A stretch of 64,000 nucleotides of DNA, from positions 656,948 to 720,947 of the forward strand of contig CAXXWJ010000002.1 of the NCBI GenBank assembly GCA_963665835.2, in the 5' to 3' direction. The notes under the pieces are model-generated. The model was not told the DNA's origin. It did no database searches and worked only from the letters and a program-made list of their open reading frames with translations. Position 1 is the first letter of the stretch. Each line of letters opens with the position of its first letter. The stretch is from Syntrophales bacterium. GTDB lineage: Bacteria > Desulfobacterota > Syntrophia > Syntrophales > UBA2210. Shown here in pieces: positions 1 through 64,000 of the stretch. A program made the translations under genes and the position numbers.

Positions 1-761
1 AATGACAGAGTCAGAAACACCATACGTAGAGAAGGGGCAAGGCTTTTCCTCATCCTTTTCTCTCAACCACACTGGACGGGTAATCATCTTTATCCCTTCT
101 TCATCGGCAGGTACTACAAATGCTACCGCATAGTCCTTGTCATCCTCCATCAATGCCCTTGTAGGTAACACGAAAAGCACATCGGCATAGGCCGCCTGGG
201 TGATTGACATCTTCATCCCGCGCACTACGATTCCCTTATCGTTCTTTTCCACAACGTGTACATAGGAATCCGGGTTTTCCTGTTGAGCCGGACGTTTCAA
301 GCGGTCACCCTTGGCATCGGTCTGCGAACAGGTACCGTCCATATCCTGAGACTGGTATTCCTTGAGGTAGGCCATAAACCGCTTATGATATTCAGTACCG
401 TTGGCATCATCCATCTCTTTGGTACAGATGGCCAAAGCGTTGATTGCATCGTGTCCCATGCACCTTTGTATACAACCCCCAACCCTCCGCGCGGCCAAAC
501 GGATCAGTTTCTGCTTCTGCAAAAGGTCATAAGGGCTCTGAGGAAGATGATTCCATCGATTAATTTCTTCACCACTAATTGAGGATACAGCCGTAGCAAC
601 CCCCTTCCATTGCGGGTCCTGAGCCAAATCGAAGGTAACATCCAAAACATTCAATCCTGGACGTAAACGATGATCATCTCTACCCAGTTGTTCTCCACCA
701 ACGTAAATATTTTTTTCATAGAGAACAAACTTTTGTGATATTGCTCTTTTGTTCTTAACAT
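1..761 (-). CDS. abfD: 4-hydroxybutyryl-CoA dehydratase / vinylacetyl-CoA isomerase family protein (AbfD-like), N-terminal ~250 codons; gene continues past window start; frame broken at an A7 run
   Basis: Own minus-strand translation. ATG at 761-759 is preceded by GGAGGAG. It reads MLRTKEQYHKSLFSMKK, then after a -1 shift in the homopolymer (plus-strand T7 at 710-716) NIYVGGEQL...GGCIQRCMGHDAINA...VHVVEKNDKGIVVRGMKMSITQAAYADVLFVLPT...DKDYAVAFVVPADEEGIKMITRP. The CxxxC Fe-S ligand motif and colinearity with AbfD as I recall it support the call. Absent from the ORF track because it has no in-window stop. Confidence 0.75.
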
Positions 762-1223
762 GACTATCTCCTCCCAGTTTTATATTGATAGACGTAAATT
801 TAACCGCTTCTATAACGGAAACAATTATTGTCGAAACATCAGAAAGTCAAAGTATTACAGGGGCTATCTCAAGATGCATGCCAAAAAAATATTGAAATAT
901 TGTAAAAAGACATATCGCTTGAATTATTGAAAAAACTGGTCAAAGGATAAAGTAAAATTGCAGCAATACACCATTAATATAATATGTCGGTCGCATATAT
1001 GATTCTACCATAAGGCATATGGGTAGCAAATATGCAATCCTAAGGTGCAATGTTTTTGATTACATCTGACGAATTTTGTATCATCTAAGCTTCTCGCTCA
1101 GAATTTTGAAAGGACCCTTTCTGAAAAACTCCCGTGGGCCTGTTTAGTCTGTAGAAGATCCTCCCCCAATAGCCCCAAAACTCATCAGTGTCGATTTTAT
1201 AACGCCCCAATTCTAATTCCCCA

Positions 1224-2231
1224 TCACCCTCCGCCTGCCCTGCCGGCCATCAGTTCCGCCAGGGCCTGTGTTGACTCCATACGGCTGAGAACTATCTTGA
1301 GCACGGCGGTTATGGGAACAGCAAGGAACATTCCAGGTATCCCCCATACCAGACCCCAGAACATCAGAAAGAGGAGAACAGTGATTGGATGCAGGTCCAT
1401 GCGCTCTCCCATCAGTTTCGGTTCGATAATGCTTCCTATCGTGAACTGTATTAGCAAAGATATTATCAGCACAACCCACAGCTGCCAGCCGAAACCAAAC
1501 TGCAGAAGGATGACCGGCACCGGTATAATGGTTGCGGCTATGGAACCTATGGTTGGAATGAAGTTGAACAGTACTGTAATAACACCAAAGAGAAAGGCCA
1601 GATCGACACCAAAAGAGACCAGTAGAACAAAGACAAGTATTCCCGTGACAATGGATGTAAGAAACTTGGTGGCCACATAACGGGAGATGTTATGCTTCAT
1701 CTGATTGATAAGGCTGTAGTCGTCGCTCTTCGATGCTGTTTCGCCAAGCAAAAAGAAAAAAACAAACACTATGATCAAAAGCATATTGCCCAGGAAAGAA
1801 CCTGCCGCTTTGGTAATGTTTCCCGCTACGGAAAAGAAAGGCAGCTTCCTGATGTAACTTTCCATGGAGAAGTCCTGCACCTGATAGCCGAACCCCTCCG
1901 CTGTGGTCCTACCCCATACTATGAACTCGACAATCCTCTCTTTGTATTGATCGGCATCTTTGAAAAATCCGTCAAGAGAGTTGGCAAGAAAAAAACCTAT
2001 AAGCGTTACAATGATTATGAATACTGCCGTAACCACAATGACAACGACTGCCCGCGGACACTTCAGTTTTATCATAAGTCCCTCTATTATGGGGGAAAGT
2101 ATTGCATAGATGAAAAATGCTATTACGAAGGGAATCAGGATGGACCGGGTATATATCAAGGCCACCGTTACGGCGGCGGCCGCCAGGATAAGAAGGCAGA
2201 TATTGTTTATCTTTTCGTATGCCTCTTTCAT
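1224..2231 (-). CDS. AI-2E family transporter (PerM/UPF0118-type permease)
   Basis: 335-aa ORF with multiple TM helices and the typical AI-2E layout: N-terminal TM pair, central loop, C-terminal TM bundle with FIPTIGS...EPKLMG motif. Confidence 0.8.
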   Translation of the reverse strand: MKEAYEKINNICLLILAAAAVTVALIYTRSILIPFVIAFFIYAILSPIIEGLMIKLKCPRAVVVIVVTAVFIIIVTLIGFFLANSLDGFFKDADQYKERIVEFIVWGRTTAEGFGYQVQDFSMESYIRKLPFFSVAGNITKAAGSFLGNMLLIIVFVFFFLLGETASKSDDYSLINQMKHNISRYVATKFLTSIVTGILVFVLLVSFGVDLAFLFGVITVLFNFIPTIGSIAATIIPVPVILLQFGFGWQLWVVLIISLLIQFTIGSIIEPKLMGERMDLHPITVLLFLMFWGLVWGIPGMFLAVPITAVLKIVLSRMESTQALAELMAGRAGGG

Positions 2232-2363
2232 TCAAACCCCCGCAGGTCTTGATCTCGCACAGAACAGAAAATATCCGGGAATTAAAATTTCACAAACATT
2301 TCAGACAATCAACTAACCCTACTGCGTTTATATGTCAACAGATATCAGGCACTTTCCCGATTT

Positions 2364-3485
2364 TTAATCAAGCCGTTTTTTGAAGCGGCTGATCGCACCG
2401 GCAAAGACGACAAGACCAAGAATGGCCAGTGCCAGATACTCGGGCCAGAGGACTTCCATACCTACCCCCTTCAGGAATATTCCCCTTATAATAGTGAGGA
2501 AATACCGCAGTGGGTTCAGGTAGGTCAGCCATTGCACAAAGACCGGCATATTGGCTATGGGAAAGATGAAACCGCTCAGCATAAAGAAGGGCAGCATGAA
2601 AAAAAATGTGGTCATCATGGCCTGCTGCTGCGTGGAAGATACGGTGGAGATAAGCAGACCAACGCCCAGCGTGCTCAGCAGGAAAACCAGTGTGGCAAGG
2701 AGCAGAAGAAGGACGCTCCCGGAAAGGGGGATCTTGAACCAGAATACAGCGATCATGGTAACTACTACCATCTGACATACCGATATTATGATGTAGGGTA
2801 TTGTCTTACCTATGATCATTTCTATGGGCCTCAGAGGGGTAACGATTAGCTGCTCCATTGTTCCAGCCTCCTTTTCCTTGATAACGGCAATCGAGGTGAG
2901 GAGAAGGGCGATCAGCATCACAACAAATGCCACAATCCCCGGCACAAAGAAGAACTGGCTGTCGAGGTTTGGATTGTACCAGGTCCTTATCCTGGCATCG
3001 ATCTTGCCGTAATCCATATGCATGGGATAGAGTTCCTTCATAAGCCTTCTATTAAGCTGATTGAGGACTATCATGGAATAGGCGATACGGATGGAGGCCA
3101 TGTTACTCATACTGCCATCGGCCAGTATCTGTATCTTGGCAGATTCACCTTTTTTGATCTGACTGCTGACATCGGGACCGATTTCTATGCCCAGGTCTAT
3201 GTCACGGCGCATCAGATGCTGTTCTATATCCCTTTCATCCTGGGCTACATGGGTGACCCGAAATATCTTGTTGGCCCTGAAGGACTCTACTATCATGCGG
3301 CTTTCCCGCGTCCGGGCCTTGTCCAGAATGGCGATACGGATATCCTTTATATCGTAATTCACGACATAGCCGAATATCATCAACATGATAATAGGTGCGA
3401 TGAAGAGAACGCGACGGTTTTGCGAGTCCCTGAGGAGGAGTATGAATTCCTTGCGCACAAGTTCCCGTATGCGAAGCCAGTTCAC
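2364..3485 (-). CDS. ABC-2 type transporter permease (YbhR/YbhS-like)
   Basis: 373 aa with an N-terminal TM helix, a large extracytoplasmic loop and a C-terminal 5-TM ABC-2 domain. Adjacent to a paralogous permease and two ATPases. Confidence 0.85.
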   Translation of the reverse strand: MNWLRIRELVRKEFILLLRDSQNRRVLFIAPIIMLMIFGYVVNYDIKDIRIAILDKARTRESRMIVESFRANKIFRVTHVAQDERDIEQHLMRRDIDLGIEIGPDVSSQIKKGESAKIQILADGSMSNMASIRIAYSMIVLNQLNRRLMKELYPMHMDYGKIDARIRTWYNPNLDSQFFFVPGIVAFVVMLIALLLTSIAVIKEKEAGTMEQLIVTPLRPIEMIIGKTIPYIIISVCQMVVVTMIAVFWFKIPLSGSVLLLLLATLVFLLSTLGVGLLISTVSSTQQQAMMTTFFFMLPFFMLSGFIFPIANMPVFVQWLTYLNPLRYFLTIIRGIFLKGVGMEVLWPEYLALAILGLVVFAGAISRFKKRLD

Positions 3486-3486
3486 T

Positions 3487-4620
3487 CTACAGACCCTCCT
3501 TTCTTAGCAGCAGGCAGTTGAGCACAGCCAGGACCAAAAACATGACCATCAAGACGGCAAAACTGGGCCACAGGTGCAACAGCCCCAGGTTACGCAGGTA
3601 TAGACCGTTGAGGATCTCGATATAATATGTGGCCGGAACTATATAAGTAAGTACCTGGAGAGGCTTCGGCATATTGATTATGGGAAAGACAAAATTTGAA
3701 AGCAGCAGTGACGGAAGATAAGTCAGAAGGATTGCACCCTGATTAGCCATCAACTGGGATTTTGTAACGGAGGAAATCAAAAGCCCCAGGGCAAGCGCCA
3801 CTGAAAGATAAAGGGAAGAGGCCATTATCATAAGCCAGAAGCTGCCCTTCATGACTATCCCGAACAGGAGCTGCCCCATCAGAATGGAGATAAGGACATC
3901 GACGATGCCGACAAAAAAATAGGGGACGGCCTTGCCTACCAGAAACTCTCCGGCACTGATAGGAAGGGACTTGATCGTCTCCATTGTCCCGTTCTCATAC
4001 TCCCGTGCTATCACCAGCGAGGTCAGCATGGCCCCCACGATCATGATAATGACCGCAATTATTCCGGGAACGATGAAATTCCGGCTTTCAAGATCCTCGT
4101 TGAACCACACCCGTACCCTTCCTTCGATTGGCGCCTTTATCTTCTCCATACCCTTGCGGTTCAGAAACCCTTCGAGCATTTTCTGATTGTACTGTTCGAC
4201 AAAGGCATTCACATATCCTCTGGTGATACTGGCAAAATTTGGGTCGCTTCCGTCGAGGATAATCTGCAGCGGAGCATCTCTGTCGGATCTGATTTTTTCA
4301 GTCCAGTCGGGGGGTATGACCAGGGCTATGGATGCCAAGCCGCGATCCAGATACTCAGTTATCTCTTTTGTATCATCAAGATGCCCCCGGATATGAAAAT
4401 ATGGCGAAGCATCAATCTTCAATATTAATGCCCGGGAAAGATCTGTTCTGTCGTAATCGACTACCACAGTTCTTATGTTGTCAACGTCGAGACTCAGAGC
4501 ATACCCGAAAAGCAGGATCAGAAGCAGGGGTATGGCGAAGGCCAGATAAAGACTGCGAAAGTCTCTGGTCAGGTGGTAAAACTCCTTGCGGGTTATGGCC
4601 CATATGTTTCTGATCTTCAA
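3487..4620 (-). CDS. ABC-2 type transporter permease (YbhS/YbhR-like)
   Basis: 377 aa with the same architecture as the downstream paralogue. One-nt gap to the next gene and 4-nt overlap with the upstream ATPase. Confidence 0.85.
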   Translation of the reverse strand: MKIRNIWAITRKEFYHLTRDFRSLYLAFAIPLLLILLFGYALSLDVDNIRTVVVDYDRTDLSRALILKIDASPYFHIRGHLDDTKEITEYLDRGLASIALVIPPDWTEKIRSDRDAPLQIILDGSDPNFASITRGYVNAFVEQYNQKMLEGFLNRKGMEKIKAPIEGRVRVWFNEDLESRNFIVPGIIAVIIMIVGAMLTSLVIAREYENGTMETIKSLPISAGEFLVGKAVPYFFVGIVDVLISILMGQLLFGIVMKGSFWLMIMASSLYLSVALALGLLISSVTKSQLMANQGAILLTYLPSLLLSNFVFPIINMPKPLQVLTYIVPATYYIEILNGLYLRNLGLLHLWPSFAVLMVMFLVLAVLNCLLLRKEGL

Positions 4621-5396
4621 CGGTTGCCACCCCCACGGTCCATAAGATTTATAAAGGCGTCATTAAGATTCGCGTTCGGTCGACCGGGGCATGCAGCGGT
4701 GATGATCTCTGTAGGACTGCCGGAGGCAACAATCCTGCCTTCGTTTATCATAACAATACGCTGGCAGTTGCGCGCCTCGTCCATGTAGTGGGTGGTCACA
4801 AAGACAGTAATGCCTTCACCTGAAAGCTGGGCGATAAAATCCCAGAAGTGCTGACGGGTGATGGGATCGACACCGGAGGTAGGTTCATCAAGAAAAAGTA
4901 TGTCCGGCCGATGCAGCAGGGCGCATCCCAGAGCGAGCCGCTGTCGCCACCCTGAAGGAAGGTCCTTTGTAAGGCGATCCTGTACTTCCTGAAGCCTCGT
5001 CATATCCAGAATCCATTCAATCCTGTCCTTCCACTGATTCTGGGGAACATTGTATATACCCAGATAAAATCGGATATTTTCGAAAGGGGTAAGGTTTTCA
5101 TAGAGGGAGAACTTCTGTGACATATATCCAATGGATTTTTTTATCTCCTCGGAATCTTTAAATATGTCATGCCCAGCAACCTGCCCCGAACCGGATGAAG
5201 GCTTCAGGATTCCGCAGAGCATACGAATCGTAGTTGATTTGCCAGAACCGTTGGGCCCCAGGAAGCCAAATATTTCGCCCTTTCTGACTGAAAAGGATAT
5301 CCTGTCCACTGCGGTAAAGGTGCCGAAATGCCTTTCCAGATCCTTTACAGCAATGGCATCACCGTTTGAAGGAATCATGGGCAAGCTCCTGATCAA
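4617..5396 (-). CDS. ABC transporter ATP-binding protein
   Basis: Walker A GPNGSGKST, signature LPSGWRQRL, Walker B ILFLDEPTSGVD. Start may be the internal MIPSNG. Confidence 0.9.
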   Translation of the reverse strand: MIRSLPMIPSNGDAIAVKDLERHFGTFTAVDRISFSVRKGEIFGFLGPNGSGKSTTIRMLCGILKPSSGSGQVAGHDIFKDSEEIKKSIGYMSQKFSLYENLTPFENIRFYLGIYNVPQNQWKDRIEWILDMTRLQEVQDRLTKDLPSGWRQRLALGCALLHRPDILFLDEPTSGVDPITRQHFWDFIAQLSGEGITVFVTTHYMDEARNCQRIVMINEGRIVASGSPTEIITAACPGRPNANLNDAFINLMDRGGGNR

Positions 5397-6123
5397 CCTC
5401 GCGTATTCTGGAAATCATTGCGGATTCAAGAGTGGGATGAGAGCCTCGTATCTCCTCGGGAGTCGCCACATCCAACAGTTGCGCCCGGTGCATCAGCCCC
5501 AGGGAGTCACATTTCTCCCCCTCGTCCAGATATGCTGTGGAAACTACAATGGTCATACCGTCCTGTCTCATCTGCATCAGTATATCCCAGAATTCCTGAC
5601 GAGAAACGGGGTCTACCCCGTTAGTCGGCTCGTCCAGTATAAGTATCCTGGGCTCGTGAACAAGGACGCAGGCCAGTCCAAGCTTTTGCTTCATGCCGCC
5701 AGACAGATCACCGGCCTGCCTGTCAACAAAGGGGATAAGATTGGAAAATCCCAGATACCGCTCGCGTCTCCTCCTTCTCTCCGGGCCTGAGATATTGAAT
5801 ACATTCATGAAAAAATCCATATTCTCCGCTACCGTAAGATCCTGATATAGGCCAAACCGCTGAGGCATATAGCCCATGATGAATTTTATCTGCTTCCTCT
5901 CGGTAAAAACGTCTACCCCTTCGATAAGGATACTCCCCGAAGAGGGCCTGATCATTGTAGACATCATGCGGAGAAGGGTCGATTTTCCGGCCCCGTCGGA
6001 ACCCACAAGGCCGAAAATTGTCCCCTTCCTTACATCAAAGGACACTTCGCGAACTGCCTCGATCTGACCGAACGTCATCGATACCCGGTCAACCTTAAGG
6101 AATGAATCATCGTAACCATGCAT
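5359..6123 (-). CDS. ABC transporter ATP-binding protein
   Basis: Walker A GSDGAGKST, signature LSGGMKQKL, Walker B ILILDEPTNGVD. Overlaps the next ATPase ORF by up to 38 nt. Confidence 0.9.
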   Translation of the reverse strand: MHGYDDSFLKVDRVSMTFGQIEAVREVSFDVRKGTIFGLVGSDGAGKSTLLRMMSTMIRPSSGSILIEGVDVFTERKQIKFIMGYMPQRFGLYQDLTVAENMDFFMNVFNISGPERRRRRERYLGFSNLIPFVDRQAGDLSGGMKQKLGLACVLVHEPRILILDEPTNGVDPVSRQEFWDILMQMRQDGMTIVVSTAYLDEGEKCDSLGLMHRAQLLDVATPEEIRGSHPTLESAMISRIREVDQELAHDSFKR

Positions 6124-7120
6124 CGGCAGGCATCCCCGATTTCAGCTCCAGATCCGGATTGGATAAGGATATCTTGACCAGATAGACGAGCTTTACACGC
6201 TCTTTCTGGGTTTGAATGATCTTGGGGGTAAACTCACTCTCGGGGGAGACAAAGGCTATACGTCCCTTGTAGGTTTTTTCAGGGAAGGTGTCCACCTTGA
6301 CATCGACCTCCTGCCCTGGCTTTACCCTGCCGATCTGGGTTTCACCGACGAATATCTTGAGATCCACCCTCGACAGATCGGAAAGGGTCAGGACCTCGCG
6401 TCCGACCGTCACCACTTCGCCTGGCTCTATGTTTCGACTGGTGATAGTTCCCGAAAAAGGGGCCTTGAGCTGAGTGTACCCCATCTGAATGCCCGCCTGA
6501 CCGAGGACAGAGCGGGAAACCTCTACCTGGGCCTTAGCCGCCTCCACATCCTGCCCGCCGGCTTCGATCTTTTTAAGATTGCTTCGGGCCTGCCTGAGAA
6601 CAGCCTCCGCTTCCGTAAGTCGTGAAGCAGCGGTTTCATAGGCAAGTTTCACCACATCGCGCTCTTTCTCAGAGGAGACACCGCGTTTGAATAGGCGCTC
6701 ATACCTGTCATAATTCTTTTTTGCATCGTCAGTTACATATCGTAAGCTTGCAACGGCAGCCTCGGCCCTGGCGACCTCGGCGGGCAATGTTTTCTGGTAG
6801 ATCTCAAGCATCGTCGAAAGCTGTTCCTGGCCTCTGAGCGATCTGTCCAGCGTAGCCTTTGCCTGGCCGTAGCGAGCCTGAAATTCCGATCTGTCCAGTT
6901 CGGCCAGCACCTGATCCCTTTCGACCTTCTGCCCTTCGTCTACCGATACATCGAGAACACGTCCCGAGGTCTGAAAGGCGAGATTGGACTGGACGGCCTC
7001 AATCGTCCCGGAGAAGTACATGTCCCGGTCCTGCGCCTTTCGCTGTCCATAATAAACAAAACTGCCAACCCCTGTAAGCAGGACGAAAAAAACAACAATG
7101 ATGATTCTTCTCTTTTTCAA
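6107..7120 (-). CDS. HlyD-family membrane fusion protein (YbhG-like)
   Basis: 337 aa with an N-terminal TM anchor, a coiled-coil hairpin region and a C-terminal beta-barrel with FVSPESEFTPK motif, typical of the HlyD_D23/YbhG type. Confidence 0.85.
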   Translation of the reverse strand: MKKRRIIIVVFFVLLTGVGSFVYYGQRKAQDRDMYFSGTIEAVQSNLAFQTSGRVLDVSVDEGQKVERDQVLAELDRSEFQARYGQAKATLDRSLRGQEQLSTMLEIYQKTLPAEVARAEAAVASLRYVTDDAKKNYDRYERLFKRGVSSEKERDVVKLAYETAASRLTEAEAVLRQARSNLKKIEAGGQDVEAAKAQVEVSRSVLGQAGIQMGYTQLKAPFSGTITSRNIEPGEVVTVGREVLTLSDLSRVDLKIFVGETQIGRVKPGQEVDVKVDTFPEKTYKGRIAFVSPESEFTPKIIQTQKERVKLVYLVKISLSNPDLELKSGMPADAWLR

Positions 7121-7151
7121 AACAACCCCTCCACCCTTCAGATGGTCAATT

Positions 7152-8510
7152 TTACAGATTACCGGGCTCCCACCCTACTCCCATAGCCCTTTCAAGATTT
7201 GCCAGACCTATATGATAATCGCCTACAGCATTTGTGTAATCGCTTTTCGCCCTGGTGAGCAGGTTCTGAGCATCCAGGACATCCGTTGATCTCGCCACCT
7301 GTTCCATATACCTTTCATTGGTTATGCGAAAGTTCTCCTCCGCCTGCTCGATAGCCCTTTGAGACACCGCGATCTGCCTCTGCGACTCATTGAGAAGCAG
7401 ATAGGCATGCTTGACCTCAAGGGCGATCATGTCTTTCACATTTTCAAAGGCGTCAGCCACCTGATTTTCAAGTCCCTTTGTCTGATCCACCCGGCTCTTC
7501 GTCTTGCCCCATTCCCAGAAAGTCCAGTTTGCAACGGCCATGACCTGCCAGTTTTCCTTGTCCCTGAACTCGCTTCCTGCCACAGCCGGAGTATCGCCGA
7601 AACGGAAATAGTTGCCTACAAGGCTTACGTTGGGGAAAAATCCGCTCTCTGCCAGTTTGACAAACTCTCTGGCCTGTTCAACCTTCACAGAACAGGCCCT
7701 GATCTCGGGACGCTTCTCAAGAGCCGCCTTTTGACAATCCTCGGGAGACTTTCCGAAAGTCTCATAGTCGAAGACATCGTCCACCCTCACCGGCGCATCT
7801 ATCTCCCTTCTCAAAACAGTATTCAGTTTGGCACGTGCCATTTCAAGGCCGTTCTCGGATCGAATAAGAAATTGACGACCATTGGCAAGCTGTACCTCTG
7901 CCTGTAGAAGATCGTTCCGCGGGATTATACCCACATCGAAAAAACCCTGAGCGGCCTCACGGTGAGCTTCGAGCTGCTTAACAGACTGCCGGGCCACCTG
8001 CAGAAGCTTTTCTGCCTTTATCAAGTTGAAATAGGCTATCTTCACTTCCCTTACAATATCCAGTACCGTTCCCATCTCTTCCATCTGTGCAGCACTTACA
8101 CCTAACTTGCTGGCCTCGTAATTCGCAAGAATTCCCCCGCCGGCAAAGATCGTCTGCCGGGCCTCGATCGACCAGGCATAATTATTCTCCGTACCTGTAG
8201 TAACGACGGTCTTTGAGGCTGGGGTTGGAAAACCGGAGATGGTAGAAGACGGCGCCTCATTATACCTGACATAGTTGTAGGAGGTGCTCAACCTGGGCAG
8301 AAATCCGGAGATGGCCTCACTCTTTGAAGCCTCGGCAACGGCAACACCTTCCCTTGCCGAATGAATTATTACACTTTGTTTCAAAGCTATGTCTATACTA
8401 TCCTGCAGTGTGAGAACAGATTCGGCCTGCTCCGCCGATACCGGCGACGGCATCGAAAAAAAACTCAGCAGGAAGATAAAAATCGTGAGTAATGGGATCT
8501 TGACTTTCAT
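7152..8510 (-). CDS. tolC: TolC-family outer membrane efflux protein
   Basis: 452 aa with a signal peptide (…SPVSAEQ) and two internally repeated alpha/beta OEP halves. Position is at the head of the efflux operon. Confidence 0.85.
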   Translation of the reverse strand: MKVKIPLLTIFIFLLSFFSMPSPVSAEQAESVLTLQDSIDIALKQSVIIHSAREGVAVAEASKSEAISGFLPRLSTSYNYVRYNEAPSSTISGFPTPASKTVVTTGTENNYAWSIEARQTIFAGGGILANYEASKLGVSAAQMEEMGTVLDIVREVKIAYFNLIKAEKLLQVARQSVKQLEAHREAAQGFFDVGIIPRNDLLQAEVQLANGRQFLIRSENGLEMARAKLNTVLRREIDAPVRVDDVFDYETFGKSPEDCQKAALEKRPEIRACSVKVEQAREFVKLAESGFFPNVSLVGNYFRFGDTPAVAGSEFRDKENWQVMAVANWTFWEWGKTKSRVDQTKGLENQVADAFENVKDMIALEVKHAYLLLNESQRQIAVSQRAIEQAEENFRITNERYMEQVARSTDVLDAQNLLTRAKSDYTNAVGDYHIGLANLERAMGVGWEPGNL

Positions 8511-8536
8511 AGTTTTACCATTTCACCTTAATTGCT

Positions 8537-9196
8537 CTATTTTTTAAGGGCCCTCAAAACAATATCCTCGATCTCCAGGGCAAAATCCTCGGCCCTTATC
8601 TCGTTAATGCTGCTGATTTCCTCGGCAGATCTGCCCGCCCGCTCCCTGATCGGCGTGCTGGCCTGAAAAAACATAACAGAACCGATTACCATCATGTGGA
8701 GTATGAAGGGGGTTGTGGGCACGAAAAGGCCATTGCTGACACCTTCGTCAATAATGGATGTAACAGTCCCTATAATACTTACAAAGTCTTCAAGGATGAC
8801 GTAGGGAAGGTTTTGGCCGCCAGAGGCGAGCTCCCTCATCATGATCTGGGGCATCTGGGGATTGTTTCCAATTTCACGGACAACAGTGCGGACATATATC
8901 CTAATCTTTTCTTCAGGAGAATAGGCCTGCTGCACACCTGCTTTGATGGCATTGGCAATGCCTTTTATCGTCCTCTGGATAACCCTTGCATATAGAGTTT
9001 CCTTGTTCCCTATGTGATAGTAAATGGTGGCCTTGTTTACACCGGCCCTCCTGGCAATCTCGTCGACTCTTGTGCTGCCGAAGCCCAAGTCGGAAAATAC
9101 AGCCATTGCAGCATCAAGAATGCGGTCTATCGTTTCCCCGCTTTTTTCAGTGGACTGTTTTATCTCCATTATATAGCCACAAGACCTGAACAACAT
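8537..9196 (-). CDS. TetR/AcrR family transcriptional regulator (CecR/YbiH-like position)
   Basis: N-terminal HTH TRVDEIARRAGVNKATIYYHIGNKETLY. First gene of the efflux cluster. Alternative start MEIKQ at 9169. Confidence 0.85.
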   Translation of the reverse strand: MLFRSCGYIMEIKQSTEKSGETIDRILDAAMAVFSDLGFGSTRVDEIARRAGVNKATIYYHIGNKETLYARVIQRTIKGIANAIKAGVQQAYSPEEKIRIYVRTVVREIGNNPQMPQIMMRELASGGQNLPYVILEDFVSIIGTVTSIIDEGVSNGLFVPTTPFILHMMVIGSVMFFQASTPIRERAGRSAEEISSINEIRAEDFALEIEDIVLRALKK

Positions 9197-9201
9197 TTTT
9201 A

Positions 9202-9217
9202 AACTAACCGTTTAGTT
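9202..9217. promoter_or_regulatory. Perfect 6-4-6 palindrome AACTAAccgtTTAGTT, candidate TetR operator
   Basis: Read directly. Lies 6 nt (or 33 nt for the alternative start) upstream of the TetR gene start. Confidence 0.3.
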
Positions 9218-9380
9218 AAACCCCCCGGTTGAATATATCACCCCGCCCCCGCTGTCAAGGGGAGAAATTCCATATTTATAAATCCCGATGCAGATTCATA
9301 ACTCAAATCAAAATCCAACCGGCAGCGGCAGCTTGCACAGATAAAAAAAATAAAGTTTTTTGACGATCCTCTAAAACCCC

Positions 9381-9409
9381 TTGACTATCCTCATCTCAGA
9401 AGTTATTTT
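9381..9409 (+). promoter_or_regulatory. Candidate sigma-70 promoter TTGACT-17 nt-TATTTT
   Basis: Hexamers and 17-nt spacer read directly, ~118 nt upstream of the 9527 start. Confidence 0.3.
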
Positions 9410-9526
9410 TCCAGGTGTGATTTCAGGAAAGAATCATTTTTAGTGAATTCTGCAATGAATAAAGGAATCGGAAAGGTTTCCGCTTCAGATTTATTTTTAT
9501 AAACCTGCTTATAAGGAGTTTAAACT

Positions 9527-9937
9527 ATGGCAAAGATGACAGATCGTATGAAGAAATTGTTTGGAAAAGTTCCTTCAGTGGTGCTTGCAACCTCAACCCA
9601 GGACGGCACGCCAAACGCGATACCGGTTGGAGCGAAAAAGATCCTCGATGATGAAACAATCCTCTTGTCAGATCAGTTCTTGAACAAAACCCTGGCAAAC
9701 ATGAATTCCAATCCAAAAGTATCGGTTACCTTCTGGGAAGGTAACGAGGGATACCAGCTCAAAGGTACGGCTGTTGTTGAGACCAGCGGAGCACGCTTCG
9801 AAGAGACATACAAATGGGTTGAAGAGCTTGGAAACGCAATAGGTTTTCCCTTGAAATCCAAGGGTGCCGTAATCCTGAAAATTGATGAGATCTTCCAGGT
9901 TACGCCGGGGCCGGGCGCCGGGAAATTGCTTTCCTGA
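9527..9937 (+). CDS. Pyridoxamine 5'-phosphate oxidase-like FMN-binding split-barrel protein
   Basis: 136 aa with pattern VVLATSTQDGTPNAIPV...VSVTFWE...GYQLKG typical of the PNPOx-like/flavin reductase fold. AAGGAG RBS before the ATG. Confidence 0.7.
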   Translation: MAKMTDRMKKLFGKVPSVVLATSTQDGTPNAIPVGAKKILDDETILLSDQFLNKTLANMNSNPKVSVTFWEGNEGYQLKGTAVVETSGARFEETYKWVEELGNAIGFPLKSKGAVILKIDEIFQVTPGPGAGKLLS

Positions 9938-9964
9938 GAATAGATCAAATACTTTTTGGTTTCA

Positions 9965-10016
9965 GGGTCTTGGCTGACTTATCTTAAGAGATCTGCTCCG
10001 GTCAAGACCCTTTTTT
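9965..10016 (+). terminator. Possible hairpin terminator between convergent genes
   Basis: GGGTCTTG (9965-9972) pairs with CAAGACCC (10003-10010), followed by T6. The loop is long (~30 nt), so this is weak. Confidence 0.3.
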
Positions 10017-10023
10017 ATTGTAG

Positions 10024-10824
10024 TTACTTATTCTCCAACCCAAGCCTTTCGCCGAGATATGCGTAAGCATCTGAGAATAGGGAATCTATCTTCTCAGACC
10101 TAGGCAGGACACTGCGAATAGTCTCCAGGTAACCCCTCGAATGAAAGGTGCGTAATGCCGGTTCAAAATTGACGTCGAAAACCCAGCCCACCTGTAGCAG
10201 CTTGAAATCATTCAAACTCCTGACATGATTAATATCGACTATCTTCCGGTTTAGCAAATCCAGATAAACTTCTTGGGAAAATCCGGTTTCATCGGGAAGA
10301 TCCAGTTCCAGCGCTACATTACGCCGCCCATCTTTATCAAGGTAATAACCGGTAAGAACATTCAGTATATCTATTTTATCGGCATCGCGCAGCAGCTTTG
10401 TAAAGAACAGACACTCTTCCGTCTCTTCATGGGGAAGAACGGCAAGGTTATGATACTGAACTGTTCTTAGAATAAGATCCTCTATTGACCGGTCACAATC
10501 ACCGAGAACATTGTATCTTTTTAATATCTTTACGCCAAGCTCTGCGTGGTTCTCGGACCTTCGATCCATGAAGGTTTTGTAACGGGCATACTGCTCGAAA
10601 CGGCCTATGTCGTGAAAAAGAGCCATGATTTCAGCCAAACGCAGTTCATTATCACTTAATCCCAGATGGTATCCTATGCCCAGAATCTCGGAGCATACCC
10701 TTCTGGTATGCTCTTCTTTAAGCTCTATATTGTGCCGCCCATCCTGATCCAGCTTGAACTTCTGGACATAACTTGAAAACCAGTCCTTCAGATCCTTTAG
10801 CAGAATGTTATTTATTTCTGTCAT
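10024..10824 (-). CDS. HD-domain phosphohydrolase
   Basis: 266 aa with HTRRV...LFHDIGRFEQ...DADKID metal-binding HD signature. Confidence 0.8.
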   Translation of the reverse strand: MTEINNILLKDLKDWFSSYVQKFKLDQDGRHNIELKEEHTRRVCSEILGIGYHLGLSDNELRLAEIMALFHDIGRFEQYARYKTFMDRRSENHAELGVKILKRYNVLGDCDRSIEDLILRTVQYHNLAVLPHEETEECLFFTKLLRDADKIDILNVLTGYYLDKDGRRNVALELDLPDETGFSQEVYLDLLNRKIVDINHVRSLNDFKLLQVGWVFDVNFEPALRTFHSRGYLETIRSVLPRSEKIDSLFSDAYAYLGERLGLENK

Positions 10825-10872
10825 ATCCTTATCTTAAAAAATATTTTGCTGTCTTATGAAAAAACAAACCCT

Positions 10873-12090
10873 TCATTTGCGGTGCAAAAAACAAGAGGGG
10901 TCCTGGGCCAGGTAATCACCATGATAACTCAGGGCCCGCCCCCGGCATCCCCCGCATATAGTTTTGTAGTTACATTCTCCGCACTCCCCTTTCAGGGTCT
11001 TTTCCCGGTTCCGCAAGTTGAGAAAGATCTCACTGTCACGCCATATTTTAGCAAATGGAAGCGCCCTTACATTTCCGGCGCTTATCTCTACAAATGGGCA
11101 GGGCCATACATCGCCGTTGGGTTTGATGTAAACGAAGCCACGTCCCGCCGAGCAGCCGTGGAACACCTTTTCAGCGAGCTTAAGCCAGATTCCGCCCGAC
11201 TTGCCATTGCGTTCCATAAGATAAGGCCAGTATTGCGGACCCGCTACGGGTTCGATTATCGTAGATACGTTTTTCTGCTTGGTGCACAAAGCCTTCAGCA
11301 ATCTTTCGTTTTCATTTACGTCAAGGGAGGCATCTTCGATAGCGCTTCCCCGTCCAACAGGGACAAGCTGATACATCAACATAATACCCGATCCCTGTCC
11401 GTCCGCCAGCTCTATAAGCTCATCTAGGGTGGAAAAGTTGTAATCCATTGCTGTAACATTTATCTGAAGAAGGATTCCAGCCCTTTTAAGGGCCTTCATC
11501 CCCCGCATAGCCAAATCGAAGGCGTTATCGTCTCCCCGGATATAATTGTGAATAGTCTTCTGCGAAGAATCGAGACTGACTGCTGCGCCAACAACTCCGG
11601 CATCTCTGAGTTTGAAGGCAACATCTTCGGTTATGAGGGTTCCGTTGGTCGCTATGACATTGGTAAGTCCTGCCTTTCTGGAGTGGTGGAGAAGCTCTAT
11701 CAGGTCCGGACGCATGAGTGGTTCGCCGCCGGTATAAACAAGCATACGAAATTCTTCTATCACGGCAAGGCTGTCTATGAATCTCTTTGCCTCATCCGTT
11801 GTCATCTCATCCTTTGCCGGCTTGCTGCTCGAAGCATGGCAATGAATGCACCGAAGGTTACAGGCATTTGTCACCTCCCATGCCGGATGGGCAGGGAAAC
11901 CTATGCATCCCATCCCTATCGCTCCGGCAGCAACGGGAAGGGATTTTAGCCCGTGCCTCACAAACCATTGAGGCATCTTTTTCCACCCCACCAGGTGACC
12001 GAAATACAGAACGCTTGTCAACTGTTTCGCGACCATGGTCGGCGGCAGAAATATGGATCGAAGTGGCAGATCAAATATATTTTTAGGCAT
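10873..12090 (-). CDS. Radical SAM / SPASM-domain protein (NirJ/AhbD-like)
   Basis: CNLRCIHC (CxxxCxxC) cluster motif, GGEPLMRPD. C-terminal Cys-rich SPASM-like region WPCPF...CGECNYKTICGGCRGRA. Confidence 0.85.
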   Translation of the reverse strand: MPKNIFDLPLRSIFLPPTMVAKQLTSVLYFGHLVGWKKMPQWFVRHGLKSLPVAAGAIGMGCIGFPAHPAWEVTNACNLRCIHCHASSSKPAKDEMTTDEAKRFIDSLAVIEEFRMLVYTGGEPLMRPDLIELLHHSRKAGLTNVIATNGTLITEDVAFKLRDAGVVGAAVSLDSSQKTIHNYIRGDDNAFDLAMRGMKALKRAGILLQINVTAMDYNFSTLDELIELADGQGSGIMLMYQLVPVGRGSAIEDASLDVNENERLLKALCTKQKNVSTIIEPVAGPQYWPYLMERNGKSGGIWLKLAEKVFHGCSAGRGFVYIKPNGDVWPCPFVEISAGNVRALPFAKIWRDSEIFLNLRNREKTLKGECGECNYKTICGGCRGRALSYHGDYLAQDPSCFLHRK

Positions 12091-12092
12091 TT

Positions 12093-13031
12093 TTATATGG
12101 TGTTTTTCAGTAAAAGGGCCAGCGTATAGGCGAGCGAGGTGCCCATATTAACAACAATAGTGAGACCACAAATCAATTCGAGCCTCTTTCTGTCCACATA
12201 GGATTTTTTAAGCATCAAAAAGATCAGGAGCAGACTTATCAAAAAAACAGGGATATAAAAATATATAGCAGCAAAGGGAACGCCCTGCATAAGAGCCACT
12301 GGAAAGGTTATCAGGGCAATTATCGTAGCCGCCACATAGAGAAAAGCCGAGAAGGGTTTTCCCAGCCTCACCACCAGATTACGTTTATCCTCTATAATAT
12401 CTGCCGGATAATCAGGAAATTCGTTTATAAGGATTACATTAAAGATGGTGGCCGCTATGGGGATGGATACAAGATGCACCACAGCATCTATGGTTCCAGT
12501 CTGTAGATAAAAGGCCGTTGCTACAGGAAGCCAGCCGTAGCAGTATGCAATAATCAGTTCTCCCAGGCCCCTCTTGACCCAGCGAACAGGAGGGGTCGAG
12601 TAGAAAAAACCTGCGATGATCCCTACAATTCCAAGCGGTATGGTCCAGGGACCTGTCCTGTAATAAAAATGCAAAACAAGACCTATAAATCCGGCCAGGA
12701 TTATTGTTACAAAGGCGGCTATCTTCGCATGCCCCCTGGGCAGAAGATTCTTCAATATGACCTGGGTCCCACCGGAAAAGGCGTTTCTTTCCATACGGGC
12801 CGACAGGGCATCTACCTCATAGTCATAGAACTCCCCGCTGTAATAGGTGGACAGCATAATCAGAACCACCGCCAGAGTGCTCCATGCAAGAACAGGCCAG
12901 TTGAAGGTACCATAGGCCTTCCAGGCCAGCAGCGCCCCAAGGACAAAAGGCAGCAGCCCCACCAGATGAAAAGGCGGGCGAGACAGCTGAACCCAGCCTT
13001 TGATAGCGTCTATCTTTGATCCGTTTACCAT
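12093..13031 (-). CDS. UbiA-family prenyltransferase (MenA-like)
   Basis: 312 aa with ~9 TM helices, an Asp-rich loop YSGEFYDYEVD and a second loop NEFPDYPADIED. Stop lies 2 nt from the downstream radical SAM start. Confidence 0.8.
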   Translation of the reverse strand: MVNGSKIDAIKGWVQLSRPPFHLVGLLPFVLGALLAWKAYGTFNWPVLAWSTLAVVLIMLSTYYSGEFYDYEVDALSARMERNAFSGGTQVILKNLLPRGHAKIAAFVTIILAGFIGLVLHFYYRTGPWTIPLGIVGIIAGFFYSTPPVRWVKRGLGELIIAYCYGWLPVATAFYLQTGTIDAVVHLVSIPIAATIFNVILINEFPDYPADIIEDKRNLVVRLGKPFSAFLYVAATIIALITFPVALMQGVPFAAIYFYIPVFLISLLLIFLMLKKSYVDRKRLELICGLTIVVNMGTSLAYTLALLLKNTI

Positions 13032-13192
13032 TTACGCATTCTCCAAAAGCTTGACATTCTCCTGTCTTTCCTGTCAGGGCTAAAGAATTGCTATATCCAT
13101 CAGGGGCAGCTGTCAACAAAAAATTACGGCTAATTTCTAAGTTTTGTCGTACCTCTTTTTCAAAAAAATCCTTAAAAACATCAGCCATCCAT

Positions 13193-13912
13193 TTATTTTT
13201 CGGCCTTTTCAATATCCTCGTCAACATCGCGCTGAAAATCCAGGGTAAGATAATCCAGGCTCATGGGGAGGGAAAGCTCAAGGGAACTTATAAACTGTAT
13301 GCCCGCCTGTCCCGTTTTTGGAGAGCATTCCAATAGATGCCCACCATGTAGGCGATCTGCGGAAAGAAAGTGGAGGTGCAAACCAGGAACATTCAGCGAA
13401 GACATAAAGGAGGGCGTATAAAATCCCGCCAGTGAACCCTCCACATCGTCAAAACTGAAAACTGGCTGGTCTGCGGCAACCTCGACCAGAGGACGGTAAT
13501 TCTCCTGCTTAGGTACCGAGCGAACCTTCACATTCCTGAAAATCCCATCAAAGCGAATGGCGTAAAAGATATTGGTAGAGGGCATAAGGGTACCCAGCCA
13601 CTCCAGAAAGGCATTGTAATCCAATTCATCTACTAACTCATCATGGCTCAGGGGTCTGTAAAAAGTCACGCAGGCGAAGGGGGTCTTCATCTTCTCATCT
13701 ACCTCCTTCACATGGCCGTCGCCGGTTATCTGGTATATTATCCCATCGAGCATAATCATCTCTCCGTCCAGATGATCAAAGGTGCCTATACCAAAATCGC
13801 CATGCTTCTTGATCTCTGTAAAGGGGATCCGTTCCTCGTATATTCCCTCAACCAGTGCATTGGCTGGTGAACATAGATAGATGAAATTTCTTTCCTGAGC
13901 AGTTTTTTTCAC
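13193..13912 (-). CDS. budA: Alpha-acetolactate decarboxylase
   Basis: 239 aa with NALVEGIYE...HGDFGIGTFDHLDGEMIMLDG...YAIRFDG...HLHFLS, characteristic of AlsD/BudA. Confidence 0.85.
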   Translation of the reverse strand: MKKTAQERNFIYLCSPANALVEGIYEERIPFTEIKKHGDFGIGTFDHLDGEMIMLDGIIYQITGDGHVKEVDEKMKTPFACVTFYRPLSHDELVDELDYNAFLEWLGTLMPSTNIFYAIRFDGIFRNVKVRSVPKQENYRPLVEVAADQPVFSFDDVEGSLAGFYTPSFMSSLNVPGLHLHFLSADRLHGGHLLECSPKTGQAGIQFISSLELSLPMSLDYLTLDFQRDVDEDIEKAEK

Positions 13913-14034
13913 GTTTGAATCCTTCCGCAGAGCACCTATTGGCGTCTTGCCAAGATGAAAGAAAAAAAGGGAAATACAACTTATTAACCCGCCGCCTTAA
14001 TGGAAGTCTATTAACCCCCAATTCGGGCTGGGGG

Positions 14035-14349
14035 TCACTTTATAATCAGGTTATTCGTTACGGATTGGACACCCTTAACCGTCCTGGCTATGAAATCGGC
14101 CTTTTCCTTGGTTTCCGTAGAGTCAACAAAACCGCTTAACTGTACAACCCCTTTGTAAGTCTCAACACTGATCTGAAATGACTTAAGCGCTGTATCCCTT
14201 ATCATAAGTGCCTTAACCTTGGCCGTCACGACCGTGTCGTCTATATACTCTCCCGTGCTTGATGACTTGGAGGTAGATGCACAACCCATAAAAAAGGCCA
14301 ACAGCATCAGACTTGCAATAAAGGACAACAGCATACGAGATCTTGACAT
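14035..14349 (-). CDS. BON-domain lipoprotein (OsmY-like)
   Basis: Lipobox FFMGC followed by a single BON domain (DDTVVTAKVKALM...VETYKGVVQLSGFVDS...VKGVQSVTNNL). Confidence 0.8.
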   Translation of the reverse strand: MSRSRMLLSFIASLMLLAFFMGCASTSKSSSTGEYIDDTVVTAKVKALMIRDTALKSFQISVETYKGVVQLSGFVDSTETKEKADFIARTVKGVQSVTNNLIIK

Positions 14350-14411
14350 GATTAAAACTCCTTTTTAATAGTTTTTAGCAGGGAAGCTGTCCCTGATTTA
14401 GTAAATTTGAT

Positions 14412-16538
14412 TCAGTTGCCTAGTATACCCCGAATTAGACCTTCGGGGGTTATACTTTTTTTCTGCTCCGTTACCGGCGCTTCACCTTGATCCTTCAAAA
14501 GCATTTTCTGGAGTTCTTCCCCGATCTTTTTTCCCAGGTTTTCCTTGATTTTTTTGCCGACGGCTCCCGTATCGACAGTATAGGAGGGCTTTGAAACAGT
14601 TCCCCCGACTTTCATCGGTATGCCGGTCCATCCCTTTTCACCAGAGAGAAAGCTGGCGATTGACGACTGACTTACAAGTTTGGGGGCAAGCCTTTCTGAA
14701 ACCTTTACCAGAATAGAAAGGTCAAGCTTTCCGTCAATTCCGACCGTTCCCGTCTCGTTGATCGTCATGTCCTTGCTGCCGATCAATGTTGTAAGAGCCA
14801 CCGTACCGGTTGAGATAGTGAAATTACCATTCGCCTCTTCTATCGGAATTTCTTTCAGATCCTGCAGTCCGAGAATCGCAAGAAGATCGTCGCTCAGCTC
14901 GGCATTTTTTAAGGACCCCTCCTGTATGGTAAACTCACCCTTTCCTTTCAGGTTGCGCTTTACGTTCAAGGGGATTGTGCCTGATCCTGTCAGCGAGGCC
15001 TTGCCGGACAGGACTCCGAAAAGCTTGCCCCTGGCCTTGGGTGCAAAGGCATCTATCAGTGCCTCTATCCTGACACCGCTCAGATCCGAAGCCATGTTGT
15101 AGGAAGTCCCCTTTTCCGCAAGATTCACGGAACCCTTGATCGCAAAAGCTCCGTTCAATATATTGCCCTTCAGATAGGGTATGCTTAAGACATTATCTTT
15201 CAGTTCATAGCGAGAGCTGAAATTGGTTATGGAAATGGTTTTATATCTGGTTTTATCAATGTCCAGAGAAACATCGGCTTTAAGCTTCAGGCTCATCCGT
15301 TCCCGCTCTTTTTTGGCGTCGTCAATCCTGGCTGTTTCCTGCGGTTCATCAGAGGCAGCGACAGGAACGGGGACAAAAAGTTCGTCAAGCGCAATGAATG
15401 GGCTTTTGATGCTGACTCTCAGGTCGGGGTACTCCCTGTAATTCCTCACCGATCCCGATATGTCGGCTTTATCCTGGCCGGCAGTGAGTTTTAAGTCTTT
15501 GAACGTTATGACTTCAGGGGTCAGCTTCAGAGATCCGTCCAGAGCGACGGTCCTGTCTTTATAAGTCAAAGAGGCCCCTGTCATCTTTATATTGCCATCA
15601 AAATAGGGAGAGCCTCCCTTGTCAGCCTTCTTTTCGATATCGAAAAACATGGCGACATTGCCGCCAAGAGATATCCCATTCGGAATAAATGCCCCTCCCA
15701 TATCCTGGCTTATCCGGGCAGTATCGAAGTTCGACGCTTTGACAGCAATAGAATAGGCCATTCCGGAAGAATAGTCGAAGACACCCATAATCTTGCAGGG
15801 AGTTTTCATTAAATCAAGATCAATTGAATGGAGGGTGATCTGTTTTGACGCCATGTCGACGTCAATTTTGTACCGGGCAGTCGCTTTGATATCTTTAAAG
15901 CTTCTATTTCCGCTCTTCAGCAACGCTTCCGCCAGGAGAAACTGGAAAGAACCTTCCGACGACATGAGATTTTTTGAAAGTCCGGTAATTCCCAATTCAG
16001 CATTAATGATCACATCTGCCTTTTTCAAGCCACCCACGGTGCTGGTATACCCGACTTTTGCATTCCTTATCGTTATGTCTTTTACGTTCATTGCTATAGG
16101 AATTCCCACGGGTTTTTTCTTCCCCGCTTGCTGATCCTCCGCCTTATCCAACTTTGCCAAGTCAGAAAAATTATAGGTGCCATCGGGGTTTGCATTGAGG
16201 TAAATTTCAGCATCCACAATACCAAGCTTATCAATCACCAGCCTTTTGGCTAACAGAGGAAGAAACTGATAGGCAAGAACAAATTCCTTGGTCTTGAGAA
16301 AAACCTTCTCGCCGTCCTTTTCGCGTATCTCAAGGTCTTTTACAACGATTCCCCTGAAAAGACTGATATCAACTGGCCCTACGACAACCTTGCGGTCCAG
16401 AGCTTTTTCCACTGCGCCCGAAACAAACGCTTGTGTCCTTTCTTGCGTCATATATGCCTTTACGAGCATAGAAGCGGCAACAATTACAACGAGCAGAACG
16501 GCAAGAATAATGATTGTGACCTTAAGAGCCTTTTTCAT
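14412..16538 (-). CDS. AsmA-family protein
   Basis: 708 aa with one N-terminal TM helix, then a long beta-rich repetitive region and an AsmA-like C-terminus. Confidence 0.7.
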   Translation of the reverse strand: MKKALKVTIIILAVLLVVIVAASMLVKAYMTQERTQAFVSGAVEKALDRKVVVGPVDISLFRGIVVKDLEIREKDGEKVFLKTKEFVLAYQFLPLLAKRLVIDKLGIVDAEIYLNANPDGTYNFSDLAKLDKAEDQQAGKKKPVGIPIAMNVKDITIRNAKVGYTSTVGGLKKADVIINAELGITGLSKNLMSSEGSFQFLLAEALLKSGNRSFKDIKATARYKIDVDMASKQITLHSIDLDLMKTPCKIMGVFDYSSGMAYSIAVKASNFDTARISQDMGGAFIPNGISLGGNVAMFFDIEKKADKGGSPYFDGNIKMTGASLTYKDRTVALDGSLKLTPEVITFKDLKLTAGQDKADISGSVRNYREYPDLRVSIKSPFIALDELFVPVPVAASDEPQETARIDDAKKERERMSLKLKADVSLDIDKTRYKTISITNFSSRYELKDNVLSIPYLKGNILNGAFAIKGSVNLAEKGTSYNMASDLSGVRIEALIDAFAPKARGKLFGVLSGKASLTGSGTIPLNVKRNLKGKGEFTIQEGSLKNAELSDDLLAILGLQDLKEIPIEEANGNFTISTGTVALTTLIGSKDMTINETGTVGIDGKLDLSILVKVSERLAPKLVSQSSIASFLSGEKGWTGIPMKVGGTVSKPSYTVDTGAVGKKIKENLGKKIGEELQKMLLKDQGEAPVTEQKKSITPEGLIRGILGN

Positions 16539-17134
16539 GGGTTATTCCTCCTATGACACTCTACTAAATAAATATGACCGAAGATACCAACAGTCCATTT
16601 TACCTGCGCAATGAATTAAGTTAAAGCTTCCTGGGGGTAAATAGACTATCGTTATCACTGTCAGTGGCATCTGCTCTCGGCTGTTTACAAGAGCCACCTC
16701 AATATTCTGTCATGAGACCAGCCGTTTATTTTCCACCTAGATTTACAAGTGAAATGCCAGCTATAAAGCCCGGCGGCGTTTCTGTGCCTTTTTCCTTGGC
16801 ACTCCTGCTTGCCTTTCAGGCCTTGCCTCAATAATACTGGATTACATTTAATACTGCCATTGCTATTACTGACTGGCATGTAAAACCACATCAATCCGTG
16901 GTTTTCTCTCAAAAATCAAATTTAATCATTTCTATAGCCAGAAATCCTAGCAGCTATTTTATGATGCATTGAAAGACATAAGAACAGAGGGATGAATCAG
17001 TTTGACACACTGCTTTTCTCTTCATATACTAACCCGGCAGTTGTTCAGACCATAAGCACCCCCTTTCCAGGGGATGAATTTGATTATGAAATGGAGGTTC
17101 AGGAATAACCTAAACTTAAAAAATATCTAACGGC

Positions 17135-18475
17135 ATGGACGCTCCATTTCATATAGGCATCAACGGAAGGAATGCAATGGATTTTACTCAAGACATCAAA
17201 CATTTCATTACAGAGACGATCGGCGGAACTTATATTACAAAGGAGTTATCCCATGAGATAGTGTTCGCAGATTCCTTTTTAGTGAATATTTGCGGACAAG
17301 AACTTCTTGGCAAAAATGCGCTCGATGTGCTGCCATGGGAGCCAAGGATTGCCCATTTGAAGCTTTCTCACGGAAAGGCATATGACTGGGAGTATATTGA
17401 CAAGGAACTCAAGACTCACTGGAGTTTCAAATATTCTCTGTTCGACAAGGATGGTGTGACTTACAAGATCGGACATATGACCGACACAACAGGATATATG
17501 CTTTTAAGTCGTGATGTGATTGAATATTCATCATTTTTTGAAAAACTGTCGAACTTTCAGTCCGCAATGTTGAAACATATTTCGTCCAACTGCTTCTCAC
17601 TCTTCCCAATCATAACCAGCAATTTCAGAATACCAAGGCTGTATTTCCTTATGGCCAGAGGCGATTCTATCGAAATTACCACCTACGATCTTTTTACCGA
17701 TACGTTTTCGACGTACAGAATGGCGAACGATCTAAATCTCAGTAATATATTTTCCCTTACTCCCTTTACGGAGCTTACCGAAGATGATCTTGATGAAGGT
17801 TTCCGAAAAATCGTACTCGCAAATGGTGGAGACGCCCTAAATCGATATACAAGCCTTCCCCCCGGCACAATATCGGATAAACGCTACATCATCTATCTGG
17901 AAATGGATAACAATACCGACAGAAAAATGCTTGACGTCAATATCTGTAACACCATCATGACCCTCTGTCTTGAAAACAGTCTCATGAGAGAGGAGATTGT
18001 CTACGAGAGCGAACACGACAAACTTACAGGCCTTTACAACAAAGGAAAATATCTTGCCCGGCTGGAAGAATACGGTTGTCTAGATTCTGTTGGCATCTTG
18101 AATTTTGATGTAAATTATTTGAAACAAACCAACGATATTTACGGACATGAAGCAGGCGACCAGCTGCTGGTTAAAGCAGCGAACAGCATTCGAGAAGTCA
18201 CCTCAGAAAATATACACAGTTATCGCATGGGTGGCGACGAATTTCTAATGATCGCCTGCAACTGCAAGAAAGAGGACATCACCGCATTAAAGAAACGCTG
18301 GGAAAGCGCACTTGAAGAGATCAACAAAGAGAATAATAAAACTCCCTGCGTAATGGCCCTGGGAACCGCCTTTGGTGAAAAAAAATACAATATTGCCGAA
18401 CTTATGAAGATCGCTGATCAGCGCATGTACGAAGACAAGCGCCTCAAAAAAAAGCCCAGCGAAGAGATACGCTGA
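17135..18475 (+). CDS. Diguanylate cyclase (GGDEF) with uncharacterised N-terminal sensor region
   Basis: C-terminal DKLTGLYNK...RMGGDEFLM...ADQRMYEDK. The ~270 N-terminal residues have no motif I recognise. Confidence 0.85.
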   Translation: MDAPFHIGINGRNAMDFTQDIKHFITETIGGTYITKELSHEIVFADSFLVNICGQELLGKNALDVLPWEPRIAHLKLSHGKAYDWEYIDKELKTHWSFKYSLFDKDGVTYKIGHMTDTTGYMLLSRDVIEYSSFFEKLSNFQSAMLKHISSNCFSLFPIITSNFRIPRLYFLMARGDSIEITTYDLFTDTFSTYRMANDLNLSNIFSLTPFTELTEDDLDEGFRKIVLANGGDALNRYTSLPPGTISDKRYIIYLEMDNNTDRKMLDVNICNTIMTLCLENSLMREEIVYESEHDKLTGLYNKGKYLARLEEYGCLDSVGILNFDVNYLKQTNDIYGHEAGDQLLVKAANSIREVTSENIHSYRMGGDEFLMIACNCKKEDITALKKRWESALEEINKENNKTPCVMALGTAFGEKKYNIAELMKIADQRMYEDKRLKKKPSEEIR

Positions 18476-18598
18476 AAAGGCCTGTTGCAGGCAGAATAGG
18501 TTCTCAACTTTTTCTTAGAATGAGTCAATAGCAGCTTTGCCCCTTTGGTTTCCGTCCCAGTCAATATCCATTGACATAGCCACAAAAGGGAGTTACAG

Positions 18599-19762
18599 AT
18601 GCGGAGGCTGTGGCCTATATTTTGCTTATCAATTACCACTCACCCATGCTTTCCATATAACAGGTTCCACAGCATTGAGCGAATTCATGACCTGAAGGAG
18701 AATTTTTTGAAACAGACAAGAATATTATTAGCCTCTTTATTAATGCTGTTTACTGGGGCTTTCGTAAATAATTTTATACCTTCAATGACCACCGCCTGCC
18801 TCGCGCAGGATAGCCCTTTTCCGGAGCGGAAGACTGAAGAACCAATGATAGATGAGAGTCTAGATCCGGATTTTTTCATGAAGGCCAATTTCGAGTTTTC
18901 CCTATATCACGAAATCTCCCACGCCCTTTTCGATATTCTGGAAATTCCGATCCTGGGAAATGAGGAAATTGCCGCCGATCATATGGCTATATTCATGATG
19001 CTTTATCCAAAGGGGAAATACCCTGAAGCTAACTTTCTACCAAAACTGGCTGCGATATCAGGCGAATGGTTGGTTGAGTGGCAAGAATCGGCCAATATGG
19101 ACAATCGTGACTATTCGGATCCTCACCCCCTGGAAATACAGCGTTTTTACGAGATAGGATGTATAAGCTATGGGAGTAATCCCGATTCTCTGGAACGACT
19201 GCGCAAAGAACAGTTGCTCCCTTCGCAAAGGGCAATTACCTGTAAGAGGGATTACGAAAGTTTTCTAAAAAGTACGGAGCTGCTTTTCAGACGCTGGGGC
19301 CGCAAGGAAAATGATCCGCCCTCTTCGGTGAAGATAAAAATCGAAATAGAAAAACCTTCTAACGATTTTGAAAAGAAGGTTTATGACTGGCTGAACCAAA
19401 GTCATATCCTAGAGGATTTAGTCGAGAAGGTAAGCCAGCTCATCGAACTTCCGGAAGCTTTTACAGTTGGCATCTATAAACGGGGCATGCCTACCGCTTA
19501 CTGGAACTCCGAAACCAGATATCTGGCAATATGCTACGAGTTGCTTGAGAAATTCTGGAATAACGCATCTAAGGCAAAAGCAGCTATGCTGGAACTGGAG
19601 AACAGCCAAAAGTGCAACTATAATATACAACTAACGGACGAAATGGACAAACAACTCAAAATACTGTCTAATCAGACAGGAAAGAGTAAAAAAGAAATTA
19701 TTGAAATGATACTTAATCAAGAACTTCCTTGCAAACCTTGCAAGGATTCCGAGCAGAAATAA
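18599..19762 (+). CDS. Putative secreted zinc metallopeptidase (HExxH, DUF4344-like)
   Basis: HEISHALFD motif. Hydrophobic signal-like segment ILLASLLMLFTGAFV. ATG at 18599 has an AGGGAG RBS; an alternative TTG at 18707 sits directly before the signal segment. Confidence 0.55.
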   Translation: MRRLWPIFCLSITTHPCFPYNRFHSIERIHDLKENFLKQTRILLASLLMLFTGAFVNNFIPSMTTACLAQDSPFPERKTEEPMIDESLDPDFFMKANFEFSLYHEISHALFDILEIPILGNEEIAADHMAIFMMLYPKGKYPEANFLPKLAAISGEWLVEWQESANMDNRDYSDPHPLEIQRFYEIGCISYGSNPDSLERLRKEQLLPSQRAITCKRDYESFLKSTELLFRRWGRKENDPPSSVKIKIEIEKPSNDFEKKVYDWLNQSHILEDLVEKVSQLIELPEAFTVGIYKRGMPTAYWNSETRYLAICYELLEKFWNNASKAKAAMLELENSQKCNYNIQLTDEMDKQLKILSNQTGKSKKEIIEMILNQELPCKPCKDSEQK

Positions 19763-20474
19763 ATATATGCCTTGGCATGGGGGGGGGACCTTATACTTCC
19801 CCGCCTTGCATTTTAACCTGTTTGTTTGCCTTAAGGGGGCATTTCCGTGCAGTACGCAGTATTGAAGTAAACGATTCCGCCTTTTCGAGAGGCATGCTGA
19901 AAAAGAGTTCCCCGGAAAAATAGGAAGTTGTTACTACGGAGGCATCGAAGGGAGAAGAAGCTCTGGTAATGTTGGAAATAAATAATTTTGACGTTATGTT
20001 TTAAAGCAAAGACAGACTGAAATAGATCCAAGCACCAATGAAGCTATCCTTTCAGCTGTCCCTGGACTCGCTCACCTTGAACATTGGGAATACATGGTAG
20101 CAGGCGACCTCTTTATATTCAAGGACCACAGGTACACCTTCCTTCACACAAATGTTGAACGCAAGGGCTGATACGCGATGCCTTCCGATGCAAGTGCAGA
20201 CCTTTTTTAGAATATGGGATCTGGACTGGGCTGCTATTAATATCCGGAGTTTTTCTTAAAAACAGCAAAAACCCTTCTGTGCAATTCACCTTACATCCAC
20301 AAATCAGACAATAAGGCCTTGTATCCTTGTAAAATATGCGCCGACAGTTTTATTGATGTTCACCCCAGTAACATGATATTCTCTGCGGATGTTTTTATAA
20401 GGTAATTTTATAATCGGGTTATAATCAAGAGCGGTTGCCAAAATCAACAGTCTATAGATTAAAGTGAGGGGTAA

Positions 20475-23400
20475 ATGGCCAGGGATATAAAGACCTACTT
20501 TCAACTCCCGTCTAAACGATTCAGCGCCATCTTTGCCATCTTCTTCGTAACGGCTGTCTTTTTTTTACCCGGAACTATCGAAGGGAAGGAAAACTCTCCG
20601 GAACCAGAGATCCTATCCGCTTCGGAAGTCGATTATCCCCCATTCTGCATCGTTGATAATAAAGGCAATGCAGGCGGATTTTCTGTTGAGCTCATGTCTG
20701 CGGCTCTGACCGCCATGAACCGAAAAGTCACTTTTCAGACCGGAACCTGGCCTGATGTGAGGGGCTGGCTGGAGAGGGGTGAAGTTCAGGCCCTTCCCCT
20801 GGTGGGACGCACACCGGAGCGCGAGCCTCTCTTCGATTTTACATTTCCATACATGTCTATCCACGGTGCCATCGTTGTGAGGCAGGGTCAAAACGCCATC
20901 GCGGACCTGGAAGACCTCAAAGGCAAGCAGGTCGCCGTCATGAAGGGCGACAACGCCGAAGAATTCCTGCGAAGGAAGGATCGCAGGATTGATATTAAAA
21001 CAACGTCCACCTTCGAAGAGGCCCTTTTAGATTTGTCCCAAGGGCATTACGATGCCGTGGTGATACAGCGCCTTGTAGCTATTCGCCTCATCGCGAAAAA
21101 CCGGATCACTAACCTGCATGTTCTTGAAAAACCAATCGAAGGGTTTCAGCAGGATTTCTGCTTTGCCGTAAAGGAAGGAGACAGGGAAATGTTGGCCCTC
21201 CTTAACGAAGGCCTGGCCCTTGTAATGGCAGACGGCACCTATCGACATCTGCACGCAAAGTGGTTTGCAGCCCTGCAGCTCCCCGCTAAAAGAGACATCA
21301 TAGTAGGTGGAGACAGTAACTACCCACCCTACGAATACCTGGATGAAAATGGAAGGCCCGTCGGCTATAACGTGGATATAACGAGAGCGATAGCCAGGGC
21401 AATGGGTATGGACATAGAGATACGCCTGGGACCCTGGGAAAAAATCCGCGAAGAATTGTCACGGGGCGAAATCGACGTCATTCAGCGGATGTCCTACTCC
21501 ACGGAACGGGACCGAAAATTTGACTTCACGCAGACCCATACACTTAACCATTACGTGGGCGTAGTTCGCAACGGTGAAGGTGCCGCACCTGCTAAAATAG
21601 ACGAACTGGCCAATAAGCGCATTTTGGTACAGCGTGGCGACATCATTCACGACCTTCTGCTGGAAAAAGGTCTGGGGAAAGAGGTCACAGCCCTGGAGTC
21701 CGAAGAGGAGGCCCTCCGGGAACTGGCCCTTGGAAAATATGATTGCGCACTGGTACCGCGTATTACGGCCCTGTACTGGATTAAAAAGCATGGATGGACC
21801 AATCTCGCTTTAGGCCAGAGGGCTCTTCTTTCACCAGAGTACTGCTATGCCGTTCTGAAGGGCCAAAAGGCTATCCTTACACAGTTCAGCGAGGGGCTTA
21901 GCATCCTTGAAGAAAGCGGAGAATACCGCCGTATCTATGAGAAATGGATGGGGCGGTACCCAAAACCATTGGATATTGTCAATGTACTGCGCTATTTTTC
22001 AATGGTGTTATTTCCCCTAATCCTGATCCTTGTAGCGATCTTTCTATGGTCCTGGTCATTACGCAGAAAGGTAAGCGCCAAGACAAGGGAACTGAGCGAA
22101 AGCATCGACAAATTTCAGTATGTCTTCGAATCGGCGAATGTAGGAAAATCTATCACACTGCTCACCGGACAGATGAATGCCAACAACACCCTGGCTGATT
22201 TTCTGGGCTACAGTAAGGAAGAACTTAACAACAAGACCTGGAAGGAGATTACTCCTGAGGAAGATATAGAAGCCACTCAGAATAAAATTAATACTCTTCT
22301 TAGCGGAGAAAAAGAATCAGTTCGATTTGAAAAGAGATATCTCCATAAAGGGGGCGCCCACCTGTGGGCAGATGCCAGCGTAATTATCCGGAGAGACGAC
22401 AGCGGCAAACCTCTCTACCTTATAACAACAATAGTGGACATCAACGAGAAAAAACGAGCGGAAGAGGCCCTTAGAGAGAGTGAAGAACTTTTCAGAAAAC
22501 TGTTCGAGGAACACGCTGCCGCTAAACTGATAATAGATCCTGATACGGGAAAAATAATAGATGCCAATAAAGCGGCATCTGCTTTCTATGGATGGTCCCG
22601 AGAAGTTCTAAGAACCATGAAGATACAGGACATCAACACGCTCTCCCCGGAAGAAGTTGAAAAGGAGATGCAGAAGGTCCGGAGAGAAAAACGGGTACAT
22701 TTCGAATTTTCTCACCGGAAAAAGGATGGGACAATCAGGGCCGTAGAGGTATTCAGCAGCAAAATCGAGGTCAAAGGAAAAGAGTACCTCCACTCTGTTA
22801 TTCATGACATCACGGACCGGAAAAAGGCCGAGACAGCGCTTCTGGAGGCGGAGGAACGATACCGGATTCTTTTCGAGAATTCGCCGGACGGCATCGTAGT
22901 TATTGACCCTAAGACATCGCAGTTCATAGAGTTTAATGAAATAGCCTGTCGGCAATTGGGCTATTCGCACGATGAATTTGCGAGATTAAACCTTTCTGAT
23001 TTGGAGTTGTCCGAAAGGCCCGAGGAAACAAGAGCGCACATTGAAAAGGTGATTAACAATGGAAGAAACGATTTTGAAACTAAGCATCTCACAAAGAAGG
23101 GCGACACCAGGGATATCCACGTAACGGCTCAAAGTACGAACATCCTGGGGAAAGACTTTTATCACTGCGTATGGCGTGACATCACCTCACAAAAGAAGAC
23201 GGAGGAAAAACTCAATAACTCCCTTGAAAGGCTTCGGAAAGCAATTGCTACAACGGTTCAGGTAATGGTCTCAGCGGTAGAGATCAGAGACCCCTATACG
23301 GCCGGTCACCAGAACAGGACAGCGGACCTTGCCCGCGCCATTGCTATGGAAATGGGACTGCCAGAGGGAAATATTGACGGCATAAGGCTTGCTGGATCTA

Positions 23401-23813
23401 TCCATGACATAGGCAAGCTGTCAGTCCCAGCGGAGATACTCTCAAAACCGGCAAAACTGACAGATATAGAGTTCTCCCTCATCAAAGAACATCCACGTCA
23501 CGGATATGAGATACTGAAGGATGTGGAAACCGAATGGCCTCTGGCGGAAATCGTATACCAGCACCATGAGAGGATGGATGGCTCCGGTTATCCCAGGGGG
23601 CTGAAGGGGGATGAGATCATCATGGATGCCAGGATAATGGCCGTTGCCGATGTCGTCGAAGCCATTGCCTCGCACCGTCCATATCGCCCTGCCTTGGGAA
23701 TCGACTTTGCACTGAAAGAGATATCGGAAAAGAGCGGAGAATTATACGATCCGCAGGTCGTAATTGCCTGCTTGGATTTGTTTCGGGAAAAGGGGTATAA
23801 ATTTCCGAAATAG
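20475..23813 (+). CDS. Sensor protein: two periplasmic family-3 solute-binding domains, TM, multiple PAS domains, HD-GYP c-di-GMP phosphodiesterase domain
   Basis: 1112 aa. Two SBP_bac_3-like repeats (EVDYPPF.., GGDSNYPPYEY..), PAS/PAC repeats with DITDRKKAE linkers, and C-terminal HDIGKL...HHERMDGSGYPRGL. Confidence 0.85.
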   Translation: MARDIKTYFQLPSKRFSAIFAIFFVTAVFFLPGTIEGKENSPEPEILSASEVDYPPFCIVDNKGNAGGFSVELMSAALTAMNRKVTFQTGTWPDVRGWLERGEVQALPLVGRTPEREPLFDFTFPYMSIHGAIVVRQGQNAIADLEDLKGKQVAVMKGDNAEEFLRRKDRRIDIKTTSTFEEALLDLSQGHYDAVVIQRLVAIRLIAKNRITNLHVLEKPIEGFQQDFCFAVKEGDREMLALLNEGLALVMADGTYRHLHAKWFAALQLPAKRDIIVGGDSNYPPYEYLDENGRPVGYNVDITRAIARAMGMDIEIRLGPWEKIREELSRGEIDVIQRMSYSTERDRKFDFTQTHTLNHYVGVVRNGEGAAPAKIDELANKRILVQRGDIIHDLLLEKGLGKEVTALESEEEALRELALGKYDCALVPRITALYWIKKHGWTNLALGQRALLSPEYCYAVLKGQKAILTQFSEGLSILEESGEYRRIYEKWMGRYPKPLDIVNVLRYFSMVLFPLILILVAIFLWSWSLRRKVSAKTRELSESIDKFQYVFESANVGKSITLLTGQMNANNTLADFLGYSKEELNNKTWKEITPEEDIEATQNKINTLLSGEKESVRFEKRYLHKGGAHLWADASVIIRRDDSGKPLYLITTIVDINEKKRAEEALRESEELFRKLFEEHAAAKLIIDPDTGKIIDANKAASAFYGWSREVLRTMKIQDINTLSPEEVEKEMQKVRREKRVHFEFSHRKKDGTIRAVEVFSSKIEVKGKEYLHSVIHDITDRKKAETALLEAEERYRILFENSPDGIVVIDPKTSQFIEFNEIACRQLGYSHDEFARLNLSDLELSERPEETRAHIEKVINNGRNDFETKHLTKKGDTRDIHVTAQSTNILGKDFYHCVWRDITSQKKTEEKLNNSLERLRKAIATTVQVMVSAVEIRDPYTAGHQNRTADLARAIAMEMGLPEGNIDGIRLAGSIHDIGKLSVPAEILSKPAKLTDIEFSLIKEHPRHGYEILKDVETEWPLAEIVYQHHERMDGSGYPRGLKGDEIIMDARIMAVADVVEAIASHRPYRPALGIDFALKEISEKSGELYDPQVVIACLDLFREKGYKFPK

Positions 23814-24054
23814 GAGGCTGACTATATAATCTCGCAGAAAACAGTTTATTGTATTTATCTTTAATCTTTAATTTTTAATATCTGGCAGGGATTTGCCGAC
23901 CGCTGAATTGGAAAAAGATGCTGTGCTGATTTATCAGAAAACCAGCCTGTTAAAATGCACTTATATCTTAACCGCAAAACCGGCACCCAAGGTTATTTTA
24001 TTTTCTTGAAAATTTTTTTTTAGAACCTGTATAAGAGACAGCCTCGGATATAAA

Positions 24055-25110
24055 GTGAGAGATTTTCCAATGAGCACCGATAGCCCCGAATCGATGAAAG
24101 ATATATCAACCCTGAAACAGAAAATTCAGGATCTCGAACAATTGTTAGCAGAGCTAAAAGATACTAGAGACGAATTGCAGGAGAGTGCGGCGAAATACCG
24201 TTTTCTTGTGGAACAGATGACGGATACCGTATGGACCCTCGACATGAACATGAAACCCACCTATGTCGGCCAATCAAGCATAAAAAACCTGGGATTCACG
24301 CCGGAAGAACGAATGGGGCAGCATCTGTCGGAGATGGTGACAGCGGATACATATTCCAAGCTTATGGAGCTCCTTGCCCAGGAGATGAAAAAAGAGCAGG
24401 AGGGCACTGCAGATCCCAACAGGTTTGTTGTCATAGAGATGGAATACTATCACAAGGATGGCCATACTCTCTGGTTTGAAAACAGGGTACACGCGATTCG
24501 CGATAAAGATGGAAAGATAGTCGGCTTTCACGGCGTATCGAGAGATATCACCGAAAGAAAGCGCAGAGAGGACTGGTTGAGGGACAGTACAAAAAAATAT
24601 CAGAAACTGAGCATGCTCGACAATCTCACCAAGCTTTACAATCTGGGACAGTTTTATAGCCAGATTAAAATCGAGATAGATCGATCATCCCGTTATAACC
24701 AGCCATTAACACTTGTATTTCTTGACCTTGATGATTTCAAAACATTCAATGATACTTACGGTCACATAGAGGGAGACAGGGTATTAAAAAGAATAGGTCG
24801 GGTTATCAAAAGCTGTCTGCGCTCAACAGATTTCGCCTACCGTTATGGAGGAGAAGAGTTCACTGCCATACTCCCAATGACAAGCAGATCAGAGGGAGTA
24901 ATTATAGCGGAAAGGATCAAATCGGAAATAAAGCGACAGCCCTTCTCGCCCCTTCCCGGTCGGAAGGTTCATGTAACTGTAAGTATCGGCCTGGCTCAGT
25001 ACAAGCAGCAGGAAGACATGAAATCATTTGTCAAACGTGCTGATCAGTACATGTATTACAGTAAAAAACATGGCAAGGACAGGGTCTGCCATGATACATG
25101 CTTTTTATGA
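24055..25110 (+). CDS. PAS-domain diguanylate cyclase (GGEEF)
   Basis: PAS/PAC segment (…GVSRDITERK), then DNLTKLYN...RYGGEEFTAIL...ADQYMYYSK. Confidence 0.85.
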   Translation: MRDFPMSTDSPESMKDISTLKQKIQDLEQLLAELKDTRDELQESAAKYRFLVEQMTDTVWTLDMNMKPTYVGQSSIKNLGFTPEERMGQHLSEMVTADTYSKLMELLAQEMKKEQEGTADPNRFVVIEMEYYHKDGHTLWFENRVHAIRDKDGKIVGFHGVSRDITERKRREDWLRDSTKKYQKLSMLDNLTKLYNLGQFYSQIKIEIDRSSRYNQPLTLVFLDLDDFKTFNDTYGHIEGDRVLKRIGRVIKSCLRSTDFAYRYGGEEFTAILPMTSRSEGVIIAERIKSEIKRQPFSPLPGRKVHVTVSIGLAQYKQQEDMKSFVKRADQYMYYSKKHGKDRVCHDTCFL

Positions 25111-25232
25111 TTTAAAATATGCGATTATCTTGGTAGCGCATCGGACGGGCAGTTCAAGTTTGCGCATCTACATCAGCAGGACATTAAGTTTAAATTGCAA
25201 TACGAAACAGATTTGACCCATTAATTTTAAAA

Positions 25233-25682
25233 ATGGATAATAAAGAACAGGTATTAAAGGAAGTTATCAGCAGGCAGTACTTCGCTGTGCTCAACTCTGT
25301 AGGAAAATCCCTTGTTCCCTACAGCAATCTCGTTTCTTTCGCCATAACGGAAGATTGGAAGTCACTTGTTTTTTTTACCTCCAGGGATACGCGCAAGTAC
25401 AGGAACATCAAGGAAAATGAAAATGTCACCCTGCTTATCGACAACAGGACAAACCAACCCTCTGACATAACCAATGCTTTCGCAATAACATTAATTGGGA
25501 CCGCAGATGAAGAACCTGATAGCGGTGGAATCCTTCGGCCAATCTTCATCAAAAGACATCCCCACCTGGAAGGGTTTGTTAACAATCCAGGCAGCGCACT
25601 GATATCGGTTAAGGCAAGGGAATATATAATTGCAGGCTTCGATAAGACGGAGCGAATTCCGATATCTAATTTGCGATCATAA
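25233..25682 (+). CDS. Pyridoxamine 5'-phosphate oxidase family protein
   Basis: 149 aa; the pattern FAVLNSV...PYSNLVSFAIT...LVFFTSRDTRKYRNI...VTLLID is typical of the split-barrel FMN-binding family. Confidence 0.65.
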   Translation: MDNKEQVLKEVISRQYFAVLNSVGKSLVPYSNLVSFAITEDWKSLVFFTSRDTRKYRNIKENENVTLLIDNRTNQPSDITNAFAITLIGTADEEPDSGGILRPIFIKRHPHLEGFVNNPGSALISVKAREYIIAGFDKTERIPISNLRS

Positions 25683-25931
25683 CTGTAAATCTGGCGTAAT
25701 TGGACGAAGGGCAAATAGTTTACGCCAAATAGCCAAAAACAAGCTGGCGAAAAGCAGTGGGATTGAAAGGGTTCTGTTGTTTTCCGCAGCTGCCGAAACC
25801 CGCCTTGCTAACAGTGCCTCTTTTGTTTTTTACCTTCCTGCTCTCCCTTTAATTTTCTGAAATATTCTTCAAGGTCATTGTATTTTCTTTGTTCTTGACA
25901 ACGATTCTGACCATGGATATAAGCCGGAACC

Positions 25932-27953
25932 ATGAAGTTTGATTACAAAAATCTTAGCAGCCGATGGATCTTCCTCTCAATAGTTGTGACATCGTTTCTA
26001 TCTATAGCTGCCAGTGTCTTTTTTTTTATCAATGGATGCTTTATAATATTCCAGAACATTTTCTATATTCCTCTTATACTTGCCTGCTTTTATTACGGTA
26101 AACGTGGATATGCCTTTTCTATATTTTTAGTGCTTGTCTATTTTTCATTGGTGGTTATATTCACGGATTATACGACTGTGATAGGGGGAGCTGCTATAAG
26201 AGTGGGGTTCTTCCTTATTATAGCCTCGATTATTGTCACAATTTCCTTAATGAATAGTAGAACAAAATACAAACTAATTAAGGAACGCGAAAGTTTCCAG
26301 ACTGTGGCAGACTTCACCTACGATTGGGCCTACTGGACCGATCCCAAGCAGAATCTTATATATGTATCTCCATCATGCCAAAGAATATGCGGCCACAACC
26401 CCGAGAAATTCTTCGCCGATCCCAGCCTGATGTCAAAAATAGTTCACCCCGGGGATAGGGATCAATTCCGGCGTCATATGACAGATTATCATGATAAATG
26501 CATCAATACTGTGGGCGAGTTTGAATTTAGGATATTGAATAAGTATGGAGAAGATCGATGGATCTCCCACCTATGTCAACCGGTCTTCGGCAATGACGGA
26601 AAGTTCATGGGCAGGCGAGCCAACAACAGGGACATAACAGACCGGAAAAATGCAGAAGAGGCTTTGATAAAAAGTGAAGAAAACCTGCGAAGGGAAAGAG
26701 ACTGGGCCCAGAATTATCTCGATGTGGCGGCCACCATGCTCATTGTCATTGGCAGGGACGCAAAGATAAAGCTGATAAACCGCAAAGGCTGTGAAATACT
26801 GGGCTACCGGGAAGATGAAATAGTAGGGGAAGACTGGTTCGACAAATGCTTGCCTCCAGGTTTCCTTACAGATGCCAGGGCACTGTACAGACGTCTAATG
26901 GCAGGAGAGGTACTGAGTAATACCGAGCTTGAAAACAAGGTATTGGATAGCAAGGGAAGGGAAAGATTGATAGCCTGGCGCAATTCCCTTTTGCACGATG
27001 ACAAAGGACAGATAACGGGTGTATTAGCCTCCGGAAATGACATAACAGAAAAAAAACAGATGGAACTTGACCTCTGGGAGAGTGAGCAGCGGTACCGGGC
27101 CTTTTTTGAAACTTCAAGGGATGGAACTTTTATGACCGGAGTTGACGGTCGATGGATAGAGTTTAACCCAGCAATGGTGAATCTTCTGGGATATAACAGT
27201 GAGGAAGAGCTAAAGGCCGTTAATATAAACAACTTTTATAAAAACATCGAAGATCGTGGCCGTCTTGAGGCTTTACTTATGGAAAGCGGTTACGTGCATG
27301 ACTATCCTATTGACATCATAGGAAAGGATGGAAATATTGTTCACGCTCTGGTGACAAGCGTTATAAGGCGTGGGCCAACAGGGAACATAATTGGTTATCA
27401 GGGAGTGGTCAACGATATAACTGAAAGAAAAAGAAGTGAAGAAGCCATACACTGGCTAGCATACCACGACTCATTGACGGGATTGCCGAACAGGGCGCTT
27501 TTCAATGACCGTGCCGACTTGTCCATATCCCAGGCCCTCAGAGAAGAAAAGCCTTTGGCAATCATGATTTTCGATCTCGATAAATTCAAAGATGTAAATG
27601 ATACACTAGGTCATAACGTTGGAGATCTTCTTTTGAAATCCGTATCTGAGAGAATGAGTCATCTTATTCGAAAAGGAGATACCGTGGCTCGTATGGGTGG
27701 TGATGAGTTCCTGCTGATATTTCCCACCATAAAACGTGACGAAGATGTAATCCTGATCGCCAGCAAGATCATAGAGACATTCCAGACACCTTTTCTATGC
27801 AATGCCCATGAACTTAAAGTAACAACCAGTCTGGGTATATCTATATACCCAAAAGACGGTGAAGATGTGGATACACTGGTTAAGAGGGCAGACATCGCCA
27901 TGTATAAGGCCAAGCAGACGGGCCGGAACCGCTATGAACTTTATCAGGGATAA
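25932..27953 (+). CDS. Membrane-anchored multi-PAS diguanylate cyclase (GGDEF)
   Basis: 673 aa with N-terminal TM helices, three PAS/PAC units and C-terminal DSLTGLPNR...RMGGDEFLLIF...ADIAMYKAK. Confidence 0.85.
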   Translation: MKFDYKNLSSRWIFLSIVVTSFLSIAASVFFFINGCFIIFQNIFYIPLILACFYYGKRGYAFSIFLVLVYFSLVVIFTDYTTVIGGAAIRVGFFLIIASIIVTISLMNSRTKYKLIKERESFQTVADFTYDWAYWTDPKQNLIYVSPSCQRICGHNPEKFFADPSLMSKIVHPGDRDQFRRHMTDYHDKCINTVGEFEFRILNKYGEDRWISHLCQPVFGNDGKFMGRRANNRDITDRKNAEEALIKSEENLRRERDWAQNYLDVAATMLIVIGRDAKIKLINRKGCEILGYREDEIVGEDWFDKCLPPGFLTDARALYRRLMAGEVLSNTELENKVLDSKGRERLIAWRNSLLHDDKGQITGVLASGNDITEKKQMELDLWESEQRYRAFFETSRDGTFMTGVDGRWIEFNPAMVNLLGYNSEEELKAVNINNFYKNIEDRGRLEALLMESGYVHDYPIDIIGKDGNIVHALVTSVIRRGPTGNIIGYQGVVNDITERKRSEEAIHWLAYHDSLTGLPNRALFNDRADLSISQALREEKPLAIMIFDLDKFKDVNDTLGHNVGDLLLKSVSERMSHLIRKGDTVARMGGDEFLLIFPTIKRDEDVILIASKIIETFQTPFLCNAHELKVTTSLGISIYPKDGEDVDTLVKRADIAMYKAKQTGRNRYELYQG

Positions 27954-28096
27954 CTGAAAATATAAGAGATATTAACCAAATCCTTTTTCAAACAACTCCG
28001 CAACTGCCACTACTCTCGATCATAAAAAAACCTTACAGGATATAGAAAAAGGAACAGGATCTGGTTCATCCTGCCCCTCTTTCTGTTGTCATTTTT

Positions 28097-28690
28097 TTAT
28101 GCAAGCTGTGAGTTGACAAAATCCCAGTTGATCAGGTGTCCAATAAAGGCGTCTAGATAATCACCACGTGCATTCTGGTAGTCAAGATAGTAGGCATGCT
28201 CCCATACGTCCACTGTCAGCAGCGGTTTAATCCCCTGTGCTATTGGAGTGTCGGCATTCCCGGTCTTCATGATCTCAACCTTTCCGTCCTTCAGTACGAG
28301 CCATGCCCAACCGCTTCCAAATTGTGTCAGCCCGGCGTTTTTTAATTCCTTTACGAAATCTGTATAGGCCCCGAATGCTTGCTCCAGTTTTTCTCCTATC
28401 GCATCCTTTGGCAACCCCCCACCACCGGGTTTAATCGACTGCCAGTAAAATGTGTGGTTCCATACCTGGGCTGCGTTGTTGAAGATTCCTGCCTTGCCTG
28501 GGTCACCGGCTGTCTTAATTATGATACTCTCCAGCGTCTCACCGGCCAGATCCGTTCCTCCAATCAGATTGTTAAGGTTGGTTACGTAAGCATTGTGGTG
28601 TTTTCCGTAATGAAACTCAAGGGTCTTCGAGCTTATATACGGTTCGAGGGCGTCCTTTTGATACGGAAGTTCGGGCAGTTCAATAGCCAT
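28097..28690 (-). CDS. sodB: Fe/Mn superoxide dismutase
   Basis: MAIELPELPY...LEFHYGKHH...AAQVWNHTFYW...DVWEHAYYLDYQN. Start placed at ATG 28690 behind AGGAGAG; the track ORF extends spuriously upstream to 28885. Confidence 0.9.
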   Translation of the reverse strand: MAIELPELPYQKDALEPYISSKTLEFHYGKHHNAYVTNLNNLIGGTDLAGETLESIIIKTAGDPGKAGIFNNAAQVWNHTFYWQSIKPGGGGLPKDAIGEKLEQAFGAYTDFVKELKNAGLTQFGSGWAWLVLKDGKVEIMKTGNADTPIAQGIKPLLTVDVWEHAYYLDYQNARGDYLDAFIGHLINWDFVNSQLA

Positions 28691-29061
28691 TTGTCTCTCT
28701 CCTTTTTCCCCTGATGTTTTTATTGCAGGCCCTATAACAGACCCACATACTCCGCCGGAAACCAGCTCCGCCAGGGCACGGGCCAGGTTCTGGCAAGCAA
28801 CCCTATACCAAACTATGCGAGGTATTTTATCATAGAAACTGACCCAAATATCAAGACCTAAAAGTATGTGTGCCCTCTCGAACACAACAACCCATCCACC
28901 TCACCCTTAGGAATATCCAACCTAACCGTAGGATATAGGCACTAACTCCTCCTCCATGTTGAATTTTACCTATCCAAAGATAGATTAGAATTACCCATGA
29001 CCAATAAGATATTGGCTTAATTATCAAATAGTTAATACCTTATTTTGCAAAAAGATCTATT

Positions 29062-29077
29062 CTGGCACCAAATATGC
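29062..29077 (+). promoter_or_regulatory. Sigma-54 type -24/-12 promoter (cTGGCACcaaatatGC)
   Basis: GG at 29064-65 and GC at 29076-77 with the canonical 10-nt spacing, ~95 nt upstream of the ammonium transporter start. amtB-glnK operons are classically NtrC/sigma-54 dependent. Confidence 0.5.
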
Positions 29078-29174
29078 GAACCTACAATGACGTATAGACT
29101 TGGTATCCTGGATGGCTGAAGCTCCTTTCCGGATATCACAATTTCTTCCATTATATTTATGAAGGAGGCCAAAT

Positions 29175-30524
29175 ATGAAACAAAGATTAACAACAGCGGT
29201 ACTATTAGCGCTTATGTTGTGCCTGACCGGAGGCACGGCATTCGCTGAAGACAGCGTAGCTTCAAACAAGATCGCCCTGGACACAGTATGGGTAATACTG
29301 GCGGGAGTGCTGGTAATGTTCATGCAGCCCGGATTTGCATTGCTGGAGTCTGGCTTCAGCCGTGCAAAGAATGCATGTAACATATTGATGAAGAACCTCA
29401 TGGATTTCTCCTTCGGCTCTTTCTTTTTCTGGATAATGGGGTTCGGCCTTATGTTCGGCGCAGGAAACGGTTTTTTCGGTACTTCGGGGTTCTTCCTTAA
29501 CGACAGCGGAACAACATTCGATTCGCTTTCATGGACCACAGTACCACTGGAAGCAAAATATTTTTTCCAGCTGGTTTTCTGCGCAACGGCGGCGACCATT
29601 GTATCGGGAGCCATGGCGGAACGCACCAAGTTCACGGCATATATCGCCTATAGCATTATAACCTGCGCCCTGATCTATCCCATATCAGGGCACTGGATCT
29701 GGGGCGGCGGCTGGCTGGCAGGACTTGGAATGTGGGATTTTGCAGGTTCTACAGTAGTTCACTCCGTAGGTGGCTGGCTGGCATTGGCCGGCGCGATCAT
29801 GCTTGGACCACGGATTGGTAAATATTCCGCCAACGGAGTTGCTAAGGCAATTCCCGGACACAACATCCCGCTGGGAGCCCTGGGAGTGTTTATCTTGTGG
29901 TTCGGCTGGTTCGGATTTAATGCCGGAAGCACAATGGCAGCAGTAACAGATATCGGACACATCGTATCGACAACCAACATCGCCGCCGCGATAGGAGCAA
30001 TAGCAGCAATGTTTACCTCCTGGATCCTGTTCAAAAAACCTGATCCAAGTATGACCTTCAACGGCGCAGTAGCAGGTTTGGTGGCCGTTACGGCACCTTG
30101 TGCATTCGTATCAATCGGCAGTGCTGCCATCATAGGTCTTGTAGCCGGAGTTCTCGTAGTCCTGTCGATAATATTTCTCGACAAGGTACTCCATATTGAC
30201 GACCCGGTAGGTGCCGTATCGGTACACGGCGTATGCGGAGCCTGGGGGACCATAGCGCTGGGTTTGTTCGCACAGGATATCTTTGCACCGGGAACCACCG
30301 GAGATGGCCTGCTTTTCGGCGGAGGGCTTAAACTGCTGGAAGCTCAGTCCATAGGGGTTTTGTCCATATTCGCCTGGTGCATGGTGACAGGGTTTATCAT
30401 GTTCTATCTCATTAAACTGGTAATCGGACTTCGGGTAAGCAGGGAAGAGGAACTACGCGGGCTTGATATAGACGAGCACGGCACAGAAGCCTACCACGGA
30501 TTCCAGATATTCAGTAACCAGTGA
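29175..30524 (+). CDS. amtB: Ammonium transporter (Amt family)
   Basis: 449 aa with a signal peptide and 11 TM helices. Motifs [21 protein letters not shown] and HGVCGAWG. Confidence 0.9.
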
Positions 30525-30538
30525 TGAAAGGAGAGACT

Positions 30539-30880
30539 ATGAAATTAATAATTGCATATATAAAACCGGAAAAACTGGATGACGTGAAACAGGCGCTTTA
30601 CGATGCCAATGTATGCCGCATGTCCGTCACTAATTCTTTGGGATGCGGAAGACAGAAGGGTTATATGGAATCCTACAGAGGGCTTGTCTCCGAGATCAAC
30701 CTGCTGAAAAAAATGAGATTGGAAATTGCCGTAAATGATAATTTTCTTGAGCCTACACTAAAAGCCCTAATAAAGGGGGCTCAGACAGGAGGAATAGGAG
30801 ATGGCAAGATATTTGTAGTTAACCTCGAAGATTGCATAAGGATCAGCTCCGAAGAGAGCGGACCTGAAGCGATTGGCTGA
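30539..30880 (+). CDS. glnK: P-II nitrogen regulatory protein
   Basis: [17 protein letters not shown]...GRQKG...YRG (T-loop)...DGKIFV. AAAGGAGAG RBS. Overlaps the amt stop region. Confidence 0.9.
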
Positions 30881-31124
30881 CAGATCGAAGGGTGGTGCAG
30901 CCTTTTCAAGTAGAGCAAGGGCTGCATCTACCTTCACCGCTCCCGGCACCGATGAAGAAGAGTCGTGCTTTTGTCATGGCCAGCAGTACAATATTTTTCC
31001 ATCCATTTGCATGAACCTTTCTTCATTTTGCCCGGGGTTCCTATGACAAAAACGGAGGCTAGTAATGTGAACCAGCCTTCGCCAGGATACCTGTGTTGCT
31101 CACAATCGGTTTTTTACGACAAGG

Positions 31125-33773
31125 CTAGGACTTGCCTCTTAAAAAGGTCTTGAAAGATTTAAAAAAAGAAAAGGCCAATCCCGCGACGACTCCGAATATT
31201 ATCAGATATTGATGATAGAGACGGATATTCCTTCCGGCAATTACACTTACTTCCGGCAAAAAAGTGTTAATATAATAAAAAATTGTGGGGAGAATAATAG
31301 TCCCGACAACCAGGATTACGCAAAGGGTAAAAAAGGACTGCTTAACAAACATAAGCGAAAAAGTCTTTATATCAAGCGCTCTTTTTACCCTCTGCATTTC
31401 CAGCTCTATTCGACGCAGCTCTTTGCTGATTTTTTGTAGACCCATGGACATATCTTTGAATTTTTTAAAATTATTGAATGTTGCAGATTCCGCAATTTCC
31501 ATGAACTCCGACTGGATGGTTTTAAGCCTCTGATAAACATAGCTTGAGGCAAGTTGCCGTCGGTTCTTTTCAAAAAATAACAGGATTGATGCTATTTTCT
31601 TTTCTACATTTTTAACTCTTTCAAGAAGATGTCTCTTTTGACGGGACTTTGCGTTGCGGCAAGCGCTAATGAGAGAATTGCTTAAATCCACTATATCAAG
31701 ATACCCGTAATAACTGTTTTGGGAGGTGAGGTTGTGTATTTTTGACAATATGGATCTTGCACTTTCCATTTCCTCATCTTCTTCCGCAAAAAACTGCTCC
31801 ATAGATAAAAATTCCAAAGTTGCATCATGGACCTTTACCTGCGCCTCCTGCCTTGTTCCTGTAAAAATCTTTTTCAGGGCAGGATGAACCAGACTGCTGA
31901 AAGGCGCCAGCGCTGGATCGATCAAGGCTTTTATATAGTATTCACGGTTCATCAAGACAAGGCTGACAAGCTTCTTCAGCGCTACATCCGTGGCCCCCTG
32001 CTTAAAGATCATTAAAGACTCCTGGTAGATAGCCTCCGAATGATAGGGGCTTATCAGCTTGATTTCCCGTATTCTTTTCAAGGCCTTATCCTGGAATTCA
32101 GCAAGATCGTAGAAGCGGAAAAGAAGAAACAATATGAATGTTTTCTGGTAATTTGTATTTGCCTGGTAAAGGGCCTTGTCCAGATATTGTTCAATACGGG
32201 AATAATTGTCCTGTTCCATGTTCAGAAGACCAAGGGTACAGTATGTTCTGTAATCATCGGGATATTTTTCCAGACAACTTTGCAAAATAGATTCTGCTCT
32301 GGCGTGATTTGAAACACGTATACAATCCTGAGCCAGCCAGATTAGCCGTCCTGTACCATCGGCAGGTTCCATTTCTTCTTCAATTTGAACATTTCCACCG
32401 CTGTTGGTATCCCAGATTTCTCTAAAGAAACGAAGCTGAAAGATCTGCTTTAGTTCATAGAAACTGGAGTTAGCAGATATATCATGCAGACTATCGCCCT
32501 CTTTATGTCCCATGCCATCCGCTCCCTTATCACACTCGGGATTGGCCAGATAGAGACGAAACATTTCATTGATCTGATTGATTGGGAGATACCCCAGGCT
32601 GTTTAAGACGGCAGTGACAGTGGTCAGATTTTTAGAAGGACATTCGCAAATATTATGCTTTCTGCTGCCACAATAGAAACATTGGGGGTGCTCCCCACGG
32701 GAAAGTTCATCCTGAAAAGTAAAAAGGATTTCATCTTCCTTGTCCTTGTAGTCATCAGGCGCTATTTCATAGAAGGGTTGTGGCAGCTCTATACCTGGCA
32801 GGCTTACCTTTGTAACAGAAAGACCTTCTTCCTCTATCAGATCGTAGGCTTTTGGAGAAAGGAATATCGTTCCCTGCCGGAATCCCTTCCATTCGCCTTT
32901 AAAACCTTTCCCGGCAAGTTGATCGATGCTCTGATGAGGTCCTGCGTCAACAATCATTTGCACAGTAACGGCGGAAAGGGCTCCCATGCGCACCCTTATA
33001 AACCTGAATACATCAACGGCCACCTCCATTAGAGAGGAAAGTCTTTTCGCTGAAAGGATAATGGTTTTATCATCCATTACGGCTTCAGCATCAACAATAT
33101 TTTCCCAGAATATAGACTTGGTGTTTATTATATGTTCCCAAAGTAGATTGAAACTTTCCCGTTCTTCCTTAATGAACGGTCTCATGTAGAGGACAGGAAC
33201 CGCATCTGGTGCAAAGCCGACACTCCGCTCCCACAGCACCTTGTATAAAATCAGGTTTGCCGGAGTCCTCAAGTCCTCGACAGCCTCAAATCTCAGGGAG
33301 GGATTAGAGTTAACCCGGTCAAGGACATTTTGGGATATGAATATCTGGTTTCCGTCCGCAAGGTTTGTAATCTTTGACGCTATGTTTACAGCATCGCCGA
33401 ATATATCGTTATCTTCGACAACACCTTCATCGAAATGAATGCCAATTCTTACTAAGATATTACGATCCGCCCCGCTACGCCTGTTATAGCGCCTTAAAGT
33501 CTCCTGTATCTGTACTGCCGATTTTATGGCCTCCTGGCAATCGGCAAAATAGGCCAGGATTGAGTCCCCTATATTTTTTACAACCATTCCACCGAAAGGT
33601 TTGACTATATTAGAGACAATCCTTTCGTGCTGCTGCAACATGGCGCGCCCGGACAAATTGCCGTGGGATTGGAAAAACTGTGTAGACCCGATAATGTCGG
33701 TAAACAGAACAGCTATCTTCTGTAGAGATCTTCCCCTATAATTGTTTGCAGGGCTGAGGTTTTCCATGACCAC
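31125..33773 (-). CDS. Class III adenylate/guanylate cyclase domain protein with CCHC zinc knuckle, TPR-like region and C-terminal TM helices
   Basis: The N-terminus IAVLFTDIIGST...VKNIGDSILAYF...IGIHFDEGVV...GDAVNIASK is a class III cyclase domain. CFYCGSRKHNICEC lies at codons 365-377. A helical repeat region and two C-terminal hydrophobic helices follow. Confidence 0.8.
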   Translation of the reverse strand: MVMENLSPANNYRGRSLQKIAVLFTDIIGSTQFFQSHGNLSGRAMLQQHERIVSNIVKPFGGMVVKNIGDSILAYFADCQEAIKSAVQIQETLRRYNRRSGADRNILVRIGIHFDEGVVEDNDIFGDAVNIASKITNLADGNQIFISQNVLDRVNSNPSLRFEAVEDLRTPANLILYKVLWERSVGFAPDAVPVLYMRPFIKEERESFNLLWEHIINTKSIFWENIVDAEAVMDDKTIILSAKRLSSLMEVAVDVFRFIRVRMGALSAVTVQMIVDAGPHQSIDQLAGKGFKGEWKGFRQGTIFLSPKAYDLIEEEGLSVTKVSLPGIELPQPFYEIAPDDYKDKEDEILFTFQDELSRGEHPQCFYCGSRKHNICECPSKNLTTVTAVLNSLGYLPINQINEMFRLYLANPECDKGADGMGHKEGDSLHDISANSSFYELKQIFQLRFFREIWDTNSGGNVQIEEEMEPADGTGRLIWLAQDCIRVSNHARAESILQSCLEKYPDDYRTYCTLGLLNMEQDNYSRIEQYLDKALYQANTNYQKTFILFLLFRFYDLAEFQDKALKRIREIKLISPYHSEAIYQESLMIFKQGATDVALKKLVSLVLMNREYYIKALIDPALAPFSSLVHPALKKIFTGTRQEAQVKVHDATLEFLSMEQFFAEEDEEMESARSILSKIHNLTSQNSYYGYLDIVDLSNSLISACRNAKSRQKRHLLERVKNVEKKIASILLFFEKNRRQLASSYVYQRLKTIQSEFMEIAESATFNNFKKFKDMSMGLQKISKELRRIELEMQRVKRALDIKTFSLMFVKQSFFTLCVILVVGTIILPTIFYYINTFLPEVSVIAGRNIRLYHQYLIIFGVVAGLAFSFFKSFKTFLRGKS

Positions 33774-33889
33774 CTTGGCGTTAAGGATATTCTTTTCTAT
33801 AATATATTCGGCAATGGTCTTGCAAAACTTGAATGCTTTAAATGAAAATCATCTTTGGATTTTTATCGGGGGATAAAAAGGGGGGGGGG

Positions 33890-33904
33890 GGGGGATGACT
33901 ATTG
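33890..33904. repeat. Homopolymer G15 (C15 on the coding strand of the cyclase gene)
   Basis: Counted directly, 117-131 nt upstream of the cyclase start codon at 33773. Confidence 0.9.
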
Positions 33905-34025
33905 AAGAGCAGGATTTCAGGCAGGATTTATTCCCATAATACAAGAAAACTCCTGCCTGCTTGTAGTTTAGTGGATATATCTATTGTGGAGAGGCGTAAG
34001 GCCTCACAAAAAACATCGCCCGGTT

Positions 34026-34661
34026 CTATTCCATAAAATTTATATTCACACGCTCCACATCCCATAATGTATGTATTTTTTCATTTATCTCGTCTCTTAT
34101 ATTGGTCGCAAACTGGTGGCCAGCAGGAAGATCTACCGTTATTTCAACGACACCCTTATCCAGCTTGATCTCCTTTACCAATTCGGTACGCACCAGATCG
34201 AGACCTGAAAGAGGATTCATAACCTTCTTCAGACGCTTACGAATAACCTCCACCGTGGTAGGCTCCCGATCTGTGATAATACCGTTACGTTCCTCGTAAT
34301 TCTTTATGGCCGAGCGCAGTCCCTCTACAGCCAATACAGAGCAGTGCGACTTTACCGGTGGAAGACCTCCAAGGGCATCCGACGCCTCCTTCCAGCTTAT
34401 CTGCTTGGCTTCTTCGATGGTTTTACCCTTGGCAAGTTCGGTAATGATGGACCCGGTGGCTATGTTCGACGCACAGCCGTAGGATTCGAATTTGATGTCC
34501 GCTATACGTTTAGTATCGGGATCAACATTAATCTGGACCGATACCATATCTCCGCAAGCGGGGCTACCCTCCATGGCGTTACCGTCCGGGTTTTCGAGTT
34601 TTCCAACATTACGGGGGTGCCGAAAGTGTTCCAGGACCTTGTCAGTGTATGGGAATGTCAT
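34026..34661 (-). CDS. iscU: IscU/NifU-type Fe-S scaffold fused to a C-terminal DUF59 (MIP18-like) domain
   Basis: N-terminal HFRHPRNVG...ACGD...YGCASNIA...SHCS carries the three scaffold Cys. The ~85 C-terminal residues (VIRKRLKKVMNPLSGLDLVRTELVKEIKL..VEITVDLP) resemble DUF59 but lack its usual Cys. Confidence 0.8.
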   Translation of the reverse strand: MTFPYTDKVLEHFRHPRNVGKLENPDGNAMEGSPACGDMVSVQINVDPDTKRIADIKFESYGCASNIATGSIITELAKGKTIEEAKQISWKEASDALGGLPPVKSHCSVLAVEGLRSAIKNYEERNGIITDREPTTVEVIRKRLKKVMNPLSGLDLVRTELVKEIKLDKGVVEITVDLPAGHQFATNIRDEINEKIHTLWDVERVNINFME

Positions 34662-34675
34662 AGTTGTGTCCCTCC

Positions 34676-35845
34676 TTATTTTGCGACCAATGGACTGATC
34701 TTTCTCAGTTCTCCTACCACCTCAGATACCGTAGCCACCAGAGCATCTACCTCTTCCATGGTGTTGTAACGGCCAAATGTAAAACGTATAGATCCGTGAG
34801 CCCGTTCATGATCTCCCCCGATACCCATAATGACATGGCTTGCCTCCAGAGAACGGCTGAAACAGGCAGAGCCTGTGCTGACGGCAAAGCCTCGCATATC
34901 CAGATGCAGGGTTATGGACTCTCCCTCAACGAAATGAAAGGTTATGTTAGCGTTCTGAGGGACCCTTTTAAAGCGGTGGCCATTGAGGGTTGTATCGGGT
35001 ACCTCGGTCATGATCCTTTCCATAAGGTGGTCTCGCATCCCCAGGATACGTTGATTTTCTTCGGTCGTAACCAGTTCAACGGCCTTGGAAAAACCAACTG
35101 CACCCGGGATATTCTCCAGACCACCCCTAAGATCAAACTCCTGAAACCCTCCGTCCATCCACTTGGCAACAGGCGTTCCGGCACGAACATATAAGCCACC
35201 AATCCCCTTCGGACCATGAATGGTGTGGGGAGATATGGTAACCAGGTCCACGTTAACCTTCGAGACGTCAAGAGGAACCCTTGTGAACGCATGGGTGGCA
35301 TCGGAATGGAAAAGGGTATCCTTCTCGCGACATATACTGCCTATGGCCGCTATATCCTGCATGGTGCCAATCTCCTGGTTTGCACTCTGGATCGACACCA
35401 GTATGGTCTTGTCGGTTATTGCATCTCTCACGCTTTCGGGATCAACAAGCCCTTCGGAGTCAACCCCCAGGTAGGTAACGGAAAAACCCTGTTTTTCAAG
35501 CGTCCTGGCACTGTGCAGAACAGAAAAGTCCTCAATCGCGGAGATAATTATGTGGCGACCCTTCTTGTCACCAAGGGCCATGGCAACCCCCTTCAGCGCC
35601 AGATTGCTCGACTCAGCGTTTCCCGAGGTGAAGATAATCTCTTCGCTGATGGACGTCCCCATATGGTCTGCAATCTTCCTCCGCGATTGCTCCAGGGCCT
35701 CACGGGCCTCTATGCCGAGGGAATAACCAAATTCAGATGTAGCAACAGGGTAAATCTCAAAAAAGTAGGGTCTCATAGACTCAAGAACCCTCTCGTCCAT
35801 ACGGGTTGCAGCAGCATTGTCAAGATAGATGGTCTTTGGATTCAT
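34676..35845 (-). CDS. IscS/NifS-like class V aminotransferase-fold protein lacking the PLP-binding lysine
   Basis: Colinear with IscS (TSGNAESSNLALKG, HSDATH, STGSACFS active-site Cys loop, IRFTFGRYNT). It has SPHTIHGPKG where IscS has SGHKIYGPKG (ACC Thr codon at 35222-35224) and IEDFSV where IscS has TEHKAV. Confidence 0.8.
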   Translation of the reverse strand: MNPKTIYLDNAAATRMDERVLESMRPYFFEIYPVATSEFGYSLGIEAREALEQSRRKIADHMGTSISEEIIFTSGNAESSNLALKGVAMALGDKKGRHIIISAIEDFSVLHSARTLEKQGFSVTYLGVDSEGLVDPESVRDAITDKTILVSIQSANQEIGTMQDIAAIGSICREKDTLFHSDATHAFTRVPLDVSKVNVDLVTISPHTIHGPKGIGGLYVRAGTPVAKWMDGGFQEFDLRGGLENIPGAVGFSKAVELVTTEENQRILGMRDHLMERIMTEVPDTTLNGHRFKRVPQNANITFHFVEGESITLHLDMRGFAVSTGSACFSRSLEASHVIMGIGGDHERAHGSIRFTFGRYNTMEEVDALVATVSEVVGELRKISPLVAK

Positions 35846-35858
35846 TTACGCCTTCTTT

Positions 35859-36278
35859 CTATATGAACAGGGTTATTTTCGATTCCCGGGCCTCTTGTAT
35901 GTAGGTGCCAACTGCACCGTAATCATCGATAAGATCCTGACGAAGGTCTTCCTTTCTGATCCCCATTATCTGCATTGTCATTTCGCAGGCTATAATCTTA
36001 CCCCCCAGTTCCTTGAAATCCTTAAGCAGCCTTTCCAGCGAAGCCACGTTTGCAGCCTTCATCCGCCGCCTCACCATCCACTTTCCAAGGCCAAGCATAT
36101 GCATTTTTGAAAGGGATCCACGTTCCAGCTTGCCCTTGATTAGGCGCTCAAGTCCCCAGAATGTGAAATACAGCGACGCCTCCATTCCCATGGCAAGAGC
36201 GCCATTTGATACGATAAGCGCACTGTAGAGTTTGTCCATATCCCCGCTGTGAACAACGATAGTTGACTTGTCAGCCAT
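35859..36278 (-). CDS. DsrE/DsrF-like sulfur relay family protein (DsrE3/COG2210-like)
   Basis: 139 aa; IVVHSGDMDKLYSALI...ACEMTM with conserved Cys, typical of the DsrE3-type proteins found next to TusA. Confidence 0.7.
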   Translation of the reverse strand: MADKSTIVVHSGDMDKLYSALIVSNGALAMGMEASLYFTFWGLERLIKGKLERGSLSKMHMLGLGKWMVRRRMKAANVASLERLLKDFKELGGKIIACEMTMQIMGIRKEDLRQDLIDDYGAVGTYIQEARESKITLFI

Positions 36279-36296
36279 TATGGCACCCCTTTTCCT

Positions 36297-36518
36297 TCAG
36301 ATAGTTACCTTGATGGTCCACTGATCGTCATCTCCCGCTACCTCTACGCCCTGTAGCCCCAAGGCCTTGAAGGCCATTGGGATCTCCTTCTTTGAGGCAG
36401 GGTGCGTCCCTATAATCTCCAGTGTATCTCCCTGTGCCGCCTTCCGCAGGGCCTTTCGAGCCTCAACAAGCGGTACAGGACAGGTTTCACCCCTGACGTC
36501 CACTCTTATATCAGCCAT
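36297..36518 (-). CDS. tusA: TusA/SirA-family sulfurtransferase
   Basis: 73 aa; DVRGETCPVPLVEARKAL has the CPxP motif. Confidence 0.85.
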   Translation of the reverse strand: MADIRVDVRGETCPVPLVEARKALRKAAQGDTLEIIGTHPASKKEIPMAFKALGLQGVEVAGDDDQWTIKVTI

Positions 36519-36611
36519 AATGTAAACCTCCCCGACTGTTTATGATTCAAGATAAAACCGCAAACAACCGACCACGCTGCACAGCACGGGAAATAAGACT
36601 TTGAAGCTCCG

Positions 36612-36908
36612 TCAATCCTTCAAGTCCTTTTTCATCTCCTCAAATTTTTCCTTGCTGATCTCGCCCCTGGCGTATCTCCTTTTAAGAAGCTCCATGGGGG
36701 AATCATATGACGAGCCCAGGCCCCTCTCTTTTGAGGCCCGTACGAGAAAATAAACGACTAATGCAACCGCGATCAAAAGCAGTATAAGCATAAAAACTCC
36801 CCCCAATCCTGGCCCCATAGGTCCCCACCCGTACAAACACTCCCTGTCTGCCCAGGCGCAGGTGGCAAAAAACATGCTTATTCCCAGACAAAAAATATAA
36901 CTATTCAT
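36612..36908 (-). CDS. SHOCT-domain membrane protein
   Basis: Start placed at MNSYIF (ATG 36908). One signal/TM segment plus one TM helix, and a C-terminal ELLKRRYARGEISKEKFEEMKKDL SHOCT motif. Confidence 0.6.
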   Translation of the reverse strand: MNSYIFCLGISMFFATCAWADRECLYGWGPMGPGLGGVFMLILLLIAVALVVYFLVRASKERGLGSSYDSPMELLKRRYARGEISKEKFEEMKKDLKD

Positions 36909-36940
36909 GGAAAAATCCCCCCGTTCAACCTTCCCCTCTT

Positions 36941-37552
36941 TTAACGCGTAAGTTTTGCAGCTATGGTGGCAACATGACGTCCCTGAAAGCGTGCACCGGC
37001 CAACTCGTTTTCCGTTGGCATCCTTTCTCCACCACCGCCGGCTATTGTCGAAGCACCGTAAGGAGAACAACCTGTCAATTCATCAGATCTCGACTGACCG
37101 TCAAAACTGTAAGGCAACCCTACAACGATCATGCCGTGATGCAGAAGGGTAACATGGAATGTCAGTATGGTGGATTCCTGACCTCCATGCTGTGTCCCTG
37201 TGCTTGTAAAAACACTCCCTACTTTTCCTACAAGGGCTCGCTTGGCCCATAGACCTCCGGTCGCATCGAGAAACTGCCGCATCTGTCCGCACATGTTTCC
37301 GAATCTAGTCGGTGTCCCAAATATTATTGCGTCGGCCTCAGCAAGTTCTTCGATCCGGCACAGAGGAACAGGGGCGAAGGTCTTCTGAATCTCCCTGGCC
37401 CCCATCCTGGCGAGCACATCCTCGGACAGGGTCTCCGGGACCCTCCGCAAAACTGCCTCGGCCCCTTCAACCTCCTTCACGCCTTCGGCCACCTCATTGG
37501 CCAAGCGATGAACATGACCATACATTGAATAATACAATATCAAAGCGTTCAT
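36941..37552 (-). CDS. wrbA: NAD(P)H:quinone oxidoreductase, WrbA type (flavodoxin-like)
   Basis: [18 protein letters not shown]...[11 protein letters not shown]...[12 protein letters not shown], characteristic of WrbA. Confidence 0.9.
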
Positions 37553-37582
37553 GGGATAACCTCCTGTTGTGAAACATCTCGG

Positions 37583-37969
37583 CTAAAGAACACCCGTAAG
37601 GTACAGACCAGATATGATATTAAGTAATATCATCACTATCGTTGCCCGGCCAGACCATCTATGAAAAGGTCCTATGGCAGCATTCACCTTCTTAATCATT
37701 ATCATCCCCATAAGGTATGTAGATAGGGCAAAGGCTATGGTTACCATACCAAGCCAGGCATGAGGTACCGCAAGATGCACCCCAGTCTGTCGAGACACCA
37801 TATAAATAGCGGCCACAAATCCAGGCAAAAGAGCCGCAACTCCCCAAGATACTGACGTTCGATGTCTTCGAAGCCACCAAGTCTTTTCCCTAAAGAAAAT
37901 TGCTACTGCAATACCCAAAGCCAACAGGAGCATTCCGACAAGCATTATACCTGAGTGAATGAAGATCAT
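37583..37969 (-). CDS. Four-TM His-containing membrane protein, possibly cytochrome b561-like
   Basis: 128 aa with 4 predicted TM helices. His sits in IHSGIML, RRHRT, PHAWLG and FHRWSG contexts that resemble b561/DUF4079 haem-ligand motifs. By eye only. Confidence 0.45.
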   Translation of the reverse strand: MIFIHSGIMLVGMLLLALGIAVAIFFREKTWWLRRHRTSVSWGVAALLPGFVAAIYMVSRQTGVHLAVPHAWLGMVTIAFALSTYLMGMIMIKKVNAAIGPFHRWSGRATIVMILLNIISGLYLTGVL

Positions 37970-37985
37970 AAAAACCCTCTGATAG

Positions 37986-38366
37986 TCAATCGGCTAGAGG
38001 TTGCTCTGATATATTCAGACCACCCTCCCCCGATCCGTAATAATTACATTCGGCAGTGGCCTCTATTCTATCTCCGACCTTCGCCTCCACAGGGTATTCA
38101 TATGAAAAAGGAGATGAAGCCGACTGTCCGGTGTAGCGATAAATTGCAAGGACCTCTCCGTTTTTTCTAAGCACTACTTCCTTTATATAGTGTTTATCAG
38201 GATTTGATACGGCGTGTAAGATGGTTACAGTCAAAATTCCGGAATCAGAACTGTAGGCCAGAGAAACTCCTTCCGGGCCATGAGCCTGTCCGGCAGCAGG
38301 CAACAGAAAAAAGGCCAGAAGTGTTGAGAAGATGCAGGCAAGAAGACAGCTTAACTTAAGGTGCAT
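37986..38366 (-). CDS. Secreted small beta-sandwich protein with SoxZ/desulfoferrodoxin-like motif
   Basis: Signal peptide ...PAAGQA/HG. LHAVSNPDKHYIKEVVLRKNGEVL...KVGDRIEATAECNYYG resembles the HP..(H)(F/Y)I..V....NG core shared by SoxZ and superoxide reductase-type domains. Confidence 0.45.
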   Translation of the reverse strand: MHLKLSCLLACIFSTLLAFFLLPAAGQAHGPEGVSLAYSSDSGILTVTILHAVSNPDKHYIKEVVLRKNGEVLAIYRYTGQSASSPFSYEYPVEAKVGDRIEATAECNYYGSGEGGLNISEQPLAD

Positions 38367-38399
38367 GAACGTCTCCTTATTTCATCAACCTCCAGATGT

Positions 38400-38612
38400 T
38401 TATGTGAAGGCCGTATTACTGTAAAGGTATTCCACCTTATCTTTATGTTTCATCTCTTCATCAACTATCGTCAGGACAAGCTCCCCAGTCTTACCGTACC
38501 TACAGAGGCCTGCAAAAGCAAAGTATAACTTACAAGGCTTGCCCGATATGCCACAGTCAGATACGATTGAAAACGTTCCATATCCTTGACAAGATGGGGC
38601 TCTTTCACACAT
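38400..38612 (-). CDS. Hypothetical Cys-rich 70-aa ORF
   Basis: ORF only, with no recognisable motif and no clear RBS. Confidence 0.2.
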   Translation of the reverse strand: MCERAPSCQGYGTFSIVSDCGISGKPCKLYFAFAGLCRYGKTGELVLTIVDEEMKHKDKVEYLYSNTAFT

Positions 38613-38647
38613 TAGAACATTTTGTAAATTAAGGCATCGACCTTACG

Positions 38648-39774
38648 CAATTATTGCTCCGGTGATTGAATAGATCCATTATGCTGCATATGCAACCGCC
38701 GGATGCTTGAAATATTTTTTTGCGTGTTGCGGTCGTTTCTGTAAGGTCTTCATAAAAGAACGTGTCTTACTGACGATATCTTTTTCGTTTCTTGCCGGTA
38801 TGCCTGAACGAATCTTGTTTTTCAGGTTGCCGTTGAGATACTCGTCCGGGTTGAGTTCTGGAGAATATGAGGGAAGGTAGAACACCTCTATTTTCTCCTT
38901 GTTTACTTCAAGCCACTCTTTGACTTTTTTTCCGTGATGTACACGGAGGTTGTCCAAAATCAAAAAGCTCTTACGGGGAACATCCTTTATCAGTCGGGAC
39001 ATGAACTTGATGAGCACCTGCGAAGCCATCTTCTCCCGATACAGCATGAATCTCACCTTTCCTTGATTGGTGATGGCCGAGATCATGTTGATTCTGTTCT
39101 TTTTAGCAGTGACCCTGACGACGGGTGTCTTCCCCTTTGGAGAAAAACCCTTCGCAGTGTAGTCACCACTTTGAATGCCAGTCTCGTCACCCCAGTGAAT
39201 CTCGGCTTTCTCTTTTTTTGCCTGAGCTGCAATCACTGGGTACGTGGTATCAAGCCACTGCTGTACCTGTCGCGGGCTCTGTTCGTAGGCCCGCTTGCTG
39301 GGCTTCTGGGGAGTAAAACCCCAGCGCTTGAGATAGTCGGTTATAGTCCGTAGAGGCAAATCGGTACCGCATCGCTGTTTGATTGCCAAACGGACGGCAT
39401 CACGGGTCCAAAGAGCAAATGGATGTTTGAGCTGATCCGGTGTTTTGTCTACCAAAAGTTTCTTTACCTCAAGTTCCTGCTCACTTGTCAGTTTGCGACT
39501 ACCGCCGTGGCGACGACCTCTTTGTCCGAGCTTGATAGCGAAGCTGCCTTCCCGCAAGTATTTCTGCCAAATCTTGCTGGTGTGGCGTTCCGTGGCACCG
39601 ATAATCTGGGCGACCTCTTTATTGGACCGCCCTTGCCTGCGTAGCCGAACTATCTGCTTGCGCAGAGCATACTGTACGTCTTGGCTAAGTTTTCGTGCAT
39701 CTGGTTTTTCCATGCACAAACCATAACACACAATGTCGCTAAATGGAAGTGTTTAATCGCCGAGTCAATAATAT
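38648..39774 (-). mobile_element. IS630-family insertion sequence (~1.1 kb)
   Basis: Single DDE transposase ORF flanked by imperfect inverted repeats ATTATTGCTCCGGTGATTGAA (38650-38670) and TTTAATCGCCGAGTCAATAAT (39752-39772), ~16/21 matching. Confidence 0.8.
38679..39731 (-). CDS. IS630 family transposase
   Basis: N-terminal HTH (GRSNKEVAQIIG), WGDETG, ILDNLRVHH, LPSYSPELNPDEY DDE signature. Probable start MEKPD at 39713. Confidence 0.85.
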   Translation of the reverse strand: MCYGLCMEKPDARKLSQDVQYALRKQIVRLRRQGRSNKEVAQIIGATERHTSKIWQKYLREGSFAIKLGQRGRRHGGSRKLTSEQELEVKKLLVDKTPDQLKHPFALWTRDAVRLAIKQRCGTDLPLRTITDYLKRWGFTPQKPSKRAYEQSPRQVQQWLDTTYPVIAAQAKKEKAEIHWGDETGIQSGDYTAKGFSPKGKTPVVRVTAKKNRINMISAITNQGKVRFMLYREKMASQVLIKFMSRLIKDVPRKSFLILDNLRVHHGKKVKEWLEVNKEKIEVFYLPSYSPELNPDEYLNGNLKNKIRSGIPARNEKDIVSKTRSFMKTLQKRPQHAKKYFKHPAVAYAA

Positions 39775-40158
39775 GATTTGTAAAGCCCGTCGTGCCACTC
39801 CTCCAGAAAGCCTGTGTGATGTAGATCCTGGATAGGATATAAGTCACAGACCGCCATCTCTCCGGCAACAGCAATTTTGACAAGATCTCCCAGGCTTTTT
39901 TCCTTCATATCCAGCCTTAAACCGCAAAAAGCCTTCATTTAGCTAACTTAAACAATCTGCTAACCCTGGATTAGAACTTTAAGTAAGAATCAATAGAAAG
40001 GACCACATAGCTCACTTTCGAGCAGTGAATAAGACGTGGCTAAATTATTGCAAAAATGGGGGGTTATTGTCAAGAATGATAAAAAAGAATGCCCGTAAGA
40101 AAATTCACCGGGCATTGTACGTTTAATAGGGGTAATAGGGGGACACTTCCCATATTTT

Positions 40159-40501
40159 TTATGAACCCGCCTTCACGGGATTCGTTTCAATATACCGCGC
40201 CACTGCCCACAGATAGGTCGTTGGTATCCACAATTGTCGAGAAAAACCTGTTCTGCCACAGACGACCGCTTTGTAGGTGAGCTGAGCGAAGGTCATGCAA
40301 AGATACTGATCCCAGCAGGAAAAGCTGATCACATTGCGGTTTCCGTTGTATCGATCGACGCATTTTTGGAACTCGTATGTGGTGACAAAGTCCATCAACT
40401 GGGCAAAGACGGTTTTCCCGGAATTCATGCGCTGTCCCCTTTTTTATTGATAAAGGAGACTTGCACATCTGGGAAATAATTTTCAAATCGAAAAATGACA
40501 T
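40159..40501 (-). pseudogene. Chimeric remnant: IS4-family (DUF4372) transposase N-terminus joined to the C-terminal end of an IS200-like Y1 transposase
   Basis: MNSGKTVFAQLMDFVTTYEFQKCVDRYNGNRNV.SFSCWDQYLCMTFAQLTY is a typical IS4/DUF4372 N-terminus. It is followed in two frames by LWQNRFFSTIVD and YLWAVARYIETNPVKAG (Y1 transposase C-terminal motifs). Confidence 0.6.
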
Positions 40502-41917
40502 TTTGGGCTATAAATAATTATATTTTAGTAAGTTAAGGCATGTTCAAAAATCAACCTTGGGACAGCAGTGATATTTAAATAATCATTAAGCACCTATCTC
40601 TCCTCAAGTACGGCCTTCTCTCCTTTTTGTACGGCAACGCTCACTGTCGACAAGGATATCTCTAATCGCTTCGATACCTCTGTCATCGAAAACCCCAGTT
40701 CTCGAACAGCCCAGTAACAAAACAGGATACGCGCCTTCGTTACTTTGCGGGCCTTTGCAGGGCCAACGAGTTGTTCCGGACTTAGTGTTAAAATGCTTGC
40801 CACAACTCGTTGCAGACGATCCAAGCCTACCCCTTTAGACTTCAATACATATCTCCGGGTCATTTTTTCGTCTGCGTCTGCCAATACGCTCTCGATAAAA
40901 TCGCCGTTCCCCAAGATTCGTTCGTCGCTTTTTTGAAAACCGCCTGTTTCACGAAGCATCTTTACACCGACCCAGCCTCCGGTACTGCGAATCAGCCCGC
41001 CCCCAATCAATTCGGGTCGTCTGCCTTGATTAGCCCCTGTAGAGATATAGTCACGATAAACGCGTTTCGCTTGAAGGACATCTTTGCCGAAGAATGCTAA
41101 GACAGCCTCTGTCGATTGCCACTCCTTTTTATGCAACCCCATTATGACACTGTGCCCTGCATACGGATATTTATCCAGGGCACTGAGATCATCAAAAAGG
41201 CCAGCTCGCAATGGATTGAGATGAATATAACGCACCAATTCTTTCAGATAAGCGTCTTCCTGGCATAAAATGGATTTATAACGGTTCTGGAAAAGATGGC
41301 CGCTTCGCCGATGACGACGGTTATACCCCACGGCATAGCCGGTCAATAGCCTAAGTGTCGAGTGCCAAGACATCGATAACGATTTTTTGTGCCACGACAT
41401 CGCTGACACTCAACTGAGCTATCGCAGTTTGTAATCGAATTCCTCTACCTGTTTTTTGTCCAGGAAGAGTTTTAGTTTCTGCTCTTTGACATCGATAGTA
41501 GCCACCACGTATTCAAGCATGGTCTCTGGCGGAGCCGAGAAGCATTCTCCGAAGATATTCAATTTCAGGTTGCTGCGAATGAGGCGCACAACGTGATATT
41601 TGCCAATCTCCGGCTTTTTCATTCGATGCATGGGAGGCTCCTCTGCTTTTGGAAACCTCAATTTGACATTCGAGGCGGCAAGAGCTTTCAGCGGTGTATC
41701 ACCTTTGAGTTTGCTGTAGCGATACCTGCTGTTGTGCCGCTGTTCGAACGCAAGTGAGTTCAATTGCAGATCCCCTATGGACGCCATGATAACTTTGCCG
41801 AGAAATCTCTGTTGATAACGGTCGTTGAAGTTTTCAATCATTCCATTTCTCCACGGTTCGGCCATTGGTATGAACCAAGGCTCGATGTTGTGGTCAAGTA
41901 AAAACGGACAATTTGTT

Positions 41918-42733
41918 TTAAGCTGCTTTTCGGCATAGTTCTTTCTCATATTCGAACGGGGTTTTATAACCCAGCTTTGAATGCAGACGAATGGAATTAT
42001 AGTAGGAGATATAATCAAGTATCTGCATCTTTGCCGACTGTCTTGTAACAAACCTGTAATCTGACAACCGTTCCGACTTCAGACTGCGGAAATAACGTTC
42101 AGTCGGTGCATTATCCCAACAATTCCCCTTGCGGCTCATACTGGCTATCATCCCATACTGATTTAGCTTTTCCTGGTAATCATGGCATGCATACTGGCTT
42201 CCTCGATCTGAATGATGAAGCAGTCCTGATGGAGGCCTTCTGCGCCAGTATGCCATCGCCAGGGCATCCAGGGTAAGTTGCTTTTTCATTTCTTTGTCCA
42301 TGGCCCAGCCAACGATCTGGCGAGAATAAAGATCAAGTACCACAGCCAGATACAACCAGCCTTCAAAGGTCCAGACATAGGTTATGTCCGTTGTCCAACA
42401 TGTATTCGGTGTGGCGACATCGAATTCACGATCCAAAAGGTTGGCAGCTATTGGAAACGAATGCCGGCTCTCTGTCGTGGCCTTGTATCGCTTCGGGGCT
42501 TTGGTTTTAAGACCAAGTTTCCTCATTAAATTACGTACCCTGTACCGGCCAATCTGGTGACCTTCATTCTTTAACTGCTTGGTAATGCGACGGGAACCAT
42601 ATTTGCCGCGATGTTCTTTGAAAATGGCTCTAATCCCTGCCTTTAATGCAATCTCATCAGGATCATCAGATCTTGAGAGGCTATGGAGGTAATCGTAAAA
42701 TCTGCTCCGGCTGACTTCCATCACCTTACACAA
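41918..42733 (-). CDS. IS3 family transposase OrfB (DDE integrase core; expressed by -1 frameshift from orfA)
   Basis: WTTDITY...HSDRGSQY...GNCWDNAPTERYF DDE motifs. Confidence 0.85.
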   Translation of the reverse strand: MCKVMEVSRSRFYDYLHSLSRSDDPDEIALKAGIRAIFKEHRGKYGSRRITKQLKNEGHQIGRYRVRNLMRKLGLKTKAPKRYKATTESRHSFPIAANLLDREFDVATPNTCWTTDITYVWTFEGWLYLAVVLDLYSRQIVGWAMDKEMKKQLTLDALAMAYWRRRPPSGLLHHSDRGSQYACHDYQEKLNQYGMIASMSRKGNCWDNAPTERYFRSLKSERLSDYRFVTRQSAKMQILDYISYYNSIRLHSKLGYKTPFEYEKELCRKAA

Positions 42734-42780
42734 AACGGTGACAGGATAGGCCTTCTTCTCTTGCCGGATGAAGTCACACC

Positions 42781-43095
42781 TCAGTTCGACTCTTTCGCAA
42801 AGAAGGCCGCGGCTTTTTTTAATATTTCGCGCTCCATTTCAAGCCGCTTGTTTTCCTTTTTAAGTCGACAAATCTCGGCCTCCAGTTCCTTCCGGGGGAT
42901 ACCTCCTTCGCTAAGATCCTGCTGGTCTTGACGATATTGTCGCACCCAGCGGGAAACATTAGAAGCGGCAATACCAAGACGCCTGCCAACCTCAGGACAA
43001 CTATATTGCTGTTCAACTACCAACTTTACAGCGTCTTGCTTGAACTCACTTGTGTAATTCGGGCGCTTCCCTTTCTCCTTCATTGAACACCTCAC
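42781..43095 (-). CDS. IS3 family transposase OrfA
   Basis: HTH plus leucine-zipper region ...EFKQDAVKLV...EAEICRLKKENKRLEMEREILKKAAAFFAKES. Confidence 0.85.
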   Translation of the reverse strand: MRCSMKEKGKRPNYTSEFKQDAVKLVVEQQYSCPEVGRRLGIAASNVSRWVRQYRQDQQDLSEGGIPRKELEAEICRLKKENKRLEMEREILKKAAAFFAKESN

Positions 43096-44233
43096 TTTCT
43101 CTATTATTGCTCTTAGCAGGGTGTCCGTTATTATTAAACCACATCACGACACCGTTTTGCAGACAGAGTCGGATAAGGGGACCCATTCCACGTGGATGTG
43201 TCGGGCTTCCGAAGAAAGACATGGCATTATCAACTTGGACACGCTCTGGTATTCCCATCCGCTTCCATGCGCTCCAAAACCCGTCAAGGATCATTTGCCC
43301 TGACTTGGCAATGGAAGGATGCAGTCCACACCGGACCGTTGCCGTATCAACGATGTTCAGGCTGTAAAAACGAATCGGTCCCTTCAGATAGCACGGGCCA
43401 ACAAGATCAGCCTGATGGGTTTGGTTCGGCAATGTTGACGGCAGAACGGGATATGCCGTCCCTTTGGACTCATATTTGCCGGTTCGTCGATGTGTCAGTT
43501 CGTTCTTGGCGAGAATCCGGTTGATTGTCCTGATTGACGGCAACGGTTTGGCGCCAAGATCTTCTATCTCCCATAGGATTGCTTGAGCACCGCAGAACAA
43601 ACCCTGATTATAGAGATTGAGGCGAACCATCTTGACGATTTCTTCGATCTCTAATGGTGTCCGGTTTGGGATCACACGGGGGCGACGAGAACGATCCTCG
43701 CACCACGAGGCATCGCCCTCGCTATACCGCTTGAACCACTTGTACAGCCAGAACTTCGACTTGCCCAGCGACGCACATATTGATTCGGGACTTTCACCGT
43801 TTATAAATCGCTCCACGGCCAAGACCCGTTGCTGCTTGTTTTCCTTTTCCATGAACACCTCCGTATCTATTTTGGTGTTCACAGAATTACGTGATCGCTA
43901 TTCGATTGTCAGAGAACTTTGTTTGCTATGTGCTGGCACATTTTTCCGTTATCGATGTCTTGGCACTCAACACCTAAGCATTACTGCGGCAATCGGAGTA
44001 TTGCCAGTCTTCAGCAACAGATGCAAGTGATTAGGTATCAGCGCCCAAGCATAGCACTTAGTTCCAGTTTGCTCTACCAGCTTGCCGAGTCTTTGTAAAA
44101 AATCTTCACGATCCGCATTGTCTCGAAATATCTCGTTCCGCTCTATCCCCCTGGCGATAACATGGTGCAATGCACCCGGTGCGTCTATCCTGGCCTGTCT
44201 TGGCATGAATATCCTTCTATCATGCGCTCCAAA

Positions 44234-44271
44234 TTATCTAAATATAAACATCTAAAGGGCGTCCCCAAGTT
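44234..44271. repeat. 38-nt repeat TTATCTAAATATAAACATCTAAAGGGCGTCCCCAAGTT (copy 1)
   Basis: Identical 38-mer at 58361-58398. Here it lies just upstream of the Y1 transposase-like gene start. Confidence 0.85.
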
Positions 44272-44322
44272 ACAAGTTACCTGTCGAATTATGTGGTGTC
44301 CCCCGAATTATGCCCACTCTAG

Positions 44323-44535
44323 CTAAAAACAAAGAATATTTAAAAATAACATTGCTCCACAAATAAATAGAAATATTGAACATATGAGTATTAACCATCC
44401 ATATTTTTGGACTCTTTTTTTTCTAAAGGCTTCTTTGGTTTCCCCGTAGTTAAGACGTCCCATATAAAACAGTAAACAATAAATTGCAGTTCCAAAGAAA
44501 AATAAAGCTGTCAAAATGTCTGTTGTTGTTCTCAT
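44323..44535 (-). CDS. Small two-TM protein, putative immunity protein for the R1 toxin tip
   Basis: Start MRTTTD (ATG 44535) is 1 nt after the R1 stop codon (TGAtATG). Two hydrophobic helices. Confidence 0.6.
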   Translation of the reverse strand: MRTTTDILTALFFFGTAIYCLLFYMGRLNYGETKEAFRKKRVQKYGWLILICSIFLFICGAMLFLNILCF

Positions 44536-44536
44536 A

Positions 44537-46450
44537 TCACCTTCCAGTATCACTAGTTTGAGATTCAACGATTCCTACCGCAATATCTTTCATAATAACC
44601 CACGGATTAGGAATGTTTCCAGTATCACCACCTAGCCCGTATTCTATCAGCAGTAAACCTCCACCCTCAATCGTTATAACTATCGAAACTGAGATAACAA
44701 GCGGATTAGCTGTTAAAATTCCAGCGGTAAGTGATCCAAGACCTCCTGCGGTTCTTATCAAAGCGTTAGATCTACCTTTTGTCATTTTTGTTATCCCCGG
44801 ATGCTGATCACTATTATACCAGAGTTCAAATACGGAAGTCACGGCGCCTTGTCCAAATCCTGTTGAAAAGCTACCACCGTACATTGCATGAATAGTTCCC
44901 CCCGTAATGCCTCCGATTATCGCATGACCGGCAACTTCCGATCCGAAGGGAGTAAAGTCCCTGAAGTAGCTTCCCATACCGGCCGATATCCCACCGGTCG
45001 CGATACCAAGGCCAACATCTCCTCCGGTAATGGCGGCGTTGATACCTCCGGCAGTTGCTCCTGCAGCAATATGAATAGCCACCTGAGTACCTCTGGAAAC
45101 AACATAAGCAGCATCAGCCAACTGGCCAACATCCTGTAAATGTTGTATATATTCTCCAGCCCCGTAAAAAGCAGCCGCCGTAATAGTTGCTGTAACTCCC
45201 GCCTTTACAGAGTTTTCAAGGTTTTCCCCAAACAATAAATTACAACCAACAGTGCCGAGGGGACCTCCGTAGTAAAACGCCACTGCCCGAGCGCACATTC
45301 TGAAAAGTTCTGACTGCCATATATCAGTAAACACATCACCAAGGAAATCAAACCCGTTACTAAACCAATCTCTGGGATCTAAGGATATTAATCCGCTCGG
45401 ATCCACATACATCAAAGGACTGTTGATACAGTAGCTGTATCTATTAAGCGACTGCGGATTGAATGGTGCCTGTACAATGGGATCGGGTGAGATGAATCTT
45501 CCGATCATGGGGTCGTAGTATCTTGCGCCGTAGTTGTAGAGGCCTGTCTCGGGGTCGAGTTCCTGATCGGTGTATTTGTAGTTGGTCAGGGTGGCGCCGG
45601 AATGGGTTCTTGTTGTACCGAAGGGATTGTATTCGGTGGATTCCACGACACCACCGGATGACTCTGTAATAATCGTGGAGCTTCCCAGATGATCACTATG
45701 TAAAATATGGTAACCGGAGGTTGTAACTTTGGCTATACGAGTACCTCCGGCGAAGATGTATTTTGTGTATGTGCTGTCCTTTTTCTCGTAATGGGAACCT
45801 ATGTACCAGGTGGTGGAACCTCCCTGTATGGCCTTCTTAACCCTCGTGCCGCTGCCGTCGTATGTAAATGCGGAGGTTACGGTCGCTGTCTTCGTCCATA
45901 CGATACTGGTTGGTAGATTGTCGGCATTGTAGGTTATGGCACGGGTCGCTGTCTGCGTCGGATCGGTGAAGTCCGGCCCTGCGGTCATGTTGCCGTTTCC
46001 GTCGTATGTATATGCGTAGTTGTTCCCATTGAAGTTGATATTTGCTACGGCATGTTTGCGGGTAGTATCGTATGTATAGGCGTAGCTGTTGATACCATAT
46101 GTCTTGGACATGATGTTGCCGATGGCGTTGTATGTGTAGTTTATCGTGGGATAGGCACCATCGCTGGTCTCGGAGAGCAGCCGGTGGAGTTCATCGTAGG
46201 TGTAGTCGTAGGTTACATCGGTAATTATGTTATGTATCTCCTCGATGTCGCCTGCGGGTGTATAGCCGTAGCTCCAGTACTGTAGATCTCCCAGGATTGA
46301 GGTGGTACGTATGGAAGTGATCCTCATGGTGAAGGGATCATAGTAGCGGTAGTCGGTGGTTCCGTTTACGTGGCTGACCTGACCAACGGCACCGGAAGGT
46401 TTGTAATTGCTGTAATAGGCATAGACCCTTGAGTCGGATACGCCTTCCAC
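44537..46450 (-). CDS. Orphan Rhs/YD-repeat C-terminal cassette R1 with glycine-zipper-rich C-terminal domain
   Basis: YD repeats, GARYYDPMIGRFISPDPI, NSPLMYVDPSG demarcation (G at 45392-45394), then a unique 285-aa tip. The open frame and homology extend upstream to 46594; no SD-linked start. Confidence 0.85.
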   Translation of the reverse strand: MEGVSDSRVYAYYSNYKPSGAVGQVSHVNGTTDYRYYDPFTMRITSIRTTSILGDLQYWSYGYTPAGDIEEIHNIITDVTYDYTYDELHRLLSETSDGAYPTINYTYNAIGNIMSKTYGINSYAYTYDTTRKHAVANINFNGNNYAYTYDGNGNMTAGPDFTDPTQTATRAITYNADNLPTSIVWTKTATVTSAFTYDGSGTRVKKAIQGGSTTWYIGSHYEKKDSTYTKYIFAGGTRIAKVTTSGYHILHSDHLGSSTIITESSGGVVESTEYNPFGTTRTHSGATLTNYKYTDQELDPETGLYNYGARYYDPMIGRFISPDPIVQAPFNPQSLNRYSYCINSPLMYVDPSGLISLDPRDWFSNGFDFLGDVFTDIWQSELFRMCARAVAFYYGGPLGTVGCNLLFGENLENSVKAGVTATITAAAFYGAGEYIQHLQDVGQLADAAYVVSRGTQVAIHIAAGATAGGINAAITGGDVGLGIATGGISAGMGSYFRDFTPFGSEVAGHAIIGGITGGTIHAMYGGSFSTGFGQGAVTSVFELWYNSDQHPGITKMTKGRSNALIRTAGGLGSLTAGILTANPLVISVSIVITIEGGGLLLIEYGLGGDTGNIPNPWVIMKDIAVGIVESQTSDTGR

Positions 46451-46594
46451 CGTTTGCAGGAGCCCCGTTCCGGCATAATAGCTGTATGATACCTGGTATC
46501 CGTCGGGATAGGTGATCTGCGTGGTCTTTCCGGCCAGGTCATAGGTATTCTGGGTATCGTAGTTGGTGGCATCGCCGGTGATGGTCTTATTCCA

Positions 46595-46672
46595 CTATGT
46601 CAAAGAACTAAGGAAGAGCGTTTCCAATATCACGAGCATGAGTCAAGAGCAGACTTGACCCCTTGGGTTTTA
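46595..46672 (-). repeat. Conserved cassette leader, variant J1
   Basis: Minus strand: TAAAACCCAAGGGGTCAAGTCTGCTCTTGACTCATGCTCGTGATATTGGAAACGCTCTTCCTTAGTTCTTTGACATAG. The same block occurs at 53939-54016 and 62122-62201. Confidence 0.9.
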
Positions 46673-47248
46673 GAATACAGATCTACACAATTCGTATACC
46701 CATTTTCCATCTGACCAGTATAGATACCCGCAGTCATCGCTTTCAAGATTATAGGACATACCAATAGCATCAATATCGTTTTTGTGATTTATTACTCTTA
46801 TAATAGAAATACGATCCCTAAGAATTTTTGAAAGAAATTCCCTCACTATCTTGTTTTTTTGAATACTCAAAATTGCAATAAAACTATTTCCTTTTGTATC
46901 TGTTTCACCATCGTATTTGCCAACAAAAATAATATCTGCAAAACCATCTCTGTTAAAATCTCCTCTTAATACAAATGTGTAGCCCCCTTCTAAAAAAAGA
47001 GCTTCTTCATCATATGTTTTTAAATCTTCTAGGGACATAATTCTAGGATTTAACAATTCCGGGATAATTTTCGCCAAGATATCCTTATTTAAGGTAATAG
47101 GCTTATCTCCAGGTCTAATTTCTGTGGGAATTGAATTGTCCTCAATGATAATCTTTTCATATGATTGATTCCCAGCGCCAGCGAATGTATCGTTAGCAAT
47201 AAGAACAAGGATAAGACTTAACAGTAAAAAATAATTGATTTTTTTCAT
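46670..47248 (-). CDS. Secreted protein with FG-GAP-like Ca-binding motif, putative immunity to the M23 toxin tip of R2
   Basis: Signal peptide MKKINYFLLLSLILVLIANDTFA, DFNRDGFAD motif. Lies 21 nt downstream of the R2 stop. Confidence 0.6.
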   Translation of the reverse strand: MKKINYFLLLSLILVLIANDTFAGAGNQSYEKIIIEDNSIPTEIRPGDKPITLNKDILAKIIPELLNPRIMSLEDLKTYDEEALFLEGGYTFVLRGDFNRDGFADIIFVGKYDGETDTKGNSFIAILSIQKNKIVREFLSKILRDRISIIRVINHKNDIDAIGMSYNLESDDCGYLYWSDGKWVYELCRSVF

Positions 47249-47269
47249 TCCATTTCCCTACCTTTTGAA

Positions 47270-49081
47270 TTATGGAAATACGTAACTTGGATTGCACAAG
47301 CTTTCACCGGATTGTAGCTGAATATGAACATGCGCACCAGTTAGTTTCCCAATATTCGATAAAACTCCAATCGGTGTTCCAGATTGAACCTGTATAGGCA
47401 ATGGTGAATTAGCTAAATTCGTGGCTAATGAAACATGATAGAAAAAAAGAGAATTATTATCAGAAAAACCATTTGGCCTAAAATAAATACCCCCAGGCGT
47501 TAATCCAGATATTTGACCATGAGCGGGAGCCAGCAATGGAGTTCCAAATCCTTTATTCGGATTAGGAGCTACATCTATACCACCATGGAATGAGGTCTTG
47601 CCTGTTACAGGATGGGTTCTCCATCCATATGGACTTGTTATTCTTTCATCACCTTCGAATAACTGATGATAATCTAATTCGGATACCTTGCCTTGAGGTG
47701 AGATATTTTCAGACATGCATCGGGTACAATCGCCCATTTCACCAATGGCGGGTTCTCCAAACCATGTATTCCATTTGCTTTTAACATAACCCGCCCCTCC
47801 ATATCCAATCATTCCACCTCCTATTCCAGCAGCATAATAAGCCAGACCATCCAAGCCACCGGTAGCAGTTGCGAAGGCAGCACCTGCCCCTAGCATACCG
47901 TAAGCAAAGCCAGAATTAAGCGAATATAAACCTCCACCTAGTCCTCCTAAGGCACCACCTATTATTGCCCCTTGAAGTACCTGCCCTAGATTTCCCCCGT
48001 TTAAAGCAACACCTGCAGCACCTGCAGCCATGCCTGACATTATTCCTGCAAATACCGGCGCCGCAGTTCCGCCGGATAAAACAAACACTGCGCCTCCAAT
48101 AATTCCTGTAAAAAGAGATTTAAAAAAGCTTCCCAGACTGAAGTATCCCGACGGATCCACATACATCAAAGGACTGTTGATACAGTAGCTGTATCTGTTA
48201 AGTGACTGGGGATTGAATGGTGCCTGAACAATGGGATCGGGGGAGATGAATCTTCCGATCATGGGATCGTAGTATCTTGCGCCGTAGTTGTAGAGGCCTG
48301 TCTCGGGGTCGAGTTCCTGATCGGTGTATTTGTAGTTGGTGAGGGTGGCGCCGGAATGGGTTCTTGTTGTTCCGAAGGGATTGTATTCGGTGGATTCCAC
48401 GACACCACCGGATGACTCTGTAATAATCGTGGAGCTTCCCAGATGATCACTATGTAAAATATGGTAACCGGAGGTTGTAACTTTGGCTATACGAGTACCT
48501 CCGGCGAAGATGTATTTTGTGTATGTGCTGTCCTTTTTCTCGTAATGGGAACCTATGTACCAGGTGGTGGAACCGCCCTGTATGGTCTTCTTAACCCTGG
48601 TACCGTTGCCGTCGTATGTAAATGCGGAGGTTACGGTCGCTGCCTTCGTCCATGCGATATTGGTTGGTAGATTGTCGGCATTGTAGCTTATGGCACGGGT
48701 CGCTGTCTGCGTAGGATCGGTGAAGTCCGGCCCTGCGGTCATGTTGCCATTTCCGTCGTAGGTATATGCGTAGTTGTTCCCGTTGAAGTTGATATTTGCT
48801 ACGGCATGTTTGCGGGTAGTATCGTATGTATAGGCGTAGCTGTTGGCGCCGTATGTCTTGGACATTATGTTGCCGATGACGTTGTATGTGTAGTTTATCG
48901 CGGGATAGGCACCATCGCTGGTCTCGGAGAGCAGCCGGTGGAGTTCGTCGTAGGTGTAGTCGTAGGTTACATCGGTAACTATGTTGTGGATCTCCTCGAT
49001 GTCGCCTGCGGGTGTATAGCCGTAGCTCCAGTACTGCAGATCTCCCAGGACTGAGGTGGTACGTATGGAAGTGATCCTCAT
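47270..49081 (-). CDS. Orphan Rhs C-terminal cassette R2 with M23 (LytM-type) metallopeptidase tip
   Basis: Same Rhs core. After VDPSG (48146-48148) comes a Gly/Ala-rich hydrophobic stretch, then HGGIDV...GAHVHIQL (M23 HxxxD and HxH motifs). The frame is open upstream to 49348. Confidence 0.85.
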   Translation of the reverse strand: MRITSIRTTSVLGDLQYWSYGYTPAGDIEEIHNIVTDVTYDYTYDELHRLLSETSDGAYPAINYTYNVIGNIMSKTYGANSYAYTYDTTRKHAVANINFNGNNYAYTYDGNGNMTAGPDFTDPTQTATRAISYNADNLPTNIAWTKAATVTSAFTYDGNGTRVKKTIQGGSTTWYIGSHYEKKDSTYTKYIFAGGTRIAKVTTSGYHILHSDHLGSSTIITESSGGVVESTEYNPFGTTRTHSGATLTNYKYTDQELDPETGLYNYGARYYDPMIGRFISPDPIVQAPFNPQSLNRYSYCINSPLMYVDPSGYFSLGSFFKSLFTGIIGGAVFVLSGGTAAPVFAGIMSGMAAGAAGVALNGGNLGQVLQGAIIGGALGGLGGGLYSLNSGFAYGMLGAGAAFATATGGLDGLAYYAAGIGGGMIGYGGAGYVKSKWNTWFGEPAIGEMGDCTRCMSENISPQGKVSELDYHQLFEGDERITSPYGWRTHPVTGKTSFHGGIDVAPNPNKGFGTPLLAPAHGQISGLTPGGIYFRPNGFSDNNSLFFYHVSLATNLANSPLPIQVQSGTPIGVLSNIGKLTGAHVHIQLQSGESLCNPSYVFP

Positions 49082-49348
49082 GGTGAAGGGATCATAGTAG
49101 CGGTGGTCGGTGGTTCCGTTTACGTGGCTGACCTGACCAACGGCACCGGAAGGTTTGTAATTGCTGTGATAGGCATAGCCCCTTGAGTCTGATACCCCCT
49201 GTACCGTTTGCAGGAGCCACGTGCCGGCATAATAGCTGTATGATACCGGGTATCCGTCGGGATAGGTGATCTGCGTCGTCTTTCCTGCCAGGTCGTAGGT
49301 ATTCTGGGTATCGTAGTTGGTGGCATCGCCGGTGATGGTCTTATTCCA

Positions 49349-49440
49349 CTATGTCAAAGAACTAAGGAAGAGCGTTTCCAATATCACGAGCATGAGTCAA
49401 TAAGAGTGTCAATGAATTAAGTATACTGTCCCCGGAATAG
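49349..49440 (-). repeat. Cassette leader, variant J2 (J core plus solo GTATACTGTCCCCGGAATAG end)
   Basis: The J core is identical to the other copies. The upstream part ...TCAATGAATTAAGTATACTGTCCCCGGAATAG is shared with 50153-50243, 56963-57054 and 58253-58344. Confidence 0.9.
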
Positions 49441-49885
49441 CCCGCCCTCCGGCGAAGATGTATTTTGTGTATGTGCTGTCCTTTTTCTCGTAATGGGAAC
49501 CTATGTACCAGGTGGTGGAACCTCCCTGTATGGCCTTCTTCACCCTTGTACCGTTTCCGTCGTATGTATATGCGTAGTTGTTCCCATTGAAGTTGATATT
49601 TGCTACGGCATGTTTGCGGGTAGTATCGTATGTATAGGCGTAGCTGTTGATACCATATGTCTTGGACATTATGTTGCCGATGGCGTTGTATGTGTAGTTT
49701 ATCGCGGGATAGGCACCATCGCTGGTCTCGGAGAGGAGGCGGTGGAGTTCGTCGTAGGTGTAGTCGTAGGTTACATCGGTAACTATGTTATGTATCTCTT
49801 CTATGTCTCCCGCGGGTGTATAGCCGTAGCTCCAGTACTGTAGATCTCCCAGGATTGAGGTGGTACGTATGGAAGTGATCCTCAT
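49409..49885 (-). pseudogene. Truncated Rhs cassette R3 (homology 49441-50152), no toxin tip
   Basis: The Rhs core ends abruptly at ...KYIFAGG and is fused to the J2 leader of the next cassette. It carries the 47-codon YD-repeat deletion. Confidence 0.8.
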
Positions 49886-50152
49886 GGTGAAGGGATCATA
49901 GTAGCGGTGGTCGGTGGTTCCGTTTACGTGGCTGACCTGACCAACGGCACCGGAAGGTTTGTAATTGCTGTAATAGGCATAGACCCTTGAGTCTGATACC
50001 CCCTGTACCGTTTGCAGGAGCCCCGTGCCGGCATAATAGCTGTAGGATACCTGGTATCCGTCGGGATAGGTAATCTGCGTGGTCTTTCTTGCCAGGTCGT
50101 AGGTATTCTGGGTATCGTAGTTGGTGGCATCGCCGGTGATGGTCTTATTCCA

Positions 50153-50224
50153 CTATGTCAAAGAACTAAGGAAGAGCGTTTCCAATATCACGAGCATGAG
50201 TCAATAAGGGTGTCAATGAATTAA
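50153..50224 (-). repeat. Cassette leader, J core with J2-type upstream part
   Basis: Same sequence as the other J2 copies; abuts the MITE-like element. Confidence 0.9.
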
Positions 50225-50369
50225 GTATACTGTCCCCGGAATACACGCCGGAATACACCGGAATACAATACTGTCCCCGGAATACAGGATGAGTGGTACA
50301 GCACAGCGTAACGGAGAAGAGGGTTTCTCAACAGACCCAGTGTTCCTAGTTTTCTCGGAGACAGTATAC
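50225..50369. mobile_element. MITE-like 145-bp element with 15-bp terminal inverted repeats and four CCGGAATACA subrepeats
   Basis: GTATACTGTCCCCGG (50225-50239) versus TCGGAGACAGTATAC (50355-50369), 13/15 complementary. CCGGAATACA at 50236, 50248, 50258 and 50277. No ORF. Confidence 0.55.
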
Positions 50370-50678
50370 CTATTTCGGGAATTCCCCACGATATTTCACA
50401 AGGCCCACAGCCAATCCCAGAACAAACCTAGCATATATCATTATAATTACTAAATAAGCTCCTGTTGCTATGGATGAACCAGTCACCCCTGCTATTACCG
50501 AAAGGGCAAGTATCGTTTTAATAAGCGTTAGAGTTACGAACCCATACTGTTTATGGAAGTTCAGATAATCGTTTTTAAAGTCTATCTTTCTGCTTTTTAT
50601 TATTCCCACCAATATTAAATCCAGAACAAAAATTAATATCATTACAGTTATTGATATTATTACGATATAATTATCCAT
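50370..50678 (-). CDS. Three-TM small protein, putative immunity protein for the R4 toxin tip
   Basis: 102 aa, hydrophobic; starts 7 nt after the R4 stop. Confidence 0.6.
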   Translation of the reverse strand: MDNYIVIISITVMILIFVLDLILVGIIKSRKIDFKNDYLNFHKQYGFVTLTLIKTILALSVIAGVTGSSIATGAYLVIIMIYARFVLGLAVGLVKYRGEFPK

Positions 50679-51272
50679 AATGGTATCAATCCTCCGGGTA
50701 CCAGAACCCTTCTATTTTTTTGATGTTTTTGTCTATGGTTAAAGCCTTTTTCTCAAGTTTATATGCGAAATTATTATAGGCATTAATCCCAGTATTGGCA
50801 CTGCCCGCTAAAGACGGCAAATAGCGGGCAGCGCCATAAGCCATTATTGCATTTTCAAAACCTGTAACCAGAGAATCTATAACAATATAGCCGGTTATTG
50901 TAGAAGTAAAACCCATATCCCTTGCAAAAGAGTCACCCGGATGCAGTCTTTCATTGTACCAGAGTTCGAATACGGAAGTAACGGCACCTTGTCCAAATCC
51001 TGTTGAAAAGCTACCGCCGTATATTGCATGAACAGTCCCCCCTGTGATGCCTCCAATTATCGCATGACCGGCAACTTCTGATCCATAGGGAGCAAAATCC
51101 CTGAAATAGCTCCCCATACCTGCCGATATCCCACCGGTCGCAATACCAAGGCCAACGTCCCCTCCGGTAATGGCGGCGTTGATACCTCCGGCAGTTGTAT
51201 GAATGGCCACCTGAGTGCCTAGGGAAACAGTGTAAGATGCGTCTGCCAACTGTCCGACATCCTGAAGGTACT

Positions 51273-52625
51273 TGTTGAGTGCCAAGACATCGATAACGGA
51301 AAAATGTGCCAGCACATAGCAAACAAAGTTCTCTGACAATCGAATAGCGATCACGTAATTCTGTGAACACCAAAATAGATACGGAGGTGTTCATGGAAAA
51401 GGAAAACAAGCAGCAACGGGTCTTGGCCGTGGAGCGATTTATAAACGGTGAAAGTCCCGAATCAATATGTGCGTCGCTGGGCAAGTCGAAGTTCTGGCTG
51501 TACAAGTGGTTCAAGCGGTATAGCGAGGGCGATGCCTCGTGGTGCGAGGATCGTTCTCGTCGCCCCCGTGTGATCCCAAACCGGACACCATTAGAGATCG
51601 AAGAAATCGTCAAGATGGTTCGCCTCAATCTCTATAATCAGGGTTTGTTCTGCGGTGCTCAAGCAATCCTATGGGAGATAGAAGATCTTGGCGCCAAACC
51701 GTTGCCGTCAATCAGGACAATCAACCGGATTCTCGCCAAGAACGAACTGACACATCGACGAACCGGCAAATATGAGTCCAAAGGGACGGCATATCCCGTT
51801 CTGCCGTCAACATTGCCGAACCAAACCCATCAGGCTGATCTTGTTGGCCCGTGCTATCTGAAGGGACCGATTCGTTTTTACAGCCTGAACATCGTTGATA
51901 CGGCAACGGTCCGGTGTGGACTGCATCCTTCCATTGCCAAGTCAGGGCAAATGATCCTTGACGGGTTTTGGAGCGCATGGAAGCGGATGGGAATACCAGA
52001 GCGTGTCCAAGTTGATAATGCCATGTCTTTCTTCGGAAGCCCGACACATCCACGTGGAATGGGTCCCCTTATCCGACTCTGTCTGCAAAACGGTGTCGAG
52101 CCTTGGTTCATACCAATGGCCGAACCGTGGAGAAATGGAATGATTGAAAACTTCAACGACCGTTATCAACAGAGATTTCTCGGCAAAGTTATCATGGCGT
52201 CCATAGGGGATCTGCAATTGAACTCACTTGCGTTCGAACAGCGGCACAACAGCAGGTATCGCTACAGCAAACTCAAAGGTGATACACCGCTGAAAGCTCT
52301 TGCCGCCTCGAATGTCAAATTGAGGTTTCCAAAAGCAGAGGAGCCTCCCATGCATCGAATGAAAAAGCCGGAGATTGGCAAATATCACGTTGTGCGCCTC
52401 ATTCGCAGCAACCTGAAATTGAATATCTTCGGAGAATGCTTCTCGGCTCCGCCAGAGACCATGCTTGAATACGTGGTGGCTACTATCGATGTCAAAGAGC
52501 AGAAACTAAAACTCTTCCTGGACAAAAAACAGGTAGAGGAATTCGATTACAAACTGCGATAGCTCAGTTGAGTGTCAGCGATGTCGTGGCACAAAAAATC
52601 GTTATCGATGTCTTGGCACTCGACA
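51273..52625 (+). mobile_element. IS481-like insertion sequence, intact copy B (1353 bp)
   Basis: 26-bp inverted repeats starting TGT (TGTTGAGTGCCAAGACATCGATAACG). 6-bp direct repeat GGTACT at 51267-51272 and 52626-52631. Single 399-aa ORF. Confidence 0.85.
51363..52562 (+). CDS. DDE (rve-type) transposase, IS481-like
   Basis: N-terminal HTH, then HQADLVG, VQVDNAMSF and PWRNGMIENFN as a candidate D-D-E triad. Confidence 0.8.
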   Translation: MNTKIDTEVFMEKENKQQRVLAVERFINGESPESICASLGKSKFWLYKWFKRYSEGDASWCEDRSRRPRVIPNRTPLEIEEIVKMVRLNLYNQGLFCGAQAILWEIEDLGAKPLPSIRTINRILAKNELTHRRTGKYESKGTAYPVLPSTLPNQTHQADLVGPCYLKGPIRFYSLNIVDTATVRCGLHPSIAKSGQMILDGFWSAWKRMGIPERVQVDNAMSFFGSPTHPRGMGPLIRLCLQNGVEPWFIPMAEPWRNGMIENFNDRYQQRFLGKVIMASIGDLQLNSLAFEQRHNSRYRYSKLKGDTPLKALAASNVKLRFPKAEEPPMHRMKKPEIGKYHVVRLIRSNLKLNIFGECFSAPPETMLEYVVATIDVKEQKLKLFLDKKQVEEFDYKLR

Positions 52626-53938
52626 GGTACTGTATATATTCCCCGGCCCCATAAAAAGCAGCTGCGGTAATAGCCGACGTAACCCCCGCTTTTACGGCGC
52701 TTTCGAGATCTCCCGTAAACAAGAAGTTGCTGCCAGCAGCGCCAAGAGGACCTCCGTAGTAGAATGCTGCCGCTTGAGCGCACATTCTAAAGATGTCATT
52801 TTGCCATATCTCTGTAAATACATCACCAAAGAAATCACCTATTTCTTCAGCCCAATCTAAAGGATTCCATGACCAATATCCCGACGGATCGGTATACACC
52901 AGCGGACTGTTGATACAGTATCTGTACCTGTTTAGTGACTGCGGATTGAATGGTGCCTGTACGATGGGATCGGGGGAGATGAATCTCCCGATCATGGGGT
53001 CGTAGTATCTTGCGCCGTAGTTGTAGAGGCCTGTCTCGGGGTCCAGCTCCTGATCGGTGTATTTGTAGTTGGTCAGGGTGGCGCCTGAATGGGTCCTCGT
53101 TGTTCCGAAGGGATTGTATTCCGTGGATTCCGCGATTGCTCCGGTCGAATCGGAAAGAACCGTGGAGCTTCCCAGATGATCACTATGTAAAATATGGTAA
53201 CCGGAGGTTGTAACTTTGGCTATACGAGTACCTCCGGCGAAGATGTATTTTGTGTATGTGCTGTCCTTTTTCTCGTAATGGGAACCTATGTACCAGGTGG
53301 TGGAACCTCCCTGTATGGCCTTCTTCACCCTTGTGCCGTTTCCGTCGTATGTATATGCGTAGTTGTTCCCATTGAAGTTGATATTTGCTACGGCATGTTT
53401 GCGGGTAGTATCGTATGTATAGGCGTAGCTGTTGATACCATATGTCTTGGACATTATGTTGCCGATGGCGTTGTATGTGTAATTTATCGCGGGATAGGCA
53501 CCATCGCTGGTCTCGGAGAGGAGGCGGTGGAGTTCATCGTAGGTGTAGTCGTAGGTTACATCGGTAATTATGTTATGTATCTCTTCTATGTCTCCCGCGG
53601 GTGTATAGCCGTAGCTCCAGTACTGTAGATCTCCCAGGATTGAGGTGGTACGTATGGAAGTGATCCTCATGGTGAAGGGATCATAGTAGCGGTGGTCGGT
53701 GGTTCCGTTTACGTGGCTGACCTGACCAACGGCACCGGAAGGTTTGTAATTGCTGTAATAGGCATAGATCCTTGAGTCGGATACGCCTTCCACCGTTTGC
53801 AGGAGCCCCGTTCCGGCATAATAGCTGTAGGATACCTGGTATCCGTCGGGATAGGTGATCTGCGTGGTCTTTCTTGCCAGGTCGTAGGTATTCTGGGTAT
53901 CGTAGTTGGTGGCATCGCCGGTGATGGTCTTATTCCAC

Positions 53939-54016
53939 TATGTCAAAGAACTAAGGAAGAGCGTTTCCAATATCACGAGCATGAGTCAAGAGCAGACTTG
54001 ACCCCTTGGGTTTTAT
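53939..54016 (-). repeat. Cassette leader, variant J1
   Basis: Identical to 46595-46672 apart from context. The upstream immunity-like ORF reads 12 codons into it. Confidence 0.9.
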
Positions 54017-55094
54017 CCACATCAATTATTTTTGTCTTTACCGGCAAACTCGGTTGCTCAGTAAAGCTTAAAGGCAATTTTGGGAACCAGTAGGGTGTAC
54101 TACCGTAGGCAATAAAGTTCCATTTGAGTGTTTCTCTGTCTATTACATAGATTGCGGATCTTTTACTTGAATCAGCTGTAAACATTATTCTCCAAATTCC
54201 ACCTAGGAACTTCTCGAGCACAAACTGACTGCTGTCGGGCGACCATGGGAATTCCGTGATCGGATAAACGGAACTTCCAAACTTGTCACCCTTATTGTTT
54301 TTAAAGACCAGCTTCCTAGTCAGATTGTTCTTTGATAGCAAAATGATGTCATAGTATGCTCCTAACGTTGTTGCCAGACAGTCTCCCTCATAACACTCTT
54401 TTCCGCACGGCTCACCACCATATGTATCCACATTATCCGGCACATCCCACTTCAACACATGCCTTCCGTCAGGCGATACGAAAGCACACCTCGTCCTTGC
54501 AATAGGACCTCTTTGAACAAGAAAATCCAGTAGTTTGGACGAATTATTATAATTCTGAACAGTGAAATCACCAATTAAATAATACGTTAATATCTGGTCT
54601 ATCCCTGTTTCTTTGGCAATATTGTAATTCATGGGATAATCAAAAGCGGCTCCACTTTCAGTAATTCCACTATACATATGAATCTTTTTACTGTCCTTTG
54701 ACCACCAGCAACCTAGCCACACCCAATTACCCGCCGGTACAACTATCCGACGGAATGAAGCTTCCTGAAGATCATATAATCTTACTTCACGCTTATCGTT
54801 TCCTTGAGCATGAAATAGAAATAGATCAAATGGTATAACAAACATCCATCTCCCATCGGGGGATATTCGGAAGGCAGCAGGGCCATCAGCCACTACCCGT
54901 TCGTCACTTCCATCCGGGTTAACAGAAAATATAGTCCCTCTATTTTCGAACAGTATTCGTTCGCTCTGATCCATCGATTGATTTGACTTAGCCCTATCTT
55001 CGTATTTAATCGTATCTGATGCACATGAGACCAAGATGTTACTTAGCGACAGGATCATTAAGATACAAATAAAATTTCTCAACAGGTTTTGCAT
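53973..55094 (-). CDS. Lipoprotein with TolB-like beta-propeller repeats, putative immunity protein for the R5 toxin tip
   Basis: Lipobox LVSC. Repeated SPDGR/SPDS motifs (PD40-like). Lies 28 nt downstream of the R5 stop. Paralogue at 62135-63283. Confidence 0.6.
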   Translation of the reverse strand: MQNLLRNFICILMILSLSNILVSCASDTIKYEDRAKSNQSMDQSERILFENRGTIFSVNPDGSDERVVADGPAAFRISPDGRWMFVIPFDLFLFHAQGNDKREVRLYDLQEASFRRIVVPAGNWVWLGCWWSKDSKKIHMYSGITESGAAFDYPMNYNIAKETGIDQILTYYLIGDFTVQNYNNSSKLLDFLVQRGPIARTRCAFVSPDGRHVLKWDVPDNVDTYGGEPCGKECYEGDCLATTLGAYYDIILLSKNNLTRKLVFKNNKGDKFGSSVYPITEFPWSPDSSQFVLEKFLGGIWRIMFTADSSKRSAIYVIDRETLKWNFIAYGSTPYWFPKLPLSFTEQPSLPVKTKIIDVDKTQGVKSALDSCS

Positions 55095-55122
55095 GGCATA
55101 TTTCCCCTCTCACTTTACCTTA

Positions 55123-56889
55123 TCACTCACTGCCCCACCACCAGTAGCCAAGAGTGCCCGCATAATGAAAATTTGAATAATAATTCATTGGCGATGAATA
55201 TCCAAATCTGGTGGAGCAATAGTGGGGATTGAAAGAAAAAACGCTATAGTCATAATTAAATCCGTATTCCTTTTCATGTTTTGAATAATAGGGATCCTTA
55301 GGATCAAAATACGATCCGTTATTTTCAATGACCAAGTATTTTGAACCATATGGGAGATCAACATCGGTAATCGCAGCTGTGTGATTACCAAATCCCAGCC
55401 ACTGCATCAACTTCTGCTTCAAACTATTGCCTTGCAATAGTAACCTTGCGTTGGGGTTCTCCGCTCGAATTTTCGCTGCCGTCTCTCTAATCAATGTCTC
55501 GGCACCATTAAACCGTAATGCCATCAAAGCCACGTCAGCGGCAAAAGCGTAAAGAGCACCTTTGAAAGCACAGTCTTCTCCACCACCAATATATCCAGAG
55601 GTAAAACCTCCGAGGCCTGCGGCAATAGAATTACTCGGAAAACCACAAGCGATCAATCCGCCCGTCACGGTACCACCAATTGCTCCCAATGCTGCCCCTT
55701 TAATTGTACCTTCAAGAATATTTCCTCCATAAACCGCTGCAAAAAGTCCTCCACTTGTAGCACCTGCTGCACCTCCCCCGGCAGCACCAGCGGCAACTAT
55801 TCCTGCAGGTCCACGACCGGCAGCTTCAAATGCCCAAGCCCCTGTCTCAAAGCCTATAGCTCCCGACAATCCTCCTATTATACCCCCCGCAAGCATAGCG
55901 CCAAAGCTCCAATCACTCTCGATTCCTGAAATAAATGCTCCAATGAAAGCACCTATAAAGAAACCCCAGAAATTTCCGCTCGGATCGACATACATCAGCG
56001 GATTATTGATACAGTAACTGTATCTGTTAAGTGACTGGGGATTGAATGGTGCCTGTACGATGGAATCGGGGGAGATGAATCTTCCGATCATGGGATCGTA
56101 GTATCTTGCGCCGTAGTTGTAGAGTCCTGTCTCGGGGTCCCGCTCCTGATCGGTGTATTTGTAGTTGGTCAGGGTGGCGCCTGAATGGGTTCTTGTTGTT
56201 CCGAAGGGATTGTATTCGGTGGATTCCGCGATTGCTCCGGATGAATCGGAAATAACCGTGGAGCTTCCAAGATGATCACTATGTAAAATATGGTAACCGG
56301 AGGTTGTCACCTTGGCTATACGAGTACCTCCGGCGAAGATGTATTTTGTGTATGTGCTGTCCTTTTTCTCATAATGGGAACCTATGTACCAGGTGGTGGA
56401 ACCTCCCTGTATGGCCTTCTTAACCCTGGTACCGCTGCCGTCGTATGTATATGCGTAGTTGTTCCCATTGAAGTTGATATTTGCTACGGCATGTTTGCGG
56501 GTAGTATCGTATGTATAGGCGTAGCTGTTGGCGCCGTATGTCTTGGACATGATGTTGCCGATGGCGTTGTATGTGTAGTTTACCGTGGGATAGGCACCAT
56601 CGCTGGTCTCGGAGAGCAGCCGGTGGAGTTCATCGTAGGTGTAGTCGTAGGTTACATCGGTAACTATGTTGTGGATCTCCTCGATGTCGCCTGCGGGTGT
56701 ATAGCCGTAGCTCCAGTACTGTAGATCTCCCAGGATTGAGGTGGTACGTATGGAAGTGATCCTCATGGTGAAGGGATCATAGTAGCGGTAGTCGGTGGTT
56801 CCGTTTACGTGGCTGACCTGACCAACGGCACCGGAAGGTTTGTAATTGCTGTAATAGGCATAGACCCTTGAGTCGGATACGCCTTCCAC
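55123..56889 (-). CDS. Orphan Rhs C-terminal cassette R5 with Gly-rich segment and uncharacterised Cys/His C-terminal domain
   Basis: Rhs core with the 47-codon deletion and VDPSG (G at 55972-55974). The tip contains EDCAFKGALY and GFGNHTAAITD. Homology extends to 56962, with a ~75-nt deletion just inside the 5' end. Confidence 0.85.
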   Translation of the reverse strand: MEGVSDSRVYAYYSNYKPSGAVGQVSHVNGTTDYRYYDPFTMRITSIRTTSILGDLQYWSYGYTPAGDIEEIHNIVTDVTYDYTYDELHRLLSETSDGAYPTVNYTYNAIGNIMSKTYGANSYAYTYDTTRKHAVANINFNGNNYAYTYDGSGTRVKKAIQGGSTTWYIGSHYEKKDSTYTKYIFAGGTRIAKVTTSGYHILHSDHLGSSTVISDSSGAIAESTEYNPFGTTRTHSGATLTNYKYTDQERDPETGLYNYGARYYDPMIGRFISPDSIVQAPFNPQSLNRYSYCINNPLMYVDPSGNFWGFFIGAFIGAFISGIESDWSFGAMLAGGIIGGLSGAIGFETGAWAFEAAGRGPAGIVAAGAAGGGAAGATSGGLFAAVYGGNILEGTIKGAALGAIGGTVTGGLIACGFPSNSIAAGLGGFTSGYIGGGEDCAFKGALYAFAADVALMALRFNGAETLIRETAAKIRAENPNARLLLQGNSLKQKLMQWLGFGNHTAAITDVDLPYGSKYLVIENNGSYFDPKDPYYSKHEKEYGFNYDYSVFSFNPHYCSTRFGYSSPMNYYSNFHYAGTLGYWWWGSE

Positions 56890-56962
56890 CGTTTGCAGGA
56901 GCCCCGTTCCGGCATAATAACTGTAGGATACCTGGTATCCGTCGGGAGATGGTCTTATTCCA

Positions 56963-57054
56963 CTATGTCAAAGAACTAAGGAAGAGCGTTTCCAATATCA
57001 CGAGCATGAGTCAATAAGGGTGTCAATGAATTAAGTATACTGTCCCCGGAATAG
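56963..57054 (-). repeat. Cassette leader, variant J2
   Basis: Same as 49349-49440. The solo GTATACTGTCCCCGGAATAG is at 57035-57054. Confidence 0.9.
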
Positions 57055-57583
57055 GTCCCCCATCAAAACCAACCAGTGGAACGAATCCAGACCGGGGTTT
57101 CTCGAAGCCGATACGGTCGCTCATTGCGGCGATTCCACCGCCGGGATGTACGTCAACACCATAGATTTCGTCGATATCGCTACCGGGTGGACTGAACAAC
57201 GCGCAGTCTGGGGAAAAGGAGAATCCGGAGTCCTGGAACAGATCAAAAACATTGAAAAAACCCTCCCATTCCCAATCCTCGGCTTCGATTGCGATAATGG
57301 AGGCGAGTTCCTCAATTATCACCTCCTTAGGCACTTTACCGAAAGAAAACATCCCGTCCAGTTCACGAGAAGCAGAGCCTACCACAAAGATGACAACGCC
57401 CATATCGAACAGAAAAAATGGACACACATAAGGCAGTGGATCGGATATGACCGCCTGGATAATCCCAACGTCGTGTCATCCCTCAACAACCTCTATACCA
57501 AGGAATGGAGGCTCTTCCATAACTTCTTCTGTCCCTCCGTAAAACTCATCGCAAAAGAAAGAATTGAAGTTCCCCCGAAATGA
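57047..57583 (+). pseudogene. 5'-truncated DDE (rve-type) transposase fragment
   Basis: Own translation from 57050: ...IKTNQWNESRPGFLEADTVAHCGDSTAG, then the track ORF MYVNTIDFVDIATGWTE...FDCDNGGEF...NAHIEQKKW. The N-terminal DNA-binding part and the element ends are missing. Confidence 0.7.
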
Positions 57584-57664
57584 TGGACACACCGAAAAGT
57601 TAGAGATAAAGAAAGAGAAGTGGCCCTGGAAATTTGAACACGCCTTTAGGTGGGAAATCTGCTA

Positions 57665-58108
57665 CTAATAGCGCTCGTTGTTCCCATTGAAGTTGATATT
57701 TGCTACGGCATGTTTGCGGGTAGTATCGTATGTATAGGCGTAGCTGTTGGCGCCGTATGTCTTGGACATTATGTTGCCGATGGCGTTGTATGTGTAGTTT
57801 ATCGTGGGATAGGCACCATCGCTGGTCTCGGAGAGCAGCCGGTGGAGTTCGTCGTAGGTGTAGTCGTAGGTTACATCGGTAACTATGTTGTGGATCTCCT
57901 CGATGTCGCCTGCGGGTGTATAGCCGTAGCTCCAGTACTGTAGATCTCCCAGGATTGAGGTGGTACGTATGGAAGTGATCCTCATGGTGAAAGGATCATA
58001 GTAGCGGTAGTCGGTGGTTCCGTTTACGTGGCTGACCTGACCAACGGCACCGGAAGGTTTGTAATTGCTGTAATAGGCATAGACCCTTGAGTCGGATACG
58101 CCTTCCAC
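57665..58108 (-). pseudogene. Truncated Rhs cassette R6 (homology 57669-58252)
   Basis: The Rhs core stops after ...VANINFNGNN and is fused to unrelated sequence; no tip. Confidence 0.8.
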
Positions 58109-58252
58109 CGTTTGCAGGAGTCCCGTGCCGGGATAGTAGCTGTAGGATACCTGGTATCCGTCGGGATAGGTGATCTGCGTGGTCTTTCCGGCCAGATCGT
58201 AGGTATTCTGAGTATCGTAGTTGGTGGCATCGCCGGTGATGGTTTTATTTCA

Positions 58253-58344
58253 CTATGTCAAAGAACTAAGGAAGAGCGTTTCCAATATCACGAGCATGAG
58301 TCAATAAGGGTGTCAATGAATTAAGTATACTGTCCCCGGAATAG
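58253..58344 (-). repeat. Cassette leader, variant J2
   Basis: Same as the other J2 copies. Confidence 0.9.
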
Positions 58345-58360
58345 GACTGCGAAAGTTGAG

Positions 58361-58398
58361 TTATCTAAATATAAACATCTAAAGGGCGTCCCCAAGTT
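58361..58398. repeat. 38-nt repeat (copy 2)
   Basis: Identical to 44234-44271. Confidence 0.85.
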
Positions 58399-58423
58399 CT
58401 CCAGTTCTCGATTTGAATAGTTT

Positions 58424-58741
58424 TCACTCTAAGTTTGGGAAGAACTTCCAAGCATATACAAACGCCATCGGCCAAAATAGAAAAATAAAAATTATCCACT
58501 TCTTTTGCCCTAATATGAAATATGCATGATATATGGCAAAGAAAAATAATCCAAAAATCATTATAAGGCATTGTAAAATCAAGAATATTTCCCACCAGTA
58601 GGCTTCATTCCAACCAAGGGAATTATCCATAATCCTAGGGTCTTGAGAGCTTAAGATAAAGAGAAAATATAACACAAAGACCGTTACACTGACGAATACT
58701 GAATAAACAAACTTTCTTCTAAATATAACCCTTGTTATCAT
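58424..58741 (-). CDS. Three/four-TM small protein, putative orphan immunity protein
   Basis: 105 aa, hydrophobic, low GC. Follows a stranded toxin-tail fragment. Confidence 0.45.
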   Translation of the reverse strand: MITRVIFRRKFVYSVFVSVTVFVLYFLFILSSQDPRIMDNSLGWNEAYWWEIFLILQCLIMIFGLFFFAIYHAYFILGQKKWIIFIFLFWPMAFVYAWKFFPNLE

Positions 58742-58779
58742 ATGCTATCCTATACCTTCACATAATATATACCGCATCA

Positions 58780-59111
58780 CTAATCTCCTAGAAAATTCAT
58801 TTGCACTTTCCCATGTATTGCTTGGAAAGAACTAGGCCAACAAACAGTTAATCCAAATTCTACTTGCCCAAATTCAGAGGAAGAAAAACCTTTGTAATCC
58901 AAAGCAGGTGAGGTTAACCCGTTTATTCGTTCATAACCTAATCTAAACCCGCCAGCCTTAACTTGGAAACAAATCCTTTCTTCACTAAGATATTCGACTC
59001 CACTTCCTGTTAATCTGTCTATATTCATATCTGTAAATTCCCCCTCAAAAGCTAAACCTAACATTCTAAGTTTTAAGCCAAGCCCAACTCCGTGAGATAG
59101 GTTGAAAAATA
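58780..59111 (-). pseudogene. C-terminal fragment of an unknown protein (possible stranded toxin tip) cut by IS3
   Basis: The open frame runs into the IS3 left end at 59112; the apparent start codon lies inside the IS. No motif recognised. Confidence 0.4.
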
Positions 59112-59149
59112 TGGACACCAATGTTTAGGTAAGAAACCAAGACGGAGGT

Positions 59150-59470
59150 GTGAAAATGGAAAGGATACCGAACGGGCGCTACACGAAAGAGTTTCGAGAG
59201 GAAGCGGTAAAGATGGTGACGGATGGCGGCATGTCCGCGTTGGAGACATCAAAGCGATTATCATTGCCAAAATCAACGTTAGAGCACTGGATAAGGGTTT
59301 CCAAGACGGGGACCCTTGGTGAGATTGGCAAGGGCCAGCGTCCCCTGACAGAGATTGAGAGGGAGTTGGCGAAAGTGAAGCGAGAGTTGTCCCTGGCGAA
59401 GATGGAGAGGGACATCTTAAAAAAAGCGGCCGCGTACTTTGCCAAGGAGTCGCTGGAAGGTACGCGGTGA
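59150..59470 (+). CDS. IS3 family transposase OrfA
   Basis: …YTKEFREEAVKMV…ELAKVKRELSLAKMERDILKKAAAYFAKES. Likely ATG at 59156 behind GGAGG. Confidence 0.85.
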   Translation: MKMERIPNGRYTKEFREEAVKMVTDGGMSALETSKRLSLPKSTLEHWIRVSKTGTLGEIGKGQRPLTEIERELAKVKRELSLAKMERDILKKAAAYFAKESLEGTR

Positions 59471-60330
59471 TCAGAGTGTTGCGACTGGCCTATTGTGTTT
59501 CGCTGCTATGCCGTGTGTTGGAGGTGACGACAAGCGGATACTATGCTTGGATCAAGCGTCCGCTTACTATCAGGCAGCGAGAGGAGGAGAGACTGGAACT
59601 GGAGATCCGCGCCGCTCATAAACGGACGCGCCAGACGTACGGTCCGGAGCGCTTGCAGCGGGATTTGGCCGATAACGGAATCGTCGTGGGCGTCCACCGG
59701 ATCAAGCGGATTCGCCGGAAGCTCGGCCTGCGTTGCCGGCAAAAACGGAAGTTTAAGGTTACGACGGACTCGCGGCATTCTCTGCCCGTGGCGGAGAATC
59801 TGCTGAATCAGAAGTTTGAAGCATCCGCGCCTAACCAGATCTGGCTGAGCGATATCACTTACATCCCCACCGGAGAAGGTTGGCTGTATCTTGCCGGCCA
59901 TAAGGATCTTTTTACCGGAGAAGTCGTGGGTTATGCCATGGCAGAGCGTATGACGAAGAACCTGGTCAGCGAGTCCCTTTTTCGGGCCATAGCCGCCAAA
60001 CGACCCGGAGCGGGGTTGATTCACCATTCGGACCGGGGGAGCCAGTATTGCGCTCTGGAATACGCCTTCTTGCTTGACAGATGCGGGATGAGGGCCTCTA
60101 TGAGCCGGAAAGGAAACTGCTATGACAACGCCCCTATGGAAAGCTTCTGGGGCATGCTCAAGAACGAACATGTCCACCATTGCCGGTATGCAACCAGACA
60201 AGAGGCGATACTGGACATCACGGAGTACATCGAGATCTTCTATAACCGGCAAAGAAGGCAGGCCAAACTCGGGTTCTTGTCACCTGCCGCTTTTGAACGA
60301 TGGTTCTATCAAAAACGGCTGGCAGCATGA
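59467..60330 (+). CDS. IS3 family transposase OrfB
   Basis: WLSDITY...HSDRGSQY...GNCYDNAPMESFW DDE motifs. Confidence 0.85.
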   Translation: MIRVLRLAYCVSLLCRVLEVTTSGYYAWIKRPLTIRQREEERLELEIRAAHKRTRQTYGPERLQRDLADNGIVVGVHRIKRIRRKLGLRCRQKRKFKVTTDSRHSLPVAENLLNQKFEASAPNQIWLSDITYIPTGEGWLYLAGHKDLFTGEVVGYAMAERMTKNLVSESLFRAIAAKRPGAGLIHHSDRGSQYCALEYAFLLDRCGMRASMSRKGNCYDNAPMESFWGMLKNEHVHHCRYATRQEAILDITEYIEIFYNRQRRQAKLGFLSPAAFERWFYQKRLAA

Positions 60331-60345
60331 AAGGTTTGGTGTCCA

Positions 60346-61977
60346 CTATTGACGACCGACCTCACCGGCGCCTTTTTCTGATCCCGCAAAAAAATTACGA
60401 ACAGATGGTAAAGCCTTATTATGAATCCAAGGGAGCAATCGTTCATGAGCCCAGTCATTAGCAATACTGCCAATACATGCTGTTATTGCACCTTGTCGAA
60501 ATCCTCCCCAAAAGTCGTTTTGATAAATCTGACCGGTTATACCACCGAAGACACCACCAATTAGCGATCTACCAGCACACCTTACAGCATAATTCAAACC
60601 CTTCATATATTGGCCAGTCCAAGCACCAAAGCCACCAGATATACCACCAACTAGCATGCCAACTCCTAAATCACCACCGGTAATCCCGGAATTGATTGCA
60701 CCTGAAATTACACCAGCCCCGGCATGCATGCCAGCAGCTACGACACTAGGCAGGCCATATTCTCCTATAATCCCTCCAGCAGCGCCAAAAAGCCCTCCAC
60801 TTATAGCTCCCGTTAACATACCAGTTAATATATTGCCACCTGTAACTGCTGATGTAATAGCCCCTATGAAGCCGCCTATCAGTGCCCCAACTATAATGTC
60901 ATCAATAAGAAAAAAATTTCCGCTCGGATCGACATACATCAAAGGACTGTTGATACAGTAACTGTATCTGTTAAGTGACTGGGGATTGAATGGTGCCTGA
61001 ACAATGGGATCGGGGGAGATGAATCTCCCGATCATGGGGTCGTAGTATCTGGCGCCGTAGTTGTAGAGGCCTGTCTCGGGGTCCAGCTCCTGATCGGTGT
61101 ATTTGTAGTTGGTGAGGGTGGCGCCGGAATGGCTTCTTGTTGTTCCGAAGGGATTGTATTCGGTGGATTCCGCGATTGCTCCGGATGAATCGGAAATAAC
61201 CGTGGAGCTTCCAAGATGATCACCATGCAAAATATGGTAACCGGAGGTTGTAACTTTGGCTATACGAGTACCTCCGGCGAAGATGTATTTTGTGTATGTG
61301 CTGTCCTTTTTCTCGTAATGGGAACCTATGTACCAGGTGGTGGAACCTCCCTGTATGGCCTTCTTAACCCTCGTGCCGCTGCCGTCGTATGTAAATGCGG
61401 AGGTTACGGTCGCTGCCTTCGTCCATACGATATTGGTTGGTAGGTTGTCGGCATTGTAGCTTATGGCACGGGTCGCTGTCTGCGTCGGATCGGTGAAGTC
61501 CGGCCCTGCTGTCATGTTGCCGTTTCCGTCGTATGTATATGCGTAATCGTTCCCGTTGAAGTTGATATTTGCTACGGCATGTTTGCGGGTAGTGTCGTAT
61601 GTATAGGCGTAGCTGTTGGCGCCGTATGTCTTGGACATTATGTTGCCGATGGCGTTGTATGTGTAGTTTATCGCGGGATAGGCACCATCGCTGGTCTCGG
61701 AGAGCAGCCGGTGGAGTTCATCGTAGGTGTAGTCGTAGGTTACATCGGTAACTATGTTATGTATCTCCTCGATGTCGCCTGCGGGTGTATAGCCGTAGCT
61801 CCAGTACTGTAGATCTCCCAGGATTGAGGTGGTACGTATGGAAGTGATCCTCATGGTGAAGGGATCATAGTAGCGGTAGTCGGTGGTTCCGTTTACGTGG
61901 CTGACCTGACCAACGGCACCGGAAGGTTTGTAATTGCTGTAATAGGCATAGACCCTTGAGTCGGATACGCCTTCCAC
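60346..61977 (-). CDS. Orphan Rhs C-terminal cassette R7 with glycine-zipper-rich tip, probably truncated by IS3
   Basis: Rhs core, VDPSG (G at 60919-60921), then a 190-aa Gly-rich tip. The stop codon abuts the IS3 right end. Homology extends to 62121. Confidence 0.8.
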   Translation of the reverse strand: MEGVSDSRVYAYYSNYKPSGAVGQVSHVNGTTDYRYYDPFTMRITSIRTTSILGDLQYWSYGYTPAGDIEEIHNIVTDVTYDYTYDELHRLLSETSDGAYPAINYTYNAIGNIMSKTYGANSYAYTYDTTRKHAVANINFNGNDYAYTYDGNGNMTAGPDFTDPTQTATRAISYNADNLPTNIVWTKAATVTSAFTYDGSGTRVKKAIQGGSTTWYIGSHYEKKDSTYTKYIFAGGTRIAKVTTSGYHILHGDHLGSSTVISDSSGAIAESTEYNPFGTTRSHSGATLTNYKYTDQELDPETGLYNYGARYYDPMIGRFISPDPIVQAPFNPQSLNRYSYCINSPLMYVDPSGNFFLIDDIIVGALIGGFIGAITSAVTGGNILTGMLTGAISGGLFGAAGGIIGEYGLPSVVAAGMHAGAGVISGAINSGITGGDLGVGMLVGGISGGFGAWTGQYMKGLNYAVRCAGRSLIGGVFGGITGQIYQNDFWGGFRQGAITACIGSIANDWAHERLLPWIHNKALPSVRNFFAGSEKGAGEVGRQ

Positions 61978-62121
61978 CGTTTGCAGGAGTCCCGTTCCGG
62001 CATAATAGCTGTAGGATACCTGGTATCCGTCGGGATAGGTGATCTGCGTCGTCTTTCCTGCCAGGTCGTAGGTATTCTGGGTATCGTAGTTGGTGGCATC
62101 GCCGGTGATGGTCTTATTCCA

Positions 62122-62201
62122 CTATGTCAAAGAACTAAGGAAGAGCGTTTCCAATATCACGAGCATGAGTCAAGAGCAGACTTGACCCCTTGGGGGTTTT
62201 A
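62122..62201 (-). repeat. Cassette leader, variant J1 (with 2 extra G/C in a homopolymer)
   Basis: As 53939-54016 but CCCTTGGGGG instead of CCCTTGGG. Confidence 0.9.
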
Positions 62202-63283
62202 TCCACATCAATTATTTTTGTCTTTACCGGCAAACTCGGTTGCTCAGTAAAGCTTAAAGGCAATTTTGGGAACCAGTAGGGTGTACTACCGTAGGCAATA
62301 AAGTTCCATTTGAGTGTTTCTCTGTCTATTACATAGATTGCGGATCTTTTACTTGAATCAGCTGTAAACATTATTCTCCAAATTCCACCTAGGAACTTCT
62401 CGAGCACAAACTGACTGCTGTCGGGCGACCATGGGAATTCCGTGATCGGATAAACGGAACTTCCAAACTTGTCACCCTTATTGTTTTTAAAGACCAGCTT
62501 CCTGGTCAGATTGTTCTTTGATAGCAAAATTATGTCATAGTATGCTCCTAACGTTATTGCCAGACAGTCCCCCTCATAACACTCTCTACCACACTGCTGA
62601 CCATATGTTTCGATATCATCCGGTACATCCCACTTCAACACATGCCTTCCGTCAGGCGATACGAAATCACACCTCGTCCTTGCAATAGGCCCTCTTTGAA
62701 CAAAAAAATCAACCACCCCGGATCTTTTCTTGTATCTCCGAATTATAAACTCTCGCGTGGACAAGTCATAGGTAAGAATCTTATCGATTTTGAGTTTATT
62801 TGATCGCAGTGGTTCATATCGTAGTTGCTCATCCTTCACGAAACTGAACATATGGAAGCTATCACTATTATCCGACCACCAACACTCCTGCCTCATCCAA
62901 TTCCCTTCCGGCATGTTTATCCGAATGAATGAAGCGTCCTTAAAATCGTATAACCGTAACTCACCCTTTTCTTCTACTTGATTATTAACCGTCAGATCGA
63001 GTGTTATAATTAGCATCCACCTCCCGTCAGGGGATACGCGGAAATCGGCAGGGCCATTATCTACTACCCTATTATCACTGCCATCAGGATTTACAGAAAA
63101 TATTGTCCAGTCATTTTCGAAGATTATTCGTTCGCTATGACTCACCGATTGATTTGCCTCAGCCCTATCTTCGTATCTAATCGTATCTGATGCACATGAG
63201 ACCAAGATGTTACTTAGCAACAGGATCATTAAGATACAAATAAAATTTCTCAACAGGTTTTGCATGCATATTTCCCCTCTCAC
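62135..63283 (-). CDS. TolB-like beta-propeller lipoprotein, paralogue of 53973-55094, putative immunity to R8
   Basis: Lipobox LVSC. The C-terminal half is nearly identical to its paralogue and the central ~100 aa are divergent. Probable start MQNLL at 63265. The 3' end is frameshifted relative to the paralogue. Confidence 0.6.
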   Translation of the reverse strand: MRGEICMQNLLRNFICILMILLLSNILVSCASDTIRYEDRAEANQSVSHSERIIFENDWTIFSVNPDGSDNRVVDNGPADFRVSPDGRWMLIITLDLTVNNQVEEKGELRLYDFKDASFIRINMPEGNWMRQECWWSDNSDSFHMFSFVKDEQLRYEPLRSNKLKIDKILTYDLSTREFIIRRYKKRSGVVDFFVQRGPIARTRCDFVSPDGRHVLKWDVPDDIETYGQQCGRECYEGDCLAITLGAYYDIILLSKNNLTRKLVFKNNKGDKFGSSVYPITEFPWSPDSSQFVLEKFLGGIWRIMFTADSSKRSAIYVIDRETLKWNFIAYGSTPYWFPKLPLSFTEQPSLPVKTKIIDVDKTPKGSSLLLTHARDIGNALP

Positions 63284-63289
63284 TTTACC

Positions 63290-64000
63290 TTATCGCTCAC
63301 TTCCCCACCACCAGTAGCCAAGAGTCCCCGCATAATGAAAATTCGAATAATAATTCATGGGAGACAAGTAGCCGAATCTACTGGAACAATTGCGATATAA
63401 AAAATTATAGGAATTGCTAAAATTAATACCTTCCCTTCCTGTAGGCATGCCAACTTTGTGCTCTGGGTAATAGGGAGCCTTTGGATCCACAGGCGATCCG
63501 TTGTATTCAATTACCAAATATTTTGAACCATATGGGAGATCAAAATCGGTAATCGCAGCTGTGTGATTACCAAATCCCAGCCATTGCATCAACTTCTGCT
63601 TCAAACTATTGCCTTGCAATAGTAACCTTGCGTTGGGGTTCTCCGCTCGAATTTTCGCTGCCGTCTCTCTAGTCAATGTCTCGGCACCATTAAACCGTAA
63701 TGCCATCAAAGCCACGTCAGCGGCAAGAGCGTAAAGAGCACCTTTGAAAGCACAGTCTTCTCCACCACCAATATATCCAGAGGTAAAACCTCCGAGGCCT
63801 GCGGCAATAGAATTACTCGGAAAACCACAAGCGATCAATCCGCCCGTCACGGTACCACCAATTGCTCCCAATGCTGCCCCTTTAATTGTACCTTCAAGAA
63901 TATTTCCTCCATAAACCGCTGCAAAAAGTCCTCCACTTGTAGCACCTGCTGCACCTCCCCCGGCAGCACCAGCGGCAACTATTCCTGCAGGTCCACGACC
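63290..64000 (-). CDS. Rhs cassette R8 toxin tip (paralogue of the R5 tip), 5' part beyond the window
   Basis: 63872-64000 is near-identical to the Gly-rich part of R5. The C-terminal ~85 aa partly diverge from R5. Confidence 0.8.
   Translation of the reverse strand, partial: GRGPAGIVAAGAAGGGAAGATSGGLFAAVYGGNILEGTIKGAALGAIGGTVTGGLIACGFPSNSIAAGLGGFTSGYIGGGEDCAFKGALYALAADVALMALRFNGAETLTRETAAKIRAENPNARLLLQGNSLKQKLMQWLGFGNHTAAITDFDLPYGSKYLVIEYNGSPVDPKAPYYPEHKVGMPTGREGINFSNSYNFLYRNCSSRFGYLSPMNYYSNFHYAGTLGYWWWGSER

Follow-up and report, generated by a model that had tools for sequence, protein, structure and literature searches.

A tusA-dsrE-iscS-iscU operon with a lysine-less IscS homologue in a Syntrophales bacterium: conservation across anaerobes and a possible sulfur relay to IscU

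Described counterparts and operon layout

The operon analysed here has its closest described counterpart in the isc1 cluster of M. acetivorans, which comprises MA0810 (SirA-like), MA0809 (DrsE superfamily), MA0808 (IscS1) and MA0807 (IscU1, 24.2 kDa); the genes beside iscS1-iscU1 were called 'of unknown function', isc1 itself was not studied there and IscS1 formed inclusion bodies (PMC7585200). This was the only paper on the cassette or on MA0807-MA0810 found in our literature search, outside of which lay the paper defining MIS (see below). The four genes of isc1 are the same as those described here: IscS1 is devoid of the PLP residues and has an identical STGSACFS loop, and IscU1 is sized like the DUF59 fusion. 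A Methanosarcinaceae locus (L063) also carries the cassette, with an IscS 68% identical to the present one. The cassette is already known as this uncharacterised cluster, drawn once in a supplement; what differs here is the host, a Syntrophales-type bacterium, and a genome without a second IscS-IscU pair.

A further point of reference is the IscS of A. fulgidus, named in the initial annotation as a precedent and indeed real (PDB 4EB5/4R5F), a lysine-less and inactive protein that binds IscU and ligates a [2Fe-2S] cluster through its loop cysteine (PMC7585200). As in that pair, the IscS homologue of the present operon (hereafter IscS*) stands next to an IscU with three Cys and one Asp, and HscAB, IscA and Fdx are missing. 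The gene for A. fulgidus IscS2 (381/382 identical to 4EB5) likewise comes after a gene of the DsrE family, which ends 10 nt upstream, and its paralogue follows tusA-dsrE. However, IscS2 and IscS* (E 3.4e-95) fall into separate clades in free trees (for the AU test, see below), the lysine of IscS2 is replaced by Asp with His104 and Asn155 kept, and its partners are a DsrE protein of the short PF02635 type and an IscU without DUF59, unlike those found here. The A. fulgidus IscS2-IscU structures considered were PDB 4EB5, 4EB7, 4HVK and 4R5F, the last of which we take to be the D199K variant of IscS2.

The three protein families making up E. coli's IscS-TusA-TusBCD relay (PDB 3LVJ; PMC2854127) recur in the operon, with the central IscS-TusA salt-bridge residues conserved. 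In E. coli, however, sulfur is donated by IscS itself, which is active as a desulfurase, whereas IscS* can hardly be the source, and the TusBCD hetero-hexamer is replaced by a single DsrE2B-like protein, TusE not being found. MIS (MisS-MisU), in turn, pairs an IscS with an IscU, lacks HscAB, IscA, ferredoxin and IscR, and occurs in anaerobes beside the SufBC-type SMS (PMC13066941). The cassette shares all these absences and likewise stands alongside a SufBC-type system, but in MIS as described the desulfurase is functional and accessory carriers are missing, whereas the cassette combines a PLP-free IscS* with TusA and DsrE as fixed members. MIS was reportedly defined by Garcia et al. in 2022.

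The four genes lie on the minus strand of the 64,000-nucleotide stretch analysed (the window), in the order tusA - dsrE2B-like - iscS* - iscU::DUF59, and all four reading frames of the initial annotation were recovered at the coordinates of Table 1; the intergenic gaps, first given as 14-19 nt, measure 18, 13 and 14 nt. A ribosome-binding site (GGGGAGG) precedes tusA, and the intact iscS* frame has one of its own. The hairpin upstream of tusA probably bounds the operon on its 5' side. A consensus scan of the minus strand upstream of tusA found no sigma-70-like promoter, no Rfam element was found within the operon or upstream of tusA, and the operon holds no reductase or ferredoxin gene.

Table 1 Features of the operon in the window.
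Feature	Coordinates	Strand	Description	Basis
tusA	36297..36518	-	73-aa TusA/SirA-type sulfur carrier	PF01206, 70 bits (cut-off 28.6)
dsrE2B-like gene	35859..36278	-	139-aa DsrE-family protein	PF13686, 117.5 bits
iscS*	34676..35845	-	389-aa IscS/NifS homologue lacking the PLP lysine	PF00266, E 6.5e-67
iscU::DUF59	34026..34661	-	211-aa scaffold fusion	PF01592, 146.6 bits; PF01883, 52.6 bits
IscU domain	~34284-34649	-	part of iscU::DUF59	
DUF59 (FeS_assembly_P) domain	~34044-34247	-	part of iscU::DUF59	
Terminator-like hairpin	36572..36589	-	between upstream SHOCT-type gene and tusA	consensus scan only

The cofactor site of IscS*, the carriers and the scaffold

IscS* is colinear with E. coli IscS, as first annotated (42% identity over residues 5-386 by BLASTP), and PF00266 spans its residues 6-369; it scores under every NCBIfam desulfurase cut-off (NifS, 433.2 bits vs 530.75; IscS, 374 vs 643.2). 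The two substitutions noted at the outset were both recovered, Thr208 (SPHTIHGPKG; codon ACC, 35222-35224) standing opposite the Schiff-base Lys206 of E. coli and Asp106 (AIEDFSV; codon GAC, 35528-35530) opposite the stacking His104, as was the retained STGSAC loop with Cys328 (codon 34862-34864). Arg354 is also kept, and Gln183 and Thr243 are changed to His and Leu. Besides the lysine, the PLP contacts of E. coli IscS are His104, Asn155, Asp180, Gln183, Ser203, His205 and Thr243.

The same changes characterise the whole clade of 201 members, in which the lysine position holds Thr in 197 and Lys in none, while the lysine is present in all 37 control IscS/NifS loci. His104 is replaced by Asp (201 members), Asn155 by Gln (201), Gln183 by His (200) and Thr243 by Leu or Ile, whereas Asp180, Ser203 and His205 are kept, with Asp180, Cys328 and Arg354 invariant. 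Five residues near-invariant in normal enzymes are thus each swapped for another fixed residue, and the Cys loop is kept. Fixed positions specific to the clade number 22 and include the bulky Phe107, Trp229, Phe234 and Phe329. Judged from these alignments, the pocket looks remodelled rather than decaying. With the lysine that forms the Schiff base gone, and a further four PLP contacts with it, IscS* is very unlikely to cut sulfur from cysteine. Lys228 of IscS* is a clade-specific lysine.

Both putative carriers retain their cysteines. Cys13 of TusA lies within the CPVP motif (codon 36480-36482) and is invariant across 78 cassette copies, and Arg21 and Arg25, equivalent to Arg27 and Arg31 of E. 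coli TusA, are conserved; against the NCBIfam equivalog of E. coli TusA the protein scores 33.6, under the cut-off of 78. The DsrE-like protein has a single conserved cysteine, Cys98 (ACEMTM; codon 35985-35987), invariant in 76 copies. Its former designation as DsrE3-type was wrong, since its closest solved relative is Saccharolobus solfataricus DsrE2B (PDB 2QS7, E 5e-19), whose cysteine aligns with Cys98, as opposed to E 0.26 only for the DsrE3A structure 3MC3. It scores 63.8 bits against the NCBIfam DsrE2 equivalog NF047629, under the cut-off of 210, and its gene is the only PF13686 gene of the genome. The literature searched assigned no function to DsrE2B. TusA-DsrE sulfur exchange is established for the Dsr and sHdr systems of sulfur oxidisers (PMC11094781); those relays feed sulfur oxidation, whereas the operon here has no linked Dsr or sHdr genes. 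The two carriers were also considered as a split YedF, a candidate that was rejected, the DsrE-like protein having no similarity to the C-terminal part of the genome's long YedF.

The scaffold is, as had been proposed, an IscU (PF01592) fused to a DUF59-like domain (PF01883). It shares 44% identity with E. coli IscU and keeps the LPPVK motif and all the cluster ligands (Cys37, Asp39, Cys63, His105 and Cys106 in E. coli numbering), which in the fusion are Cys36, Asp38, Cys63, His106 and Cys107, invariant in 78 copies. In two Anaerolineae loci (L026 and L078) a ferritin gene identified by Pfam is inserted between iscS* and iscU::DUF59. Ferritin look-alike ORFs occupy the same place in L058 and L059; the Pfam scan covered L026 and L078.

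Conservation of the cassette and its association with lysine loss

The operon is common, and almost unchanged, to many oxygen-avoiding bacteria and archaea. All four genes occur together in 75 of 80 loci ranging from Syntrophales and Dehalococcoidia to Methanosarcinales, so that a lack of gene-order conservation, raised initially as grounds for refutation, is clearly contradicted; in Anaerolineae loci the gene order differs and TusA and DsrE remain adjacent. IscS* identity across bacteria and archaea is 66-81%, and its clade has shorter branches than normal relatives do. The pairwise identities of IscS*, TusA and DsrE correlate (r 0.76-0.82), and beyond the four genes no neighbour is conserved in more than 11 of the 80 loci. 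The four genes have been inherited and transferred together, as a mobile cassette. Hundreds of relatives share these substitutions and these genes, which places both far beyond chance. Of five further genomes with the cassette that were checked, four also contain normal class-V desulfurases, for which the cassette is therefore no mere stand-in.

Carriers accompany the lysine-less proteins and not the lysine-bearing ones. Within the same order, TusA or DsrE lies within 4 kb of 6/6 clade loci vs 0/20 lysine-bearing loci; in Halobacteriota, TusA and/or DsrE stand beside 22/23 loci with a Lys-to-Asp change, A. fulgidus IscS2 among them, vs 0/17 with the lysine. Overall, 0/37 lysine-bearing IscS/NifS loci have either carrier as a neighbour. 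In the free trees the Thr clade stands apart from the Asp clade (96% SH-aLRT in a 46-row IQ-TREE analysis; FastTree likewise), but a single clade of both is not rejected by the AU test (p 0.285). Convergent lysine loss is for this reason not claimed, and the tie of lysine loss to TusA/DsrE may stem from one ancient event.

Contact with TusA was assessed at the IscS residues that touch it in the solved E. coli complex (PMC2854127). Glu occupies position 49 in 96% of the clade and Ile position 45 in 97%, whereas in lysine-bearing representatives both are variable and mostly polar. The predicted fold of an IscS* dimer with TusA scored 0.54 (best control, 0.00). Of 80 solved complexes 58 attained the pass mark, as did 2 of 110 mismatches; those attaining it with scores of 0.60 or less were only 7 of the solved complexes and both of the mismatches. 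Runs agreed in at least 91% of contacts, with a partner pLDDT of at least 84. Memorisation of the solved E. coli complex may account for this pass. The modelling lends weak support to a docking of TusA on the IscS* dimer.

Candidate routes of sulfur to the scaffold

We favour, with a probability of roughly 0.5 for the explanation as a whole, a self-contained operon that is an orthologue of M. acetivorans isc1 and a variant of the minimal ISC (MIS) pair, in which sulfur would be relayed through TusA/DsrE and the Cys loop of IscS* to IscU. The carriers would bear sulfane sulfur on Cys13 (TusA) and Cys98 (the DsrE2B-like protein); TusA would bind the IscS* dimer at helix alpha-2, in the way that its E. 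coli counterpart docks on IscS, and the loop cysteine of IscS* would bring the sulfur to IscU. By analogy with the A. fulgidus IscS-IscU complex, that cysteine could also act as the fourth ligand of the nascent [2Fe-2S] cluster on IscU, which the DUF59 domain would help to pass on. The relay is plausible and unproven, its direction and the sources of its sulfur and electrons being those that we infer.

A relay of this kind addresses the questions of how strict anaerobes bring sulfur into Fe-S clusters and what role the inactive Archaeoglobus IscS plays. The steady pairing of TusA/DsrE with a lysine-less IscS, absent beside working desulfurases, offers a testable idea of how sulfur is supplied to 'dead' enzymes, and M. 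acetivorans is genetically tractable. If true, the relay would represent a widespread non-cysteine route into Fe-S assembly, in methanogens, dehalogenating Chloroflexi and syntrophs. The label 'cysteine-independent' given to the module initially stands in part: no other IscS, NifS or SufS-type enzyme was found in the genome, but a lysine-bearing, selenium-linked class-V enzyme of the TIGR01977/SclA type is encoded elsewhere in it, beside YedF. The genome also carries the SufBC-type minimal system (SMS), which could supply housekeeping clusters from sulfide.

Against the relay, the sulfur of Fe-S clusters is sulfide, organisms of the host type live amid free sulfide, and a persulfide relay would need two electrons per sulfur. 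IscS* might instead be a structural partner only, stabilising IscU and giving the fourth ligand, with cluster sulfur taken directly from free sulfide and TusA/DsrE serving as accessories in persulfide buffering or removal, repair or regulation rather than as donors. This is the published reading of the A. fulgidus IscS-IscU pair (PMC7585200), minimal systems can use sulfide (PMC13066941), and an operon without a reductase and a presumably sulfidic habitat would suit it. We nonetheless regard it as unlikely, given that it leaves unexplained both the carriers beside lysine-less IscS (75/80 and 22/23) vs none of the 37 lysine-bearing loci, and the fixed TusA-contact positions 45 and 49.

The operon could also serve as a hub that traffics sulfur to thiolated tRNA or cofactors instead of Fe-S proteins. 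Its set of genes resembles the opening part of the Tus relay of E. coli, and the genome encodes MnmA but no normal IscS. Sulfur would then exit via TusA and DsrE, as in E. coli from IscS to TusA to TusBCD, and IscS* and IscU would provide or activate it, for example from a sacrificial cluster. Such a hub seems distinctly unlikely: TusE/DsrC was not found in the genome, the cassette has no conserved thiolation-enzyme neighbour, both the DUF59 fusion and the inserted ferritin genes suggest a link with Fe-S and iron, and a dead desulfurase would still need a source of sulfur.

Two further proposals concern the pocket itself. The retention of Asp180, Ser203, His205 and Arg354, of Thr76 in most members, and the invariance of the replacement residues, which suggests a pocket under selection, would fit an IscS* that is still an enzyme, holding PLP non-covalently or another ligand and freeing sulfur or selenium from some substrate that is not free cysteine. 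We give this only a slim chance, as the loss takes in the lysine, the stacking histidine and three more contacts at once, the new bulky aromatics may simply fill the cavity, and the A. fulgidus protein is inactive (PMC7585200). Alternatively, the former PLP pocket could be a new, selected ligand site, in which Asp106 and His185 (new), Asp182 and His207 (retained) and Cys328 would bind a metal ion or sulfide, making IscS* the long-sought iron (or iron-plus-sulfur) delivery subunit for IscU in addition to a sulfur shuttle, a role that we hold to be highly improbable. Returning to catalysis, we know of no fold-type I PLP enzyme that works without the lysine, which counts further against an IscS* that is still an enzyme. 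That the gene is a decaying pseudo-enzyme without a function of its own, as loss of the catalytic lysine might suggest, is already contradicted by the conservation data (66-81% identity across bacteria and archaea, short branches), as well as by the intact frame with its own ribosome-binding site and by the detection of M. acetivorans IscS1 in proteomes (PMC7585200, Table 1).

Organization and distribution of the cassette

The four minus-strand open reading frames, found where the initial annotation had placed them, encode a TusA sulfur carrier, a DsrE-family protein, an IscS/NifS homologue without the PLP (Schiff-base) lysine (IscS*) and an IscU scaffold fused to a DUF59 domain. The genes are separated by 18, 13 and 14 nt, each is preceded by a Shine-Dalgarno-like sequence, and a terminator-like hairpin lies between the operon and the upstream gene; an Rfam scan of the operon region returned no riboswitch and no other element. 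Directly 5' of the operon lie genes for a small membrane protein of the SHOCT type and for a WrbA-like flavodoxin. The DNA match with a same-genus locus (L116) spans this region up to window position 37565, and the flanks of the cassette align with those in same-genus genomes, so that the cassette is resident rather than recently inserted.

Features of the cassette, of related loci and of the genome carrying the window (L numbers are genome loci; C1 coordinates are those of the genome carrying the window)
Feature	Location	Strand	Domain or family
TusA	window 36297-36518	minus	PF01206
DsrE-family protein	window 35859-36278	minus	PF13686
IscS/NifS homologue (IscS*)	window 34676-35845	minus	PF00266, E 6.5e-67
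IscU fused to DUF59	window 34026-34661	minus	PF01592 + PF01883
SHOCT-type protein and WrbA-like flavodoxin	window 36612-37552		PF03358 (WrbA-like)
TIGR01977/SclA-type enzyme, long YedF, 77-aa ORF	L001:1489-3463 = C1:1393917-1395891		TIGR01977; TIGR03527 (YedF)
MrpORP-type Fe-S carrier ATPase, second 142-aa NifU/IscU-like gene	L012:170-1863 = C1:231934-233627		NF041136, 546 bits (ATPase)
SelD-like, YedE/YeeE-type and TusA-domain row	L121:1721-4233 = C1:291520-294032		PF04143 (YedE/YeeE-type)
Ferritin insertions, Anaerolineae	L026:6206-6688; L078:4218-4709		PF00210, E 1e-43 and 1e-45
Racemase-family insertions, Dehalococcoidia	L047:2216-3627; L068:6213-7626; also L034, L048, L050, L052, L072		PF01177
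Lysine-bearing IscS-IscU pair, Dehalococcoidia	L024, L046, L055: ~7700-9470	opposite to cassette
94-aa DsrE-family ORF and IscS2 gene, A. fulgidus-type genome G326	L143:3704-5146		PF02635, E 2e-15 (DsrE-family)

The gene order is indeed conserved, with all four genes side by side in 75 of the 80 genome loci retrieved by searching with the IscS-like protein, and nothing further conserved around them in the 80 loci. Bacterial hosts include Syntrophales, Dehalococcoidia, Anaerolineae, Thermodesulfovibrionales, Atribacterota, Aminicenantes and others; archaeal hosts are Methanosarcinales, Methanomassiliicoccales and Methanofastidiosum. Within the order to which the window belongs, 7 of the 151 genomes sampled carry the clade of IscS*, among them all four of the window's genus. 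The Anaerolineae arrangement, iscS*-iscU-tusA-dsrE, indicates that two gene pairs move as pairs, and the pairwise identities of IscS*, TusA and DsrE, the three proteins compared, are correlated (r 0.76-0.82), as would fit transfer of the cassette as a single unit. A ferritin gene separates iscS* from iscU::DUF59 in two Anaerolineae loci, and two more (L058 and L059) carry ferritin look-alike ORFs in that gap, the Pfam calls covering L026 and L078; such an insertion fits an iron-sulfur role of the cassette. The gap in L058 also holds a 23S rRNA-intervening-sequence-protein gene, and in several Dehalococcoidia one or two Asp/Glu/hydantoin-racemase-family genes occupy the place between iscS* and iscU::DUF59. 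In three Dehalococcoidia loci the cassette is followed, after about 1 kb, by a normal IscS-IscU pair that has the lysine, and both kinds of pair thus coexist.

The cassette is the isc1 cluster (MA0807-MA0810) of Methanosarcina acetivorans, for which a supplementary figure labels MA0809 'DrsE superfamily' and MA0810 'SirA-like'; the publication called these neighbour genes of unknown function and noted that IscS1 lacks the PLP residues (PMC7585200). The observation of the cassette is confirmed, and a literature search found no paper linking these carriers to a lysine-less IscS.

A conserved lysine-less IscS clade and its carriers

IscS* aligns with E. coli IscS over its full length (42% identity), with Thr208 in place of the Schiff-base Lys206 and Asp106 in place of the stacking His104, in agreement with the two substitutions first proposed and with their codons, ACC and GAC; the Cys328 loop and Arg354 are retained. 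IscS* falls short of all curated NCBIfam desulfurase cut-offs. Thousands of relatives emerged from the protein search, the best 120 sharing 72-81% identity. A library clustered at 50% identity contains a single representative of the whole clade, after which the score falls from 582 to 440 bits.

Among 201 clade members the lysine position is occupied by Thr in 197 and by Lys in none. His104 is replaced by Asp and Asn155 by Gln in all 201, Gln183 by His in 200 and Thr243 by a hydrophobic residue, with Asp180, Cys328 and Arg354 invariant. Twenty-two positions fixed in the clade are rare (≤5%) among lysine-bearing representatives, including Val in place of Asn35 and new aromatic residues (Phe107, Trp229, Phe234 and Phe329). 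These patterns suggest that selection maintains a remodelled and probably filled pocket, in a conserved clade rather than a decaying gene. The best solved sequence matches (PDB 9WEP, 9WER, 9WEW, 9WF8, 9WFB, 9WFE and 9WFY) are point variants of one 406-residue cysteine desulfurase, all with the lysine.

About 24 of 145 representative relatives, spread over several lineages, lack the lysine, and the loop cysteine is kept in all lysine-less representatives examined. In the window's own order TusA or DsrE lies within 4 kb of 6/6 clade loci vs 0/20 lysine-bearing IscS/NifS loci, and among 40 Halobacteriota loci, ranked by likeness to an Archaeoglobus-type protein, a TusA and/or DsrE-family gene directly adjoins 22/23 loci with Lys changed to Asp vs 0/17 lysine-bearing ones; relatives are not independent of one another, and the counts stand without a p-value. 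The Halobacteriota loci include that of A. fulgidus IscS2 (381/382 residues identical to PDB 4EB5), where a DsrE-family ORF ends 10 nt upstream of the gene, with membrane-protein ORFs further upstream. A paralogous A. fulgidus-type locus (L152) has the complete tusA-dsrE-iscS-iscU order and a further DrsE_2 gene. Free trees place the Thr and Asp clades apart; an AU test did not reject their single origin (p 0.285), and convergence is therefore not claimed.

In the cassette copies, TusA and the DsrE-like protein each have a single invariant cysteine. The latter had been assigned to the DsrE3 type, which was not upheld, its nearest structure being the DsrE2B-type 2QS7 (E 5e-19, cysteine aligned) and not DsrE3A. 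IscU keeps Cys36, Asp38, Cys63, His106, Cys107 and the LPPVK motif.

A putative sulfur relay and possible TusA docking

E. coli IscS gives persulfide to TusA and onward to TusBCD (PMC2854127), TusA-DsrE exchange is known from sulfur oxidisers (PMC11094781), and A. fulgidus IscS lends its own cysteine to the IscU cluster (PMC7585200). Because of these precedents, the likeliest reading is a relay in which TusA and the DsrE2B-like protein would bring sulfane sulfur and the IscS* loop cysteine would pass it to IscU and would help to hold the nascent cluster there. The interpretation proposed initially is partly supported, by the lysine loss and the carrier linkage, the transfer itself being argued from the precedents. 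The cassette makes directly testable the open question of how sulfur enters Fe-S clusters and what role an inactive IscS plays.

Among the TusA-contact positions of E. coli IscS, the clade fixes Ile45 and Glu49, whereas normal relatives vary, and the partner arginines of the cassette TusA are conserved. Folding of the IscS* dimer with TusA scored 0.54 (best control 0.00), with 91% or more of contacts in agreement between runs and a partner pLDDT of 84 or higher. Of 80 solved complexes 58 reach the mark, as do 2 of 110 mismatches; those that reach it with scores of 0.60 or less are only 7 of the 80 solved complexes and both mismatches. The model weakly suggests docking of TusA on the IscS* dimer, and the solved E. 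coli IscS-TusA complex may lie behind the pass.

Other desulfurase and sulfur genes of the genome

A search for another canonical IscS or SufS, as first recommended, found one other strong class-V enzyme, a lysine-bearing TIGR01977/SclA-type protein. It looks selenium-linked because it adjoins a long YedF and a 77-aa ORF, the latter without an NCBIfam match; the trio is probably selenium-handling and, judged from sequence, holds the sole PLP-competent desulfurase-like enzyme of the genome. Four of the five other cassette genomes checked hold normal desulfurases alongside the cassette, which therefore does not simply replace them. The genome further encodes one SufB-type protein (the adjoining gene being, from its position, a probable SufC), an MrpORP-type ATPase whose gene is immediately followed by a second NifU/IscU-like gene, MnmA and rhodanese domains; DsrC/TusE was sought in this genome and not found. 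A separate row comprises an AIR-synthase-family (SelD-like) protein, a YedE/YeeE-type 'sulphur transport' membrane protein and the third TusA-domain gene of the genome, and likely serves selenium or thiosulfate uptake.
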